Below, in pieces: positions 1 through 64,000 of a stretch of DNA of 64,000 bases; position 1 is the first letter of the stretch, and every line of letters starts with the position of its first letter. Source of the stretch: an uncultured Acidobacteriota bacterium (GTDB lineage: Bacteria > Acidobacteriota > Terriglobia > Acidiferrales > UBA7541); assembly GCA_963784015.1 (NCBI GenBank), contig CAWAPX010000023.1, positions 190,229 to 254,228 of the forward strand. The letters are read 5' to 3'. The notes under the pieces are model-generated. The model had not been told where the DNA came from. It searched no databases and saw only the letters and a list, made by a program, of their open reading frames with translations. Made by a program: the position numbers and the translations under genes.

Positions 1-829
1 ACGCGCATAACGCCGCATCGCCGGGTGTGATTCCTCGATCCGTCAGCAACGCGGAGAGTTGCGTGATCGCTCCATTCATGCTGATCGAGCTCACGAAAAG
101 GATGGCGACGATAATCCAAAAAGCATAAGAACGCAGGCCTTGCTGCCACGTCTGTCCAGAATGAGCAACGGGGGCAACCTCATGCCGAACCTCGCCGCGT
201 TCGACGATGTAGCGCCAGCTGAGCGGAAGTCCGAGCAACAACGCAAGGCAGCCCAGGGCGAGGTAGGCCGCCCTCCATCCAGATCGACTGATGATGGATT
301 GTGCGACAACCGGCAGGATCAAGGCACCCAAGCCCGCTCCCACCATGACGAAAGCCAGCGCCGTTCCCAAACGTTTCTCAAACCAAGAAGAGATAGAACG
401 AGAGTAGGCCAGATGAGCAGCGCCGTTGCCAACTAAGCCGAGCACGATACATGTCAAGTAGAACTGCCACAACTCCGAGCGCAAAAACGCCAGCGAAATA
501 ATCGCGACACAATACACCGTCATGCAGGGAAGAATGATGCGGCGAGGACCAAAGCGATCGATCCACCGCCCCAGCAGTGGAGAAACGACGCCCAAGGTGA
601 TAGCAGCGAGTCCGAACCCGAGCGAGACGCTTTCGCGGTTCCACCCGAATTGCGCGCTCAGCGGTTTCACGAAAACCGTGAACGTATAAACGAATAGCGA
701 ACCGAACCCGGCCATGACGCCGAGGCATGCGGCGAGCACGACGCGCCAGCCGTAATAACCGAGATTAAATTCGGTTAAGCCGTCCGCCAATTCGGTCCTC
801 TGCGCGGCATTCCTATTAAGGAGCCCCAT
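1..829 (-). CDS. MFS transporter (N-terminal part; the C-terminus lies beyond the window start)
   Basis: Absent from the ORF track because it runs off the window. Reverse-strand translation from ATG 829 reads MGLLNRNAAQRTELADGLTEFNLGYYGWRVVLAACLGVMAGFGSLFVYTFTVFVKPL...GLAAITLGVVSPLLGRWIDRFGPRRIILP... and stays open to position 2. It has successive hydrophobic helices and the MFS motif-A-like loop G-R-W-I-D-R-F-G-P-R-R. It starts 6 nt after the stop of the upstream MetE-like gene. Confidence 0.8.
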   Translation of the reverse strand, partial: MGLLNRNAAQRTELADGLTEFNLGYYGWRVVLAACLGVMAGFGSLFVYTFTVFVKPLSAQFGWNRESVSLGFGLAAITLGVVSPLLGRWIDRFGPRRIILPCMTVYCVAIISLAFLRSELWQFYLTCIVLGLVGNGAAHLAYSRSISSWFEKRLGTALAFVMVGAGLGALILPVVAQSIISRSGWRAAYLALGCLALLLGLPLSWRYIVERGEVRHEVAPVAHSGQTWQQGLRSYAFWIIVAILFVSSISMNGAITQLSALLTDRGITPGDAALCA

Positions 830-835
830 CCAGCC

Positions 836-1933
836 TCAGCCCCACACGCGGCGAGCCGTATCCGCCACGAGTTTTAGCTTGGCCCATTGGCGGTCTTCGG
901 TGATGAGATTTCCTTCCGCAGTCGAAGCGAAACCACATTGCGGGCTGAGCGCCAGGTTTTCCATTGGAACGTAGCGCGACGCTTCCTCGATGCGTTTGGT
1001 GAGTTGTTCGGGATCTTCCATTTGTGGAATCTTCGAGCTAACGAGCCCCAGCACAACGATTTTTCCCTTCGGAATGAACCGGAGCGGCTCGAATGTTCCC
1101 GAGCGATGGTCATCATACTCCAGGAGAAAGCGATCCACCTCAAGAGTACCGAACAATTTCTCGGCGATGGCGTCATAGCCTCCTTCCGCGTACCAATGGC
1201 TGCGGTTATTTCCACGGCATAAATGGATGGCGAGCGTCACGCCGGGACGGCGCGCGGCGCGAAAACATGCGTTGTCGGCCTTAACGGCTTCCTCGAGGGC
1301 GGCGTCCGGATCCATTCCAATTTCTGCGCGGATCCATTCGCGCCACTTCGGGTCCATGTAATAACTGTAGCGGGGCGCGTCAATCTGAATGTATTTGACG
1401 CCGGCGTCCGCGAGTGTCGCCAAGTCGCTCTTCATGATGTCGACCACGGCCCACAACAGCGCCGAATGGTCCTTATAAATAGCATCGGATACGCCGCGCT
1501 TGAACGAGATCGCAGGAAATTGCGTCGCGCTCGGCAAAGTCATCTTGATGTCGCCGGGACTGTGCTTTTCTGTAAATGGGAGTTCGTGACCGGTAAGCGG
1601 ACGCACCTGGCGCAACTTCTTGCTGACGATGCCGTTGACGTTGCTTACTGGGGCCGTTCCTTTATCTCCAGCGCTCCAATTTCTAGCGACGGCATCGCCG
1701 AAGTCGAAGCCTTCGACTGCGTCGGTGAAATCGCTCATGAAGTTGCGGCGGCGCAATTCACCGTCCGTGAAGATTTCAAAACCGAGCTCCTTTTGTTTTG
1801 CGAGCACGCGGAGGATATGCTGATCTTCAAGGGCGTGCAGCATCTCGGCGTTTCTGGCCGACTGTCTTGCTTCCAGCAAGCCAGCCGGCCTCAAGAAACT
1901 TCCGACATGATCGGCGCGGTACTTTGTCGGCAT
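836..1933 (-). CDS. Cobalamin-independent methionine synthase family (MetE C-terminal / Meth_synt_2-like) protein
   Basis: The track ORF is 836..2035. The family-typical N-terminus MPTKYRADHVGSFLRP begins at Met35 (ATG 1933, preceded by GAGAGG). Alternative starts are 1954 and 2035. Conserved-looking segments include GVKYIQIDAP, HLCRGN and LSPQCGF. It is likely co-transcribed with the MFS gene. Confidence 0.75.
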   Translation of the reverse strand: MPTKYRADHVGSFLRPAGLLEARQSARNAEMLHALEDQHILRVLAKQKELGFEIFTDGELRRRNFMSDFTDAVEGFDFGDAVARNWSAGDKGTAPVSNVNGIVSKKLRQVRPLTGHELPFTEKHSPGDIKMTLPSATQFPAISFKRGVSDAIYKDHSALLWAVVDIMKSDLATLADAGVKYIQIDAPRYSYYMDPKWREWIRAEIGMDPDAALEEAVKADNACFRAARRPGVTLAIHLCRGNNRSHWYAEGGYDAIAEKLFGTLEVDRFLLEYDDHRSGTFEPLRFIPKGKIVVLGLVSSKIPQMEDPEQLTKRIEEASRYVPMENLALSPQCGFASTAEGNLITEDRQWAKLKLVADTARRVWG

Positions 1934-2175
1934 CCGAAAGGGCCTCTCTTCCATTCTCTGAAACGTAGGGCGGACTGATTGTCGCAAAATCCGCGTGGCT
2001 ACGGCTGAAAAGTTTGGAGAGCTTGGTGGCGACATTTATTGGAAAGCAACGAGCAAATCGGAAAAGTTATCGTCACAGTCCCCTGATCGGGATTGGCCTT
2101 GTAACGCCGGGGAAGCGCCAAGCGTCCTTCTCAAGGTGATATGCTGCTCAGGCAGATAATCGCCAAGCGGAATAA

Positions 2176-3141
2176 ATGCAGAAAATAGACTCTCTATCTC
2201 GGCGCGCATTTTTAGGAAAAATCTCGGTTCTAACGGCCGGTGGATTCACGGCTGCTAGCACCCTCGGCGCCATGCCAAGTCCCGAACTCGAACCACATAT
2301 CATTTTTCCTACTCATCCTCGCGAGCGGATCTGCATAGCGTCGTATCCGTTTCGTGCATACATTCTGAGCCCCGACAATCGCGATCGCGATACGACTCTT
2401 CCAGGAATGAACTTGCTCGAATTCCCTGCCCATGTCGTCGCAAAATTCAATATTCATAATATTGAGCCGCATAGCCGCCACTTCACATCGTTGCAGCCGG
2501 ACTATCTCGATGATTTCCGGCAGATTTTGCTGAAAACCAAAGTGCGCGCCGTGAATATTGCGGTAAGCACTGTCAACAGTTTCTACGACGCGGAAGCCTC
2601 TGCGCGCGAAAAGGCTGTCGACTTTGCAAAGAAGTGGGTGGATGTCGCTGTGCGTATTGGCTCTCCGGGAATCCGCACGCACATTGCCACGACGAGGAAT
2701 TCTCCCCCAAGTGTCGAACGCACCACCGAGAGCCTGCGCCAGGTGACCGAATACGCCGCAGACAAGAATATTGTCGTCACGCTTGAGAACGACGATTTAG
2801 TGAGCGAGGACGCATTCTTCCTCGCGAAGGTCATCGAGTCCGTCAACAATCCCTATCTTCGCGCTCTGCCCGATTTTGCGAATTCCATGCTGGGCGGCGA
2901 CGCCGATTTCAATTACCGAGCGCTGCAAGCGATGTTTCAGCATGCCTACAATATTTGTCACGTGAAAGACGGCGAGACAAATGATGACGACAAACAATTC
3001 AATGTGGACTTGAAGAAATCGTTCGATATTCTGAAAGCCAGCAATTATCGCGGCTATTGTTCGATGGAGTTCGACGCCCCTGGCGACCCCTACGCCCCCA
3101 CTTTGAAGTTAATCGAAGAAACCGTTAAATACCTTTCCTGA
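2176..3141 (+). CDS. TAT-exported sugar phosphate isomerase/epimerase family protein (xylose-isomerase-like TIM barrel)
   Basis: 321 aa. It has a twin-arginine signal (SRRAFLGKISVLTAGG). The body shows TIM-barrel family segments (IRTHIATT, VVTLENDD, CHVKDGE, YRGYCSMEFD). Confidence 0.8.
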   Translation: MQKIDSLSRRAFLGKISVLTAGGFTAASTLGAMPSPELEPHIIFPTHPRERICIASYPFRAYILSPDNRDRDTTLPGMNLLEFPAHVVAKFNIHNIEPHSRHFTSLQPDYLDDFRQILLKTKVRAVNIAVSTVNSFYDAEASAREKAVDFAKKWVDVAVRIGSPGIRTHIATTRNSPPSVERTTESLRQVTEYAADKNIVVTLENDDLVSEDAFFLAKVIESVNNPYLRALPDFANSMLGGDADFNYRALQAMFQHAYNICHVKDGETNDDDKQFNVDLKKSFDILKASNYRGYCSMEFDAPGDPYAPTLKLIEETVKYLS

Positions 3142-3200
3142 TCGCGCCAAGTCGCGTTAGGAGATTCAGCACTGCAGCTGGGCGCTCAAGGTTCTTCCAT

Positions 3201-4535
3201 TCAACTGACTGGCGCACGATCGCTAAATGTCTCGCTAACCGCATCCCAGTATTGCTTCTTGCCGGACCAATAAGACTCCGTCGACATCATGTTTGCAACA
3301 GAATGGGCGAACCCATCCTGCACGGTGCAATGCGGCTGCTGCCGCGAGCGCATGCACTGGAACCAGTTCGCCATGTGCTCCAGAGTTCTGTCATCAATTC
3401 CCATCGGCGGGAGTTTTGTTTCGCCGGGCGGCAGAATATATTTCGCAGGCCGCTTTTTATCGATGTCCGCGTCGTCCTCGTGATTCCCCTTCTCGTCGAC
3501 CAACTGGTATCGTGGACTGCCTTCGCCGCCAATATTCGTAAGAGTCGCCTTCTTTCCCATATACCGCGTCGAAGACGGTGCATCATTCCCAAAACTCGTC
3601 GCATAGCTCACTAGAAATCCCTTCGGGTATTCGAGCAACGCCTGGAACGTGTCCGCATTCTCCCTGCCATCGTGCCACGCAAAAATTCCGCCGTGTGCCA
3701 TCGCCGAGCGGGGGAAGCTGTCTTTCATAAACCAGTGCACGAGATCAATCGCGTGGCTCATCCATTGATCCGGAATGCCGCTGGAAAATTCCTTATACAA
3801 GCGGAACTCGCAATACACTTTCGGATCGAAAGGCCGGTTAGGCTTCGTCAACAGCCACTTGCGCCAATCCGTATCCTCTTCGCGGAGCAGTTTCGTTTCT
3901 TCGCGCCCGCGCCATCGTGGCCCGTGATAATTCCAGACGATTTCGATTTTGCTCACGTCGCCGAGGACGCCCGTCTGCACTAGATCGTGCGCGGCTATTT
4001 GATACGGCTCGCTGCGATGCTGCGTGCCGACCTGCACAATACGGTCGCTTTTTAACACCGTGTCACGCGCCGCCTTTGCTTCGGCTAATACATTGCCCAT
4101 GGGCTTTTCAACATAAGCGTCTTTGCCCGCCTCGACAGCCATCTTGAGGATCGGCGAGTGTGCATGTTCCGGCGTGGAAATGATGACTCCGTCCACGTCT
4201 TTCAATGCAAGCACGTCTTCCAAATACTGATAAGTCCGGGGCGCGCGGCCATAATATTTCGCATTGGTCGCAGCAGCTTTTTCCCGGTTCAGCTTCCACA
4301 AATCGCAGATCACCGTCATCTCGGCGTTCTGGCTCGTCTTCAGTTGCGCCACTATCCAATCCAGATCGCTACCGCGGCTGCCAGTTCCAATATGCGCCAG
4401 TGAAATGCGGTCATTCGCGCCAGCGATCCTGGCGTAGGAAAGCGCAGTACTCGGCAGCGCCGCGCCTCCGGCGATCAACGCCCCTGTCTTGCTTAAAAAC
4501 TCCCTGCGATCGATTGTTTCGTTTGTGTCGCTCAT
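3201..4535 (-). CDS. TAT-exported Gfo/Idh/MocA family oxidoreductase
   Basis: 444 aa. It has a twin-arginine signal (RREFLSKTGALIAGGAALP), an N-terminal Rossmann segment (LAHIGTGSRGS) and the family EKP motif (AYVEKPM). Confidence 0.85.
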   Translation of the reverse strand: MSDTNETIDRREFLSKTGALIAGGAALPSTALSYARIAGANDRISLAHIGTGSRGSDLDWIVAQLKTSQNAEMTVICDLWKLNREKAAATNAKYYGRAPRTYQYLEDVLALKDVDGVIISTPEHAHSPILKMAVEAGKDAYVEKPMGNVLAEAKAARDTVLKSDRIVQVGTQHRSEPYQIAAHDLVQTGVLGDVSKIEIVWNYHGPRWRGREETKLLREEDTDWRKWLLTKPNRPFDPKVYCEFRLYKEFSSGIPDQWMSHAIDLVHWFMKDSFPRSAMAHGGIFAWHDGRENADTFQALLEYPKGFLVSYATSFGNDAPSSTRYMGKKATLTNIGGEGSPRYQLVDEKGNHEDDADIDKKRPAKYILPPGETKLPPMGIDDRTLEHMANWFQCMRSRQQPHCTVQDGFAHSVANMMSTESYWSGKKQYWDAVSETFSDRAPVS

Positions 4536-4656
4536 CGTTTAACCTCCGGACCGTGATGTTCCACTCGCTCTAATTGAGTTTCAGCGGAGGCATTGTGTGG
4601 TTCGCATTGCGGCTTGTCAATCAGGCAGCTCGTTACTCAGGTCATGTGACGCCGCG

Positions 4657-4685
4657 TTGACAAGCCCACGCCTCTAGTCTTAAAT
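4657..4685 (+). promoter_or_regulatory. Candidate sigma70-type promoter for xylB (TTGACA-N17-TTAAAT)
   Basis: TTGACA sits at 4657-4662, followed by a 17-nt spacer and TTAAAT at 4680-4685. This lies in the divergent intergenic region between the Gfo/Idh/MocA gene and xylB. The call rests on pattern alone. Confidence 0.4.
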
Positions 4686-4690
4686 GTCCA

Positions 4691-4706
4691 CCGTGAACGT
4701 TCACGG
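4691..4706. promoter_or_regulatory. 16-bp perfect palindrome CCGTGAACGTTCACGG; LacI-family-type operator candidate
   Basis: A perfect dyad with a central CG, 5 nt downstream of the putative -10 and about 105 nt upstream of the xylB coding start. Its shape matches LacI/GalR operators (TGnAAnCGnTTnCA-like). Confidence 0.5.
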
Positions 4707-4812
4707 AAGCCGCTAGCTCAATTCTTATTGGCTGGCTCCTGGACCCAATTCCCTATCAAGTAAGGGCCCACGAACAGCATCTTGGGCAAGTTTTGTGTAA
4801 GAAGGAGGCCGT

Positions 4813-6330
4813 ATCCCAATCCTCGGCATCGATGTCGGAACCAGCGGAACCCGCGCCCTAATCCTCGATGAACACGGCACCGTCCTCGCCTCGGGCACCG
4901 AAGAGCACGCCAATTTCGCCAGCCCGCAACCGGGCTGGGCGGAGCAAGACCCGCGCGATTGGTGGCGCGCCGCGGCAATCGCGGTTCGCAAAGCGCTTCA
5001 GGCCTCGGGCCTCGCCGCTGAGTCCATCGCCGCCGTCGGCTTTTCCGGCCAGATGCATGGCGCCGTCCTGCTTGACGAGAATGACGAGGTCATTCGTCCC
5101 GCTCTGATTTGGTGTGACCAGCGCACCGAAGCGCAATCCAAGGAGCTCGAGCGCACCATCGGCCTTGACCGCATCATCCAGTTGACCTGCAATCCGCCGT
5201 TGACAAATTTCACTCTCACAAAGCTTCTCTGGGTCCGCGAGCACGAGCCGCAAAACTGGCAACGCGTGCGCAAAATCATGCTGCCGAAGGATTACGTCCG
5301 TTTGCGGCTGACCAGCGAATCCGCCATTGACGTCGCCGACGCTTCCGGAACACTGATGCTCGACGTAGCCCACCGCACGTGGTCGAGCGAAGTCCTCTCC
5401 AAAACTGGAATTGACGTGAAGTTGCTCCCAAAACTTTTCGAATCGCAAGATATTTGCGGAAAGCTTTCGCAAGCTGGCGCAGATGCAACCGGTCTTCGCG
5501 TGGGAACTCCGGTGGTTGCTGGCGCAGGCGATCAAGCTGCTGGAGCCGTCGGCATGGGCATCACGCGCGCCGGAGTGGTGAGCGCCACCATCGGAACTTC
5601 CGGCGTGGTTTTTGCCGCCACGGATCGGCCTTCGCTCGATCCCAAAGGCCGCCTACACACGTTCTGTCACGCCATCCCCGGCCGCTGGCACGTTATGGGA
5701 GTGACGCAAGCCGCTGGACTTTCTCTGCGCTGGTTCCGCGATCGCTTTGGTGCCGGAGCCGATGACGGTCGCGATCCCTACGAACGCATGTCCGACGAGG
5801 CCGCCACCGCTCCAGCCGGCTCAGAAGGCGCATTCTGGGCGCCGTACTTGATGGGCGAGCGCACTCCGCATCTCGATCCATTCGCACGGGCCGCGTTTGT
5901 CGGTCTTTCCGCCTCGCACACCCGCGCCGACCTCATCCGCGCCGTGCTCGAAGGGGTGGCTTACAGCCTGAAGGATACCTTCAGCATCTTCAACGAGATT
6001 CAGGTGCCCGTGGAACGCATCCGCCTCGGCGGAGGAGGCGCTCGCTCACCCCTGTGGCGGCAAATCCAAGCAGATGTCTATGCGCACGAAGTCGAAATTT
6101 TGAAAGCGGAAGAAGGCGCGGCCTATGGCGCCGCGATTCTAGCAGGCGTGGGTTCGGGATGTTGGAAGAGCGTCGATGAAGCGTGCGACGCCGTGGTGCG
6201 TGTTGCCAAGCGGGTCAGCACAAATAAAGAGAACAGCACCGCCATGCAGCGGGGTTACCAAACTTATCGCCGGATTTATCCGGCATTGCATTCCATCTTC
6301 GCTGAGGATCAATCTACCTCAGCCAACTGA
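4813..6330 (+). CDS. xylB: Xylulokinase (FGGY family)
   Basis: The track ORF starts at ATG 5053, but the same frame is open from 4801 and encodes the FGGY N-terminus ILGIDVGTSGTRALILDEHG...WWRAAA...AVGFSGQMHGAVLLD. In-frame TAA is at 4798-4800, and there is no ATG, GTG or TTG before 5053. GAAGGAGG lies at 4801-4808. I assign the start to ATC 4813 (alternative ATC 4819). C-terminal GGGARSPLWRQIQADV is typical of XylB. Confidence 0.8.
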   Translation: MPILGIDVGTSGTRALILDEHGTVLASGTEEHANFASPQPGWAEQDPRDWWRAAAIAVRKALQASGLAAESIAAVGFSGQMHGAVLLDENDEVIRPALIWCDQRTEAQSKELERTIGLDRIIQLTCNPPLTNFTLTKLLWVREHEPQNWQRVRKIMLPKDYVRLRLTSESAIDVADASGTLMLDVAHRTWSSEVLSKTGIDVKLLPKLFESQDICGKLSQAGADATGLRVGTPVVAGAGDQAAGAVGMGITRAGVVSATIGTSGVVFAATDRPSLDPKGRLHTFCHAIPGRWHVMGVTQAAGLSLRWFRDRFGAGADDGRDPYERMSDEAATAPAGSEGAFWAPYLMGERTPHLDPFARAAFVGLSASHTRADLIRAVLEGVAYSLKDTFSIFNEIQVPVERIRLGGGGARSPLWRQIQADVYAHEVEILKAEEGAAYGAAILAGVGSGCWKSVDEACDAVVRVAKRVSTNKENSTAMQRGYQTYRRIYPALHSIFAEDQSTSAN

Positions 6331-6387
6331 GCGGCAAATCCGAACAATCTCAAACCTAGTCGAAACAGACGCGGCAACTCGCGGTCA

Positions 6388-6603
6388 TCAAGAAGCTTTT
6401 TTCTGCCCCGGCTTGAAGTGATAGCAGTACCAGGCTCCGATCACCGCCATCAGTGCGCCCCACCATATACCCGCATGCAAGTTGAACAGCTGCACTCGGC
6501 CGTCAAGAGCTGGTGGATGCCAATATTCGTACACGCCCGCACCAAAAATGAGCAGCCCATTCACGAGCAGCGAAATTCCTATAAAAAACCAAATGGAAAC
6601 CAT
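6388..6603 (-). CDS. Small two-helix membrane protein (possible symporter accessory subunit)
   Basis: 71 aa with two clear hydrophobic helices (IWFFIGISLLVNGLLIFGAGV and IWWGALMAVIGAWYCY). It starts 23 nt downstream of the SSS symporter stop on the same strand. I recognise no family. Confidence 0.5.
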   Translation of the reverse strand: MVSIWFFIGISLLVNGLLIFGAGVYEYWHPPALDGRVQLFNLHAGIWWGALMAVIGAWYCYHFKPGQKKAS

Positions 6604-6626
6604 CCTGTAAACCTCCGGCTAAAGAA

Positions 6627-8330
6627 CTACCAGAATATGATGTTCAGAGTAAAAAATACGACAGCAACCACACCAGCCCAGAAAATAGGCTTCTGATACA
6701 GGGAAATATTTCCGACGGACGGAACTGTGGTCAACCCATAAACCAAGCCAGTCAGTTCGGAGTCTGTTTTTGGCTTCGTCGCCAGACTCACCACTACGGT
6801 CACGATCACGCATACGAGAAAAGACCACAGCGCCTGAAACATATCCTGCGCCAAGGCCTTAGCGTGCGGCGAGAGCGCCACATAACGCAGCGCCGATGGG
6901 TCTGCTTTCACCCATGCCCACATGCCGATAGAGGATATGGTGCCGCACAGCAAACCCAAGAAGCCGCCCGGGCCCGTCGCTCGCTTCCACAACATGCCGA
7001 GAATGACGGTGCCGAACAGTGGAGCAATGAAAAAGCTAAACAGCGCCTGTACATAATCCATGATGCTGGCGAACTGCATCACTAAATAAGCGGTGCCTAC
7101 GCTAATCAGCACGCCGATCACCGTTGTCCACCGCCCCATGTTCACGTAGTGGTGGTCCGTACCCTTGCTATTGATCAACGGCCGGTAGATGTCATACGTC
7201 CAGACGGTCGTGAACGCGCTTACGTTCCCAGCCATGCCGGACATGAAGCCCGCGATCAACGCGGTAATCCCTAGGCCAAGCAAACCAGGCCCGCAGTAGC
7301 GCGCGAGCATCAATGGAAGTACGTCGTTATAACTGTGCATACCAGTGGCGGCTGCCACCGATTCAGGCACAAGCTTCATTGGAAGCACGGCCAAGCCCAG
7401 CAGTCCTGGCAAAATCACGATCAGCGGAACAAACATCTTGAATCCCGCTCCAATGATGGGGGCCATTTCCGCACTGCGAATATCCTTAGCGGCGAGAATG
7501 CGCTGCACGACAAGGAAATCCGTCGTCCAGTAGCCCATGGAGATAACCGCTGCCAGCCCGAACACAATGCCGACCCAGTTGATTCCCATCGGATTGTCTG
7601 TGAAGGAACCCAAGTTGGACCACATGTGAACGTACTGATCCGACGCCCGCTGAGCAATTTGTAATTTTAGATTCGTCCAGCCGCCGGCTTCGTAAAGCCC
7701 AAGAATCGGAATCAGGAGCGCGCCTGCCCAAATCAGAAAGAACTGCAGCACTTCATTAAAGATGGCCGACCGCAAACCGCCGAGCGTGACGTAAACAGCC
7801 ACAGTAAGAGACGAAACCCAAATGCTGAAGTTGATGTCCCAGCCCAAAACAATTTGCATGACCTTGGCCATGGCAAACATGTTGACGCCGCTCATCAGCA
7901 CAGTCATGAACGCAAATGAAACCGCGGAGACGGCACGCGCTGGTTCTCCAAAACGCAATTTCAAATAACCTGGAACAGAGTGCGTCTTGGAAATGTAATA
8001 AAAAGGCATCATCACCAGCGCGAGGAACAGCATCGCCGGGATGGCGCCGATCCAATACCAATGCGTCGCCAGAATGCCGTACTGATACGCCGAACCCGCC
8101 CAGCCCATCAACTCCAAAGCGCCAAGATTGGCGGAGAGAAAGCTAAGCCCCGCCACCCAAGCGGTCATTTCGCGCCCGGCCATGAAGAAATCTTCGCCAG
8201 TATTCGCGCGGCCGCGCAGGTAGAAGCCGATGGCCAGCACCAACGCGAAGTAAAAGACAACGATGACGACGTCTACAGCGGAAAGATGAACGAGTCGAGC
8301 AGGTACGATAAGCGCGTAAGGAATAGTCAT
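6627..8330 (-). CDS. Sodium:solute symporter (SSS/SGLT) family transporter
   Basis: 567 aa and polytopic throughout. It shows SSS-like segments (FFMAGREMTAWVAGLSFLSANLGA, GGLRSAIFNEVLQFFLIW). It lies between galM and xylB. Confidence 0.9.
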   Translation of the reverse strand: MTIPYALIVPARLVHLSAVDVVIVVFYFALVLAIGFYLRGRANTGEDFFMAGREMTAWVAGLSFLSANLGALELMGWAGSAYQYGILATHWYWIGAIPAMLFLALVMMPFYYISKTHSVPGYLKLRFGEPARAVSAVSFAFMTVLMSGVNMFAMAKVMQIVLGWDINFSIWVSSLTVAVYVTLGGLRSAIFNEVLQFFLIWAGALLIPILGLYEAGGWTNLKLQIAQRASDQYVHMWSNLGSFTDNPMGINWVGIVFGLAAVISMGYWTTDFLVVQRILAAKDIRSAEMAPIIGAGFKMFVPLIVILPGLLGLAVLPMKLVPESVAAATGMHSYNDVLPLMLARYCGPGLLGLGITALIAGFMSGMAGNVSAFTTVWTYDIYRPLINSKGTDHHYVNMGRWTTVIGVLISVGTAYLVMQFASIMDYVQALFSFFIAPLFGTVILGMLWKRATGPGGFLGLLCGTISSIGMWAWVKADPSALRYVALSPHAKALAQDMFQALWSFLVCVIVTVVVSLATKPKTDSELTGLVYGLTTVPSVGNISLYQKPIFWAGVVAVVFFTLNIIFW

Positions 8331-8422
8331 AGAGTGCCCAATCGCTTCTCCTCTGCGTGCGTCTTACGACTTACGGGAAAAATCACAATCCTCATTACAA
8401 ACGAGCAAACTCGCTATCGGCG

Positions 8423-9580
8423 TCACTTTGCCGAGAATTTGTAAATCGTTTCCGAATGAAATTTCATCCCCGGCTTCAATTCCGCGGATGGAAAATTAGG
8501 CCGGTTCGGCGAGTCTGGATAGTGCTGCGTCTCGAGACATATCGCGCCGTATTTTTGATAAGCGACTCCGCCTATCCCCTTGATACTCCCGTCCAAGCCG
8601 ATCGCGGAATAGAACTGCACGCCCGGCTCGGTAGTCCACACTTCTATCTGCCTTCCCGACGCAGGGTCTGTCACGCGTGCGGCAATACGCATCGTTCCAG
8701 CCTTCCCGTTCAGGACAAAGTTGTGGTCGTAACCACCGATCCCTTTGATCTCCCCGATGTGCAACCCGATCTCCGTAGGTTTCCGAAAATCCAGCGGCGT
8801 ATTCTCGACACTCGCGATTTCGCCCGTTGGGATAAGCGTCGAATCCACCGGGGTATATTTGTCCGCGTTCAGATAGAGGACGTACTTCAGAATGTTCCCA
8901 GAGCCGTCGCCCGAAAGATTGAAATAGCTGTGGTTCGTCAGGTTCACAACCGTGTCTTTGTCGGTCTCCGCGGAGTATTCCAGTTTGATCTCGTTCGAGT
9001 TCGTCAGTGTGTAAGTCACGCTTGCCGTCAGGTTCCCGGGGAAGTTTTCTTCGCCATCCTTGCTCAAATAAGTGAACTTCACCGCCGAACCGTCCTTCAC
9101 TTCGAGCTGCTCCGCTTTCCACACTCGCTTGTCAAAACCGGCGGGGCCTCCGTGTAAACTGTTGGGACCATTGTTAGTCGCCAACTGATACTCTTTGCCA
9201 TCGAGCGTGAATTTCCCTTTCGAAATCCGGTTCCCGTAGCGCCCGATCGTCGCGCCAAAGTAGGGGTGGGGACCCTTAACATAGGCTTCCAAATTGTCGA
9301 AGCCGAGCACCACGTCGCCCATCTTGCCGTTCCTATCTGGAACGTGGAGTTCCGTCAGCGTCGCGCCGTAGGTGATAATCTTTGCCGAGGCCCCCTGCGT
9401 GTTGTAAAGGGTGAAAGCCTCGATCACTGTCCCATCCGGCATCTTCCCAAACTCTGCTTTATCCACATGCGCACCCTTTTTGGCAGCCGTCTGAGCTTCT
9501 CCCCCGGGCGACGACGACGCAAACTCCGGACCGAAAGCCATTAGAAACGCCAGCATGCAGATTCTCCCCCTGAGCACCAT
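8423..9580 (-). CDS. galM: Aldose 1-epimerase (galactose mutarotase), secreted
   Basis: 385 aa with an N-terminal signal peptide. Mutarotase segments are GATIGRYGNRI, NNGPNSLHGG, TNHSYFNL and ICLETQHYPDSPN. Confidence 0.9.
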   Translation of the reverse strand: MVLRGRICMLAFLMAFGPEFASSSPGGEAQTAAKKGAHVDKAEFGKMPDGTVIEAFTLYNTQGASAKIITYGATLTELHVPDRNGKMGDVVLGFDNLEAYVKGPHPYFGATIGRYGNRISKGKFTLDGKEYQLATNNGPNSLHGGPAGFDKRVWKAEQLEVKDGSAVKFTYLSKDGEENFPGNLTASVTYTLTNSNEIKLEYSAETDKDTVVNLTNHSYFNLSGDGSGNILKYVLYLNADKYTPVDSTLIPTGEIASVENTPLDFRKPTEIGLHIGEIKGIGGYDHNFVLNGKAGTMRIAARVTDPASGRQIEVWTTEPGVQFYSAIGLDGSIKGIGGVAYQKYGAICLETQHYPDSPNRPNFPSAELKPGMKFHSETIYKFSAK

Positions 9581-9816
9581 TCCGCCCCTCCTCTACCCTC
9601 GACAACGTTAGAATGCATCGATTCTTCCTCACGCCTTGTATCACAAAAATTCATCAATCGCGAATCTTGTCCTTATTTTTCTTAGACTTGCCGAATATGG
9701 ACTGCCCGGCTTTGCAATCCCTGTGGTTTGCAAAGGCCATTGACAACCTCGGAGCCAGGGTGCCAATGTTCCCCCGAACAATCGCCCCAAATTAACGTTA
9801 TCGTACACGGAGTTCC

Positions 9817-12192
9817 ATGATTTTCATGCGACCAATTTCTTTTTTGCATGCTTACAAGTACATCTCCCTCCTGGCCGTCCTAGTTTTGATGGCGGCAGCC
9901 TCCCCGCTTCATGCCCAGTGGGTGCCCCTCAATCCCGTAAATTCGGTGGAGCAGCAGCCTGACGGAGTCGTGCTCGTTCTTCAAACGGGATTCCTGCGAT
10001 TCCAGGTCTGCTCGGGCTCCATCGTTCACGTCGTTTATTCCATCGAGCGTGATATCCCTCAGCGCCCCGACAATCTCATCGTCAAAAAATCCTGGGCGAA
10101 AGCCGACTTCGCTCTCCACACGGATGATCCAAAACTCATCACTCTCACTACCGCCCAACTCAAAATCGAAATCACGCGCGCCGATAGCTCAATCATCTTC
10201 TACGACTCCACTGGTCACAAACTCACGCAAGAAAACACCCGCACGCTCACGCCAACCGAAGTCAACGGCGAGAAAACCTATCACTCCGAGCGTTTCGTCA
10301 ATATGTGGGACACACAGGAGGCATTCTACGGCTTAGGCCAGCATCAAGCCGGCGTCTGGAACTATCGCGGCGAATCCATCGACATCTCGCAAGACAACAC
10401 AAACATCTCCATTCCTTTCCTTCTCTCAAGCAATGGCTACGGCATCTTCTGGAACAACGGCTCGCGCAGCAAATTCACGAATCGCTTCGTCCACGCCTTT
10501 TACCTAAGCTCAGAAGTTTCCGACTCGATGGACTATTACTTTTTTTACGGGCCCGACTTTGACCGCCTCATCGCCGACTACCGCGAACTCACCGGCACAG
10601 CGCCCCTCTTCGGCAAATGGGCCTACGGCTACTGGCAATGTAAAAACCGCTACGACTCGCAGCAAGAACTTCTCGCCATCGCGCAAAAATACCGCGACCT
10701 GCAAATCCCGCTAGACAACATCGTCCAAGACTGGTTCTGGTGGAACACCATGGGCGAGCCCATCTTCAACAAAAACTATCCCGATCCCAAAGGCCTGATC
10801 GATGCGCTCCACAAAAACAATGTCCACCTGATGATTTCCGTCTGGCCTTATTTCCGCCCCGGCTCACCTGTCTATGACGACATGGACAAGCGCGGATATT
10901 TCATCGCCAAGACCGTCGCGCCAAGTTTTCATCCTGTCGCGCAGGCCCTCTACGATCCGTTCAATCCAGAAGCTCGCAAATACTATTGGAACCTCATGAA
11001 TAACGCGCTCTTCAAAATCGGCGCGGACGCCTGGTGGCTGGACACCACGGAAGCCGAAACCGAAGGTCGTGAAACCAATATTCTCGTCACCAACAAAATT
11101 AATCACGGCGAAAATGGCGCGCGTTACGCGAACGAATTTCCGCTCATGACCACCACCGCAGTCTACGAAGGCCAGCGCGCCGCCTCCGACAAAAAGCGCG
11201 TCTTCATTCTCTCCCGCTCTGCGTATGCGGGATCTCAACGCAACGCCGCTGCCGTCTGGTCCGGCGACGTCGATCCCAATTGGGAAACTTTCCGCCGTCA
11301 AATTCCCGCCGGCCTCAACTATTCCGTGTCCGGCCTCCCCTACTGGACCACCGATATCGGCGGCTTCGTCTCCGCTAATCCTAACGATCCCGCCTACCGC
11401 GAGCTCTACATCCGCTGGTTCCAGTTCGGCACCTTCTGCCCTATCTTTCGAGCTCACGGTACGCGCACAACAAATCAAAATGAAATTTGGTCCTACGGCC
11501 CCGACGCGCAGAAAACTCTCACCGCCTACGACAACCTCCGTTACCGCCTGATGCCTTACATCTATTCGCTAGCCTGGAAAACAACGAGCGAGGGTTACAC
11601 CATCATGCGGCCCTTAGTCATGGACTTTCGCGAAGACACCCGCGCGCAAAATATCGGCGACCAATTTTTATTCGGCCCCGCGATCCTCGTAAATCCCGTC
11701 ACCGAGCCCGGTGCCGCCACTCGCCGTCTCTATCTGCCTAATGCAAAGTGGTACGACTTCTGGACCGGCGCCGCAATTCAAGGCGGCCGCATGCTGGACG
11801 CTCCATCACCGATCGATCGCATGCCGCTCTACGTCCGCGCGGGCTCCATCGTTCCGCTCGGTCCCGACCTCCAATACGCCGCCGAAAAATCCGCCGATCC
11901 CGTCGAACTTCGCGTCTATCGCGGCGCAAACGGCGCGTTCACTCTCTACGAAGACGAAAACGACTCTTACGACTACGAAAAAGGCGTCCACGCCACGATT
12001 CCCTTTTCATGGGACGAGGGCGCTCGCACTCTCACCATCGGCGATCGCACCGGCACATTTCCAGGCATGCTGGAAAAGCGCACCTTCCACGTCGTCTTTG
12101 TCACCGAAAATCACGGCGTCGCCGGCGACTTAACTGGAAACGCGGACAAAACCGTGGAGTACTCAGGAAAGAAAATCACAGTAACGCCATAA
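9817..12192 (+). CDS. Glycoside hydrolase family 31 (alpha-xylosidase/alpha-glucosidase type), secreted
   Basis: 791 aa with a signal peptide ending LHAQ. GH31 hallmark segments are YGYWQCKNRY, DNIVQDWFWW, GADAWWLDTTEAE (nucleophile region), YWTTDIGGF and RWFQFGTFCPIFRAHG. The alternative start is ATG 9826. Confidence 0.85.
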   Translation: MIFMRPISFLHAYKYISLLAVLVLMAAASPLHAQWVPLNPVNSVEQQPDGVVLVLQTGFLRFQVCSGSIVHVVYSIERDIPQRPDNLIVKKSWAKADFALHTDDPKLITLTTAQLKIEITRADSSIIFYDSTGHKLTQENTRTLTPTEVNGEKTYHSERFVNMWDTQEAFYGLGQHQAGVWNYRGESIDISQDNTNISIPFLLSSNGYGIFWNNGSRSKFTNRFVHAFYLSSEVSDSMDYYFFYGPDFDRLIADYRELTGTAPLFGKWAYGYWQCKNRYDSQQELLAIAQKYRDLQIPLDNIVQDWFWWNTMGEPIFNKNYPDPKGLIDALHKNNVHLMISVWPYFRPGSPVYDDMDKRGYFIAKTVAPSFHPVAQALYDPFNPEARKYYWNLMNNALFKIGADAWWLDTTEAETEGRETNILVTNKINHGENGARYANEFPLMTTTAVYEGQRAASDKKRVFILSRSAYAGSQRNAAAVWSGDVDPNWETFRRQIPAGLNYSVSGLPYWTTDIGGFVSANPNDPAYRELYIRWFQFGTFCPIFRAHGTRTTNQNEIWSYGPDAQKTLTAYDNLRYRLMPYIYSLAWKTTSEGYTIMRPLVMDFREDTRAQNIGDQFLFGPAILVNPVTEPGAATRRLYLPNAKWYDFWTGAAIQGGRMLDAPSPIDRMPLYVRAGSIVPLGPDLQYAAEKSADPVELRVYRGANGAFTLYEDENDSYDYEKGVHATIPFSWDEGARTLTIGDRTGTFPGMLEKRTFHVVFVTENHGVAGDLTGNADKTVEYSGKKITVTP

Positions 12193-12467
12193 GTCACTAA
12201 CTCCAATCCAGCGTTCCGCTCCCATCCATTAAATTTTCGGCCATCTTCACTAACACAAAGCCCTCACCCAGTAACGAGATATTCATTCCAAATTCACAGC
12301 ATTGTAATTTTCGATTTTACTCTCCTCTCTCTGGTCGCCATACTCTCGCCAACCTGTCGGGCGTGCCAGGAGATATCCACAGGCTGGCGCTCGATTTACA
12401 AACCGCGGGTGTGATACATCCGTGGCAAGGGCCGGGGCGGTTGAATCTAACGTGGGGGTGTATCGAG

Positions 12468-15400
12468 ATGAAAAAAATCGTACAGCGCATCCTGTGTTGT
12501 CTGAGTCTTCTTTGTCTGCTTACCTTACCTGCGCACGCGCAGGAAAATCTCGGATCAATCAATGGCACGGTGACAGACAGTTCCGGCGGCGTAATACACG
12601 AGGCCACGGTCAAGATCCACAATCTGGCCACCGGTTTGGAAGAAACGGCCACCACAAACTCAGACGGCTCGTTCCATTTCACCGATCTCCCCATCGGCAC
12701 CTATAGCGTGACTTTCTCTCGCGATAGTTTCAAAACCGAGTTCCACTCGCAAATTCTCGTGCAGGGCAATCGCACTACAACCATAAACGGCTCCTTGCAG
12801 CCTGGCGAAGTAAACGTGACCGTGACTGTTAATGGCACTCCTTTGATGAACCAGACCGACACCACCAACGGCTACGTCATCGATCATCAGATCATTGAGG
12901 ACACACCACTCGGCACTGGCAGCTTCACCCAACTGGCGATTCTGAGTCCGGGCGTTCACGCGGATTTTCTAGGCGGTGCGGGCTCGAACTCTGGCCTTGG
13001 CAATCAAGCTATTTTCGCCAATGGAAACCGGGACACCAGCAATAGTTTCTCTTTAAACGGCACAAGTACGAACAACCTGTTTAACGGTAACTCCACCAGC
13101 CAGGTCGGAGAGAATCGTTTCGTCCTCAACACTGGTGAAAACTTTGGCTCGGGCGGCGGGATCCAGACCAGCACATCGGTTTATGGAGCGATTGGTCAGG
13201 CTCTCCCGACTCCTCCTCCGGATGCCATCCAGGAAATCGCCGTCAACGCTTCGATGTATGACGCCACGCAGGGTAACAACAGCGGTGCGCACATTAGCGT
13301 GCTTACGAAATCGGGCACGAATGCCATTCATGGTTCGGTCTGGGAGCAGTTCCAGAACAGCGCTATGAATGCAAACCTGTTCTTCTACAACGCGGCCGGG
13401 ATTCCGGCCCCTTTCCTCAATCGAAACCAGTTTGGCGCCACGATGGGCGGCCCGATTAAGAAAGACAAACTCTTCTTTTTCGGCTCTTATCAGGGGGTCC
13501 GCATTGCCGATGGGGAGTCTTCCACCAAGGACGTCACCGTGCCATTCGCCCTGACAAATGATCGCAGCGCACAGGGCATCACGAACATGATGAATGCAAC
13601 ATATTGCAGTGCTACTCCTATGCCCTCAGGGTGTCCCTTCCTGTCGAGCCAAATCAATCCGGCTGCGATGAATCTCTTGAATGCCAAGCTTCCCAATAAT
13701 CAATTTTTGATTCCCAGTCCGAATCTGGGGCTCAGCGCCACGCAAGCCCAGACGCTCGGCTTCGATGCAGTTGCGCAAGGGCCCAACTCGCAGTCAACAG
13801 TTAATCAGGCCATTGGCAGCATCGACTATCAGATCAACGCCAAGGATCGTTTGAGCGGCAAGTATTACTTTCAGAGCGATCCAACCACTAATCCGTTCGG
13901 CGCCGTCGGTTCCCTGCTGGGCTTTTCGCAGCAGCTTGAGGCAGGCAGCCAGGTCGTTTCCCTGTCCAACACCTGGATCATCTCCCCAAATCTCACCTGG
14001 GAGCAGCACTTTGGCTTCACGCGCATGCGCGCCTATGCGAACACGGAACAGGGCTTCACGCCGGGTTCCATGGGCATCAGTCTGTTGGGATCGGCGACGT
14101 TCCCACAATTTGATATCAAAACTGCGGATCCGCAAATCGCTACTGGATTGGAGTTCGGCCCTAGCACCAGCTTTGGCGATGCCGGCATGTTTCAGAATCA
14201 ATGGGGAGGCGGAACCTCGCTGAATCTGCTGAAAGGTAAACACACCATCAGTTTCGGTGGGCAGGTGGACCGCACCCAGCTGAATGTCATCAACAATAAC
14301 ACCAACACGGATACGCTCAATTTCACATCCTTCGAGACCTTCGTGGAAGGGAGCGTACGCAGCGGAACGGCATTCGCAGGTTCGGCGGACCGCTATTACA
14401 GATCTACTACCTCTGGTCTCTTCGTCAACGATAACTACAAGCTTCGCAGCAACCTGACCTTAACTGGCGGCCTACGATGGGATATCGACGGGCCGCTTTC
14501 GGAAAAGTATGGCCGCCTCACCGCCTTCGATCCATCCAAATACAGCTACACACAGTGCACAATTAACGGAACTCCCGCAGATCCTACTACGAGTACTCCA
14601 TGCGACGCTGGGACGGACGTTATCAACAACTCCGGCTTGGAAATTGCCGGCAATAACAAAACTGCCGCCACGCCTGGAGCCAGCAACTCTTTGATGAAAA
14701 ACCACCAGTGGGGCTTCGCTCCGCGCATCGGCGTCGCCTGGGCGCCGCTTACGAAACTGACTGTGCGCGCTGGTTACGGCATGTACTTTGATCGCGGCGA
14801 GCTTTTCAGCTACCTGTCCCCAAGTGCCGGTTCCGGCTTTAACGGCCCGTTCGGTGTGACATTGGCGCCTCCTTTCGTCCAACCGGTTTCCGCCGCAGCG
14901 AACGCGAACCTTTCGGCTCCGTTTGGCACGGTTGCGCCGCCGCCGCCGCCGGCAACCGCAGCTGCTTTTCTCGCCTCATTGCCCAACCTGTCGCAAACCG
15001 CGTGCGGTTTCCCCGGCTGCTGGCCGACGGGTAACCTCTTTGGCCCCTTCTTGTTTGGCGGCTATGACATCCATAACAAATTGCCTTATACGCAGAACTG
15101 GACCTTGGACCTTCAATACGAGCTCTCCAACACGTGGATGTTTGAAGTTGGATATGTTGGCAATCACGGGACGCATGAAGTGCTGCCCATTCCCTTCAAT
15201 CAACCGGAAATCGCCACGCCCACAAGCCCCGTGAATGGCCAGATCTACTCCTACGGTGGGACGAGCCCGCTGGAACTTGATAATGAGCCCGTTTTTACGA
15301 ACCAGTTTTCCGGTAACGCGCCAATCCGCGTTCCCTATCCAGGGTACGACATGAACTCGGTGCTTTACGAAGCCGAGGGTATTTCCAATTACAGCGCTCT

Positions 15401-16217
15401 CCAGGTTCAGGTGCATAAGCGGTTGTCTTACGGACTCCAGCTAACCGGTTCCTATACCTGGTCGCACTCTCTGGATGATCAAAGCGGACTAGGTCTTTTT
15501 TTCACGGGCAACAATCCGCTAACTCCCCATGCCAACTATGCTTCGTCGGACTTCGATCAAACGCACGTTTTCCTTGTGAACTACAGCTACACGATCCCAA
15601 CCCTCGTTAAGAGCCATGCTTTAGGGTATGTGGTCAACGGCTGGGTAATCGGAGGACAGACTGTGGCCGAGAGCGGCCAGCCTTATAGCGTCTATGATTT
15701 CTCGGGTTCGGTGGCCAGCATGTACCTCGGCACGAGCGACTATATCGGGAATCCCATCGTGCCCCTTAAACCGGGCGTAACGCCCGGGCAGGCGAAACTG
15801 CAAGGCACGCTCGGTGTCAATCCAGGCACGCCTGTGCTCAATGCAGCCGATTTTGCACCGCAATTTCTCGCGCCTGGTACCAACGGTGTGCCTCCCTGCG
15901 ATGCCTCCGGATGCGATGAGTTCGAGTCCCTGTACGGCACTTCCGGCCGAAACCTTTTCCGGGGTCCTTTCCAGGTCCGCTTCGATATGAGTTTGGCCAA
16001 GCAATTCCCCATCAAAGAGCGGTTCCAGCTACGCTTTGAAGCGGACGCGTTTAATATGTTCAACCATCCGGATTTCGACGCGCCGAATAACAACGTCGAA
16101 TTCTTCCCGAACTTTGAAGGTCCTCCTTCGATCCCGCCAGCGGGCAGCCTGGGAATTATTCAACACACGATTGGGAGTCCGCGGTTCCTGCAGTTGAGCC
16201 TGCATCTCACCTTCTGA
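12468..16217 (+). CDS. TonB-dependent receptor with N-terminal carboxypeptidase-regulatory-like domain
   Basis: In-frame ATG 12468 gives the signal peptide MKKIVQRILCCLSLLCLLTLPAHAQ. This is followed by GSINGTVTDSSGGVIHEATVKIHN...SDGSFHFTDLPIGTYSVTF (CarboxypepD_reg-like), then a long Gly/Asn/Ser-rich beta-barrel that ends in the aromatic terminus LSLHLTF. The track start 12363 adds a non-signal extension. Confidence 0.85.
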   Translation: MKKIVQRILCCLSLLCLLTLPAHAQENLGSINGTVTDSSGGVIHEATVKIHNLATGLEETATTNSDGSFHFTDLPIGTYSVTFSRDSFKTEFHSQILVQGNRTTTINGSLQPGEVNVTVTVNGTPLMNQTDTTNGYVIDHQIIEDTPLGTGSFTQLAILSPGVHADFLGGAGSNSGLGNQAIFANGNRDTSNSFSLNGTSTNNLFNGNSTSQVGENRFVLNTGENFGSGGGIQTSTSVYGAIGQALPTPPPDAIQEIAVNASMYDATQGNNSGAHISVLTKSGTNAIHGSVWEQFQNSAMNANLFFYNAAGIPAPFLNRNQFGATMGGPIKKDKLFFFGSYQGVRIADGESSTKDVTVPFALTNDRSAQGITNMMNATYCSATPMPSGCPFLSSQINPAAMNLLNAKLPNNQFLIPSPNLGLSATQAQTLGFDAVAQGPNSQSTVNQAIGSIDYQINAKDRLSGKYYFQSDPTTNPFGAVGSLLGFSQQLEAGSQVVSLSNTWIISPNLTWEQHFGFTRMRAYANTEQGFTPGSMGISLLGSATFPQFDIKTADPQIATGLEFGPSTSFGDAGMFQNQWGGGTSLNLLKGKHTISFGGQVDRTQLNVINNNTNTDTLNFTSFETFVEGSVRSGTAFAGSADRYYRSTTSGLFVNDNYKLRSNLTLTGGLRWDIDGPLSEKYGRLTAFDPSKYSYTQCTINGTPADPTTSTPCDAGTDVINNSGLEIAGNNKTAATPGASNSLMKNHQWGFAPRIGVAWAPLTKLTVRAGYGMYFDRGELFSYLSPSAGSGFNGPFGVTLAPPFVQPVSAAANANLSAPFGTVAPPPPPATAAAFLASLPNLSQTACGFPGCWPTGNLFGPFLFGGYDIHNKLPYTQNWTLDLQYELSNTWMFEVGYVGNHGTHEVLPIPFNQPEIATPTSPVNGQIYSYGGTSPLELDNEPVFTNQFSGNAPIRVPYPGYDMNSVLYEAEGISNYSALQVQVHKRLSYGLQLTGSYTWSHSLDDQSGLGLFFTGNNPLTPHANYASSDFDQTHVFLVNYSYTIPTLVKSHALGYVVNGWVIGGQTVAESGQPYSVYDFSGSVASMYLGTSDYIGNPIVPLKPGVTPGQAKLQGTLGVNPGTPVLNAADFAPQFLAPGTNGVPPCDASGCDEFESLYGTSGRNLFRGPFQVRFDMSLAKQFPIKERFQLRFEADAFNMFNHPDFDAPNNNVEFFPNFEGPPSIPPAGSLGIIQHTIGSPRFLQLSLHLTF

Positions 16218-16252
16218 AACAGCCAACATTCAATTTAAGTTTGGTTGAACCC

Positions 16253-16284
16253 ACGGGGTCACTTCTGCGGCCCCGTATTCTTTT
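16253..16284 (+). terminator. Rho-independent terminator after the TonB-dependent receptor
   Basis: An 8-bp stem ACGGGGTC/GGCCCCGT (one G-U pair) with an 8-nt loop, followed by ATTCTTTT. It lies 36 nt after the stop codon. Confidence 0.6.
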
Positions 16285-16405
16285 CAAGTGAATGATTCTG
16301 GCGGCGAGAATGCGTCCACGCTAAGCAGCTTTGGCAAAGCGAAATGTTTTGCTTGACGCGGTCAGAGTCGAGGACTAGGCTCGCGCCAACTGGTCGGGGG
16401 CCTTC

Positions 16406-17506
16406 ATGCGTTATTTCCACGGAGGGGCCCGGAAGTTGGTACACGTGCGGGCTCAGGTGCGAGCCCAAGCCCAAGGATACCCTCGACTAAGCCTCCCCCA
16501 ACTGTGTAAGAGCACTTCGTATTTTTTCCTGCTGATAGTGTCTTCCGTTTCGTTTGCCCTACCGGCTTGGTGTCAAGACAGTGGAAGCGAAGTAAACGAG
16601 TTTCACGGAAAGGGATCGGAAATTACCGTGAACGTGCGTGACAGTTCGGGAGAGCCGATCTCCACGGCGGCAATGGTGAAACTCTATCGAGACGGAACGA
16701 CCTTGAGCAGGCAAGGAGAGACCTCCCGCGGAAGCGCGGTGCTGGTCGTAAATAATGTTGGTGAATTTACAGTGATAGTCGAGGCAGCCGGATACGAGAG
16801 CGCGCAGAAACAAGTGTCGGTACAAGTTTCAGGACGAACGCAGGTGGATGTCTTTCTGCGGAAGCTTTTGCCAGCCGGTAGTTCAGTGGGAGTTCCGGGG
16901 AGACCCGTGCTCGCACCAAAGGCGAAGCAAGCTCTCGATAAAGGATTGCTGGCGCTGAGCTCGGACAATATCGGTGAAGCGGAAAAGTATATCGGCGAAG
17001 CGATGCGGCTCGCGCCTAGCCATCCTGACGTGTTGTACGTGCAAGGAGTGTTGCACCTGAAACAACGCAATTGGACGCAGGCGCAAGACGTACTAGAAAA
17101 AGCTACGCGGATTGATCCGAGTCATGCGCGGGCTTTTGCGGCACTGGGGATGGCTCTTTGCGATCAAGGGAAATGCGATGCGGCGATCGTCCCACTCGAG
17201 AAGTCGGTACAGTTGGATCCTGGCGGAGCGTGGGAGACACGCTGGATGCTGGCAAAAGTGTATTACCAGAACGCGCGATATGACGAGGCGCTGAAAATGT
17301 CGCAGGACGCTCTCGCGGCGTCGAACGGGAAAGCGCCGGAGATCTCCCTGCTGGAGGCCCAATCGCTGACGGCGGTGGGGCGCTACGAGGATGCAGCGCA
17401 GGCGTTGCGCGAATTTGTTAGAGATCACGGAGATCGGCGCGAAGCAGCCACCGCGCGGAAGTGGCTAGAACGGCTCGCCGCTAGCGGTAAGATCCCGGCG
17501 AACTAA
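16406..17506 (+). CDS. TPR-repeat protein with N-terminal carboxypeptidase-regulatory-like beta-sandwich
   Basis: 366 aa with a hydrophobic signal-like segment (YFFLLIVSSVSFALPAWC). The beta-sandwich segment is ITVNVRDSSGEPIS...VGEFTVIVEAAGYES. Several TPR-like repeats follow (AEKYIGEAMRLAPSHPDVLYVQGVLHLKQRNWTQAQ...). The start codon is uncertain. Confidence 0.65.
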   Translation: MRYFHGGARKLVHVRAQVRAQAQGYPRLSLPQLCKSTSYFFLLIVSSVSFALPAWCQDSGSEVNEFHGKGSEITVNVRDSSGEPISTAAMVKLYRDGTTLSRQGETSRGSAVLVVNNVGEFTVIVEAAGYESAQKQVSVQVSGRTQVDVFLRKLLPAGSSVGVPGRPVLAPKAKQALDKGLLALSSDNIGEAEKYIGEAMRLAPSHPDVLYVQGVLHLKQRNWTQAQDVLEKATRIDPSHARAFAALGMALCDQGKCDAAIVPLEKSVQLDPGGAWETRWMLAKVYYQNARYDEALKMSQDALAASNGKAPEISLLEAQSLTAVGRYEDAAQALREFVRDHGDRREAATARKWLERLAASGKIPAN

Positions 17507-17604
17507 AATCGCGGCGGCTTCGGGGCGCGACTCTCTCGTCAGAACGTCTAAGCGAGCGGAATGTGCGAGCATCTCGCTCTCTCCAGATGCAATGAGGTTC
17601 CGCG

Positions 17605-19215
17605 TTAATTCCCCGCGGTGGCATAGCGGCGGAAGAAAGAGTCGTTGTTCCACTGCGGCCTCGCATCTGCGTTCGTGGTATCCACCAGCAGGCGCAGAAC
17701 GATTTCTTCAAAAAGCGCGGCAGCCTGCAAATCGACTGGCTGATTTAGATCATCCGATGGCGCGTGATAACGCGTGCTGAGCCACGTCTCGAATAACTTG
17801 TCCTCGGGCGATCCCGGTTCGGCCCAGACACTCATCATCACAGACGGTACTCCATGCAGAATGAAATTGTATTGATCGCTGCGGATAAAAATATTGCGTA
17901 GCGGCATGGGGTCGGGAATGGCGTGGACGCCAACCGATTTCGCTATCGCGGTGGCGCGGGCGCCAAGAGTGGATTCGTCGATTCCCAGCACGAGCAGCGT
18001 CTTCAGCGGCACAATGGGGAGAAACATGTCGGTGTTGATATCCGCCACGATCGAGTGAATATCTACCGTCGGGTGCGCCGCGAAATAGCGCGAACCTAGC
18101 AAACCCTTTTCTTCCGCGGTGACAAATACGAATAACACAGACCGCCGAAGCTTTTCGGGGTGCGCTTTCAGCTGAGCAGCGATATCAATAAGCAGGGCGC
18201 TGCCAGAGCCGTTGTCCATCGCGCCGTTGTAGATTTTGTCTCCGTTGATCGGAGCGCCGATGCCAATGTGATCGATGTGCGCGGAAAGAACCACGTATTC
18301 GTTCTTCAGTACGGGATCGGAGCCAGACAACTTGGCGATGATGTTGTCCGATTCGATCGTCTTGCTTTCAATTTCGGCATGCGCTTTAAGTGAAACCGCC
18401 AGCGGAAAGCGCGGCAGTGGCTTACGCTCTTTGGCCAGTGCTGCCAGTTCGGCAAACGTGTGCCCCGAGCCTTCAAAGAGCTTCTCCGCATGTTCCGGGT
18501 TGAACGCAAGAACGACTTTGGTCCCGGCGAAATCCTGCATCTTTGGGTCGGCAAGCTGCATGGCAGGCGCAGTGCGATTCAGCGAGATGCGAGTCCACGG
18601 AAGGTCCATCGCAGCGGGATTGAAAATGCGAATAACGCCGATAGCTCCCGCCGCGCGCAGCGCTTTGCCTCGTTCCGCACCTGTCTGCGAATGCGCCGAA
18701 AGCGGCGCGGGAAGATCCGCAGGCGATCCGCTAATGTAGACCACCACTTTGCCTTTCAGGTCGAGGCCCGCGTAGTCGTCGTCATTTTTTTCGGGGACTT
18801 TCAGACCGTAGCCGATAAATACGAGAGGTGCTGCAACTCCCGTCGAAGGCATGTCGACGGCCGTGGAAAAGTAGGCGTCCTCGCCGAGAACGATTGGGAC
18901 CATATTTCCGGTGTGAACCAGAGCGGCAAAAGACTTTTTTTCATCAACCTGCCGCTGATCGAACTTCACAGTTTGATAGAAACCGTTCTCGCCGGCGGGT
19001 TCGAGGCCGGATTTCTTCAGTTGCTCTACGGTGTAGGCCTCCGCACGGCGCAGACCGTCGCTCCCCGTGTCGCGCCCTTCCATGTTGTCGTCCGCCAGCA
19101 CTTTTACATAATTCCACCATGATGAACCGTCGAATCGGAGCGTCGAGGTTTGCTGCGCTCCAACTGTCATGGTCAGAGTAAGCGCGCCGATCAGAATGAA
19201 ATTTCGATGCAGCAT
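17605..19215 (-). CDS. M28 family metallopeptidase with PA domain, secreted
   Basis: 536 aa with a signal peptide (MLHRNFILIGALTLTMTVGAQQ). The M28 metal-ligand regions are SAHIDHIGIG, NGAMDNGSGSALLIDIA and FVFVTAEEKGLLGS. Confidence 0.85.
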   Translation of the reverse strand: MLHRNFILIGALTLTMTVGAQQTSTLRFDGSSWWNYVKVLADDNMEGRDTGSDGLRRAEAYTVEQLKKSGLEPAGENGFYQTVKFDQRQVDEKKSFAALVHTGNMVPIVLGEDAYFSTAVDMPSTGVAAPLVFIGYGLKVPEKNDDDYAGLDLKGKVVVYISGSPADLPAPLSAHSQTGAERGKALRAAGAIGVIRIFNPAAMDLPWTRISLNRTAPAMQLADPKMQDFAGTKVVLAFNPEHAEKLFEGSGHTFAELAALAKERKPLPRFPLAVSLKAHAEIESKTIESDNIIAKLSGSDPVLKNEYVVLSAHIDHIGIGAPINGDKIYNGAMDNGSGSALLIDIAAQLKAHPEKLRRSVLFVFVTAEEKGLLGSRYFAAHPTVDIHSIVADINTDMFLPIVPLKTLLVLGIDESTLGARATAIAKSVGVHAIPDPMPLRNIFIRSDQYNFILHGVPSVMMSVWAEPGSPEDKLFETWLSTRYHAPSDDLNQPVDLQAAALFEEIVLRLLVDTTNADARPQWNNDSFFRRYATAGN

Positions 19216-19310
19216 TAGGAAGGGACTCCTTTGGGTTTTATAGAGAAGGAAGACTTTACTCTGTTTTCGGATTCGGAGGAAGCCACCACCGGCCCCCTCC
19301 TCGGTTTTCT

Positions 19311-19420
19311 TCGGAACTGCACATTCTAAAAGGTTTTAAGTCGTGTGTTTTGAAAGTGCGCATTCTACAGGGGTTACGGGCGCGTTTTGCAAAAGTGCGG
19401 ATTCTAAAGAGCTTAGGGAA
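19311..19420. repeat. Three degenerate tandem copies (~40-nt period) of an intergenic repeat with core GTGCRSATTCTAMAG
   Basis: The cores are CTGCACATTCTAAAAGG (19317-19332), GTGCGCATTCTACAGGGG (19357-19373) and GTGCGGATTCTAAAGAGC (19395-19412). Copies 2 and 3 are each preceded by GTTTTG(C)AAA. Spacing is 40 and 38 nt. Confidence 0.6.
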
Positions 19421-19430
19421 AAGACTTGCT

Positions 19431-19463
19431 GCCAAAACGAAAACGCCAGCAAGGATGCTGGCG
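19431..19463 (-). terminator. Rho-independent terminator of the SDR-DUF1330 operon
   Basis: An 8-bp stem CGCCAGCA/TGCTGGCG with a 4-nt loop (19444-19463). On the minus strand it is followed by TTTCGTTTTGGC. It lies about 140 nt downstream of the DUF1330 stop. Confidence 0.6.
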
Positions 19464-19603
19464 CCACACAACATGGAACACGAGATTACTCAAGAAAGAC
19501 TATACGCTGCGAGACACTTTTTGTCAAGAGGAAAGGCAAAAATGGCAGGGGAAAGCGTAAGAAAAGTGGGATGTCTGGCCCAACCGTGGCCTTCCTCATT
19601 TCT

Positions 19604-19891
19604 TCAAACTCCCTCAATCAATATGACGTGGTAGGTCGCCCCTTTGAAACGGTGCTCGCGTACTTTGCGGTAGGCGGGACTGTCGTACCAAGCTCTCGCC
19701 TCGGCGGCGCTTGGGAACTCGATGATTACACTGCCTTCCGTTGCAGCCCCTTCGAGATCTTCATGCTTGCCGTAAACAGCAAGAAGCTTGGCGTTATGCC
19801 CGGCGAGAGTCGGCGGGACTTCCTTTGAGTAGGCCGCCAACTCTTGCGCATCGAGGGTTTTTTCGCGTGTGAAAATCAGGTATGCGCTCAT
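19604..19891 (-). CDS. DUF1330 domain-containing protein
   Basis: 95 aa. MSAYLIFTREKTLDAQELAAYSKEVPPTL...VIIEFPSAAEARAWYDSPAY matches my recollection of DUF1330. Its start abuts the SDR stop. Confidence 0.8.
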   Translation of the reverse strand: MSAYLIFTREKTLDAQELAAYSKEVPPTLAGHNAKLLAVYGKHEDLEGAATEGSVIIEFPSAAEARAWYDSPAYRKVREHRFKGATYHVILIEGV

Positions 19892-19892
19892 A

Positions 19893-20636
19893 TCAGGCGT
19901 TCGTGCCGCCGTCGACGGTTAGGTTCGCGCCCGTAATGTATGCGGCCTCCGGACTTGCAACGAACGCGACCAACGCAGCCACTTCGTTCACAGTGCCATA
20001 GCGGCCGAGCACTGTGTTGGCCTTCTGCGGCGCTGCCCAATCACCCGCGGCGGGATTTAGATCGGTGTCGATCGGTCCCGGCTGCACGTTGTTGACGGTG
20101 ATGCTCCGGCTGCCCACCTCTCTGGACAACCCCTGCGTGAACATTTTGACGGCTCCCTTCGTGGCCCCATAGGCCGCCAAGCCGGGTGTCATGTTGCGCT
20201 CCCCGACGCACGAGCCAATGTTGATGATGCGGCCGCCGTTCTTCATGTCCTTCAGAGCGGCCTGCGTCGCGACCAGCATACCGCGGACATTGATGTTCAT
20301 CATGCGGTCGATGTCCTCCAGGGAAGTCTCCGCGAATAAGTTCGGGATGGCCGTGCCGGCATTGTTCACAAGCACGTCGATGCTACCCAACGTGGCGACC
20401 GTCTTCGCAACCGCGGCCTTCACTGCATCCGCGTTAGCGGCATCCGCCTGAATCGCAAGCGCCTTTCCGCCGCTCTGCTCAATCGCTTTGGTCACCGCGG
20501 CTGCCGCGCCGGCTTCTTTCGCGTACGTGATGGCCACACTCGCTCCATCCGCTGCCAAACGCTTGGCGATAGCGGCCCCAATACCACGCGAACCGCCGGT
20601 GACAAGCGCAACTTTCCCTTCGAGCTTCCTGGACAT
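19893..20636 (-). CDS. SDR family oxidoreductase (FabG-like)
   Basis: ATG 20636 gives MSRKLEGKVALVTGGSRGIGAAIAKRL (TGxxxGIG). It also carries NNAG and a catalytic Y-x-x-x-K (YGATKGA). The track start 20702 adds 22 non-family residues. Confidence 0.9.
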   Translation of the reverse strand: MSRKLEGKVALVTGGSRGIGAAIAKRLAADGASVAITYAKEAGAAAAVTKAIEQSGGKALAIQADAANADAVKAAVAKTVATLGSIDVLVNNAGTAIPNLFAETSLEDIDRMMNINVRGMLVATQAALKDMKNGGRIINIGSCVGERNMTPGLAAYGATKGAVKMFTQGLSREVGSRSITVNNVQPGPIDTDLNPAAGDWAAPQKANTVLGRYGTVNEVAALVAFVASPEAAYITGANLTVDGGTNA

Positions 20637-20860
20637 GGTTTTCTCCGTTGTTCCTGCTATGTGACCTTCCCTAAGATGTTTGAAACCACCGCGGCGGTGC
20701 ATGATACTTTTTTCTTTGCCTCGCCAACTTTTCGCAGTCTATAGGGAGCGATGCGCCGACGATGCTTTCCGGGCGGGTTAAGGCCCTCCGATTCACATAT
20801 CGAAGTGCACTTGCCCGGGGTGCACATTTTGCGGTACAGTAGTACTATATAAGGTGCAGG

Positions 20861-21217
20861 ATGGCTGAAGATCGACGGCCACGAAAGATTCCACTGATTT
20901 TTTATCGCGCGCGGTTTGGGAGCGAGCCGGTGCGCGAGTGGCTGAAGGGATTACCAGAATCCGAGCGGCACGCTATAGGCAAAGACCTGATGCGTGCGCA
21001 ATGGCGATGGCCTGCGGGGATGCCGCTGTGCCGCCCGCTGGGAGGCGGCTTGTGGGAGGTCCGAACGGATTTGCCAACGCGCAGGACAGCGCGCGTGTTG
21101 CTCTGCCTTCACGAGGAACAGTTGGTGGCGCTGCATGCGTTTATCAAGAAAACGCGAGCAACGCCAGATGGCGATTTGGAATTGGCACGCAAGCGGAAGA
21201 AGGAGCTGCAACGATGA
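20861..21217 (+). CDS. Type II toxin, RelE/ParE superfamily (HigB / phage Gp49-like)
   Basis: 118 aa. IFYRARFGSEPVREWLKGLPESERHAIGKDL...GGGLWEVRTDLPTRRTARVLLCL...LHAFIKKT resembles Gp49/HigB-type toxins. It is followed by an HTH antitoxin, which is the toxin-first order typical of HigBA. Confidence 0.8.
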   Translation: MAEDRRPRKIPLIFYRARFGSEPVREWLKGLPESERHAIGKDLMRAQWRWPAGMPLCRPLGGGLWEVRTDLPTRRTARVLLCLHEEQLVALHAFIKKTRATPDGDLELARKRKKELQR

Positions 21218-21248
21218 GCAAGAAGCGCGGCGGACGGGCAAGAAGCAT

Positions 21249-21512
21249 ATGGGTTCGAGCATCGACGATTTCCTGAAGCGCGAGGGCATCTTTGAAGAGG
21301 CGCAAGCACAGGCCATCAAGGAGGTCGTGGCATGGCAGCTCGACGAGGCCATGAAGAAACGGAAAATTTCGAAAAACAAAATGGCTACGCTGCTCAAAAC
21401 GAGCCGCACTCAGGTTGATCGGCTTCTTAATCCGAAGAGTGACATCACGCTTTCCAGTCTGCAACGGGCGGCGGCAATGGTTGGGCGGCGGGTGATGATC
21501 GAGCTGGTTTGA
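21249..21512 (+). CDS. HTH (XRE-type) antitoxin, HigA-like
   Basis: 87 aa from ATG 21249: MGSSIDDFLKREGIFEEAQAQAIKEVVAWQLDEAMKKRKISKNKMATLLKTSRTQVDRLLNP. The ATG at 21214 that overlaps the toxin stop (ATGA) is in a different frame and closes after 20 codons. Confidence 0.75.
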   Translation: MGSSIDDFLKREGIFEEAQAQAIKEVVAWQLDEAMKKRKISKNKMATLLKTSRTQVDRLLNPKSDITLSSLQRAAAMVGRRVMIELV

Positions 21513-21526
21513 GAGGGTCAAAGTCC

Positions 21527-21559
21527 GCACCCTTTGCAAAACCAAAACCCAAAGGGTGC
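21527..21559. repeat. 10-bp-stem hairpin GCACCCTTTG-N13-CAAAGGGTGC between convergent genes (REP-like / bidirectional terminator)
   Basis: Perfect 10-bp inverted repeat with an A/C-rich 13-nt loop. It lies between the higA-like stop (21512) and the parE-like stop (21600). Confidence 0.5.
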
Positions 21560-21599
21560 GCCACCCAAGTCAAAAGCCTGCCCCATCCAGCCATTCGGT

Positions 21600-21884
21600 T
21601 CAATCTCGCGGTGGCCATCGCTGCGCGCCGTGAACCACGTTTGCGATTTCCACCACCTCTCTCAAAATGCGGTAAACCACGACGAAGGGAAGCGGGGGCA
21701 GTGGAAGCTCTCGTGTACCTTCCACGCGACCTGCTCTGCCTTTGTATGGGAAGGACTTCAGCGAACCAACGCTCTCGTAAATTGTCTTAGCGATACGTTG
21801 AGCGGCAGGTGGATTTTCTTGGCGGATGTATTCGATGATACGGAAAAAGTCTTCAGAGGCGGTGGGTGACCAGCGAATCTGCAT
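21600..21884 (-). CDS. Type II toxin, ParE/RelE family
   Basis: 94 aa. MQIRWSPTASEDFFRIIEYIRQENPPAAQRIAKTIYESVGSLKSFPYKGRAGRVEGTRELPL...VVVYRI is the typical ParE layout. It immediately follows the antitoxin gene (21885). Confidence 0.8.
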   Translation of the reverse strand: MQIRWSPTASEDFFRIIEYIRQENPPAAQRIAKTIYESVGSLKSFPYKGRAGRVEGTRELPLPPLPFVVVYRILREVVEIANVVHGAQRWPPRD

Positions 21885-22109
21885 TTACGAGCGAAGCATT
21901 TTGTCGATGCGGGCGCCGACTTCCTCGTGAGTTAGAAATTCGCCGCGGTCGAGCTGGTCTAAACCCTTCTTCACCTGCTGACGGAACCACGCGTCGTGAT
22001 CCAGATAGTGTTCCACAAGCTGCTTGACGTATTCCTCTGCGCCGCTGTTGTTTTCTGCAGCGGCACGGTCTACTTTCGCTTGTAGCTCAGGAGGGAGATG
22101 CACTTCCAT
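21885..22109 (-). CDS. Antitoxin (ParD-like) cognate to the ParE-family toxin
   Basis: 74 aa. MEVHLPPELQAKVDRAAAENNSGAEEYVKQLVEHYLDHDAWFRQQVKKGLDQLDRGEFLTHEEV. It is directly contiguous with the downstream toxin. Confidence 0.7.
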   Translation of the reverse strand: MEVHLPPELQAKVDRAAAENNSGAEEYVKQLVEHYLDHDAWFRQQVKKGLDQLDRGEFLTHEEVGARIDKMLRS

Positions 22110-22154
22110 AATTTCTTAGACTAGGTATACCCGGAGCCAGTGTCAAGAGCCTGC

Positions 22155-23985
22155 CTAATGGTTTCCGGTTAGCGCTCCAGAAGCTCCCACGCGGGAGAGT
22201 TGGTTAGTATCGCGGATGCCGGAGGATTCCACGACCGTGTAGATAGCGTCGGCGGGCACATTTTCGAGGGTTTCGATTTTGCCGCTGGGCCAGCGGATTT
22301 CTACTGAGTCGATTTTTGTGGATTTGCCGAGGCCGAAATGGAGGCGGAGATCGTTTTGGGAGAGGTAGCTTCCGCCGCCGCGGACTTCGCCGATTTGGCG
22401 GACGCCAGCAGCGTGGATGGTTACGCGGGCGCCGATGGCGGAACGATTGCTTTTTGTGCCGATTAGTTTGAAGAGGACACGGTGATTGGGGGCGGCGTTT
22501 TGATTTACAAGGAGAGTGGGTGGTTCGCCAACGTTGATGAGGACTACGTCGATGTTGCCGGTGTTGAAGATGTCGCCGAAGGCAGCGCCGCGGCGGGATT
22601 TTAGCGGAAGGTCGGCGAGGCCGGCTTCTTTGGCGACTTCGTCGAAGGTGCCGTCGCGGTTGTTGCGCTCCAGAAAAATTGGTTGACGGTAGTGCGGGCT
22701 GTTATCGAGCGAGTCGATCTGGGGATAGACATGGCCGCAGGCGATCAGGAGATCGAGCCATCCGGTGTTGGCCATATCGAAAAAGCTTGTGCCCCAGCAA
22801 ACGTCCTGATAGCTCGGGCGTCCAACACCGGAGGGCCAGCTTACGTCTTCAAAGCCGTTCGGCGCCGGTGTTGCGCCAGAGCGCCTTGGGCTGCTCTTGA
22901 AATGTGGTGATGAAAAGGCTGAAGCGGCCGGAGTGGTCATAGTCGGCGAAATCGACGCCCATGTTGCCAAGCTGCGTGCCGTCGCCACTGAGGGAAATTC
23001 CAGACAGCATGCCGACTTCGGAAAAAGTGCCGTTGCGATTGTTGTGATAGAGATAGTTGGGGACGGAATCGTTGGCCACGACGAGATCGGGCCAGCCATC
23101 GTTGTCGTAATCGGACCACATGACGCCGAGACCGTAGTAGCCGACTTGATTATGGACGCCAGCTTTCACGGAGACTTCCTCGAAGGTGCCGTCGCCGCGA
23201 TTGTGGTAGAGCAGATCGCTTTCACCTTCCAGGCCCCAGGGGCCGCACTGCACTTGCAGTCCTTTATATAGGCAGAATTTGTTGCTGCCGGGTGCGGGCA
23301 TGTGCGCGATGTCGACGTGGACGTAGCGCGACACGAACAGATCGACGTTGCCGTCGCGATCATAATCGCCCCAGGCGGCGCCCGTGCTGAAGCCGCCGCC
23401 GCGAACGCCAGCCTTTTCGGTGACGTCCTCAAATTTACAGTTGCCGAGATTGCGGTAGAGGACGTTGCCGCCGTAGCCGGTGACGAAGAGGTCGAGCTTG
23501 CCGTCGTTGTCGTAGTCGGCGACGGCGACGCCCATGCCCCAGCCAAGGCGGGTCAGGCCGGCTTGCTTGGTGATGTCCTTGAAGGTTCCGTCGGGCCCTT
23601 GATGATAGAGGGTGACCATGGGGTCGCCGCCGTTTTGGTAGCGGTCGACTGTGGAACCGTTGACGGTGACTATGTCGAGGCGGCCGTCGTCATCGCAATC
23701 GAAGAGGCCTGCGCCGCCGCTTATGGATTCGATGATGTAGCGTTTGTCCCCGCTCGAGATGTGCGAGACCGTTAGGCCAACTGCCTGGGCGACGTCTTTG
23801 AATTTTGGGATGGGAGGAAACCCGGGACGGTTTACTTTCGGAGCCGGGAGTTTTGCGGAAGGCGGAAGAGGGACGGAAGTACTTTGGGCGCGCGCCGTTT
23901 GTGGAGATGTGGAACCTAGGAAAAGCAGAAGGGGAAAGAGAGATAGAGCCGAGAAACGCGGGAAGCGAACGCGCATTGAAAGCAT
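22155..23985 (-). pseudogene. CRTAC1 / FG-GAP(VCBS)-repeat + ASPIC-UnbV family protein, interrupted by a 1-nt frameshift
   Basis: ORF 22849..23985 carries a signal peptide and repeated FG-GAP/VCBS units (DxDxDGxxD...N.LYxN). ORF 22155..23099, in another frame, carries further repeats and the UnbV_ASPIC-type C-terminus (SNRSAIGARVTIHAAG...GGGSYLSQNDLRLHFGLG...VEIRWPSG). Together they make one typical protein. The junction is ...ALWRNTGA / NGFEDVS... near 22852-22866. Confidence 0.65.
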
Positions 23986-24181
23986 TCTAGCCTAACAGGC
24001 CCTCGGCGTGAGCGAATGTGCGCTTCGAGGAGAAGCTGTTCAAGGGCCACGAACCGAGCGCATTGGGACGGGTCCCTGCTATACTCGCGGCACGTTTTAT
24101 GGGTAGCACCGAAACAGGTTGCGGCCCACCAGGTGCGGCAGTGCGGTTCAAGAACTGCCAGAGATTGTCGAGGGCGTCTAA

Positions 24182-25252
24182 ATGACACCGACGCAGAAGA
24201 ACGCCGGTCCGCGCAGAGAAAACAAAAAAGTGACGCTGAAAACGGTCGCGAAGCATTTGGGCCTCGCCGCGGGAACTGTTTCCGCGACGCTAAACAATTC
24301 TCCCGCGGCGCGGTCCATCCCCGAACATACCAAACAACGCATACTTGCCGCCGCCCAGGAATTGAATTACCGGCCGGACTTTTTTGCGCGCACGTTGCGG
24401 ATGCGTCGCACGTTTACGATCGGCGTGATCGCCGAAGAGATCGGAGACGCGTACGGCTCTCAAGTGATTAGCGGCATTGAGAAATACCTTACCGGGCAAA
24501 ATTATTTTTTCCTGACCGTCGTGCATCGCCACGATCCAAAGCTGCTTCAGATGTATTCGCAGATGCTGGTGGAGCGAGGCGTCGAGGGATTTATTACGGT
24601 GGACACTTCCATTCTGGCAGAGCCATCGCTGCCCACTGTCGCTGTCGCGGGGCACACGCAGATTGCAGGAGTGACGAATATTGTGCTCGACCATAAACGA
24701 GCGGCGCGGTTCGCGCTGGAGCATCTGAAAGATTTGGGTCACAAAGAAATTGCTTTTTTGCAGGGCCAGGTTTTCAGTTCGGATTCCGAAGAACGGTGGA
24801 ATGCGATTTGCGAAGTGGCCGCGGAATTGGGGATTCGTATTCGGCCGGAGATGACAATCCGGATCGAGAGCAAGGTTTCCACGCCAGAAGTGGGATTTCC
24901 CGTAACGAAGGAATTGCTCGCGAGGCGTGAACCCTTCACGGCGCTCTTTGCCTATAACGATATTTCCGCGATCGGTGCAATCTGGGCGCTGCGCGAAGCG
25001 GGTTTGCGCGTGCCGCAGGATGTGTCTGTCGTAGGATTTGATGATATTCCAGGGGCGGCTTTTGCGAATCCAGGATTGACGACGGTGCGGCAGCCTTTGG
25101 TGCGTATGGGCGAGATCGCCGCGCAAACACTGGTGAGCAAGATCGAGGGACGCGATGAATACGTTCCGGAGATCGCTATCGAGCCAGAGTTCGTGATGCG
25201 AGATTCAACGGCGCGCGTGGCGCAGATTCGGGCGATGAGTTCAAGAAACTGA
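24182..25252 (+). CDS. LacI family transcriptional regulator
   Basis: 356 aa. The N-terminal HTH is [23 protein letters not shown], followed by a periplasmic-binding-protein-like sugar-binding core ([33 protein letters not shown]). Confidence 0.9.
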
Positions 25253-25307
25253 GATAAGACAGCGCTCTTCATAATTTTTCCATGCCGTTCCCGCTCTTCC
25301 CTGTTTT

Positions 25308-26450
25308 TCACGGCTTAGAAAGAAACTCGCTGAGGAGCATGTGGAAATGGTGGACGCCATTTTCACGTTTGACGGAATAGCGGCCTCGGTCGTAGGTCGA
25401 AGAGTTTAGTCCTCGCTGGACACTTCTGCAGAGCTCGATGTCTTCTTGCTGAACTTCGTCACTGAAGGCGACAGCACGTTGGATTCGTTCCCGAACTTTT
25501 TCGGAATGCGCGTCGTGGAAAAACCATTCGAAGATGGTGAGCGTTTTGTCGTGTGATAGAGGGACGATGAGGTTGGTGGAAAGATTGTCCGGATAGACGT
25601 TGAGCATCAGATTGGGAAAAATCCAGAAATACAAGGCTTCTTGAAGCCCGCTGCCCGGCGCGTAGAAGCGTTCGCCGGCGTCATCTGGTTTCATGGCGCG
25701 AATGGGCGCGAACTGTTGCGAATAGTAGCGGTAAGTGTCAGTGCGATAGTTTGCGTAATCGATTTCGCGCATTAGCCCGGGGTGCGCGATGGGAATGTGG
25801 TAGCCCTCGAGATAGTTGTCGACGTACACCTTCCAGTTGCAATCGATGATGTAATCTCGGCGCTCGACGGATTGCAGGCCTTCGAATTGGAAGCCGCGAG
25901 CTTGTTCGGGAATTTTGCCAAGATAGGAGGAAAGCGGTTCGGCGTTCTGATCGAAGTTGACGAAGATGAGTTGCTCCCAGGTTTCCAGGCGCAGCGGAAA
26001 CATGCCCATGGTGCTGCGGTCGAAGAATTCGACGCCTTCGACATCCGGCGTGCCGATCAAGCGTCCGTCGAGCGTGTAGGTCCAGCCGTGATAGCCGCAG
26101 CGAAAAACATTTTTGCAGCCGCTGCCTTGCGCGATGGGGCCGGCGCGATGGCGGCAGACGTTGCTGAAGGCGCGTAGCGTGCCTTGTTTATCGCGGACCA
26201 CAACTACAGGCTCACCGATCACATCCAGCGTGAAAAAACTTTCTGGATCGGCGATGGTGCGTTTTGTGGCGTTTGGGCCGCCACTTTCTCCGCAAGGAGT
26301 ATTGAGAGTGCCGACAAGTTGCCACGTGCGGCGGAAGATGCGGGATTTTTCAGCGTCGAGAATCGCGGGGTCGGTATAGAACTTCGACGCCAGCGTATGC
26401 GCGGATTCGATTTGTTCGTGGACGTCGAGCTTGATGGGTTGAGTGGTCAT
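25308..26450 (-). CDS. Rieske (2Fe-2S) aromatic-ring-hydroxylating oxygenase alpha subunit-like protein
   Basis: The Rieske motif is CRHRAGP...CGYHGWTY, with a mononuclear-iron catalytic-domain-like C-terminus ([13 protein letters not shown]). I prefer ATG 26450 because the GTG at 26468 lies inside the upstream terminator hairpin. Confidence 0.85.
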
Positions 26451-26455
26451 GGAGG

Positions 26456-26483
26456 AACAAAAGAACACAGACTGAAGTCTGTG
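26456..26483 (-). terminator. Rho-independent terminator downstream of mmsA
   Basis: On the minus strand, the stem CACAGAC/GTCTGTG with a 4-nt loop is followed by TTCTTTTGTT. It lies 5 nt after the mmsA stop. Confidence 0.55.
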
Positions 26484-26487
26484 CTAC

Positions 26488-27979
26488 TTAGAACTTGCGG
26501 GTTTCCTGGCGCGACCAGCGCTCGACTACGATTTTGGATTCGGTGTAGAACTCGACGGCGTCGCGGCCCTGGCCGTGAAGGATGCCGAAGAAACTTTCTT
26601 TCCAGCCGCTGAAGGGAAAATACGCCATGGGCGCGGCGACGCCGATGTTGATGCCGATATTTCCAGCGGGAGCTTCGTAGCGGAATCGCCGCGCCGCGCC
26701 GCCGTTGGTCGTAAACAGAGAAGCTTGATTCCCATAGGGGCTGCGCCGGAGGAAATCCATCGCTTCATCCATGGAATCGGCGTGGACAGGCTGAGTACAG
26801 GGCCAAAATTTCAGTGTTGGCAAGCTGGCTTGTCGATGGAAGTCCGTCAAGAACTGTAGGAGTAAGGAAGCTACCGGTTTCGTGATTCGCGATCTTCGCG
26901 TTGCGGCCATCGAGAATGGCTTTCGCGCCTTCTGCTTCACCGGCGGCAATTAAAGATTCAATGCGCTTTTTGCTGTCCCCGGAAATTACGGGGCCCATTT
27001 GAACACCAGGCTCGAGCCCGTAGCCGACCTTGAGAGTTGACGCAGAGTGAGCGATAGAATCGCGAAACGATTTTTGCGCGTCGCCAATGGTGACGGCTAC
27101 AGATACGGCAAGGCAGCGTTGTCCAGCGCAGCCGAAAGCGCTGTCGCTGATGATTTGCGTGGCGAGTTCCATGTCGGCATCGGGAAGAACGATGACGTGA
27201 TTTTTTGCGCCGCCCTGGCATTGCATCCGCTTGCCGCTGGCCGCTGAGCGCATATAGACGTGCTTGGCAACGGGGGTGGAACCGACGAAACTGATCGCGC
27301 GAACTTGCGGGTGATCGCAAAGCGCGTTGACCACATCCTTGCCGCCATTGACAAGATTGACGACGCCCTTGGGCAAACCTGTTTTTTCAAGAAGTTCGAA
27401 CGCGCGGATCATGCTGAGCGGGACACGCTCGGAAGGCTTCAGCACAAACGTGTTGCCGCAAGCGATGGCGTAAGGCAGGAACCAGTAAGAGATCATCGCC
27501 GGAAAATTGAAGGGAACAATGGCAGCGACGACTCCCAGCGGCTGGCGGATTTGCATTTCGTCGACGCCCGGCGTGACGTCTTCCAGGTTGTAGCCCTGCA
27601 TCATCATGGGAATGCCGCAGGCCACTTCGACATTTTCGATACCTCGACGCAATTCCGCTTTCGCTTCGCCGAAGGTCTTGCCGTTTTCGAGAGTGATGAG
27701 GCGCGAGAGTTCGTCGATGTGCTCTTCAAGTAGATTCTTCAGCTTGAAGAGATATTGCACGCGCTCGCCCGGCGGAGTGCGTCGCCACGCAGGAAACGCG
27801 TCGGCGGCAGCCTGCACGGCCGCATCAACATCAGCAGGCGAAGACATCGGCGTACGCGCCAGAAGTTCGGTGGTCGCAGGATTAGTGACGTCGAAGAATT
27901 CGGTAGATGACGGACGGCGCCATGCGCCGTTGATGTAGTTCTGCAGTTCGGTGACTTGGGTGGTTACGGCACTGCTCAT
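26488..27979 (-). pseudogene. mmsA: Methylmalonate-semialdehyde dehydrogenase (CoA-acylating), disrupted by two 1-nt deletions
   Basis: ORF 26765..27979 is an ALDH with the catalytic region [10 protein letters not shown] and ends ...[21 protein letters not shown] 26488..26949 carries the ALDH C-terminus ([13 protein letters not shown]...GINIGVAAPMAYFPFSGWKESFFG..HGQGRDAVEFYTESKIVVERW). The conserved FGPVLSL segment is readable only in the third frame, between about 26809 and 26787. Confidence 0.75.
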
Positions 27980-28001
27980 GACTAACTCCTTGCGGCCAAG
28001 C

Positions 28002-28376
28002 TCAGGAATTCTGCTTGTTAGGCGGCTTCAACAATCGAATTTTACGCTCCGAAGCGACAACAAAACAACCCGCCCAGTCGTCCACATATTCGGTTTGAAA
28101 GATCTCCTCAACTCTCGCCAACAAGCTCTTTCGATCTGCTGAGCGTAATCGAAGCAGAAGAATGCCGTCGTGCGATCCGAGAGAGAAATGTCTTAAATCA
28201 GAGAAGTCAAGATCCTGAGTGACTAGGAATCTCGATTCTTGTTGCGCTGCTTCCCAAACTTCGACATCTGGTCGGCCGGTAAGATTTTCTTTGTGGACGG
28301 TGTCAACTTCGTGACCGAGTCTTTCCAGAGGGATCACCAAACCCGAAGGAAGATTTTCGTCCAGCTTGATTTTCAT
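28002..28376 (-). CDS. DUF5615 family PIN-like protein (putative toxin)
   Basis: 124 aa. [60 protein letters not shown]. It overlaps the upstream DUF433 gene by 4 nt. Confidence 0.75.
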
Positions 28377-28636
28377 CGAACACGCGGAACTTCAGGGACT
28401 GGCAGATCTTCCTCCGCGGACGCTGCAGCAAACGCGATGGCCGCTTGGATGTCTTCCGGCGTCAGGCTCGGAAAATCGGCGAGGATATCCGAGGCGTTAT
28501 CTCCTGTAGCTAAACTGGCTAGTACGGTCCGGAGCGTAACACGTGTACCTTTGAAAACGGGATCGCCTCCACAAATTTTGCGATCTCGAACAATTCGCTC
28601 TTCGTAGAATCTCTTGTTTCCCCGTTGGTCGCCCAT
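28373..28636 (-). CDS. DUF433 domain-containing protein (putative antitoxin)
   Basis: 87 aa. ICGGDPVFKGTRVTLRTVLASLATGDNASDILADFPSLTPEDIQAAIAFAA is the DUF433 pattern. GGGAGG lies upstream of the ATG. Confidence 0.8.
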   Translation of the reverse strand: MGDQRGNKRFYEERIVRDRKICGGDPVFKGTRVTLRTVLASLATGDNASDILADFPSLTPEDIQAAIAFAAASAEEDLPVPEVPRVR

Positions 28637-28696
28637 GGCGCCTCCCGGCCCTTCACGGTTGATGATATCACGCTGACCAGAGCGCCGATTCTTCTG

Positions 28697-29128
28697 TTAC
28701 GTGGAAGCCGACGGCCGTGAGGCGATCGCTTCGGCAAATGCGGAGAGAACCCACGCCCAACCATCCTTGTGACGCCGCCCCATCTCATCGTCCGGCACGT
28801 TTGAGTGGCGGAGTGTAACTTCCGTCTCATCTCCTCGCGCTTCCATCGACACGCTCACGATGGACTCGACGCCTTTGGTGGCTTCTGACACCCACGTGTA
28901 CTCCACCACGCGAGGCCGCTCAATTTTGAGAAAGCGCCCATAGTGAGGCCAAGCCCGGCCTTCATGCTTCACGCAAAAATAGAAGAGTCCGTCGACCACG
29001 GGATTCACGATCGCGCGCTCTCCCCCAAACCAAGGTCCGCCCGGACTCTTCGGATCCATCCAGACGTCGAAGATTTTTTCGGGTGACGCGGCAATCGTCC
29101 GCGAAACGGTGACCTCGGTAAGATTCAT
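28697..29128 (-). CDS. SRPBCC family protein (Aha1/AHSA1-like)
   Basis: 143 aa. TVSRTIAASPEKIFDVWMDPKSPGGPWFG... is a typical AHSA1-domain start. It overlaps the ArsR gene by 4 nt, and this pairing is common. Confidence 0.8.
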   Translation of the reverse strand: MNLTEVTVSRTIAASPEKIFDVWMDPKSPGGPWFGGERAIVNPVVDGLFYFCVKHEGRAWPHYGRFLKIERPRVVEYTWVSEATKGVESIVSVSMEARGDETEVTLRHSNVPDDEMGRRHKDGWAWVLSAFAEAIASRPSAST

Positions 29129-29469
29129 CGCGATTTCTCCTTGCGTAGGGCAAAAAACTCCTGCAATCGGTCAAGCCGGACATTCCAAAACTGCTCGTAT
29201 TTCAGAGCCCACCGCGCGACATCGCGCAGCGGTTCAGGACGTAACTCAAGAGTGTTTTCGCGGCCACGGCGAGTGCGCCGGACAAGCCCAGCTCGTTCAA
29301 GCACTCGCACGTGCTTGCAAAACCCCGTGAGCGTCATCGAAAACGGCTCGGCAACATCCGAAATGCGCGCCGAACCGCGAGCGAGCCGCTCGATGATCGC
29401 GCGCCGTGTCGGATCGGAAATGGCTGCGGCGACGAGATTGATGTTGCTGGCCTTAGAATACTGAACCAT
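29125..29469 (-). CDS. ArsR/SmtB family transcriptional regulator
   Basis: 114 aa with a winged HTH: AAISDPTRRAIIERLARGSARISDVAEPFSMTLTGFCKHVRVLERAGLVRRTRRGRE. Confidence 0.85.
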   Translation of the reverse strand: MVQYSKASNINLVAAAISDPTRRAIIERLARGSARISDVAEPFSMTLTGFCKHVRVLERAGLVRRTRRGRENTLELRPEPLRDVARWALKYEQFWNVRLDRLQEFFALRKEKSR

Positions 29470-29478
29470 ATGGTTCAG
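29461..29478. promoter_or_regulatory. 18-bp perfect palindrome CTGAACCATATGGTTCAG centred on the arsR-family start codon
   Basis: A perfect dyad. The ArsR ATG (29469-29467, minus strand) begins exactly at the dyad centre. I read it as a candidate autoregulatory operator. Confidence 0.5.
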
Positions 29479-29541
29479 TATATTTGCGCCGCGTTACCGT
29501 GTCAATAGGCGCTGCGTGCGTCCTGCGACTGGAAATCTGGC

Positions 29542-30525
29542 TTAGCGTGGGAGTGAAGCGAGGGCCTCATAAGCTGCGCCAAGCAGCGGCGCGGATTCAT
29601 TAAGCACGACGGAGACGGGGATATTGCTCAGCATACTTTCGAATTTCCATTTATCGCGGAAAGCTTCAAAGAAGGCGCCGTCCTTTATTTTTTCTATGAT
29701 TTTGACGGCGATGCCGCCAGCGACGTAGACGCCGCCTAACGCTAGAACTTTGAGAGCGAGATTTCCTGCTTCCGCGCCATAGATCTCAGTCCATAGATCG
29801 AGCGTGTCGACGCAAACGGGGCACTCTTTAGCCAGCCCGAGTTTAGTGATTTCGGGCGCTGGATCCGCGCCAGGGTCCTCAAACGAAGGATGGATTACGC
29901 TGGGATTCAGGAACTCATGGATGGTTCGGAAACCGCGCCCGCTCAGGATCAGCTCCCAGCTCACTTGAGGATAGCGGCGGCGCATGTAGCGGAGGAGCTC
30001 GATCTGCTGTTCGGTATGAGGAGCAAAATCGGAATGACCGCCTTCCGAGGGCACAACGCGATACCGTGCGCCATCCCAAACAAGAATGGATTGGCCCAAG
30101 CCGGTGCCAGCAGCCAGCAGAGCGCGTGTTCCACCGTGCTCGGGCGTGCCAGCGTTGAGGACGCAATATTCCTCGGGGCATAGATGCTCGATGCTGTGAC
30201 CCGTCGCACCCAAATCATTCATCAGAACGACGTCCGAAAGCTTTAGTTCGCTCGCAAGCACCGCGGCGTCCACGGTCCACGGAAGATTCGTGGCGCGCAC
30301 GCGATTGTCGATGACCGGGCCAGCGACTCCAAAACCTGCCGCTCGCACTCGTTCCTTGGCAAGATGTGGCGCTGCTTGCAACGAAAATTCGCGGACGATC
30401 AAATCAAATTGCGCAAAGTCTTTGCTCGCGAAGCGCTGCTTAAAAACGGACGTGAGTTTCCCGCCGTTTTCAGAGAAGAGCGCAAGGTTGCATTTCGTGC
30501 CGCCAACGTCGCCCGCAAGAATCAC
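29542..30525 (-). CDS. glk: Glucokinase
   Basis: 327 aa. MILAGDVGGTKCNLALF is the ATP-binding N-terminus. The Glk-type body includes ALLAAGTGLGQS and GGVYVAGGIA. It lies downstream of zwf. Confidence 0.85.
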   Translation of the reverse strand: MILAGDVGGTKCNLALFSENGGKLTSVFKQRFASKDFAQFDLIVREFSLQAAPHLAKERVRAAGFGVAGPVIDNRVRATNLPWTVDAAVLASELKLSDVVLMNDLGATGHSIEHLCPEEYCVLNAGTPEHGGTRALLAAGTGLGQSILVWDGARYRVVPSEGGHSDFAPHTEQQIELLRYMRRRYPQVSWELILSGRGFRTIHEFLNPSVIHPSFEDPGADPAPEITKLGLAKECPVCVDTLDLWTEIYGAEAGNLALKVLALGGVYVAGGIAVKIIEKIKDGAFFEAFRDKWKFESMLSNIPVSVVLNESAPLLGAAYEALASLPR

Positions 30526-30574
30526 CCATTCCCCCTGTTATGCTGTTGTTCGATATCGTTGGCGACGCTCGAAA

Positions 30575-32098
30575 TCATGGATTGATCCATTTTTTCCGGT
30601 CGCGTTCGAGCAGAAGATCGGATTCGGGCGGGCCCCAGCTTCCCGCGGCGTACTCGGGCACTTTGGCGCTTTTCGCTGCGCTCCAAACGTCGAGTATAGG
30701 ATCCACCAGTGCCCAGGCGGCTTCGACATTATCCCCGCGATCGAACAGCGTGGCATCGCCCCGCAGACAGTCGTTGACGAGTGTGGCGTACGCGCTTCGT
30801 GATGCTTCGCCAAAACCATCCTTATAATTGAAACTCATATCGACGTTTCCGATGCGCATTTCAGTTCCGGGACGCTTGGCGCCGAATGAAACCGAGATGC
30901 CTTCTTCGGGCTGGATATTCAGAATAAGGCGGTTCGGCTCGATTTCGCGATCCCGGAAGACGATGTGAGGAGCGCAGCGGAACTGGATCATGATTTCCGT
31001 GCTGCGTTTGGCGAGGCGCTTTCCCGTGCGCAAATAAAAGGGGACGCCAGCCCAGCGCCAATTGTCGATCAACAAGCGGGCGGAGACAAAAGTTTCGGTG
31101 CGAGAGGTTTGGCTTACTCCTGGTTCCTCCCGATAGCCGGCGACATGCTTGCCCTCGATTTGGCCCGGCGCGTATTGCCCACGCACCACGGATTGCGCGA
31201 CCATCTCGAGATTAAACGGGCGTATGGATTGCAGGACTTTGAGCTTTTCGTTTTGGACGGAGGTAGCATCAAAGGAGGCCGGTGGCTCAACGGCGACCAG
31301 TGAAGTGAGCTGCAACACGTGGCTTTGGATCATGTCGCGAAGCGCGCCTGTGGTTTCATAGAACCCGCCGCGGCGCTCGACACCAAGCGTTTCCGCCGCG
31401 GTGATTTGGACGAGATCCACGTAGTTGCGGTTCCACAAGGGCTCGAAGATGCCGTTGCTGAAACGCAGAACAAGCAAATTCTGGACGGTATCTTTACCAA
31501 GGTAGTGATCGATACGGTAGACCTGTTTTTCCTCGAACACGTTGAGAACGGTCTTGTTGAGTTCCTTTGCCGTGGCAAGATCGCGGCCAAAGGGCTTCTC
31601 AATAATGATACGCACCCAGGAGTTTGGCGAAGAAGGGCGCGCCAGTCCGGCACGGCCAAGCTGCTCGACAATGTGGGGATAGACTTCCGGCGGCGTGGAA
31701 AGGTAGAAGAGGCGGTTGCCGCCTAATTTTTTTTCCGCTTCGAGTTCGGTAAGGCGTTTGATCAGCTGCTCATAGGCCTTAGGGTCGGAGTAATCGCCGG
31801 AACTGTAATACAGAGAAGTGGCAAAGTCCGCCCATTGTTTCGGGTCAACCGGCCCGATCTCGGACATCGTCTTCGCCGCTTCGCCGGCGGCGTTGCGAAA
31901 ATCCTCATCGCTCATCGGAGTACGCGCGAAACCCACGATCACGTAGCGGGAGCCGAGTGAATTGTGATTAGCTAGGTCGAACATCGCTGGAATAACTTTG
32001 CGCTTGGCCAAATCGCCCGATGCTCCAAACAGCACGACCGCGCAAGGTTCAGCTATTCCGCCGTAGAGACTTCCAGATCGATTAGTTTCCTCAGCCAT
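30575..32098 (-). CDS. zwf: Glucose-6-phosphate dehydrogenase
   Basis: 507 aa. It carries GASGDLAKRK (NADP site), the active-site RIDHYLGK and EKPFG. Confidence 0.95.
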   Translation of the reverse strand: MAEETNRSGSLYGGIAEPCAVVLFGASGDLAKRKVIPAMFDLANHNSLGSRYVIVGFARTPMSDEDFRNAAGEAAKTMSEIGPVDPKQWADFATSLYYSSGDYSDPKAYEQLIKRLTELEAEKKLGGNRLFYLSTPPEVYPHIVEQLGRAGLARPSSPNSWVRIIIEKPFGRDLATAKELNKTVLNVFEEKQVYRIDHYLGKDTVQNLLVLRFSNGIFEPLWNRNYVDLVQITAAETLGVERRGGFYETTGALRDMIQSHVLQLTSLVAVEPPASFDATSVQNEKLKVLQSIRPFNLEMVAQSVVRGQYAPGQIEGKHVAGYREEPGVSQTSRTETFVSARLLIDNWRWAGVPFYLRTGKRLAKRSTEIMIQFRCAPHIVFRDREIEPNRLILNIQPEEGISVSFGAKRPGTEMRIGNVDMSFNYKDGFGEASRSAYATLVNDCLRGDATLFDRGDNVEAAWALVDPILDVWSAAKSAKVPEYAAGSWGPPESDLLLERDRKKWINP

Positions 32099-32152
32099 AG
32101 GCCCTCTCAGCTTGTCGACGCCATTGTCGCGCCTGAAAATGCGCGCACGAAA

Positions 32153-32764
32153 CTATACCTCAACGCCGTGTTTTCGCAGCTCGGCGCGTAATTGCTCGGC
32201 ATTTTGGTGATGGATAACGTTAAATCCCAAACGGCGCGGACTATCAAGATTGAGCAGCCGGTCGTCAATGAAAATACATTGCTCCGGCGGGCGTTGCGTG
32301 ACTTCAAGAGCGATCCGGAAAATAGTCTCTTCCGGCTTGCGCGAACGGACGTAGCAGGAACTAAAAAAGACGAGAAAATCCCGCCTCAAATTAAACGCTT
32401 CGATGCGGTACTGGTTCAGCTCGAAAGGTTCGTTATTAATGGAGCCGATGAAATATTTGCCGCTCCGCGCGGCATCTGCGAGAACCGCCCGAGTGTCAGA
32501 ATATTCTTTGGATTGCGCGAACATAAAGCCAGTGAACTCTTCACGGGTGAACGAACGCTGGCGATAAAAGAGGGTTCGGTCGAGATACTCGTTCAGCGTG
32601 ATCTGGCCGGAATCAAAAGCGGGAAAGGAGAGATCGTGGCGATCCTGAAATTCTTCGTAGTCGAAGTTGAAAGCAGTCGCGGCCTCGCGGCGCGAACCAC
32701 GGTCCCAGCCGTTGGTGAGGATGACACCGCCGATGTCCCAGAAGAGCGTGGTAATCGCAGCCAA
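32153..32764 (-). CDS. HAD family hydrolase
   Basis: 203 aa with HAD motif I (LFWDIGGVIL) and a late motif (CIFIDDRLLN). It lies 54 nt upstream of zwf on the same strand. Confidence 0.75.
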   Translation of the reverse strand: MAAITTLFWDIGGVILTNGWDRGSRREAATAFNFDYEEFQDRHDLSFPAFDSGQITLNEYLDRTLFYRQRSFTREEFTGFMFAQSKEYSDTRAVLADAARSGKYFIGSINNEPFELNQYRIEAFNLRRDFLVFFSSCYVRSRKPEETIFRIALEVTQRPPEQCIFIDDRLLNLDSPRRLGFNVIHHQNAEQLRAELRKHGVEV

Positions 32765-32971
32765 ATGCGCGGCACCTCGGGCCGGGCAGCCAAGGCAACC
32801 ATGATAAACGTTTCGAGGTAAGAAAACACGTTAATGGCGTAATTCAAACGGTTCAACATTGGGGATGACAAGATAAACCTGCTTCGTTTAAACATCGATT
32901 GACCGGAAAAAGAACGCCCCGCCGAGGACTTTCACCCCAGCGAGGCAGCAGAGAACTAATACAAAATTCTA

Positions 32972-33865
32972 TCAGTTCGAGTTTGGCTTCGTACTTGGGC
33001 TGGGCGTCGGCTTGGGAGTCTGTATGTCCGCCTTAGGTTGGATAGACTCCAGTTCGACTTCGAAGACGAGAGTCGCGTTGGGACCGATCCCACCACCGGG
33101 ACCACCGCGCGCGCCATAGGCAAGATCGGCTGGAACAAATAGTTCCCACTTTGAGCCGACGGGCATAAGCTGCAGCGCCTCTGTCCAACCTTTGATCACG
33201 CCGCTGACCGGAAATGTCGCAGGCTGGCCGCGCTTATAAGAGCTATCGAACTCCGTGTTGTCGAGCAACGTGCCTTTGTAGTTGCAGACGACGGTGTCGG
33301 TGGTTGTAGGCTTGGGACCGGTGCCTTCTTTCAGAATCTTATATTGCAGGCCACTCGGGAGCGTCACGACGCCGTCTTTCGTTTTGTTTTCCGCGAGAAA
33401 GGCATCGCCTTGCTTTTTGTTGGCCTCTCCCTGGATGAGCATTTTCTCTTCACCCTTTTTGCGCAGGTCCGCCTGCAGTGCGACCATCGCGGTTTTGGCT
33501 TCCTCGTCTGTCAGCAGCGGTTTGGCCCCAGACAACCCATCTTTCATGCCGCGAAGGAGAATGTTGGGGTCAACGTCGACGGAATCCTTGTGCATGCTTT
33601 TGCCGATATTCAAACCGATGGCGTAGCTCGCTTTGTCTTTCTGGGTTTTGAGCGTCAGCACGGTTGGTGTGGTTGGTTTTTTCGCGGCCGTGGTACCTGG
33701 TTTCGCCGCGGGGGTCTTGGGAGCCGTTGTTCCCGGAGTCTGTGAGGAGCTCGCCGGGGGAGTTTGTGGAGCGCTTGACGCGGGAGTCTGCTGTGCTTGC
33801 GCATAGCCAAGGACAAGCACGCCCGCCGCGAATGCTGTTACTGCTAAAGTGAGTGTTTTTCGCAT
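32972..33865 (-). CDS. FKBP-type peptidyl-prolyl isomerase (FkpA/Mip-like), secreted
   Basis: 297 aa. It has a signal peptide, a Pro/Thr/Ala-rich linker, an FKBP_N dimerisation helix and the FKBP domain (VVCNYKGTLLDNTEFDSSY...GVIKGWTEALQLMPVGSKWELFVPADLAYG). Confidence 0.9.
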   Translation of the reverse strand: MRKTLTLAVTAFAAGVLVLGYAQAQQTPASSAPQTPPASSSQTPGTTAPKTPAAKPGTTAAKKPTTPTVLTLKTQKDKASYAIGLNIGKSMHKDSVDVDPNILLRGMKDGLSGAKPLLTDEEAKTAMVALQADLRKKGEEKMLIQGEANKKQGDAFLAENKTKDGVVTLPSGLQYKILKEGTGPKPTTTDTVVCNYKGTLLDNTEFDSSYKRGQPATFPVSGVIKGWTEALQLMPVGSKWELFVPADLAYGARGGPGGGIGPNATLVFEVELESIQPKADIQTPKPTPSPSTKPNSN

Positions 33866-34003
33866 GGATATATTGTCACACTGGTTCGGCGTCTCTGCAA
33901 ACCACGTTTATACGGCTAAAAGTGTAAATGGTTAATGAGCAGCGCGCGAACTCTCTCCAAGTAGCGGCCGCACTAGGCAATTCCGCGAACTTGCAGTATG
34001 TTG

Positions 34004-34018
34004 AGAATTGACAATTCT
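34004..34018. promoter_or_regulatory. 7-1-7 inverted repeat AGAATTG-A-CAATTCT overlapping a TTGACA -35-like hexamer upstream of yggX
   Basis: A perfect 15-bp palindrome that extends to 17 of 19 positions over 34002-34020. TTGACA lies at 34008-34013. The architecture matches Fur-family boxes, but the sequence does not match any consensus I know. Confidence 0.35.
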
Positions 34019-34096
34019 GATGAGGTGATTCAAATGGCGAATGAGTCTTGCGATCCAGTTCCGGCTCCGAGTGAGCCAGCGAAGCCCGGGGCACGC

Positions 34097-34366
34097 ATGG
34101 TGATGTGCGTGAAATTCGGCAAGGAGTTGCCGGGTCTGGACCGCATTCCGTGGACGGGCGAACTTGGAAAGCGCGTTTACGAGAGCGTGTCGAAGGATGC
34201 ATGGAAGCTCTGGATTGAGCATTCCAAAATGATCATGAACGAATACCGGCTGAATCCTATGGATCCCAATTCACAAAAAATTATGGGAGAGCAGTTGGAA
34301 GAGTTTTTCTTTGGCGCCGGCGCAAAACTGCCCGAAGGTTACGTAGCTCCCAAAGCCAAAGGCTAG
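34097..34366 (+). CDS. yggX: Oxidative damage protection protein / Fe(II)-trafficking protein YggX
   Basis: From ATG 34097: MVMCVKFGKELPGLDRIPWTGELGKRVYESVSKDAWKLWIEHSKMIMNEYRLNPMDPNSQKIMGEQLEEFFFG. This is colinear with E. coli YggX (..PGELGKRIYNEISKEAW..). The track start 33998 and ATG 34034 add non-family residues. Confidence 0.8.
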   Translation: MVMCVKFGKELPGLDRIPWTGELGKRVYESVSKDAWKLWIEHSKMIMNEYRLNPMDPNSQKIMGEQLEEFFFGAGAKLPEGYVAPKAKG

Positions 34367-34462
34367 AAGCTTTCGTCTCGACCACACCTCTGTAGGGGCG
34401 GGCCTTGTTTACCCTGAGCTGCGAAGGGACCCGCCCGACGCGCCGACCACCACAAATCCCGG

Positions 34463-35764
34463 TTAATCAACGACGGATGGCAGGCGCCCCGTCGCGGGAT
34501 GTTCGACAGGCAGCCGCGGTGCTAATCCAAAGCTCAATCTAGCGTGAGCTGAGCGGAGGGCTGCCTCCACTTCCTCCGCGCTCTTGCTCGACGCAAATAA
34601 AAACCCCAGGTAGCTCGATCCTTCGGGCCATGCGGCGATGTAGTCATGCAGGCGCGCGGTGATTTCGAGCGCGGTAATTCCCGGCGTGCTGCGGGCGGCT
34701 TCGTCTCCTTCGATTTTTTCGAGGATGCCGCTCTTGGGAACAGGAATCATCATCACGCCGCTAGCGGATTGCTCGCGAGGCCAATCGCTGCCGGGCAGGC
34801 GGAGGGCGTGGCGCAACAGCAATTCTTCGAGGCCAATGGTTTGGCTTCTTGCATCTGGCGCAAAACGCAGTGCCCGCGCGCACAGGCCGCCGATCGGACG
34901 CGGCGCAACTTCCAGCGGCCAAACGCCCTCGTCATTTATACGGAACTCTGTGTGGACCGGCCCCTGCGATAGTCCGAGCGCGCGAACCGCATCCACCGCG
35001 CAGCGTTCGATCTCGCGCTGCTGTGCTCCGTCGAGGCGCGAGGGTGTTACATAGATTGTTTCTTCGAAATACGGACCTTCGAGTGGATCCGGTTTGTCAA
35101 AAATCGCTAGGACGCGCAGCTCGCCATCGGTAAGCAATCCTTCCACTGCTACTTCCCTGCCGGGAATGTATCCTTCAACGAGAATCTGATCGAGATTGGG
35201 CTCGCGCGTCGCTCGGATTTCTGGTGATTCCAACAAACGACGGATTCGCGTGGCGGCGGCGATAAATTCTTCGCGCGAATTTGCACGAACGACGCCTTGG
35301 CTGGCCGAGAGTGAGAGTGGCTTTGCAACACAAGGATACGTAATGCCTAGTAGTGACGGTTCAGGTGTGGGAGTGAGCGAAATCGAGCGAAACCAAGGCA
35401 CATGCAAGCCAGCCTCGCGAAATACTTCGCGCATGCGGAGTTTGCTGCGGGAGGCTTCGATGGCAGCAGGATGGTTGTAAAGAATGCCCAAGCCGCGCGC
35501 GACATAGGCCGCTGAAACGGCAGGACGGTCGCCGAGCGCAAGAATTCCATCAACATTTTGGCCGCGCACCGATTGCAGAACCGCATAGGCTGCCGCGTCT
35601 GGCGTCTCGAAATGGACGGGGATAGCGCGATCGCCCCACGGATCATCTAGTTGGTGGCAGCGATCCGTGACAAAAACAAGGTCAACTCCGAGCTTGCGTG
35701 CCGCTTCGTCGAAGCTGCGTGTCTGATAGCCAAGTTTGGCGGTGAAGATGAGGAGTCGCGACAT
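34463..35764 (-). CDS. ATP-grasp domain-containing ligase (unknown substrate)
   Basis: ATG 35764 gives MSRLLIFTAKLGYQTRSFDEAARKLGVDLVFV... (433 aa). ATP-grasp segments are YPCVAKPLSLSASQGV, ILVEGYIPGREVAVEG and GPVHTEFRINDEGVWPLEVAPRPIGG. It lies 29 nt downstream of the radical SAM gene on the same strand. The track start 35989 would overlap that gene. Confidence 0.8.
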   Translation of the reverse strand: MSRLLIFTAKLGYQTRSFDEAARKLGVDLVFVTDRCHQLDDPWGDRAIPVHFETPDAAAYAVLQSVRGQNVDGILALGDRPAVSAAYVARGLGILYNHPAAIEASRSKLRMREVFREAGLHVPWFRSISLTPTPEPSLLGITYPCVAKPLSLSASQGVVRANSREEFIAAATRIRRLLESPEIRATREPNLDQILVEGYIPGREVAVEGLLTDGELRVLAIFDKPDPLEGPYFEETIYVTPSRLDGAQQREIERCAVDAVRALGLSQGPVHTEFRINDEGVWPLEVAPRPIGGLCARALRFAPDARSQTIGLEELLLRHALRLPGSDWPREQSASGVMMIPVPKSGILEKIEGDEAARSTPGITALEITARLHDYIAAWPEGSSYLGFLFASSKSAEEVEAALRSAHARLSFGLAPRLPVEHPATGRLPSVVD

Positions 35765-35793
35765 TTTTATTTTGCAGGGCCCCGGGCTTGTCT

Positions 35794-37314
35794 CTAGACG
35801 TAGCTGCCGGGGGCCGGTATTGGTTCTTCCATTTTCTTTGCGACTTGGCCGATGGACACAAACTGTTCTCGCGTGGGCTCGGCGCAGCAATACCACGGCT
35901 CGCTCAGAAAAGGGACAGCGGCTGCGGGCGCGTCCGATGATTGAGAAATTCGAACATCGAGTCCAGCGGCGGTGTGCGCCGCTTTCCAAATGCGCTCGAA
36001 GACTATCGAGCGAGACTCTTTTCGGCGATCACCTTCCGCCGCAATGGCTTGTACGGTTTCGCTGAGCACATCGACTCGAGGGTCGACATGCTTCCAGGGA
36101 TAAAAGAGCGATTCGGGATCAAATGGTCCGACGTTGCTCCTCACTTCGTCCAATTCCAAGAGACGCGAACCCTCGGGAATGAGCAAGCGAATGCCAAGCT
36201 GGATAGGCGCGACATTTTCCATCAAGGACTCAGCGCGGATTACCAGCAACAGATCAAGATAACTTTCCATCGTGGTCCATTGGGTGAACGGCACGAATGT
36301 CGGGTGAAGAATCATGCCGAGGGCGCGGAAAGCATGCACGACATGCAGAAAATCTTCGCGCGTATGGCCTTTGTCGAGAGCATTAAGCACGGCATCATCC
36401 AAATATTCCACGGCGCTAATGACAAAGAGGCAGCCGGTTTCCTTTAGCTTAGGCACGTACGCTTCGTATTTCTTCAGATGCTCGATTTTTATCGTGACGT
36501 CGTAGGTCACGTTGGGAAATTCGCGGTGGAATTCTTCGACGAGCTCCATCGCGTGACGAATGCCATTGAAGAAGTCTGGATCACCGAACGAAATGTGTTG
36601 CGCGCCAGCGACAACCTGCTGGCGGATGTCCTGCATCACGACGTCGCGGCTGACGATGCGAAACACTCCTTTGTAAACGGGGACTATGGGGCAGTGGCGG
36701 CAAAGATGTTTGCAGCCGCGGCTGGCTTCCGTTGAGCCGACGAGGCGGAATCCGCCGCCGGGAATAATAAGATGAGCGTATTTGCCGATGGGCGGCAAAT
36801 ACGAGCGGTCCGGAACCTGAAAGGCGAGACGTTCAAGCGAGATGAGGGGCTCTGGTTGTGGTGAAACTTCGGAGCGATCTTCGCTTTCCAAGCGAGCTTG
36901 CAGGCGCTCAGCGAGTTGCGTAAGTTCTTGCTCGAATTCGCCGCCAAGGATGGTTCCAACGCCAAGCGTTCGCAGATAATCCACGTTCATGGGCGCGTAA
37001 AGGCCATAACAACACAATTCAGCCAGTGGATTCAGTTCGCGCAAGGTGGGAATAAGTTTTGCAGCAAGACGTGTGGCCGTATGCATAGGCAAGTAAATCG
37101 CGATTAATTCGGCAGAGCGAATCGCGGATTCATCGAGCGATTGGCGGGAAAGATCCAGGCACACCACATCGTGCCCGCTTTTGCGGAGCCACGTTGCCGG
37201 CGACGCGAGTCCAAATGGCTGTCGCCCCAACTCGTACGTCGAAATCAGAACGATATTCACGTGTTCAACAGTATAGCTGGCCGTCCGCCGTAAAGAATCG
37301 TTTTCGGTTATCAT
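35794..37314 (-). CDS. B12-binding-domain radical SAM protein with C-terminal CCAEP motif
   Basis: The N-terminal Rossmann-like segment is VNIVLISTYELGRQPFGLASPATWLRKSGHDVVCLDL. The radical SAM CxxxCxxC (C-KHL-C-RH-C) is encoded at 36691-36714. The C-terminal ...SEPWYCCAEPTREQ is encoded at 35875-35889, and both Cys codons are TGC. I choose ATG 37314 because the track start 37383 would overlap the divergent acnA start. Confidence 0.85.
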   Translation of the reverse strand: MITENDSLRRTASYTVEHVNIVLISTYELGRQPFGLASPATWLRKSGHDVVCLDLSRQSLDESAIRSAELIAIYLPMHTATRLAAKLIPTLRELNPLAELCCYGLYAPMNVDYLRTLGVGTILGGEFEQELTQLAERLQARLESEDRSEVSPQPEPLISLERLAFQVPDRSYLPPIGKYAHLIIPGGGFRLVGSTEASRGCKHLCRHCPIVPVYKGVFRIVSRDVVMQDIRQQVVAGAQHISFGDPDFFNGIRHAMELVEEFHREFPNVTYDVTIKIEHLKKYEAYVPKLKETGCLFVISAVEYLDDAVLNALDKGHTREDFLHVVHAFRALGMILHPTFVPFTQWTTMESYLDLLLVIRAESLMENVAPIQLGIRLLIPEGSRLLELDEVRSNVGPFDPESLFYPWKHVDPRVDVLSETVQAIAAEGDRRKESRSIVFERIWKAAHTAAGLDVRISQSSDAPAAAVPFLSEPWYCCAEPTREQFVSIGQVAKKMEEPIPAPGSYV

Positions 37315-37349
37315 AAAGGGCTGATGAACTGACGGAAAGGACGGCGAGA

Positions 37350-40016
37350 ATGGCCATTGCCGCAGGGAATTCTTTCGGAACACGCGACAAACTGAACGTT
37401 GGCGCGCAATCGTTTGATATTCACCGGCTCGAGGTGCTTGAGAAAAAAATCTCCTGCAATTTATCGAAGCTGCCTTTTTCCCTCCGTATCCTTCTCGAAA
37501 ATCTTTTGCGCTGCGAGGACGGGCGCTTTGTCCGGCCGGACGATATCAAGTTCCTCGCCAACTGGGCGCCGGGAGCCGCGGAAAAAGAAATCGCTTTCAT
37601 GCCGGCGCGGGTGCTGCTTCAGGACTTTACGGGCGTGCCCGCGGTGGTGGATCTGGCTACGATGCGCGAAGCCATCAAACGCATGGGCGGCAATCCGCGG
37701 CTGATCAATCCTCTCTTCCCTGCTGAGTTGGTCATCGACCATTCTGTGCAAGTCGACAGCTTCGGCAGCGCAAACGCTTTTGGTTTGAACGCCGAACTGG
37801 AATTCCAGCGCAACATTGAGCGCTACGCTTTTCTGCGCTGGGGGGCGACCGCGTTTCAAAATTTCAAGGTAGTGCCGCCGGACACCGGCATCTGCCATCA
37901 AGTGAATCTCGAATATCTTGCGCGCGTGGTATGCGCGATGCCTTCGGGAAGCAGAGTTGAAGCTTACCCGGATTCCGTTGTGGGCACGGATTCACACACG
38001 ACGATGGTGAACGCTCTCGGCGTGTTTGGCTGGGGCGTGGGAGGAATCGAAGCAGAGGCCGCGATGCTTGGCCAGCCGTCTTCGATGCTCATCCCTGACG
38101 TCGTTGGTTTCCGCTTGCACGGAAAACTTAGCGAAGGCGCCACCGCGACGGATTTGGTTTTGACCGTAACGGAAATGCTGCGCAAGAAGGGTGTCGTCGG
38201 CAAATTTGTGGAGTTCTGCGGCACTGGCCTTTCGAGCTTGAGTGTGCCGGACCGCGCGACAATTGCGAACATGGCGCCGGAATATGGCGCGACGATGGGC
38301 TTCTTCCCTGTCGACGAAGAGACACTCGCGTATTTGCAATTCACGGCGCGCGGAGCTGAACAGATTGCGCTCGTCGAAGCGTATTGCAAAGAGCAAATGT
38401 TGTTCCGCACGGATGACATGGCGGATCCGATCTTCAGCGATAAGCTGGAGCTGGATTTGAGCACCGTGGAACCGACCGTCGCCGGACCGAAGCGCCCGCA
38501 GGATCGTGTATCGCTGCGCAACGCCAAGAGTTCCTTCACGAAAGTTGTGGAAGGAACGCCGGATAAACATGTGGCCGTGAAGAATAACGGCGACTCGTTT
38601 GATCTATCGAGCGGCGCAGTAGTGATTGCGGCGATCACGAGTTGCACAAACACTTCGAATCCTTCGCTCATGCTGGGCGCGGGTCTGCTCGCAAAGAAAG
38701 CGGTGGAGCGCGGCTTGCAGGCAAAACCGTGGGTCAAGACGAGTCTCGCGCCGGGTTCGAAAGTTGTGACGGATTATCTGGATGCTTCGGGATTGACGAA
38801 GTATCTCGACAAACTAAATTTTCATCTAGTCGGCTACGGATGCACGACATGCATCGGCAACAGTGGGCCGTTGCCCGAAGCGATTGGCGCGGCGATCAAG
38901 GACAACAATCTGGTGGCTGTAGCTGTGCTCAGCGGTAATCGAAATTTTGAAGGACGCATTCACCCGCTCGTGCGTGCAAACTATTTGGCTTCGCCGCCGC
39001 TCGTCGTGGCATACGCTCTTGCCGGGCGCATGGACTTGGATTTGACGACCGAATCGCTCGGCAATGATTCCGCAGGGAAGCCGGTTTATCTGCGTGACAT
39101 CTGGCCGACGCCGCAGGAAATTGAATCCACGGTACGCGCTTCCGTGACCAGCGAGATGTACGCGAAAGAATACGCCAACGTGTACGAGGGCGACGCACAT
39201 TGGAAATCCATGCCTGTTCCCGAAGGCGACTTGTACAAATGGGATGCGAAGTCCACGTACATTAAACAGCCCCCATTTTTTGAAAATATGCCGAAGACGC
39301 CGCCGGCCCTTGCGGATATTCATGCGGCGCGTGTCCTCGCCATTCTCGGCGACAGCGTAACTACCGATCACATTTCACCGGCGGGATCGATCCCAGTCGA
39401 TTCGCCCGCGGGAAAATATCTGATCGCGAACGGTGTGAAGCCGCACGAGTTCAATTCCTATGGAGCGCGGCGCGGCAATCACGAAGTAATGATGCGTGGA
39501 ACTTTTGCGAACATCCGCCTGCGTAATCAACTCGCTCCCGGAACCGAAGGATGCTGGACGCTCTACCTGCCGGGTAACGAGAAGATGACGATTTATGACG
39601 CCGCAGTGAAATATCGCGAAGGAGGAGTGGCGCTGGTCGTTCTGGCCGGTAAAGAGTACGGCTCGGGATCTTCGCGCGACTGGGCGGCCAAAGGGACTCG
39701 TTTGCTCGGCGTGCGCGCTGTGATTGCGGAAAGTTACGAGCGCATCCATCGAAGCAATTTGGTTGGCATGGGCGTGCTGCCGCTGGAATTTAAAGCTGGC
39801 GAAAATCGCGAAACACTTGGATTGACTGGACAAGAGATCTTTGAGATCGAAGGCGTCGCGTCGCTCTCGCCGAAGAAGGTCGTCAGCGTCCGCGCTCAGT
39901 CCGGCGACGGCTCAACAAAAGCGTTTACTGCGATCGCTCGCGTCGATACCCCAGAAGAAGTCTCCTACTACCATCACGGCGGCATCTTGCAGTACGTTCT
40001 GCGGCAGATGCTCTGA
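37350..40016 (+). CDS. acnA: Aconitate hydratase A
   Basis: 888 aa and colinear with AcnA/IRP-type aconitases. It carries VGTDSHTTM, the Fe-S ligand region [10 protein letters not shown]...[10 protein letters not shown], and the swivel domain with [10 protein letters not shown]. Confidence 0.95.
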
Positions 40017-40099
40017 GATTTTCCTCCTTTCTGACAAATTTTTTACGGACAGCAGCCGCACTATTGGAATTAGTCCAATTTAGAATTGTGCGAGTTGGT

Positions 40100-40125
40100 G
40101 AGAAAAGCGGCAGCAGAGCTGCCGC
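40100..40125 (-). terminator. Rho-independent terminator after the lgt-fusion gene
   Basis: Stem GCGGCAG/CTGCCGC with a 5-nt loop (40107-40125). On the minus strand it is followed by TTTTCTC. It lies 22 nt after the stop. Confidence 0.55.
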
Positions 40126-40146
40126 ACTCCACATCGCTTCGCCGGA

Positions 40147-41550
40147 TTAAGTACGTCCTTCGCGCTTTTGCGCTACCACTAAACCTCGCGGCGTAGGCAA
40201 TAGAAGAACGGACAGCAGGCCTTCTGCCTCTAGCTTGAGCGCGCCTTCTCGAACTGTTTTCATCAATGAACTTGCGTCGTGCATCAGGATGAGGCCGTGC
40301 GGATTCATTTGCGGAAGAAACTTGCGAACTTCCTGCTCGCGCAGCGGGGCGTCGCTATCGCAGAAGAGAAGATCGATGCGGCCTTCGACTTTCATGTCCA
40401 AGCTGGACTCGTTGCGAGCGTCAATCCATTCGCCGAGGCCGGAAGAATTGAAACGCTGCCGCGCTAGGGCGAAGACTTTCGCGTCGTACTCGCAAGTAAT
40501 GACGCGTCCGAAACCGTTGGCTTTCAGGCCTTCGGCGAGGCGCAGCGTACTGAGGCCGGAAAATGTGCCGGTCTCCACGATCAGCTCCGGCTTGATCGTC
40601 GTGACGACTGCTTTCAGAAAATCGAGGACTTCGACTTCGGCGCTCATCGAATCGTACATGTGCCAGCGCTCGGGATGCGGACACTCTGGTGTGGGGCGGT
40701 GATATTCGGGCTGAAGGACATCGCCGCTCGACGCGATGTGCTCTACGATGCGGTGCTCTTTTTTCTGGCGGTGGAATTGGCTTTTAATACGCCAAAGTAA
40801 CACCGCGCCAAGCAGGATCGAAAATACGCTTGCCGTTTGAGCATTGGACATGCCGAAAAACGAACGCGGATTGATTCGGATGAATTCAATGAGGAAGCGG
40901 GCGACGCCAGTGAGAATCAGGTAATTGCAGAAAATTTCACCTTTGGCTTTGGGACCCTTGAGGGATTTTGTGCCCATGTGCCAAAGAAACGCGGCAATCC
41001 CCAGCCAGATAAAAAACTCGTACAGCGGAGTGGGGTGCACGCGCTGCGTCGTGGGAACGAGCCCGTTCGGAAAACTCATGCCCCAGGGCAGCGAAGTCGG
41101 AATGCCGTAATCTCCATCGCCGGAGAGCAAGCAGCCGATTCGCCCTATGGCGTAGCCTACGCATGCGGCAGGCGCACAGATGTCCAGAAATTCGAGAACC
41201 GGAATCTTTACCCATCGCGCCAAAATTATCAGAGCGATGAAGCCGCCGAGAAATCCGCCGAACCAGGCGAAACCGTAGCGGCTGATGAGCTGCGGCCAGG
41301 GGTCCGCGAAAAACTCGTGCGGACTTTCGAGAACGTGGTAAAGCCGCGCGCCGACCAGACCTGCGAGTCCCGCGATTCCAATGATCAGGAATCCTTCGTC
41401 CTTTTCATTTCTGGCGGCAATGCTCTTGAGCTGCGATCTGCGGCGATTGAAATCGGCCTGCAAGACATAGGCAGCGGTGAGCATGCCGAGGGCAACCATC
41501 AACCCAAAAGTGGGAATGGCTAGAGGTCCTAGATGGAGGAAAGGGATCAT
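40147..41550 (-). CDS. Prolipoprotein diacylglyceryl transferase (Lgt) family domain fused to a class I SAM-dependent methyltransferase domain
   Basis: 467 aa. Residues 1 to ~270 are polytopic and Lgt-like (MIPFLHLGPLAIPTFGLMVALG..., GRIGCLLSGDGDYG, HPTPLYEF). Residues ~300 to 467 are a soluble O-methyltransferase-like fold (ELIVETGTFSGLSTLRLAEGL...RVITCEYD...IDLLFCDSD...GLILMHD). Confidence 0.8.
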   Translation of the reverse strand: MIPFLHLGPLAIPTFGLMVALGMLTAAYVLQADFNRRRSQLKSIAARNEKDEGFLIIGIAGLAGLVGARLYHVLESPHEFFADPWPQLISRYGFAWFGGFLGGFIALIILARWVKIPVLEFLDICAPAACVGYAIGRIGCLLSGDGDYGIPTSLPWGMSFPNGLVPTTQRVHPTPLYEFFIWLGIAAFLWHMGTKSLKGPKAKGEIFCNYLILTGVARFLIEFIRINPRSFFGMSNAQTASVFSILLGAVLLWRIKSQFHRQKKEHRIVEHIASSGDVLQPEYHRPTPECPHPERWHMYDSMSAEVEVLDFLKAVVTTIKPELIVETGTFSGLSTLRLAEGLKANGFGRVITCEYDAKVFALARQRFNSSGLGEWIDARNESSLDMKVEGRIDLLFCDSDAPLREQEVRKFLPQMNPHGLILMHDASSLMKTVREGALKLEAEGLLSVLLLPTPRGLVVAQKREGRT

Positions 41551-41650
41551 GTGTGAATGCGAGTCAGACTCCTTCGAGAGTATACATGACGCTGCGTCGA
41601 CGCTCGGGGTGCAGACGCACGGGCTGCGAGCCAGGAACGGACTGAAAGAT

Positions 41651-42994
41651 TCATTGGCTCAGCGCCGGAGTGGCCGGAGCGGCGCGTCGGTGAAGAATCG
41701 CGCCGAGGATCAGCCATATAGCCAGAGCGATCCATTCGGCGTGCGTGAAGTGACCCGGAAACGCCGGGAGCAGCTTCATCAGTAGTAGGAGAAGGGAGAC
41801 CAAAATGCCGAGAGTAGTGATGAAGCGTATGCGGGGGCGCGGGTCGACTAGCCAGAAAGAGAGGCAAGCGGCTAGCCAGCCTAGGGCGGAGGCCATGGAG
41901 CCGACTTCGGTGATGGGGACGAGGATGGAGTCGCCGAGGAGGAGGGCGATTAGGGTGCCTATGGTGATGGCGATTACGGCGGCGGACGGGGTGAGGAAGC
42001 GGTCGTGGATTTTGGCGAAGCGAGGGGAGATGGTGTGGCGGCGGGCATAGGCGAAGAGCAGGCGCGTGGATGCGGCGAAGTTGCCGTTGAAACATTGGAA
42101 GAGGCCGAAGAGAGACATGACGAGAATGAGTTGGACGGGCCAGTGTTTGCCGAGGCCGTGTTCGAAGGCGATTGCGGTGGCGAAGCGTTTGCCTAATAGG
42201 GATTGCCAAGGAGCGATATAGCCGACAGCGAGGATGCAGAGCGCGTAGAAGAATGCGCCGACTCCAAGAGCCAGACCGATGGCTTGCATGTAGCTCTTTG
42301 GGCGGAAGTCGGGATTGGATTCTTCGGCGTACTTGGGGACAGATTCGAAACCGGTGAGGAAATACGGAACGATTTGCAGCGTGAGAAGGATGGAGAGAAA
42401 GGGAGTGGCCTGGAAAACGGGATGGAGATTTGCAGGGGCGCCGCGGACGGCGCTGATCGCGACAAGGGCGACAAAAATAACGAGGACCATGGAGGACATG
42501 GTTTTCTGGAAGATGGCGCTGAGGCGGACGCCGCGGTAGTTGATGGTAGCGAGAAACAGAGTGAGAGCGATACCGAGGAGGAGGCGGGGGAGAAAGACTG
42601 GTTGGCCGGCGACGCGATAGAGAACGAAACGATCTAGCGAAGGAAAAATGTAGGCGGCGATTTTTCCGATGGCGACGGCTTCCCACGGGCAGACGATGAA
42701 GTAGGCGAGAAGCATCATCCAGCCGGTGAAATAGCTGACGATGGGCGGAAAAACTTGTGCGGTGTAGGCCGCCTCGCCTGCGGCGTCTGGGAGACGCTTA
42801 ACCCACTGGCCGTAAACGTAGCCGACGGGTAGAAGAATTACGCCGCCAATGGCAAAGCCGAGAGCAGCGCCTAGCGGACCGCCGCGGCCGAGCCAGTCGT
42901 CCATGAGGACGAGCCAGCCGGTGCCGATCATGGTGCCGAAGGCGAGCGCGAAATAATCGTGAAGACGAAGCTTGCGAGCTAGGGCGGCGGGCAT
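41651..42994 (-). CDS. APC family amino acid/polyamine permease
   Basis: 447 aa with about 12 helices. The N-terminal FALAFGTMIGTGWLV is an APC signature-like segment. It starts immediately after the agmatinase stop. Confidence 0.85.
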   Translation of the reverse strand: MPAALARKLRLHDYFALAFGTMIGTGWLVLMDDWLGRGGPLGAALGFAIGGVILLPVGYVYGQWVKRLPDAAGEAAYTAQVFPPIVSYFTGWMMLLAYFIVCPWEAVAIGKIAAYIFPSLDRFVLYRVAGQPVFLPRLLLGIALTLFLATINYRGVRLSAIFQKTMSSMVLVIFVALVAISAVRGAPANLHPVFQATPFLSILLTLQIVPYFLTGFESVPKYAEESNPDFRPKSYMQAIGLALGVGAFFYALCILAVGYIAPWQSLLGKRFATAIAFEHGLGKHWPVQLILVMSLFGLFQCFNGNFAASTRLLFAYARRHTISPRFAKIHDRFLTPSAAVIAITIGTLIALLLGDSILVPITEVGSMASALGWLAACLSFWLVDPRPRIRFITTLGILVSLLLLLMKLLPAFPGHFTHAEWIALAIWLILGAILHRRAAPATPALSQ

Positions 42995-43954
42995 TTAGAG
43001 GACGCAGAGCAATTCGTAGAGGAGATTGGCGGCCAGGAGCGAAGTGATTTCGCCGGTGTCGTAAGGCGGAGAGACTTCGACGAGGTCGCACCCGATGATG
43101 TCGAGGCCGCGGAGGGCACGGACGAGTTCGAGGATTTGGAAACTGTTAAAGCCGCCGACTTGCGGAGTTCCGGTGCCGGGGGCATAGGCTGGATCGACGC
43201 AATCGATATCGAGCGTGACGTAGACGGGTTTATTGCGAAAGGCGCGGAGGTGGCGCTGCACGGCGGGCAAACCTTTTTTGTGAAATTCTTCGGCGGTGAC
43301 CATTTTTACTTTATGAGCGCGTGCGAAATCGAAATCGTCTTCGCCATAGACTTGGCCGCGAAGACCTACCTGCAGGACGCCGCCATCGAGTAAGAGGCCT
43401 TCTTCGAAGGCGCGGCGGAATGGTGTGCCGTGAGAATACTTGCTGCCGAAATACTCATCCCACAAATCGTTGTGAGCGTCGAACTGGATGAGGGAGACGG
43501 GACCGTGTTTTTTTGCCACGGCGCGGAGAATCGGCAGGCTGATGGAATGATCGCCTCCCACGCAAACACAGCGCACACCAGCTTTGAGAAGAGGGGCAAT
43601 TCCCTGCTCGATGCGAAGAAAAGTGTCCTCGATGGAAAGCGGATTCACGGGAAGATCGCCAAAATCGGCAATGCGATGCTTCGCGAAGGGATTCACCTTT
43701 AGGACAGGATTCCAGGGTCGGATGATTGCGGATTGCACGCGGACATTGCGCGGGCCGAAACGCGGGCCGGGACGATAGGTGGTGCCGCCGTCAAAAGGAA
43801 CGCCGATAATCGCCACTTCCAACTCTTCAGGGTCCGAGATATGCGGCAAGCGCATGAACGTCGGAATACCCGTGAAACGAGCATAGCTAAGGGCGTCGAG
43901 CGACTGGGGATGAGGCAGGCGAAAGGCGCGTCGGGGTTTAGGCACGGCGGGCAT
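42995..43954 (-). CDS. speB: Agmatinase / ureohydrolase family protein
   Basis: 319 aa. The arginase-fold metal motifs are GGDHSISLP, FDAHNDL and TLDIDCVDPAYAPGTGTP. Substrate specificity (agmatine versus guanidino acids) cannot be decided from sequence. Confidence 0.8.
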   Translation of the reverse strand: MPAVPKPRRAFRLPHPQSLDALSYARFTGIPTFMRLPHISDPEELEVAIIGVPFDGGTTYRPGPRFGPRNVRVQSAIIRPWNPVLKVNPFAKHRIADFGDLPVNPLSIEDTFLRIEQGIAPLLKAGVRCVCVGGDHSISLPILRAVAKKHGPVSLIQFDAHNDLWDEYFGSKYSHGTPFRRAFEEGLLLDGGVLQVGLRGQVYGEDDFDFARAHKVKMVTAEEFHKKGLPAVQRHLRAFRNKPVYVTLDIDCVDPAYAPGTGTPQVGGFNSFQILELVRALRGLDIIGCDLVEVSPPYDTGEITSLLAANLLYELLCVL

Positions 43955-44065
43955 ATTAGTCTTCGGGCGGGAATAGAGTCAACGGAAGCGGGAGCTAACA
44001 GCTGACAGCCAGAAAGAAGAGTGTCTTAGTATTGTCGGCCACCGTTTGGCTGGATCAAGCCATGG

Positions 44066-44088
44066 TCCTTCGCTTCGCTCAGGATGAC
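44066..44088. repeat. Short intergenic motif, reverse copy of GTCATCCTGAGCGAAGCGAAGGA
   Basis: The plus strand reads TCCTTCGCTTCGCTCAGGATGAC, flanked by the inverted CCATGGT (44060-44066) and ACCATG (44091-44096). A closely related forward copy lies at 62668-62692. Confidence 0.5.
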
Positions 44089-44373
44089 AAACCATGATCG
44101 GCTCGAGCGTGGTTTAGGCACGGGGAGGCATCTTCGTTTCGCGGAGCGAAGGAAGTCAACGTGGGCGAGGACTGATAGATGACCAAAGAAATAGACTGCT
44201 AAAGATGTAGTTGGCTGGGCTTACCTATACTAATGGTACCGGAGGACTGGAGTTTACGTTGTCTGCATGCGGTATTCACATGGGCGTAACCTTCCGTGAC
44301 TAGCCTCGGAGCGCTTCTGTTGACTGCTGGCCAGCCAACTATTCATGAAACCCATGGAGGATCCATAAAGAAT

Positions 44374-46008
44374 ATGCGAAGAGTTTTCGCGACTTTACTC
44401 GCGGGATTTATGCTCAACCCGGCAATGATCGGGGCCACGCCACCGAATCAAAGCTTCGGCGGCACGGCCACACCCATCAAACATCTGGTCATCATCTTCC
44501 AGGAAAACATTTCGTTCGACCATTATTTCGGAACGTACCCGAATGCCCAGAACCTCAAGGGCGAGAATCCCTTTTACGCCGCACCGAACACGCCGGGAGT
44601 GAACGGCTATAGCCCCGCCCTTTTGACGCGCAACCCGAACTTGAATCCGGCAAACGGAAGCGGCGCGACGAATCCATTCCGCCTCAGCCCCGCGCAGGCC
44701 GCCACGAACGACCAGGATCACAACTACACGCCGGAACAGGAAGCGTATGACGGCGGGTTGATGGATTTGTTTCCCGAGTTCACCGGAACGGCTGGCCCGC
44801 CACCAGGGGCACCGCCGATCGCCGATACCAAGGGGCTCACGATGGGCTATTACGACGGCAACACCGTCACCGCGTATTGGAACTACGCGCAGCATTTTGC
44901 GATGAGCGACAACTCGTTCGACACGAACTTTGGGCCCTCGACTCCGGGAGCACTCAACGTGATCTCGGGACAGACCAACGGCGTGGTTGACAACACCAAC
45001 GGCAGCGGGGCGATCACCGCGGATGGGAACGGCGGATTCTCGGACACTGGCGACGCAGACCCAGCGGGCGATGTGTGCTCGACAACGACCGGCGAGACCT
45101 TCAGCATGAGCGGGAAGAATATCGGGGACCTATTGAATGAGAAGGGCATCAGCTGGGGCTTTTTTGAGGGCGGCTTTAACCTGAGCCTTACGAATGCGAA
45201 CGGGTCGACCGGCTGCGCGCGCTCGACGACTTCGACGATCACAAACTCGAAGAAAGCGGACTACATTCCGCATCACCAGCCGTTCCAGTATTATGCGAGC
45301 ACGGCGAACCCGCTGCACCTGCGTCCCGCTTCGATCGCGGAGATCGGGCACAACGGTCCGGCGAATCATCAATACGATACGGCCGATTTTTTCGCGGCTC
45401 TTAGCAATAGCAACTTGCCCTCGGTGAGCTATTTGAAGGCCCCTGGCTTTCAGGATGGGCACGCCGGTTATTCGGATCCGATCGACGAGCAGAACTTCGT
45501 GGTGACGGTGATTAATGCACTCGAGAAGAGCCCGGAGTGGCAAAGCACCGCGGTGATTATCGCCTATGACGACTCCGACGGGTGGTATGACCACGTGACG
45601 AGCCCGCTGGTGAATCAGTCGGCGACTGCGTCCGACCAGAACACCGCCGGCGCGTTCATGTGCGGCTCCTCGGCAAGTGCAACCACAACGGCTCTGCCCG
45701 GTGTGGCCACAGGCACGACGCATGCGCAAGGGCGTTGCGGATATGGGCCGCGCCAGCCTTTCCTGGTGATTTCGCCGTACGCGAAGAGGAACTTCGTGGA
45801 TCATACGATCACGGATCAGAGCTCCGTCGTGAAGTTTATCGAAGACAACTGGCTTGGCGGCGAGCGCATCGCGGGTTCGTTTGACTCGGTTGCCGGCTCG
45901 ATCACGAACATGTTTGACTTCGATCGTTGCCGCGATGAGGATGGCATCCTGATACTTAGTCCGACGACCGGCGAGCAGACAGGACCGTCGATCCCATTCA
46001 AGTTCTAA
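44374..46008 (+). CDS. Phosphoesterase family protein (AcpA-like acid phosphatase / non-haemolytic phospholipase C family), secreted
   Basis: ATG 44374 (GGAGGA upstream) gives the signal peptide MRRVFATLLAGFMLNPAMIGA. It is followed by IKHLVIIFQENISFDHYFGTYP, which is the PF04185-type N-terminal signature. Confidence 0.8.
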   Translation: MRRVFATLLAGFMLNPAMIGATPPNQSFGGTATPIKHLVIIFQENISFDHYFGTYPNAQNLKGENPFYAAPNTPGVNGYSPALLTRNPNLNPANGSGATNPFRLSPAQAATNDQDHNYTPEQEAYDGGLMDLFPEFTGTAGPPPGAPPIADTKGLTMGYYDGNTVTAYWNYAQHFAMSDNSFDTNFGPSTPGALNVISGQTNGVVDNTNGSGAITADGNGGFSDTGDADPAGDVCSTTTGETFSMSGKNIGDLLNEKGISWGFFEGGFNLSLTNANGSTGCARSTTSTITNSKKADYIPHHQPFQYYASTANPLHLRPASIAEIGHNGPANHQYDTADFFAALSNSNLPSVSYLKAPGFQDGHAGYSDPIDEQNFVVTVINALEKSPEWQSTAVIIAYDDSDGWYDHVTSPLVNQSATASDQNTAGAFMCGSSASATTTALPGVATGTTHAQGRCGYGPRQPFLVISPYAKRNFVDHTITDQSSVVKFIEDNWLGGERIAGSFDSVAGSITNMFDFDRCRDEDGILILSPTTGEQTGPSIPFKF

Positions 46009-46065
46009 CTTTAACCAGGAGCGGCCGGAGAAGTTCGCTGGTGTTTCGGCCGAACTGAATTTAGC

Positions 46066-46110
46066 AAGCAGCGGGCGTGCGAAGACGATTCGCATGCCCG
46101 CTGCTTTTTA
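46066..46110 (+). terminator. Rho-independent terminator after the phosphoesterase gene
   Basis: A 16-bp stem AAGCAGCGGGCGTGCG/CGCATGCCCGCTGCTT (one G-U pair) with a 9-nt loop, followed by TTTA. Confidence 0.75.
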
Positions 46111-46116
46111 TGACGG

Positions 46117-47754
46117 GTGGCGACGGCATACAATGAGTCGTCGTTTTGGCGGGGAGATGGCGTGGCGATTACGCGAAGAGAGTTCTTGCAGAAGAGCAGT
46201 TTGATGACGGGTGCGATGCTGACACATCAGCATCACCAGGCGGCTGTTGTGCAGGAGCGGCCAGCGCTGGACCCGAACTCGCTGACGCCCTGGGTTGACG
46301 CTTTGCCGATTCCAGCTATCGCGAAGAGCTCGGAGATGCGGCCCGCGCCTGGGAATGGGGGGGCGAAGGTTCCGTACTACCGTGTGGCGATGCGCGCATT
46401 CGAAACGAAAGTGCATCGGGACATGAAGCCGACGCGGATGTGGGGATTTGGCGGGACATTTCCCGGGCCAACGTTTGATTTGAAGAGCGGCGAAGAAGTG
46501 ATGGTGGAGTGGGTGAATGAGCTGCCAGGGCAGCATTTTTTGCCGATCGATCGCTCGCTGCATGGGGCCGAGGTGGACAAGCCGGAGGTGCGCGCGGTGT
46601 CGCATCTCCACGGCGCGAAGACGCGGCCAGAGAGCGATGGGTATCCCGAGGATTGGGTCGTGCCGGGAAAATCGGCGGTTTATCACTATCCGAACCAGCA
46701 GGATGCGGCGATGCTTTGGTATCACGACCACGCCATGGGGATTAACCGGCTGAATATTTTTGCGGGGCTTGCCGGGGCTTACATTTTGCGGGACAACACA
46801 GAACATGCGTTGGATTTGCCGCGCGAGAAATATGAGATTCCACTGGTGATTTGCGACAGGATGTTCGACAAGGATGGACAACTTTATTATCCGGTCTCGG
46901 ACAAGGAAAAGTCTCCCTGGATACCGGAATTTTTCGGGAACGCCAATCTGGTGAATGGAAGCTTGTTTCCGTTTCTTGAGGTGGATGCGCGGAAATACCG
47001 GTTTCGTGTGCTGAATGCTTCGAATGGGCGGTTTTTCCGGCTGTCACTTTCGAACAAGCAAACGTTTCACCAGATTGGGACGGATCAGGGTTTGCTGGCG
47101 GCACCGGCGGCGGTGCAAAAGATTCTTGTGGCGCCGGGCGAACGACTGGATTTGATTATCGATTTCAAGGAGTCCGCTGGAAGCAGGATTACCTTGAACG
47201 ATGGCTTCGTTTCTCTGATGCAGTTTCGAGTTTCGAATGGTGGCGCGAAGGACGATAGTATTTTGCCTGCGTCTCTGCGCACGATCGAAAGATTGAAAGA
47301 GTCCTCGGCGGTGAAAACGCGGATGCTTTCGCTGGATGAAATAGACGATTCGATTCAAAACCCGGTGAAAATGCAATTGAATGGTTCGAGTTGGCACGAC
47401 CCGGTGACGGAAAACCCCGCGCTTAACTCGACGGAGATATGGAGCTTCGTGAATCCGACGGACGATTCGCATCCCATCCATCTTCATCTCGTGAAATTCC
47501 AGATTTTGGATCGGCAGAAATTTGAGACGTTTGGTTACCTGACGAAACAGAAGCTGCGATTTTTGGGCGATCGGGAGCTTCCCGATGCGACCGAGGCGGG
47601 GTGGAAGGATACAGTGCGCGCTGATCCTGGGATGGTGACGAGGATTATCGCGAAGTTCGAAGGCTTTCCGGGGCGGTACGTCTGGCATTGCCACATTCTG
47701 GAACACGAAGACAACGAAATGATGAGGCCTTACGACGTTCTTCCACAGAAATAG
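46117..47754 (+). CDS. Multicopper oxidase (CotA/bilirubin-oxidase-like), TAT-exported
   Basis: 545 aa with the TAT signal TRREFLQKSSLMTGAM. The copper-site motifs are HLHG, WYHDHA, HPIHLHLV and WHCHILEHEDNEMM. Confidence 0.85.
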   Translation: MATAYNESSFWRGDGVAITRREFLQKSSLMTGAMLTHQHHQAAVVQERPALDPNSLTPWVDALPIPAIAKSSEMRPAPGNGGAKVPYYRVAMRAFETKVHRDMKPTRMWGFGGTFPGPTFDLKSGEEVMVEWVNELPGQHFLPIDRSLHGAEVDKPEVRAVSHLHGAKTRPESDGYPEDWVVPGKSAVYHYPNQQDAAMLWYHDHAMGINRLNIFAGLAGAYILRDNTEHALDLPREKYEIPLVICDRMFDKDGQLYYPVSDKEKSPWIPEFFGNANLVNGSLFPFLEVDARKYRFRVLNASNGRFFRLSLSNKQTFHQIGTDQGLLAAPAAVQKILVAPGERLDLIIDFKESAGSRITLNDGFVSLMQFRVSNGGAKDDSILPASLRTIERLKESSAVKTRMLSLDEIDDSIQNPVKMQLNGSSWHDPVTENPALNSTEIWSFVNPTDDSHPIHLHLVKFQILDRQKFETFGYLTKQKLRFLGDRELPDATEAGWKDTVRADPGMVTRIIAKFEGFPGRYVWHCHILEHEDNEMMRPYDVLPQK

Positions 47755-47810
47755 ACGGAGTGCGTGAGGGCAGACGCAAACCGCATTTACATTTAGTGAA
47801 AATTTGACTG

Positions 47811-47850
47811 CTGGAGACAACCTCGTGAAGCTGGAGACAACCTCGCGAAG
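47811..47850 (+). repeat. Tandem duplication of a 20-bp unit (CTGGAGACAACCTCGYGAAG x2)
   Basis: Units 47811-47830 and 47831-47850 differ at one position (T/C). Confidence 0.85.
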
Positions 47851-48282
47851 GCGGTGCTCATCCGTTAAGTCATCCTCCTGGTGCAAGGAGGAATGAACGT
47901 GCGTTGGCTCATGGTAGCGGGCGTTGGCGAAGTGTTTTTTGTCCGGGGCGGATCGGCGGCGGCTTTCGGAAACGAGGCTGGACCGGCGAATCGTGGCGCC
48001 ACTTCTGCGCTTGTCGAAGGACCGCTCCCATCATTGATGAAATTTCATTCGTGGGATTGCGCCATCTCTCTCAGGATGCAGTGCAGGCGGAAATTTCAAT
48101 GGACGGTGCCGGAGATTCAAGTGCCCGTGCGAGTCAATTATTCGGTGAACATTTTGAGATTGAATCGCTTCCTGCAGTTACCGGACGGCTCGCTGTTATA
48201 CGCACATAACAAGTTGTTCGCCTTCGGCTGGGCGCTCAGAACGCTGTTCTGAGGGTTCTCTCTGTACTAAACTCACAGCACC

Positions 48283-49185
48283 ATGAAATATCGGAAACAG
48301 ATCAAGGAAGCCGCGCGACTTGCCGAACCTTACTGCATCACGAAGGGCGATAAATTCCGCTTAAAAAACTACGACACTAACGACACAGGCGACGTGAAGG
48401 ACCAGGAACACGGCCAAAGAATTATTGATCATCGTGCTGGTCTTATTGCCAATTTGCAGGAGAAGCTCTACGCGCAGGATCACTGGGCGCTGCTGCTCGT
48501 TCTGCAAGGGATGGACGCCGCCGGCAAAGACGGCGTGGTCAAGCATGTCATGTCCGGCGTGAACCCTCAGGGGTGCGACGTCCACTCTTTCAAGGCGCCG
48601 AGCACGGAAGAGCTGAATCACGATTACTTGTGGCGGGTCCACAGTTGCGTTCCGGAGCGCGGCAAAATTGGGATTTTTAATCGTTCCTACTACGAGGAAG
48701 TTCTAGTCGTTCGCGTTCACCCCACTCTCTTGCAAGCGCAGAAGCTGCCGGACTCTTTGATTACCAAGCATATCTGGGAGCAGCGCTATGAAGACATCAA
48801 TGCGTTTGAACAATATCTGACACACAACGGCGTGGTCATCCGCAAGTTTTTCCTGCACATCTCAAAGAAAGAGCAAAAGAAGCGCTTTCTGGAGCGGCTG
48901 GATGATTCAAAAAAGAATTGGAAATTTTCGATGGCGGACGTCAAAGAGCGCGGCTACTGGAAGGACTATCAGGAAGCGTATGAGGAGATGATCCAGAATA
49001 CGGCCACGAAGCATGCCCCCTGGTATGTGGTGCCCGCGGATAACAAGTGGTACACGCAGCTGATCGTAGCCTCCGCGATCATCACCACGCTAGAAGAGCT
49101 AGATCTTTCGTTCCCCGATGTGGACAAAGAAAAAAAGAAGGAATTAGAGAGTGTGCGGGACTCGCTGCTGCACGAGAAGAACTGA
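48283..49185 (+). CDS. Polyphosphate kinase 2 family protein (polyphosphate:nucleotide phosphotransferase)
   Basis: 300 aa. It carries LLLVLQGMDAAGKDGVVKHV (Walker-A-like), FNRSYYEEVLVVRVH and a PPK2 lid region. Confidence 0.9.
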   Translation: MKYRKQIKEAARLAEPYCITKGDKFRLKNYDTNDTGDVKDQEHGQRIIDHRAGLIANLQEKLYAQDHWALLLVLQGMDAAGKDGVVKHVMSGVNPQGCDVHSFKAPSTEELNHDYLWRVHSCVPERGKIGIFNRSYYEEVLVVRVHPTLLQAQKLPDSLITKHIWEQRYEDINAFEQYLTHNGVVIRKFFLHISKKEQKKRFLERLDDSKKNWKFSMADVKERGYWKDYQEAYEEMIQNTATKHAPWYVVPADNKWYTQLIVASAIITTLEELDLSFPDVDKEKKKELESVRDSLLHEKN

Positions 49186-49330
49186 ACTGGCCGCGAGTCG
49201 GCGGTTTTGAAGATAACGCTCGCTGTTTCTTGAAAGCTAGAGGGACCGTAGACACCGTGTTCTCGATTTCTATGTAAGGTAGAATGGAAGTAGGAGCCGC
49301 CTGGCTCGCACGGTCTCGCAAGCCAAAGAG

Positions 49331-49819
49331 GTGATGATGGCGAAGCCGATCGAACTTGAAATCAATGGCAAGCGGCACGTGGTCCAATGCGATCCGGAAA
49401 CGCCGCTCTTGTCCGCGCTCCGCGACGAACTAGGCCTGACCGGCACTAAGTACGGTTGTGGCGAGGGGCAGTGTGGCGCTTGCACTGTTTTAATTGCGGG
49501 GTCGCCGCGCCGATCCTGCCAGATCGCGGTCAGCGCAGTCGGTGCAAAACCCATTACAACTATTGAAGGCCTCGAGCAAAACGGACATCTGCATCCCGTG
49601 CAGCAGGCATTTTTGGAGGCAGAGGCTTTCCAATGCGCCTATTGCACCTCAGGGATGATCATGAGCAGTGTGGGCTTTCTCAAGGTAAATCCACGTCCTA
49701 CTTCAGTGGAGATCGTTCAATTCTTGCAGGGAAATATTTGCCGCTGCGGGACTTATCCGCGAATTATCGAAGCGGTGCGACAGGCAGCCATGACGATACT
49801 GGAAGCCGGACAAGGATGA
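49331..49819 (+). CDS. (2Fe-2S)-binding small subunit of a molybdenum hydroxylase (IorA/CoxS-like)
   Basis: 162 aa. The two cluster motifs are CGEGQCGACTV and CAYCTSG...CRCGTY. The start is GTG 49331 or ATG 49334/49337. Confidence 0.9.
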   Translation: MMMAKPIELEINGKRHVVQCDPETPLLSALRDELGLTGTKYGCGEGQCGACTVLIAGSPRRSCQIAVSAVGAKPITTIEGLEQNGHLHPVQQAFLEAEAFQCAYCTSGMIMSSVGFLKVNPRPTSVEIVQFLQGNICRCGTYPRIIEAVRQAAMTILEAGQG

Positions 49820-51981
49820 TGAGCGATATATCGGTAAAATTCGTGCCGGAACCGGAACGCTACGAGTTTCGCGCAGGCCCAATACATCATTTCGAATTGG
49901 CGCGCCGTGACTTTTTCAAGTTTCTCGGTGCAGGAATTGCCATTTTCGCAGTGGCAAAAGATTCTTTTGGCAAGCAGGAAACCGCTCCCACACATGGCTT
50001 CCACCAGGAAGAACTTCCAAAGGATATCACCGCGTGGCTGCATATCGGTGAAGACGGAACCGTAACCGCGTTCACGGGCAAAGTCGAGATTGGACAAAAC
50101 ATCCGCACGTCTCTGGCACAGACAGTTGCTGATGAGTTGCGCGTGCCTTTTGAGAGCGTGCGAATGGTTACCGCCGACACTGCTTTGACACCATTCGATT
50201 TCGGCACCGTGGGCAGCCGTTCGATGCCGACGATGTCGCCGCAGCTTCGCCGCGCAGCAGCCGCGGCCCGCGACCTGCTTGTCGGTGCAGCGGCGAGAGA
50301 GTGGAATGTCGCGGTGGAAGACCTTACAGCAGCTAACGGAAAAATTACGGATCCGGCGACTGGCCGTTCGCTTAATTACGCGGAGTTGGCACGTGGCAAA
50401 ACATTGGCGCAAAATCTTCCGGCAGAAGACCCCGTAACTCCGCCCAATGAATGGACCGTTGCGGGGAAACCCATTCCGAAAAAGGATGGTCAAGCGTTTG
50501 TTACCGGCAAACATCAGTACACGCCCGATCTTCGGAGGCCTGGCCAGCTGTATGGCAAAGTACTTCGTCCGCCGTCCTTTGGAGCAACGCTGACTTTTTA
50601 CGATGCGAAGGCTGCGCAGGCGATAAGCGGGGTGGTCGTCGTGCGCGACGGCGACTTCATTGGAGCTGCTGCAGCCAATGAACGAGACGCAAGCAAAGCT
50701 CTTGAGGCTATCCATACCGAATGGAAAGAAGTGCCGCAAATTTCGAACAAGGAACTATTTTCGTATCTAAAGCAGAACGCAAAAGCCAAGGGCGATGATC
50801 GCTCTCGAAGAATAAAAGGATCCGTCGAGAACGGCCTGTCGGCAGCTGCACACCGTTTGGATGCGACCTACACTGTCGAATTCATCGCGCACGCTCCACT
50901 CGAACCTCGCGCGGCGTTGGCTGAATGGTCTGATGGAAAACTCACGGTTTGGACGGGGTCGCAACGCCCCTTTGCGGTGCGCGATGAGTTGGCAGATGTA
51001 TTTCACATCGCGGGGTCTAATGTGCGGGTCATCGTGCCGGACACGGGGTCCGCTTATGGCGGGAAACACACGGGAGATGCGGCGCTGGAGGCCGCCCGGT
51101 TATCGCACGCTGCCGGACGCCCTGTGCAGGTAGTTTGGACGCGCGAAGAAGAGTTCACGTGGGCCTACTTTCGTCCGGCGGGGGTAATGGAAATCAAAAG
51201 TGGAATTGCGGCGGACGGCGCGCTGACGGCATGGGAATTTCACAATTACAATTCGGGAATGTCTGCTATTGAAACGCCATACGTCGTTCCCAACCAGCAC
51301 ATCGAATTTCACCCCACACAGTGCCCATTGCGAAGCGGCTCTTATCGCGGGCTTGCCGCGACGGCGAATTTCTTCGCGCGCGAAAGTCATATGGACGAAC
51401 TGGCGCACACCGCGCAAATGGATTCTCTGGAATTCCGCCTGAATAATCTGTCCGATCCTCGGTTGCGTGCCGTGTTGGAGGCAGTGGCAAAATCGTTTGG
51501 CTGGCCGCGCAAGAAAACGCAGGAGGGGCAGGGATTCGGCATTGCATGTGGTTTCGAAAAAGGCGGGTACGTGGCGACATGCGCGGAAGTCACCGTAGAC
51601 CGCTCTTCCGGCGCAGTGCGCGTCGCGCGAATCACGACGGCGTTCGAGTGTGGCGCCATCGTCAATCCCGACGGATTACGCAATCAGGTGATTGGTGCAA
51701 ATATTCAAGGACTCGGAGGGGCGCTCTTCGAGGCCATTGAATTCGAGAATGGCCGCATAACAAATGCTCGTTTTTCGCAGTATCGGGTGCCGCGTTTTCG
51801 CGACGTGCCGGATGTTGAAGCTATCCTTCTTGATCGCAAGGATCTCCCCTCGGCGGGCGCTGGCGAAACGCCCATCATGGGCGTCGCACCCGCCATCGCC
51901 AATGCCATCTTTGACGCCACTGGGATCCGGCTTCGAGGACTTCCGTTGGTCCCGAAGGGCCTGGCTTCGGTGAAAACTTGA
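49816..51981 (+). CDS. Molybdopterin-binding subunit of xanthine dehydrogenase family oxidoreductase (IorB-like), TAT signal
   Basis: ATG 49816 overlaps the small-subunit stop (ATGATGA). The N-terminal RRDFFKFLGAGIAIFAV is TAT-like. The aldehyde oxidase/XDH Mo-binding domains run throughout (GSQRPF, VPDTGSAYGGK, AGAGETPI). No FAD (CoxM-like) subunit gene is adjacent. Confidence 0.9.
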   Translation: MMSDISVKFVPEPERYEFRAGPIHHFELARRDFFKFLGAGIAIFAVAKDSFGKQETAPTHGFHQEELPKDITAWLHIGEDGTVTAFTGKVEIGQNIRTSLAQTVADELRVPFESVRMVTADTALTPFDFGTVGSRSMPTMSPQLRRAAAAARDLLVGAAAREWNVAVEDLTAANGKITDPATGRSLNYAELARGKTLAQNLPAEDPVTPPNEWTVAGKPIPKKDGQAFVTGKHQYTPDLRRPGQLYGKVLRPPSFGATLTFYDAKAAQAISGVVVVRDGDFIGAAAANERDASKALEAIHTEWKEVPQISNKELFSYLKQNAKAKGDDRSRRIKGSVENGLSAAAHRLDATYTVEFIAHAPLEPRAALAEWSDGKLTVWTGSQRPFAVRDELADVFHIAGSNVRVIVPDTGSAYGGKHTGDAALEAARLSHAAGRPVQVVWTREEEFTWAYFRPAGVMEIKSGIAADGALTAWEFHNYNSGMSAIETPYVVPNQHIEFHPTQCPLRSGSYRGLAATANFFARESHMDELAHTAQMDSLEFRLNNLSDPRLRAVLEAVAKSFGWPRKKTQEGQGFGIACGFEKGGYVATCAEVTVDRSSGAVRVARITTAFECGAIVNPDGLRNQVIGANIQGLGGALFEAIEFENGRITNARFSQYRVPRFRDVPDVEAILLDRKDLPSAGAGETPIMGVAPAIANAIFDATGIRLRGLPLVPKGLASVKT

Positions 51982-52054
51982 AGCCAAGCCCGCGCGAATA
52001 GAGCAGAACAAAAACCGCGCAGTCTGTTCCACAGTGAAATGGTTCGTGGAGTTT

Positions 52055-52077
52055 GTCCCAACCTGGGATTTTTTTTG
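52055..52077 (+). terminator. Weak Rho-independent terminator after the Mo-hydroxylase genes
   Basis: A 6-bp stem GTCCCA/TGGGAT (one G-U pair) with a 3-nt loop, followed by a run of eight T. Confidence 0.45.
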
Positions 52078-52337
52078 TTCCGACAGTTACCCGCGATCTC
52101 CATAACATATTTCCTTTCACTAGCTTAGGCATCGCCGAATCCAGCATGTCTGGCCTCAGTCTTGCCCCAAAGGCGTGAAGGCCGTTGTGCTTTTCAACGG
52201 TGGCAGGACTTCGTGTCGCCAGCGACGGTGCGCGACTGGCATTCGCGCCGGCTGTGCCAGCCTTGGGAGTTGCCAGGCGCCAAGCCAGATAGACTGAGCT
52301 GCTTTGATTTGTATTGGTCGCCAAACCGGGAAGTGAA

Positions 52338-52715
52338 ATGATGAATAAAAAAGAAGAAGGACATTCGGAACCGGTTTGGAACCTCCCTGAACTACTGGAG
52401 AGAGTCGACAATGATCAGGTTCTGCTCCGAGAACTCCTCGACATATTCAAAGAGGATTTTCCCCAAACACTTCGGTCCCTCAAGACAGCCGCAGCCGCCG
52501 CGGACTTGAAAAGCTCCTCCCGGTTGAGTCATACCCTCAAGGGAATGCTTTCCAGCCTGGGCGCAACACGCGCAGCCGCCGCTGCGTCAAAACTTGAAGC
52601 ATTGTCCTCCGCCGGAGAAACAACCTCACTGCACGCCGCTTTGAACGCCTTGGAAAGCGAAGCGGAGAGTCTCTTCCCAGAGCTAGATGCGTACATGACG
52701 GAGGTGCGGCGTTGA
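52338..52715 (+). CDS. Hpt (histidine phosphotransfer) domain protein
   Basis: Four-helix-bundle-like with the phosphorylatable His motif SHTLKGMLSSLGA. Starts are ATG 52338 or TTG 52314. The stop overlaps the start of the downstream response regulator. Confidence 0.75.
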   Translation: MMNKKEEGHSEPVWNLPELLERVDNDQVLLRELLDIFKEDFPQTLRSLKTAAAAADLKSSSRLSHTLKGMLSSLGATRAAAAASKLEALSSAGETTSLHAALNALESEAESLFPELDAYMTEVRR

Positions 52716-53680
52716 AGATTTTGATCGCTGACGATGAAGCGCTCTCGCGTCGATTGCTCGAAAAAACGCTGGATCGCGCGGGTTATGAAGTCATCGCCGT
52801 GGAGAACGGCAAGCAAGCCATGGAACAACTCTGCAAACCGAACGGACCTCGCCTAGCTTTACTAGACTGGATCATGCCGGAGATGGACGGGCCCGCCGTG
52901 TGCCGCGCGGTTCGTACACGCACGGAGCAGCCCTACGCCTATATGGTGCTATTGACCTCGAAGGGGTCCAAAGAAGAAACCGTGCTCGGTCTGGAATCTG
53001 GAGCCGACGATTATCTAACTAAGCCGTTCAATGCCGAAGAATTGCGTGCGCGGCTACGCGTGGGAGAGCGCATTTTGTTGCTGGAAGACCGTCTGGTGGA
53101 AGCCCGGGAGAACATGCGTTTTAGGGCTACTCACGATCAGTTAACTTCCCTGCTGAACCGCGGCGCAGTGATGGATTTGCTGCTGCGCGAGTTGCATCGC
53201 TCGCACCGCGAGCAGAAATCCACCGCCATCCTGCTGGGCGATGTTGATCACTTTAAGCGCGTGAACGACACAATGGGCCACGTGGTGGGTGACGAAGTCC
53301 TTATAGAAATTGCTGGCCGTCTACTCAAGTCCGTGCGCTCCTACGATTTCGTGGGCCGCTACGGAGGGGAAGAGTTCCTTGTTGTCCTAAGCAATTGCAA
53401 TCCATCGTATGCGCCAGGCCGTGCGGAAGAGATTCGCAAGTCCATCTCGACTCGTCCAATGCAGACGTCGAAGGGCCCGCTTACGCTCACAATGAGCTTT
53501 GGTGTGCTCTTGAGCTCGGAATGGGGACAGAGACCCGTGGAGGAGTTGTTGCACGAGGTAGATATAGCGCTTTACGAAGCAAAAGCGGCTGGCCGGAACT
53601 GCCTTCGGATGGCCCAGCCGGCAGCAAAGTTGGAAATGTCACCCGCAATGCTGCCACAAGCCGTTCGGCGCAGACAATGA
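52712..53680 (+). CDS. Response regulator receiver + GGDEF diguanylate cyclase
   Basis: TTG start. The receiver reads KILIADDEALSRRLL...LALLDWIMPEMDG...LTSKG. The GGDEF domain has the active site RYGGEEF and an RxxD I-site (RSYD) five residues upstream. Confidence 0.9.
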   Translation: MKILIADDEALSRRLLEKTLDRAGYEVIAVENGKQAMEQLCKPNGPRLALLDWIMPEMDGPAVCRAVRTRTEQPYAYMVLLTSKGSKEETVLGLESGADDYLTKPFNAEELRARLRVGERILLLEDRLVEARENMRFRATHDQLTSLLNRGAVMDLLLRELHRSHREQKSTAILLGDVDHFKRVNDTMGHVVGDEVLIEIAGRLLKSVRSYDFVGRYGGEEFLVVLSNCNPSYAPGRAEEIRKSISTRPMQTSKGPLTLTMSFGVLLSSEWGQRPVEELLHEVDIALYEAKAAGRNCLRMAQPAAKLEMSPAMLPQAVRRRQ

Positions 53681-53720
53681 TGAAGTCTTGCGTGATAGAC
53701 CACATCCGGCGCGGATAAAC

Positions 53721-54176
53721 TCAAGCGCCGGTGTTTTTTTTGCGTTCCTGCTCCATCATTTGGCGCATCGCCGCGCTTGAGCCCGGTGCTTTCTTTTCGC
53801 GCCAGGCCTCCAGCCGTTTGCAAGTATCTTCAATGTTGGAAAACAGGTGCGGATTCTTGAACGCAGACCGCCAAATGGGCACGACGGAGTGCATGCGGTC
53901 CCACACGACCCAGATCTCGCCGTTACTTTCGAAGAAAAGCTCATCGTTGATTAGGCCGCGATTGACGATACTGGCCACCATGTCCCAATAGCTGATGACC
54001 ATGCGGATGAATGTGTTTTCTTCGCCGCCCTGCGGAAACTTCTGAATCATGTCCTCGGGCGACAAAGGGTGAAAGTGTTCCAGGAACCAGGCGCGCGCTT
54101 GCCGCAGCGTGGGCTCGCGTCTCATTTCGTAGAGCTTCAACATCAGATTCACTTCATCGTACGTAACTTGGCTCAT
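53721..54176 (-). CDS. Hypothetical protein (conserved-looking, soluble)
   Basis: ATG 54176 is preceded by AGGAG at 7 nt. 151 aa: MSQVTYDEVNLMLKLYEMRREPTLRQARAWFLEHFHP... I recognise no domain. It lies 16 nt downstream of the MscS stop on the same strand. Confidence 0.55.
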   Translation of the reverse strand: MSQVTYDEVNLMLKLYEMRREPTLRQARAWFLEHFHPLSPEDMIQKFPQGGEENTFIRMVISYWDMVASIVNRGLINDELFFESNGEIWVVWDRMHSVVPIWRSAFKNPHLFSNIEDTCKRLEAWREKKAPGSSAAMRQMMEQERKKNTGA

Positions 54177-54192
54177 TTCGGGTCTCCTGGCT

Positions 54193-55071
54193 CTAATTCT
54201 GGTGGTCTGGTTTGGGTGTCTCTGGCAGAGAAGGAGAGGCATTCATCAGCTCAAAGCGTTGCACGGTGGACAGGGGAAGGCCTTGGCGTTGAAACTCGGT
54301 TTGAATGCGGCGGCGAAGTTCGCGAGAAACCTCATCTTGCCGCGTCGGCGCGGTGCGCACCTGTAATCGCACGGTGGAGGACGAGCGGTCAAAGGCTTGC
54401 ACGCCCAAAATACGCGGTCCATCGACGAGTGCCTGAGACCACGACGGATCGGCGCGCATCTCCGCAGCAGCGGCTTCCAAAGCATGCATGGTTTTCTCTA
54501 GGGATATTTCGGGGGCGATGGATATGTCCACAAAGGCTTGCGACCAGTCGCGGCTAAGGTTGCTCACTGTGCGAATTTCGCCGTTGGCAATGGTCACCAG
54601 CGCGCCTCGGGCATCGCGTAAGACGGTGCGGCGCAACGTCAAATGCTCGACGCGGCCGGTCGTGTCTGCAACCTGAATTGTATCACCTATCACATATTGG
54701 TCTTCGAGCACGATATAGAAGCCGGTAATCAGGTCGCGGACAAAATTTTGCGCGCCGAAACCCACTGCGACGCTGACCAGGCCGGCAAGCGTCAAGGCCG
54801 GGATGGGATTGATACCAACTTTGTCTACGGCCGTCAGCAACGCCACGAACCAGACAACCTTGCTTGCCGAGCCATAGAGGACGCTGGCGAGTGTGCGGGT
54901 TTGCTGTTCGCGGACCTGCGCGGCGCGGCTCTGCGTGGCGGCCGGTTTGATCATCAAATTGGTCATCACGCGGAGAAAGCGGTTGATGAGCAGCGCAATA
55001 ATGAAGATGGCGACGAGGTCAAGTATGGTGCTTACTGTGAATTCGGGCCAGTGAATGGAGAGACTGGTCAT
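54193..55071 (-). CDS. Mechanosensitive ion channel (MscS) family protein
   Basis: ATG 55071 gives 292 aa with three N-terminal helices. The pore helix and beta domain read LVSVAVGFGAQNFVRDLITGFYIVLEDQYVIGDTIQV...GRVEHLTLRRTVLRD. Confidence 0.85.
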   Translation of the reverse strand: MTSLSIHWPEFTVSTILDLVAIFIIALLINRFLRVMTNLMIKPAATQSRAAQVREQQTRTLASVLYGSASKVVWFVALLTAVDKVGINPIPALTLAGLVSVAVGFGAQNFVRDLITGFYIVLEDQYVIGDTIQVADTTGRVEHLTLRRTVLRDARGALVTIANGEIRTVSNLSRDWSQAFVDISIAPEISLEKTMHALEAAAAEMRADPSWSQALVDGPRILGVQAFDRSSSTVRLQVRTAPTRQDEVSRELRRRIQTEFQRQGLPLSTVQRFELMNASPSLPETPKPDHQN

Positions 55072-55168
55072 CGTTTTTTCGGGAGTGAAAGTATAACATT
55101 GGATGAGCGGGGATGCGCGCTGGCGGCTAGTTGAATTTTGGGCTGCTGGCAGCGGGGGCGAGGTGGGT

Positions 55169-55528
55169 ATGTATGAGACGAGACGAGCGTTTTTGACGAT
55201 ATTGGCGGGCGCGGGCACGGCGGCAATCCTACGCGGTCAGACGGAACGCGGACAAACCAAACCGACGGACCGGCCATCGGTCCCGGACCCAAGTCCGGAT
55301 GCGGACGCTCCGGGCGGTTTGCCAGGAAAATCACCGACCAAGGTGCTGCTCGAAGCAAACGAAAAGGATATTAAGAAAAATATCGAGAAACTCTATCAGC
55401 TCGCGACTGACTTGAAGGAGGAAATAGAGAAAACGGACTCTTCTCAGGTGCTCTCGCTGGCGATGGTGAAAAAAGCGGAAGAAATTGAAAAGCTCGCGCA
55501 CGTGATCAAGACGCGAGCAAAGGGCTGA
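55169..55528 (+). CDS. Hypothetical small exported protein (TAT-like signal, C-terminal coiled-coil-like Lys/Glu-rich segment)
   Basis: ATG 55169 gives MYETRRAFLTILAGAGTAAILRG, then a Pro/Asp-rich linker, then KDIKKNIEKLYQLATDLKEEIEK. I recognise no family. Confidence 0.5.
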   Translation: MYETRRAFLTILAGAGTAAILRGQTERGQTKPTDRPSVPDPSPDADAPGGLPGKSPTKVLLEANEKDIKKNIEKLYQLATDLKEEIEKTDSSQVLSLAMVKKAEEIEKLAHVIKTRAKG

Positions 55529-55673
55529 AGCAAAGCGATTTTGTCCGCGTGCGAGTATTAAGAGGTAGTGGAAAGTGCTCTGGCGCGGAATGAGCGCACG
55601 CGCTAAAATGATGGCTGAAGCGGCGATTTTAACGTATGCACGTTTCCATTGCTGTCTTCTGAATCGTCACAGT

Positions 55674-55750
55674 GCGCCCGTAGCTCAGATGGATAGAGCG
55701 ACAGCCTCCGAAGCTGTAGGTCGTGAGTTCGACCCTCACCGGGCGCGCCA
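55674..55750 (+). tRNA. tRNA-Arg (anticodon CCG)
   Basis: Cloverleaf folded by hand. The acceptor stem is GCGCCCG/CGGGCGC, the D arm GCTC...GAGC, the anticodon arm ACAGC-CTCCGAA-GCTGT (CCG) and the T arm GTGAG-TTCGACC-CTCAC. The discriminator is G and the CCA end is encoded. Confidence 0.95.
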
Positions 55751-55842
55751 TTTTTTCCGGGCTTTTCCCTGCAGGTAGATAAGCGGATGCGCTTCCAGAA
55801 GTTTGGAACCTTGGCCGCCTGACGCGCCGATCAAAACCTACT

Positions 55843-56514
55843 TTATAATTTGCGGCCAAGAAAAATAGTGTGGTGGGGACCGCCACTTTTCAGGCGACCA
55901 CGGACGCTCTGCATCTCGACGTCGAAACCGGCAGCTCCCAAGCGCTGCACGTATTTCCGATCCTCTCGTGTCGCCCAGACAGCAAGCACCCCATTCGTGT
56001 TGAGACCAGCATGGGCGGCAGCTACACCGTGCTCATCGTAAAGCCCGGCGTTGTTCGAGGAGGCAAATGCAGCGGGACCGTTGTCCACGTCGAGTAGCAC
56101 GGCATCAAATGGCCCGAGTCGCGAACTGAGTATGGCGGCGACGTCACCGATTTCGACCCGTACCCTCTTATCCTTCAGCGGATGCCCCGCCAACGGCCCA
56201 AGCGGGTCGCGATTCCACTCCACAACGGCGGGAACCAGTTCAGCGACGAACACCATCGCGTGCGCGGGGAGAAGATCGAGCGTCGCGCGTAGAGTGAAAC
56301 CCATTCCGAGGCCGCCAATGAGCACGCTGGGTCGATCCAACTTCCCCAAGTGTTGGCAGGCGAGCGTGGCCAGGGCCTCCTCGGAGCCATGCATACGGCT
56401 GGTCATTAGAACGGCGCCGTCGGCGAGGATGAGGTACTCGTCGCCGCGACGAGTCAGCTTCATGACGGTACCGTCTGCAGAAATTGCGTGGCCGAGCAAT
56501 TCGAAAGGCTTCAC
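55843..56514 (-). CDS. Spermidine synthase-like class I methyltransferase-fold protein
   Basis: 223 aa. RPSVLIGGLGMGFTLRATLDLL...VFVAELVPAVVEWN...FDAVLLDVDNGP resembles short spermine/spermidine-synthase-like proteins. Confidence 0.6.
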   Translation of the reverse strand: MKPFELLGHAISADGTVMKLTRRGDEYLILADGAVLMTSRMHGSEEALATLACQHLGKLDRPSVLIGGLGMGFTLRATLDLLPAHAMVFVAELVPAVVEWNRDPLGPLAGHPLKDKRVRVEIGDVAAILSSRLGPFDAVLLDVDNGPAAFASSNNAGLYDEHGVAAAHAGLNTNGVLAVWATREDRKYVQRLGAAGFDVEMQSVRGRLKSGGPHHTIFLGRKL

Positions 56515-56710
56515 GCGTGCGATGTTACAGGAACGGAAATCTTAAGTAAAAATGGACCGTCCTGAAATTGACCCCGAAGGCGTCCCATTTCGCCAGATAC
56601 TTGCCGGGAATCCGTCTTCACTCAACGAGCGAAACTGTCTTCTGATCGACGTTAAAAACACACCGAGAGCCAACCCCACAGCTGCGAACGTGCGTTTGCA
56701 GGCTCAGGCG

Positions 56711-59700
56711 TTAATCAATATCGTCGCCATCGTCCGATTCTGGCGCCTGGGTTTCCAGATGAATTTCTGGAAGACTTGCATCGTGGAGCTGCTTGTTCAA
56801 TGCCGGAAGATCAACCGTTTTCAATTGATTCCATTGCTTGGATACTTCAGCAAAAGTTTTTTCGGTGGCAGCCGTGGCGTTCAATTGTGCAACGGTCGGC
56901 GTCGCGTCAGCGCGTCCTATTTCTGCGTAGAGCGTGCTAGCCTCGCCGTTGACGCGGCCGAGCGTTGGCTTTGCCGAGGGAGGAGCGAAGAACCCGCTTG
57001 CGCCAAGAAGCGCGGTGAGTTTCTTGTCGAAAGCGGAAACCGCATCCGCCACCGGACCGCTTGCCTGCTTGCTGAGTTTCTCTAACTGTTCATGCGCGGA
57101 GCGCGCTCTCATGAGGTCTTCCGAGCTTTCTGACATCAGTTTTGCCAGCTGTGACTGGAGCTGGAACATCTGCACGAGTCCTTCGTGAGCGGTTTTCACG
57201 CGTGGATCCATTTTTACCGTCAACGATTCCGTGAATGTGTGGCCACCCACAGTGAGGCGAACGGTGTACTGACCGGGAAGAGCGGTGGGGCCCTGTGGCT
57301 GTCGCGGTGTGTCTCCTGGTATCGCGGCGATGGGATAGTCATAGCGTGTGGAAACGGGCGTCGTGTAGTGCAAGTCCCACACCCAACGATGCATGCCCGC
57401 AGTGGTCGCAAGAATTTTCGGCATGCGCACCCAGTACGGCGGAATCAGCTGCTTGGCGATATCTTCTTCAGTGAGATCCGGCTTGTCTGTGCTGGCGTAG
57501 CGCCGCACAACTTTGGATTGCGCGTCGAGAATCTCGATCTTGACGGCACCATCAGCCGGCTGCGCGAGAAAATAGTCCACGATGGCGCCATCGGGAGGGT
57601 TTTTCGCCGTCGGTTCATCTGGTGGAATTGGCGTATCCGTGTTGGTATCGCGCATCACGCGATACGCCACGCCGGGCTTGAAGAGAAACGCCGGCGATTT
57701 CTGCATCGATTCGGTGATCTGACGCAGCGGAGTGATGTCGTCCAAAATCCAGAACGAGCGCCCGTGCGTGGCTACGATCAGGTCGTCATCATGAATCCAA
57801 AGGTCGCGCATGGAAGAGTGCGGCAAATTGAGTTCGAGGCTTTGCCAGTGGTCGCCGTCATCAAAAGAGACCCACACGCTTGTTTCCGTGCCTGCGAACA
57901 ACAGCCCCTTGCGAACGGAGTCTTCGCGCACGGTATCGACAGCGGAGTTATCGGGTAAGCCAGCGGTGATGAGCTTCCATGTCTTCCCGCCATCGTGCGT
58001 GCGATAAATGTACGGATGCTGATCATCGATGCGAAATCGGCTGACGGAAGCGTAAGCACTCACGTCATCGAAATGTGAGCCGACGAGTTGAGAGACCTTG
58101 CTCCACGGCGTCAGTTCAGGCGGCGTGATGTTTTTCCAATTGGCTCCCGCGTCGTGCGTGTTCCAAATCTGGCCGTCGTCTGTTCCTGCCCAAATCGTGT
58201 TCAGTGATTTAAATGAAGGAGCCAATGAATAGATGACTCCGCGTTGCTTATCGGCATTGGGGTCTTTGCTGGCGGCGTTGCCAACGCTTGGAGGAACGCC
58301 GGAATGTTCTCGTGAGAGATCCGGGCTAATGACCTTCCAGGTGTTCCCGCCATCCAAAGTCTTAAAAAGAAAATTCGTTGCGTAGTACAGAGTCTTCTGA
58401 TCGATCGGCGAGAAAATGATCGGCTGTGTGCGATCGGCACGATATTTGGGATCAGCTACGGGAATCGGTGAGACATTTTGTACCTGGCCCGTTTTCAAAG
58501 AATATTTCGTGACCTCGCGCCTGCCTGCTCCATAAATAATGTCCGGGTTGAGTGGGTCTGGCGCGGCGTAGCCGTATTCGATGACGCCGACGGGATGCCA
58601 ATCGCGATATGTAATTTCGCCATCGTTGCCTCGGCTCGAAACGCAGACCGAGCCGCTTTCCTGTTGTCCGCCGCAAACGAGATAGGGAAACGAACTGCTG
58701 GTCGCCACGTGATAGAGCTGCGCTGTGGGCTGGTTGTACCAGGTGCTCCACGTATTCCCGCCATTCACGGTTACAAGCGCGCCTTGATCGGCGACCAGCA
58801 AAATAATGTTCGGATCATTCGGGTTGATCCACATATTTTGATAATCGTCGCCGCCCGGAGCACCGCGGAAACTCATCCACGTTTTTCCGCCATCCGTCGA
58901 TTTCATCGTCACAGTGCTGGTGCTATAGACGATATCCGGATTCTTGGTGTCAACTCTTGGCATGGGCAAATCGCCGCCGCCGATGCGTCCCGCAGGCCGT
59001 GGGTCGGTGGTGATGTGTTGCCAATTTTCTCCGGCGTCATCGGAACGATAAATCCCGACTTCGTTTCCGGGACTATTCGCATCGCGCGAACCGGCCACGC
59101 TGGCGTAAAGCCTGCTCGTCTGGCTGGGGGCTATAGTTAGGTTCACTTGAATGACGACTTTAGGAAGACCGTTTGTCAGCGGATGCCAGGTCTTGCCGCC
59201 GTCAGTTGACTTGAAGAGTCCACCGCCGGGTCCGTTATATTGATTTCCGTCCTCCCAAGGGCCTAGCCGCAACTCCCAAAGCCCCGCGTATACGACATCG
59301 GGGTTTGACGGGTCGATCTCGACGTCCGAGCCGCCCACGTTTTCGCTATTGGAAAGAACCTTCTTCCAATTTTGGCCGCCGTCGGTCGAAAGGTAAATTC
59401 CGCGCTCTTCGTTTGGACCGTAGGGATGGCCGAGCGCAGCAGCGAAAACGCGATTCGGATCGCGCGGATCAACGGCCAGAGCCGGTATGCCCTGGCTGTT
59501 GCGCAGGCCGAGATGAGTCCATGTTTTGCCCGCGTCGGTCGACTTATAAATCCCGTCGCCGACCGCAAGATCGGGACGAGCCAGGCCTTCGCCGCTGGAA
59601 ACATAAATTATGTTCGGATTGGAAGGTGCGACGGCGATGGCGCCGACCGCTTGCGAAGGCTGGTCGTCAAAGATCGGCGTCCAGGTGCGGCCGAAGTCGT

Positions 59701-59917
59701 CGGTTTTCCAAACGCCGCCATTCACAGCGCCAACGTAGAAAACATTCGGCTGGCTCGGCACGCCGCACGAGGCGCGCGTCCGGCCGCCGCGAGTGGGGCC
59801 AATCATCCGCCAGCGAAGCTCCTGGTACGTACTCTTGGGATACTGCTGCGCTTTGCTTGCTTTCGCGCCAGGGAATAAGCAGAGACAGACAAGCACAACT
59901 ATCGAGAGTAGTTTCAT
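56711..59917 (-). CDS. BNR/Asp-box repeat, sortilin/VPS10-like (GH74-like fold) secreted protein
   Basis: ATG 59917 gives the signal peptide MKLLSIVVLVCLCLFPGAKA. Many S-x-D-x-G-x-T-W Asp-box repeats follow (TDDFGRTW, STDAGKTW, STDGGQNW, STDGGKTW, SDDAGENW, ...). A C-terminal region of about 300 aa lacks repeats. Confidence 0.8.
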   Translation of the reverse strand: MKLLSIVVLVCLCLFPGAKASKAQQYPKSTYQELRWRMIGPTRGGRTRASCGVPSQPNVFYVGAVNGGVWKTDDFGRTWTPIFDDQPSQAVGAIAVAPSNPNIIYVSSGEGLARPDLAVGDGIYKSTDAGKTWTHLGLRNSQGIPALAVDPRDPNRVFAAALGHPYGPNEERGIYLSTDGGQNWKKVLSNSENVGGSDVEIDPSNPDVVYAGLWELRLGPWEDGNQYNGPGGGLFKSTDGGKTWHPLTNGLPKVVIQVNLTIAPSQTSRLYASVAGSRDANSPGNEVGIYRSDDAGENWQHITTDPRPAGRIGGGDLPMPRVDTKNPDIVYSTSTVTMKSTDGGKTWMSFRGAPGGDDYQNMWINPNDPNIILLVADQGALVTVNGGNTWSTWYNQPTAQLYHVATSSSFPYLVCGGQQESGSVCVSSRGNDGEITYRDWHPVGVIEYGYAAPDPLNPDIIYGAGRREVTKYSLKTGQVQNVSPIPVADPKYRADRTQPIIFSPIDQKTLYYATNFLFKTLDGGNTWKVISPDLSREHSGVPPSVGNAASKDPNADKQRGVIYSLAPSFKSLNTIWAGTDDGQIWNTHDAGANWKNITPPELTPWSKVSQLVGSHFDDVSAYASVSRFRIDDQHPYIYRTHDGGKTWKLITAGLPDNSAVDTVREDSVRKGLLFAGTETSVWVSFDDGDHWQSLELNLPHSSMRDLWIHDDDLIVATHGRSFWILDDITPLRQITESMQKSPAFLFKPGVAYRVMRDTNTDTPIPPDEPTAKNPPDGAIVDYFLAQPADGAVKIEILDAQSKVVRRYASTDKPDLTEEDIAKQLIPPYWVRMPKILATTAGMHRWVWDLHYTTPVSTRYDYPIAAIPGDTPRQPQGPTALPGQYTVRLTVGGHTFTESLTVKMDPRVKTAHEGLVQMFQLQSQLAKLMSESSEDLMRARSAHEQLEKLSKQASGPVADAVSAFDKKLTALLGASGFFAPPSAKPTLGRVNGEASTLYAEIGRADATPTVAQLNATAATEKTFAEVSKQWNQLKTVDLPALNKQLHDASLPEIHLETQAPESDDGDDID

Positions 59918-60260
59918 CCGACGCACGTGGCACCTCAAAGAAAAATTTGAATGGCGCAGCAAAAACGAACCGCCTACGGCTCCGATTTGCTGGAGGCGGT
60001 GTTCCGTTCACAACGAAAGCCAATTTATGAAAGCAAACGCCGGCCAGAACTATGAACCCAATCGCGAGAAAACTCAATGCGCTCCCGCAATGTGTGGGAG
60101 AAAGCGAGCGCACAGGCACTGTGAAGTGCGCTAGTCGACCGAGACCTCCAGTTCACCCCTCGCGCGCTTGGCGCAGCCTTGAATCCGTAATCCTTGTGAG
60201 CTTTCCAGCCGCAGGGTAAACTTTCGCCAGTATTTCGTGCCGAGCTTGTGGGAGGTAGTC

Positions 60261-61163
60261 ATGGCCCGTGTTGTCCGCTGCGGTCTGATCCAGGCCAGTT
60301 GTGAATGGTCGCCCGAAAAATATTCCCTCGCGCAAATCAAACAAAAAATGATGGCGAAGCATGACGACCTCATCGCCGCCGCCGCGAAGAAAAAAGTCCA
60401 GGTGCTCGGCCTGCAGGAACTTTTCTATGGCCCCTATTTTTGCGCCGAGCAGCAAACGCGTTGGTACGAACTCACCGAGTCCGTCCCCAATGGCCCGACT
60501 ATCACGCACATGCAAAAACTCGCAAAAAAACATCAGATGGTCCTCGTCGTCCCTATCTACGAAGTCGAAATGACCGGAGTTTATTTCAATACGGCCGCAG
60601 TGATCGACGCTGACGGCCGCTACCTGGGAAAATATCGCAAGCACCACATTCCTCATTGCCACCCGGGCTTTTGGGAAAAGTTTTATTTCACTCCGGGTAA
60701 CGCTGGTTACCCTGTCTTCCAAACGCGGTACGCCCGCGTCGGCGTTTATATCTGCTACGACCGCCATTTCCCCGAAGGCGCTAGAGTCCTCGGCTTGAAC
60801 GGCGCGGAAATTGTCTACAATCCCTCCGCCACCGTCGCCGGGCTCTCCGAATATCTCTGGGAACTCGAGCAACCCGCCCACGCCGTCGCTAACCAATACT
60901 TCGTCGCTGCCATCAATCGCGTCGGCACAGAAGCTCCGTGGAAAATCGGCGAATTCTACGGCAAGAGCTATTTCTGCGATCCGCGTGGAAAAATCGTCGC
61001 GCAAGCCAGCCGCGACAAAGACGAACTGCTCGTCGCTGAACTCAATCTCGACGACATTCAAAAAGTCCGCGATACCTGGCAGTTTTATCGCGACCGCCGC
61101 CCCGAAACCTACGGCGAAATCACGCGCACCCGCGCCGCAAACAGTTCTGAAGCAGCAGACTGA
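60261..61163 (+). CDS. Carbon-nitrogen hydrolase (beta-ureidopropionase / N-carbamoyl-amide amidohydrolase type)
   Basis: ATG 60261 is preceded by GGGAGG. The nitrilase-superfamily E-K-C triad context is LQELF, YRKHHIP and VYICYDRHFPE. Confidence 0.85.
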   Translation: MARVVRCGLIQASCEWSPEKYSLAQIKQKMMAKHDDLIAAAAKKKVQVLGLQELFYGPYFCAEQQTRWYELTESVPNGPTITHMQKLAKKHQMVLVVPIYEVEMTGVYFNTAAVIDADGRYLGKYRKHHIPHCHPGFWEKFYFTPGNAGYPVFQTRYARVGVYICYDRHFPEGARVLGLNGAEIVYNPSATVAGLSEYLWELEQPAHAVANQYFVAAINRVGTEAPWKIGEFYGKSYFCDPRGKIVAQASRDKDELLVAELNLDDIQKVRDTWQFYRDRRPETYGEITRTRAANSSEAAD

Positions 61164-61171
61164 GCAAAACC

Positions 61172-62614
61172 TTGTCCAACATGACCGACGCGCAATCCGG
61201 TTCGCTCGCTGCGGAGACGATTCGCAGCAGCTCTCTATATAACAAAGATCTAGCTCCCGTCTCGCCAGAGCGCCGCACCTGGGGCACTTACAACTACGCC
61301 GCCCTTTGGATCTCCATGAGCGTCAACATTCCCACGTATTTGCTGGCCAGCGGCATGATTGCCGGCGGCATGAGCTGGAAGCAAGCTCTCTTCACCGTTT
61401 TTCTAGGCAACGTGCTCGTGCTGATTCCGATGTTGTTGAACGCGCACGCAGGAACGCGCTACGGCATTCCCTTCCCCGTTTTCGCTCGCGCCTCGTTTGG
61501 CGTGCTGGGTGCCAACGTGCCCGCCATTTTGCGCGCGCTTGTCGCGTGCGGCTGGTTCGGCATTCAGACGTGGATTGGCGGCCAAGCGATTAACGCCATG
61601 CTTATCGCACTCGCTCCTAGCTGGCAGCACCTTCCATACGGTCCGGCGATCTGCTTTGCTTTCTTCTGGCTGCTGAATGTTCTGGTCATCCTGCGCGGCA
61701 TTGACACCATCCGCTTCTTGCAAGGTATTTCCGCGCCGTTTTTGTTGCTCATCGGGCTGGCACTTCTTCTCTGGGCCAAAGGTAAAGCGGGCGGTTTCGG
61801 TCCCATGCTGGCAACGCCCTCAAAGTTTCAGAGCTTCGGAGAATTTTTCCGTTTCTTTATTCCCTCACTTACTGGCGTGGTGGGTTTCTGGGCGACCGTC
61901 TCCCTTAACATCCCAGATTTCACCCGTTACGCCCGCAGCCAGCGCGATCAAATGCTTGGCCAGGCTTTGGGACTTCCCGCGACGATGACCTTTTATTCCT
62001 TCATCGGCATCGCTGTAACATCCGCTACTCTGATAATTTTCGGCCAAGCTCTTTGGAATCCCGTCGATGTTCTTTCGCGCCTCGGTAATCCGCTGGCCGT
62101 CGTCATCGCCATGATCGCTTTGCTTATGGCCACGCTAAATGTGAATGTCGCCGCAAACGTCGTCTCGCCCGCCAACGACTTCTCGAATCTTTCGCCGCGA
62201 CGCATCAGTTTTCGCACTGGCGGCCTCATCACCTGCGTTATGGGCATCGTGATGCAGCCATGGAAGCTGATGGCAAACTACGGCAGCTATATTTTCGGTT
62301 GGCTAGTCGGATACTCGGGGTTCCTCGGTCCGATTGCAGGCGTCTTGATCTGTGATTACTTTGTTATACGTCACAAAAATCTCTCGACACAAGATCTCTA
62401 CCAGCGCGGCGGCCTCTACGAATACTCGCGCGGCATCAATTGGCAAGCCATCGTCGCTCTCGCAGCAGGCGCCGGAGTCGCCTTCGTGGGCCTCTTCGTC
62501 CCTGCCCTCAAAGTGCTCTACAATTACGCATGGTTCGTCGGCTTCGCCGTGAGCTTCGTCGCCTATCTCGCGCTAACGCCCAAACCCGCACATGTTGTGC
62601 AGGCCGCAGACTGA
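61172..62614 (+). CDS. NCS1 family nucleobase/hydantoin:cation symporter
   Basis: 480 aa with 12 helices. The N-terminal LYNKDLAPVSPERRTWGTYNYAALWISMSVNIPTY is the NCS1 signature region. Confidence 0.9.
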   Translation: MSNMTDAQSGSLAAETIRSSSLYNKDLAPVSPERRTWGTYNYAALWISMSVNIPTYLLASGMIAGGMSWKQALFTVFLGNVLVLIPMLLNAHAGTRYGIPFPVFARASFGVLGANVPAILRALVACGWFGIQTWIGGQAINAMLIALAPSWQHLPYGPAICFAFFWLLNVLVILRGIDTIRFLQGISAPFLLLIGLALLLWAKGKAGGFGPMLATPSKFQSFGEFFRFFIPSLTGVVGFWATVSLNIPDFTRYARSQRDQMLGQALGLPATMTFYSFIGIAVTSATLIIFGQALWNPVDVLSRLGNPLAVVIAMIALLMATLNVNVAANVVSPANDFSNLSPRRISFRTGGLITCVMGIVMQPWKLMANYGSYIFGWLVGYSGFLGPIAGVLICDYFVIRHKNLSTQDLYQRGGLYEYSRGINWQAIVALAAGAGVAFVGLFVPALKVLYNYAWFVGFAVSFVAYLALTPKPAHVVQAAD

Positions 62615-62667
62615 GACCAGGAAATGAAAAAAGCGCATCCGAGCGAAGACGCAACTATGAAGATAAT

Positions 62668-62692
62668 GTCATTCCGAGCGAAGCGAGGAATC
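62668..62692. repeat. Short intergenic motif GTCATTCCGAGCGAAGCGAGGAATC
   Basis: A forward copy related to the reverse copy at 44066-44088. A partial copy, CATCCGAGCGAAGACGC, lies at about 62631-62647. Confidence 0.5.
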
Positions 62693-62786
62693 CACTTTTT
62701 CTTCTCCGTGCCCTCTGTGTCTCTGCGGCCTCTGCGCAAAATCTTTTTCTTTCTTTTTCCTTCGACTCAACTTTCGTGAGGCTCCT

Positions 62787-63782
62787 ATGGACTTCGGCAT
62801 CACCATCAAACCCGACATTCACATCGACCGCATCGTTAGCCTCACACAACAAGCCGAAGCGAGCGGCTTTTCCTACGGATGGATTTTCGACTCCCATGTG
62901 ATCTGGAAAGAGCCGTTTCCGCTGCTAACACTGATGGCCGCGAGCACCCAAACCATGCGCCTGGGCACCTGTGTCACGAATCCCGCCGTCCGCGATGTAA
63001 CCGTTTCCGCGAGCCTCTTTGCCACGTTGAACCTCGCCTCCCGGGGCCGCATGCAGCTAGGCATTGGCCGAGGCGACAGCTCGCGCCGCGTCCTCGGCAA
63101 AAAACCTACCACACTTGAAAATCTCGAATCCTTCGTCCACGTCTTCCGCGAACTAAATGCCGGAAAAACCGTCGACCTCGATGGAGTCTCCACAAGTTTT
63201 CCGTGGGCGAGCGGCGAAATTCCTCATGTTTGGGTCGCCGGATACGGTCCGAAAGCCTTGCGCACCGCCGGAAGAATCGGCGACGGCGTCATCCTCCAAT
63301 TCGCCGATCCCGATCTGATCGATTGGTGCCTCGGCTTCGTCCGCGAAGGCGCCAAAGAAGCAGGGCGCGACTTCAGCAAGTTCCAGGTCATGGCCGCCGC
63401 GCCCGTCTGGCCTTCGGCCGATCTCAAAACGGCCCGCGACCGTGTCCGCTGGTTCCCCGCCCTCGTCTCCAACCACGTGATGGACCTGATCTCGAAATAC
63501 AAACCCGAAGAGCTGCCCCCTTCCCTCACATCCTTCGTCAAAAACCGCGGCGACTACGACTATCATCACCACTGCGAAGTAGGCAGCGACAACGCCGATT
63601 TCGTCAGCGACGAAGTCATCGACCGCTTCTGCATCATTGGACCCGTCGAAGCCCACGTCAAGAAGCTAGAAGCCCTGCGCAAAGTCGGAGTGACGCAATT
63701 TAATATTTATTTGATGTGCGGCGAGGAAGAAAAAACATTGGATGTGTACTCGCGTGAGATCCTGCCTATTTACGCGAAGTGA
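62787..63782 (+). CDS. Luciferase-like monooxygenase (LLM) class flavin/F420-dependent oxidoreductase
   Basis: 331 aa. MDFGITIKP...GFSYGWIFDSHVIWKEPFPLLTLMAAST..MRLGTCVTNP...GIGRGDS is the typical LLM TIM-barrel layout. Confidence 0.85.
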   Translation: MDFGITIKPDIHIDRIVSLTQQAEASGFSYGWIFDSHVIWKEPFPLLTLMAASTQTMRLGTCVTNPAVRDVTVSASLFATLNLASRGRMQLGIGRGDSSRRVLGKKPTTLENLESFVHVFRELNAGKTVDLDGVSTSFPWASGEIPHVWVAGYGPKALRTAGRIGDGVILQFADPDLIDWCLGFVREGAKEAGRDFSKFQVMAAAPVWPSADLKTARDRVRWFPALVSNHVMDLISKYKPEELPPSLTSFVKNRGDYDYHHHCEVGSDNADFVSDEVIDRFCIIGPVEAHVKKLEALRKVGVTQFNIYLMCGEEEKTLDVYSREILPIYAK

Positions 63783-63825
63783 ATACGGCGCGCTAATTTT
63801 CTAGGAAAAGCTGGAGGGCCAGAGA

Positions 63826-64000
63826 TGCGTTTTGACACTATCATCCGAAACGGCACGATCGTAACGGCGTCGGATACCTACGTCGCCGATATTGGCATCA
63901 ACGCTGACAAAATTTCTGCGATTGCTGCTCAGCTGCCTATTGAAAATGCAGGGCGCGTGATCGACGCTGCGGGACTGCTCGTCATCCCTGGCGGCATCGA
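63826..64000 (+). CDS. Dihydropyrimidinase / D-hydantoinase (N-terminal fragment; continues past the window end)
   Basis: MRFDTIIRNGTIVTASDTYVADIGINADKISAIAAQLPIENAGRVIDAAGLLVIPGGI is the characteristic cyclic-amidohydrolase N-terminus. GGAGGG lies upstream of the ATG. Confidence 0.75.

Follow-up and report, generated by a model that had tools for sequence, protein, structure and literature searches.

A CCAEP-tail radical SAM protein and an L-amino-acid-ligase-type ATP-grasp protein form a conserved gene module near Fe-S supply and repair genes

What do a radical SAM protein with a vicinal Cys pair in its tail and the ATP-grasp enzyme encoded next to it make together? We addressed this question for a gene pair on the reverse strand of a 64,000-nt stretch of DNA (here called the window) from an uncultured Acidobacteriota bacterium. 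The radical SAM gene occupies positions 35794..37314 (ORF with ATG start, 506 aa) and is followed, after an intergenic spacer of 29 nt (35765..35793, same strand), by the ATP-grasp gene (34463..35764, ATG start, 433 aa). Both immediate neighbors lie on the forward strand. The acnA ORF (37350..40016), encoding the [4Fe-4S] enzyme aconitase, diverges from the radical SAM start at a distance of 35 nt, and yggX (33998..34366), encoding an Fe(2+)-trafficking / oxidative-damage protection protein, is convergent with the ATP-grasp gene, with 96 nt between that gene and the end of yggX at 34366. The yggX product matches NF003817 (PF04362) at 121 bits, above the curated cut-off of 74. Genes for FKBP and HAD proteins, zwf and glk are also found near the pair in the window. 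When the sequence was read again, the coordinates, gaps, protein lengths and motifs given in the initial annotation all proved correct, except that its range for the tail (35875-35889) covers CCAEP and omits the preceding W-Y.

Because the two genes share a strand, they probably form one operon, and no terminator-like sites above chance were found in the spacer region. The radical SAM reading frame ends in a TAG codon (35796..35794); at its other end, an alternative GTG at 37383 would extend the product to 529 aa. Since conservation across the family and confidence of the structural model both begin near residue 19, and a length of 484-488 aa is common among close homologues, we consider the GTG at 37260 (488 aa) to be as plausible a start as the annotated ATG.

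The first protein of the pair reaches 610 bits (curated cut-off 500) against NF040546, a family named 'CUAEP/CCAEP-tail radical SAM (seleno)protein', with residues 21-485 aligned to model positions 1-466 of 468. The family name given in the initial annotation is therefore right. Both marks of NF040546 are present: CKHLCRHC at residues 201-208 (36691..36714, reverse strand), which contains the predicted [4Fe-4S]-binding motif CxxxCxxC (C201, C205, C208), and WYCCAEP at residues 474-480 (35875..35895, reverse strand), in which C476 and C477 are both encoded by TGC. We thus classify the protein as a full NF040546 member, in its Cys form. Across 50 diverse members, CxxxCxxC is invariant, as are E472, W474, C476, H207 and H317, with H78 nearly so; the only invariant cysteines are the CxxxCxxC triad and C476, joined by position 477 as Cys or Sec. 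An AF2 model (pLDDT 92) consists of an N-terminal Rossmann-like domain, the radical SAM core and a C-terminal domain. AprD4 is its best structural match in Foldseek, with TsrM and OxsB also among the best and MiaB and RimO further among the matches. NF040546 is present in at least 593 species genomes and in thousands of metagenomic sequences. Consistent with the initial annotation, the literature searched contained no characterised member or product of the family, nor experiments on any member.

In 80 species genomes, the codon at the second tail Cys is TGA in 51 cases, TGC in 22 and TGT in 7, which makes position 477 Sec in ∼64% of species. Beyond the TGA, coding sequence is conserved in the 51 genomes (AEPTxxQ), and 38 of the 150 best cluster representatives have '...W[FY]C' as their last residues. 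A SECIS-like hairpin lies 13-16 nt downstream of the TGA in each of the 49 distinct TGA alleles and is weak or absent in Cys alleles (mean folding energy −11.0 versus −3.7 kcal/mol, p=1e-12). Orthologues combining an in-frame TGA with such a hairpin, which the initial annotation had proposed to look for, thus account for 51 of the 80 genomes. No SECIS was seen in the window, where the matching segment folds at only −3.6 kcal/mol.

A second profile, that of ArsL (NF040542), matches the window protein over its full length at 272 bits (E=1e-80), compared to 36 bits for the next family. This score is below the ArsL curated cut-off of 450, which a true ArsL-family member (P0389, ending in KRCCIKC) passes with 477 bits. 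Identity to one bona fide ArsL-family member is 31% over residues 18-429 (∼410 residues). By these comparisons, no other characterised family is nearly as close to the window protein as ArsL, and the CUAEP/CCAEP family is sister to ArsL; the initial annotation did not bring this kinship into its interpretation. In arsinothricin biosynthesis, ArsL forms the C-As bond by moving SAM's aminocarboxypropyl group onto arsenite bound by its Cys tail; experiments have established both this chemistry and As(III) binding by the tail. ArsL splits SAM at the Cγ-S bond, which yields MTA together with either an ACP radical or an Fe-ACP species, and is active in vitro with SAM and a reductant alone. So far it is the sole radical SAM enzyme bearing the canonical CxxxCxxC motif for which SAM cleavage 'the wrong way' has been shown; its authors predicted further ArsL-like enzymes.

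The window protein shares with ArsL a three-part architecture, the CxxxCxxC core and vicinal Cys that belong to a conserved motif in the C-terminal part, beyond the core. Given this kinship, the tail, which the initial annotation took to be redox-active, is at least as likely to bind an acceptor. There are also clear differences. The ArsL tail is a terminal RCCLKC with three Cys, a motif that is not present in the window protein, whereas the CUAEP family has W[FY]C[CU]AEP, with two ligands and mostly Sec; 26 residues follow the tail in the window protein (about 10-30 in the family), whereas the ArsL motif is at the very end. One ArsL-family sequence, when aligned pairwise, does not match H78, H207 or H317. 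Partners differ as well, being an LAL ligase and Fe-S carriers for the CUAEP family and methyltransferases, an MFS permease and an acetyltransferase at one ArsL-family locus (L171). In comparison with that single locus, no arsM-type methyltransferase, exporter/permease or self-resistance acetyltransferase was found around the window pair. Finally, the CUAEP/CCAEP family, in its 593 or more species genomes, is far more widely distributed than the ArsL family, for which 147 sequences are cited.

The second protein of the pair contains the Pfam domains ATPgrasp_N (E=9e-8), ATP-grasp_4 (E=3e-33) and LAL_C2 (E=8e-14). Its nearest solved structure is BL00235 (3VOT), which aligns full-length over residues 18-406 (E=7e-37); BacD/YwfE also matches (E=3e-10). 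These known ligases have the same domain set and conserved catalytic residues, although the similarity is distant, and no curated NCBIfam cut-off was reached, the best score being 121 bits against the 625 required for PRK02186. The nucleotide and Mg motifs, described as intact in the initial annotation, hold up across 15 orthologues (∼44-55% identity), which show no variation at the VxKP Lys, at HxExR and RxIGG or at the Glu residues. From its domains and alignments, the protein is assigned to the L-amino-acid ligase (LAL) type, a dipeptide-forming class. BL00235 produces Met-Gly and Met-Met, so it accepts an ACP-type amino acid at the N-terminal position. None of the known LALs in the literature searched is reported to have a radical SAM partner or Fe-S carrier neighbors. 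With a family score of 610 bits on one side, and Pfam matches and invariant nucleotide/Mg residues on the other, both ORFs are evidently real genes and not chance reading frames.

We scored partners within 3 kb at 89 loci anchored on the radical SAM gene and, reciprocally, partners on 80 metagenome contigs anchored on the ATP-grasp gene. The ligase is present at 58/89 loci, in at least five gene orders and in Acidobacteriota, Methylomirabilota, Rhodospirillales and other groups. Orders include yggX-rSAM-grasp, rSAM-DUF169-grasp, rSAM-Nfu-grasp, grasp-ErpA-Nfu-rSAM, grasp-rSAM and a radical SAM gene facing a convergent ligase gene. From the ligase side, 29/80 contigs have a radical SAM gene; among the 46 whose sequence upstream of the ligase measures 1.6 kb or more, 21 do. 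The adjacency on which the initial annotation had staked its reading is therefore conserved. At 31/89 loci no ligase lies within 3 kb, which implies that the radical SAM product must be of use alone. The associations of NF040546 with the ligase and with Fe-S carriers were not found in the literature searched. These data establish the radical SAM-ligase module as real, conserved and undescribed.

The neighborhood extends beyond the pair. At 55/89 loci, YggX is encoded no more than 3 kb from the radical SAM gene; these include non-syntenic orders (for example, yggX-rSAM-grasp) and one 4-nt overlap of yggX with the radical SAM start. Hence, although the pair described in the initial annotation as a two-gene cassette is conserved, yggX, treated there as a flank, is a conserved partner. 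Its belonging to the neighborhood is new here, and it is probably part of a functional neighborhood. In other lineages, Fe-S carriers replace or join yggX, with Nfu, ErpA, ApbC, CDGSH, DUF169 or aconitase found in its stead. Nfu (4), ErpA (3) and ApbC (1) occur among the 89 loci, and at least one carrier, YggX included, is present in 60/89; on the 80 ligase-anchored contigs, Nfu, ErpA and CDGSH are found in 35, 13 and 10 cases, respectively. Two loci (L099 and L103) have the order ligase-ErpA-Nfu, and the 5 kb of sequence retrieved to either side contains no radical SAM gene; the ligase may thus be related to Fe-S carriers independently of the radical SAM gene. acnA adjoins the radical SAM gene at 40/89 loci, mostly in one Acidobacteriota synteny block. 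At a further locus (L085), with ErpA-ApbC-DUF971-rSAM-Nfu-DUF169-aconitase on one strand, the aconitase is a different gene, downstream and in the same orientation. The aconitase neighbor may be functionally linked.

The module itself is real; its mechanism we infer. In the model that we tentatively favor, the CC/CU tail would bind an acceptor for an ArsL-like transfer, the product would be ligated into a dipeptide, and Fe-S carriers would keep the enzyme in working order. The CxxxCxxC [4Fe-4S] cluster would bind SAM and cleave it reductively, as follows from the family. By analogy with ArsL, SAM would be split at Cγ-S into MTA and a 3-amino-3-carboxypropyl (ACP) radical or Fe-ACP. A soft nucleophilic acceptor, for which a metalloid or chalcogen species is a candidate, would be bound by C476-C477 (Cys-Sec elsewhere) in the conserved tail L-[ST]-E-x-W-[FY]-C-[CU]-A-E-P and would capture the ACP species. 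The resulting product, a γ-hetero-substituted 2-aminobutanoate, would be an amino acid resembling methionine or glutamate. The ligase, whose LAL class is apparent from its domains, would then convert this product or a partner amino acid to an acyl-phosphate and form a dipeptide. YggX here, and Nfu/NfuA, ErpA, ApbC or CDGSH elsewhere, all associated at the gene level in mostly aerobic soil bacteria, may supply or repair the oxygen-labile or turnover-damaged cluster. There is precedent for such a role, as NfuA/ErpA provide an oxidation-resistant route of cluster delivery and NfuA rebuilds the sacrificed cluster of LipA. LipA and MiaB likewise tie a radical SAM enzyme to Nfu/ErpA-type carriers, a tie that here would follow from gene neighborhood; unlike them, NF040546 has no conserved auxiliary-cluster Cys. 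Several features count against the ArsL-like model: a score well under the ArsL cut-off, two thiol/selenol ligands set 30 residues back from the C-terminus instead of three at the end, the three histidines unmatched in the one ArsL-family sequence aligned, and a context that resembles housekeeping rather than a metabolite cluster. Against the ligase step count the loci with no ligase within 3 kb and the two ligase-ErpA-Nfu loci with no radical SAM gene in their 5-kb flanks.

A rather doubtful alternative is canonical chemistry, in which the enzyme would use a 5'-deoxyadenosyl radical to modify a free amino acid, perhaps with cobalamin bound in the N-terminal domain as class-B methylases have it; the LAL would then join this amino acid into a dipeptide, and the CC/CU tail would serve as H-atom donor or as a redox pair resolving the product radical. 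Exchange of Cys for Sec is a usual mark of redox-active catalytic residues, and a vicinal Cys-Sec resembles the thioredoxin-reductase tail. The architecture is also class-B-like: TsrM, OxsB, MgmA, CysS and TokK are matched in Foldseek with E=1e-9 to 1e-15 and, like AprD4, share the N-terminal Rossmann-like domain and radical SAM core, although with TM-scores of 0.5-0.63 (query-normalised) and only ∼13-18% sequence identity. PF02310 (B12-binding) is on record for many homologues, the precomputed matches being weak, but the window protein has no match to it at E<=0.01. HpnJ, HpnR, PhpK and BchE match weakly, in the core region only, at 15-37 bits, compared to 272 bits over the full length for ArsL. 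With cut-offs of 360-650 bits, membership in the characterised methylase families (HpnP/HpnR/HpnJ/BchE/PhpK) was rejected. The initial annotation had allowed for an HpnP/HpnR/BchE-type methylase without a conserved CC tail; profile-HMM searches place the protein in no such family, and the conserved tail is present. AprD4, the top structural match, is not known to bind cobalamin, and ArsL, of the same architecture, works without the cobalamin that class-B enzymes need. By this analogy, cobalamin is probably not required by the window enzyme. The earlier label 'B12-binding' is thus supported only as a description of the fold.

We consider it unlikely that the module itself serves iron or Fe-S homeostasis, with the Fe-S genes as its partners. 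In this reading, the two enzymes might process an S/Fe species or produce a dipeptide of low molecular weight (thiol-, selenol- or metal-binding), and the product would act with YggX, Nfu, ErpA, ApbC and CDGSH so that clusters such as that of aconitase are protected or rebuilt when oxidative or soft-metal stress occurs. Seen from both anchors, genes of Fe/Fe-S trafficking are the most frequent neighbors, ErpA-Nfu adjoins the ligase also at loci whose 5-kb flanks contained no radical SAM gene, and aconitase adjoins in two unrelated arrangements; low-molecular-weight thiols interact genetically with nfu/sufA and yggX (bacillithiol, gshA), and glutathione-type thiols are built by ATP-grasp ligases. 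But a radical SAM step is without known precedent in such thiol-cofactor or Fe-S carrier pathways, and radical SAM enzymes are typical NfuA/ErpA clients, a simpler reason for the adjacency. Moreover, radical SAM genes of Chloroflexota, Bryobacterales and Nonomuraea have no ligase, YggX, Nfu, ErpA or ApbC in flanks of up to 8 kb. It is very improbable that the pair modifies a ribosomal peptide or protein, in which the ATP-grasp enzyme would install a peptide or macrocyclic linkage. Radical SAM and ATP-grasp pairs are known in some RiPP pathways, and small conserved neighbors do exist in some lineages (Nfu, 93 aa; CDGSH, 88 aa). Yet in ORF clustering over 80 genome and 80 metagenome loci, the conserved small ORFs next to the pair all encoded known Fe-S proteins, a precursor gene would not fit into gaps of 29, 35 and 96 nt, as the initial annotation had concluded for the two flanks, and the ligase has LAL-specific N- and C-terminal domains and aligns full-length with a free-amino-acid ligase. 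The gaps and the ligase type together favor a small-molecule amino-acid substrate, in line with the earlier preference. Least probable is inherited synteny without functional meaning: the block acnA | rSAM-grasp | yggX is common to 43 of 80 genome loci, within Acidobacteriota, but the pair is also found in other phyla (40-57% identity) and with its genes reordered or reoriented, and these rearrangements contradict such a reading.

A broader extension of the ArsL-like model, speculative and more unlikely than not by a wide measure, is that CUAEP/CCAEP enzymes constitute a large, mostly Sec-dependent second branch of the ArsL type, bonding the ACP carbon to a heteroatom of an acceptor other than arsenite (for example S, Se or another soft metal(loid) on the Cys-Sec tail); the dedicated ligase would turn the product into a new dipeptide (thiol, selenol or organometalloid) tied to Fe-S cluster protection or repair in aerobic soil bacteria. 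A radical SAM-ligase pair beside Fe-S supply and repair proteins in many bacterial groups points to an undescribed pathway. As a sister to ArsL that is far more widespread and mostly contains Sec, the CUAEP/CCAEP family is an obvious place to seek more ArsL-like SAM cleavage, and the neighborhood results give it a defined two-enzyme reaction (radical SAM protein and LAL) and a defined catalytic tail. They also suggest a physiological axis that includes YggX, Nfu, ErpA, aconitase and oxidative or soft-metal stress. The same results would explain why an oxygen-sensitive enzyme is kept beside dedicated Fe-S maintenance genes in dominant soil Acidobacteriota.

The rSAM gene occupies 35794..37314 on the minus strand and encodes 506 aa, or 529 aa if read from a GTG at 37383. 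Its CKHLCRHC motif corresponds to residues 201-208 (36714..36691, minus) and its W-Y-C-C-A-E-P motif to residues 474-480 (35895..35875, minus), with both Cys codons TGC. After the rSAM TAG and a 29-nt spacer, the same strand carries the ATP-grasp gene (35764..34463, minus), an ORF of 433 aa. On the strand opposite to rSAM, acnA (aconitase) begins 35 nt past the rSAM ATG, while yggX (Fe(2+)-trafficking protein) is convergent with the ATP-grasp gene and ends 96 nt past its stop codon. When the sequence was re-read, all coordinates in the initial annotation proved right. The true start of rSAM is uncertain, because conservation and model confidence set in at about residue 19 and many of the close homologues have a length of 484-488 aa. 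There are three candidates (37260-37383, minus): GTG 37383, which would run into the start codon region of the divergent acnA, ATG 37314 and GTG 37260. Given that only 35 nt separate acnA from the divergent rSAM (ATG start), at least one promoter must sit within coding sequence. Promoter and terminator scans of 33800-37700 gave nothing above shuffled expectation.

Two other genes of the window deserve mention. A methylmalonate-semialdehyde-dehydrogenase-like gene (26488-27979, minus) is split over two overlapping frames, with Aldedh profile positions 1-369 in ORF 26765..27979 and 377-461 in ORF 26488..26949; this frameshift reflects either a pseudogene or an assembly error. At 40147-41550 (minus), a fusion gene joins Lgt (prolipoprotein diacylglyceryl transferase, residues 5-253) to a class-I O-methyltransferase-like domain at the C-terminus (Methyltransf_24 / Methyltransf_3, residues about 300-425).

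The rSAM protein scores 610 bits against NCBIfam NF040546, 'CUAEP/CCAEP-tail radical SAM (seleno)protein' (cut-off 500), the family name that the initial annotation had correctly given. Hence the existence of the gene is not new; it adds a member to a family already catalogued. That family is large: 1.8 billion cluster representatives, searched exhaustively, gave 3294 matches at E<=1e-3 (599 at E<=1e-30). At least 593 scanned species genomes encode a relative. Most of these are Acidobacteriota, and others belong to Chloroflexota, Methylomirabilota, Nonomuraea, Rhodospirillales and Acidiferrobacterales; ocean-metagenome (Tara) contigs encode relatives as well. The sole paper we found that mentions the family terms it uncharacterised, and reports the rare Cys-Sec dipeptide also in heavy-metal-handling proteins.

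The motif W[FY]CC[AS]EP is present in 45 of the 150 best representatives, and another 38 stop exactly at '...W[FY]C', as expected of gene calls truncated at UGA. A search for orthologues with an in-frame TGA and a SECIS element at the second Cys, suggested by the initial annotation, was positive. Across 80 species genomes, the second-Cys codon is TGA in 51, TGC in 22 and TGT in 7, and AEP[TS]xxQ goes on in frame past the TGA. All 49 distinct TGA alleles contain a 6-8-bp hairpin beginning 13-16 nt past the UGA, with loops (AGUU, AGUUG or AGGUC) that include GU. RNAalifold on the 51 TGA alleles recovered only 3 pairs, since the hairpin registers of two sub-families are shifted by one base; Sec and Cys alleles were compared by per-sequence folding instead. 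Mean folding energy of the post-UGA segment is -11.0 kcal/mol for TGA alleles versus -3.7 for 29 Cys alleles (Mann-Whitney p=1e-12), and the window's own post-tail segment has a value of -3.6 kcal/mol. CUAEP/CCAEP is a genuine Sec/Cys family, of which the window holds the Cys form. This fits with a tRNA scan limited to the window, in which no tRNA-Sec was seen and tRNA-Arg was the only tRNA.

How often the ligase adjoins such genes, another question posed by the initial annotation, was assessed in 89 non-redundant rSAM-anchored loci, 80 from species genomes and 9 from members further removed. In 58 of them the ligase is found within 3 kb of the rSAM gene, in various arrangements: rSAM-grasp in Acidobacteriota and Rhodospirillales, yggX-rSAM-grasp in Methylomirabilota (L066), rSAM-DUF169-grasp in L038, L042, L043 and L045, rSAM with convergent grasp in L064, L067 and L086, and grasp-rSAM in L089. 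Because gene orders vary, common descent of one block cannot account for the pairing. It is not universal, as no ligase is found near the rSAM gene in Chloroflexota, Bryobacterales or Nonomuraea, and it is independent of Sec/Cys status (36/55 vs 22/34). Among 80 ligase-anchored metagenome contigs (47-63% identity to the Rhodospirillales orthologue), 29 also carry the rSAM gene; counting only the 46 whose upstream sequence reaches 1.6 kb or more, the figure is 21.

The ATP-grasp protein has three Pfam domains typical of L-amino-acid ligases (LALs) and catalytic residues that are invariant in 15 orthologues. BL00235 (3VOT) matches it along its entire length at E=7e-37, BacD less strongly. BL00235 produces Met-Gly and Met-Met, so its N-terminal substrate is itself an aminocarboxypropyl-type amino acid; at such sequence divergence, this is no more than a mild hint.

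Genes of iron-sulfur metabolism recur around both the rSAM gene and the ligase gene. The yggX gene, treated as a flank in the initial annotation, is present within 3 kb of the rSAM gene in 55 of the 89 loci. It lies immediately upstream of rSAM in lineages without acnA nearby, and overlaps the rSAM start by 4 nt in four distant loci. Nfu or NfuA is encoded directly up- or downstream of rSAM in L068, L079, L082 and L085, an A-type carrier is nearby in L079, L083 and L085, and one or more Fe/Fe-S trafficking genes are found in 60 of the 89 loci. The clearest single example is L085:4059-11041 (Acidobacteriota GCA_025054955.1), where genes for an ErpA-type carrier, ApbC/Mrp, DUF971 (GBBH-like_N), the CCAEP rSAM, Nfu, DUF169 and aconitase are co-directional on a single strand. 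Around the ligase, Nfu is the commonest neighbour (35/80), ahead of rSAM (29), ErpA (13) and a CDGSH Fe-S protein (10), with typical orders rSAM-Nfu-grasp and grasp-ErpA-Nfu-rSAM. A review describes NfuA and ErpA as an oxidation-resistant route for delivering clusters, reports that lipoyl synthase has its sacrificed cluster rebuilt by NfuA, and notes genetic interactions of low-molecular-weight thiols with nfu/sufA and with yggX.

Further neighbours were noted in individual lineages or loci. In one metagenomic lineage (L107, L108, L116, L117, L121, L125 and L127, about 2900-3300 each; also L120:387-605), an 88-aa CDGSH-type Fe-S protein (PF09360) is encoded divergently just upstream of rSAM-Nfu-grasp, alongside a conserved 95-aa ORF without a Pfam match. 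In the more distant clade (L081, L086, L087 and L090, about 4600-6004 each), the translationally coupled yggX-rSAM pair always has a formyltransferase-like gene (Formyl_trans_N, about 320-350 aa) diverging from it, which may be lineage synteny. The metagenomic locus L089:181-7401 (JGI Ga0613061_000456) has a LAL ligase gene followed by a Sec-type rSAM gene, divergent from selD (TIGR00476, 324 bits). On the selD side are also genes for an FAD-dependent disulfide reductase (RclA/MerA-like) and EgtB (481 bits), and at the edge of the locus is another EgtB-like gene, truncated but with the same Pfam domains; ligase-rSAM is bordered on its other side by a histidine-biosynthesis operon.

DUF169 (PF02596) is a recurrent neighbour of the rSAM and ligase genes, often between them. 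Twelve rSAM-anchored loci (L038, L042, L043, L045, L047, L051, L053, L069, L073, L074, L077 and L085) have it in their retrieved flanks, 11 of these within 3 kb of rSAM, and it also occurs in metagenome loci L113, L122, L156, L162 and L164. The literature offers weak hints, placing DUF169 near HgcA-like genes in Nitrospina and listing it together with YedE. At L069:8001-12282 (Pyrinomonadaceae MAG JAICGZ010000062.1), downstream of a Sec-type CUAEP rSAM gene and co-directional with it come DUF169, the 'corrinoid protein-associated methyltransferase' CpaM (NF043040, 245 bits vs 180) and an HgcAB-like fusion (NF043039, 332 bits vs 285) containing VWCAAGGG. This single locus echoes a remark in the literature that organometal chemistry and CU motifs go together. 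Several candidate associations were rejected. One is a general methyltransferase partner: the methyltransferases near rSAM (L061/L065, L069, L081, L088) are not mutually homologous and only CpaM of L069 reaches a curated family; pterin-4a dehydratase is found in just 5 of 80 loci; and the conserved neighbours include no ars-like, exporter or resistance cluster indicative of an arsenic/antibiotic island.

The nearest characterised relative is ArsL, whose model (NF040542) ranks second among NCBIfam families (272 bits, E=1e-80, full length); the third scores 36 bits. ArsL, a radical SAM enzyme with a CxxxCxxC motif, breaks the C-gamma-S bond of SAM, generates an organometallic Fe-ACP species and moves the 3-amino-3-carboxypropyl group onto arsenite held by C-terminal RCCLKC cysteines, requiring only SAM and reductant in vitro. 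The ArsL-family representative P0389 passes the ArsL cut-off (477 bits), ends KRCCIKC and is 31% identical to the window protein across residues 18-429. The window protein is nevertheless not ArsL: it misses that cut-off, its tail differs in sequence, ligand number and position, and its gene context differs from the one ArsL-family locus fetched (L171 neighbourhood: methyltransferases, MFS permease, acetyltransferase). H207 and H317, invariant across the CUAEP family, and the nearly invariant H78 have no counterpart in the one ArsL-family sequence that was aligned. The PDB copies searched yielded no ArsL structure, and searching PDB sequences with the family profile produced weak matches only, to the core.

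In a confident AlphaFold model of the rSAM protein (pLDDT 92 overall, 74-86 over the tail), the N-terminal domain is Rossmann-like with five strands, the radical SAM core follows and the C-terminal domain is helical. The best Foldseek match is AprD4, ahead of TsrM, OxsB and MgmA, with MiaB next. The predicted architecture is class-B-like, and to that extent the 'B12-binding' label of the initial annotation holds; however, a profile search gave no PF02310 match and no class-B family cut-off is approached. Cobalamin use is not implied by the architecture, as ArsL has the same one. Canonical 5'-dA chemistry with the tail as redox or H-donor, possibly with cobalamin, is conceivable but doubtful.

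The simplest reading, which we advance tentatively, combines an ArsL-like transferase with LAL dipeptide ligation and YggX/Nfu/ErpA upkeep. The rSAM protein would transfer an aminocarboxypropyl group to a soft acceptor presented by the Cys-Cys or Cys-Sec tail, the ligase would turn the resulting unusual amino acid into a dipeptide, and YggX, Nfu and ErpA would maintain, in aerobic hosts, a cluster that is oxygen-labile or damaged by turnover. Beyond [4Fe-4S] cluster and SAM binding and an ATP-dependent amide bond, we infer every chemical step. Rather unlikely, in our estimate, is that the module acts directly in Fe-S/iron homeostasis, for example by making a thiol or metal-binding dipeptide; it would agree with the recurrence of aconitase and with ligase-ErpA-Nfu loci in which the 5 kb fetched to either side contain no rSAM gene. 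We regard a RiPP or protein-modification role as very improbable, and synteny without meaning is scarcely credible when the orders vary so that one inherited block is insufficient.

The literature searched contains neither the sister relationship to ArsL as a mechanistic lead, nor the conserved LAL partner, nor the strong Fe-S carrier link. Tail, partners and context distinguish the combination from the ArsL system. It provides a concrete, tractable test of whether ArsL-type chemistry reaches a large selenoprotein family.
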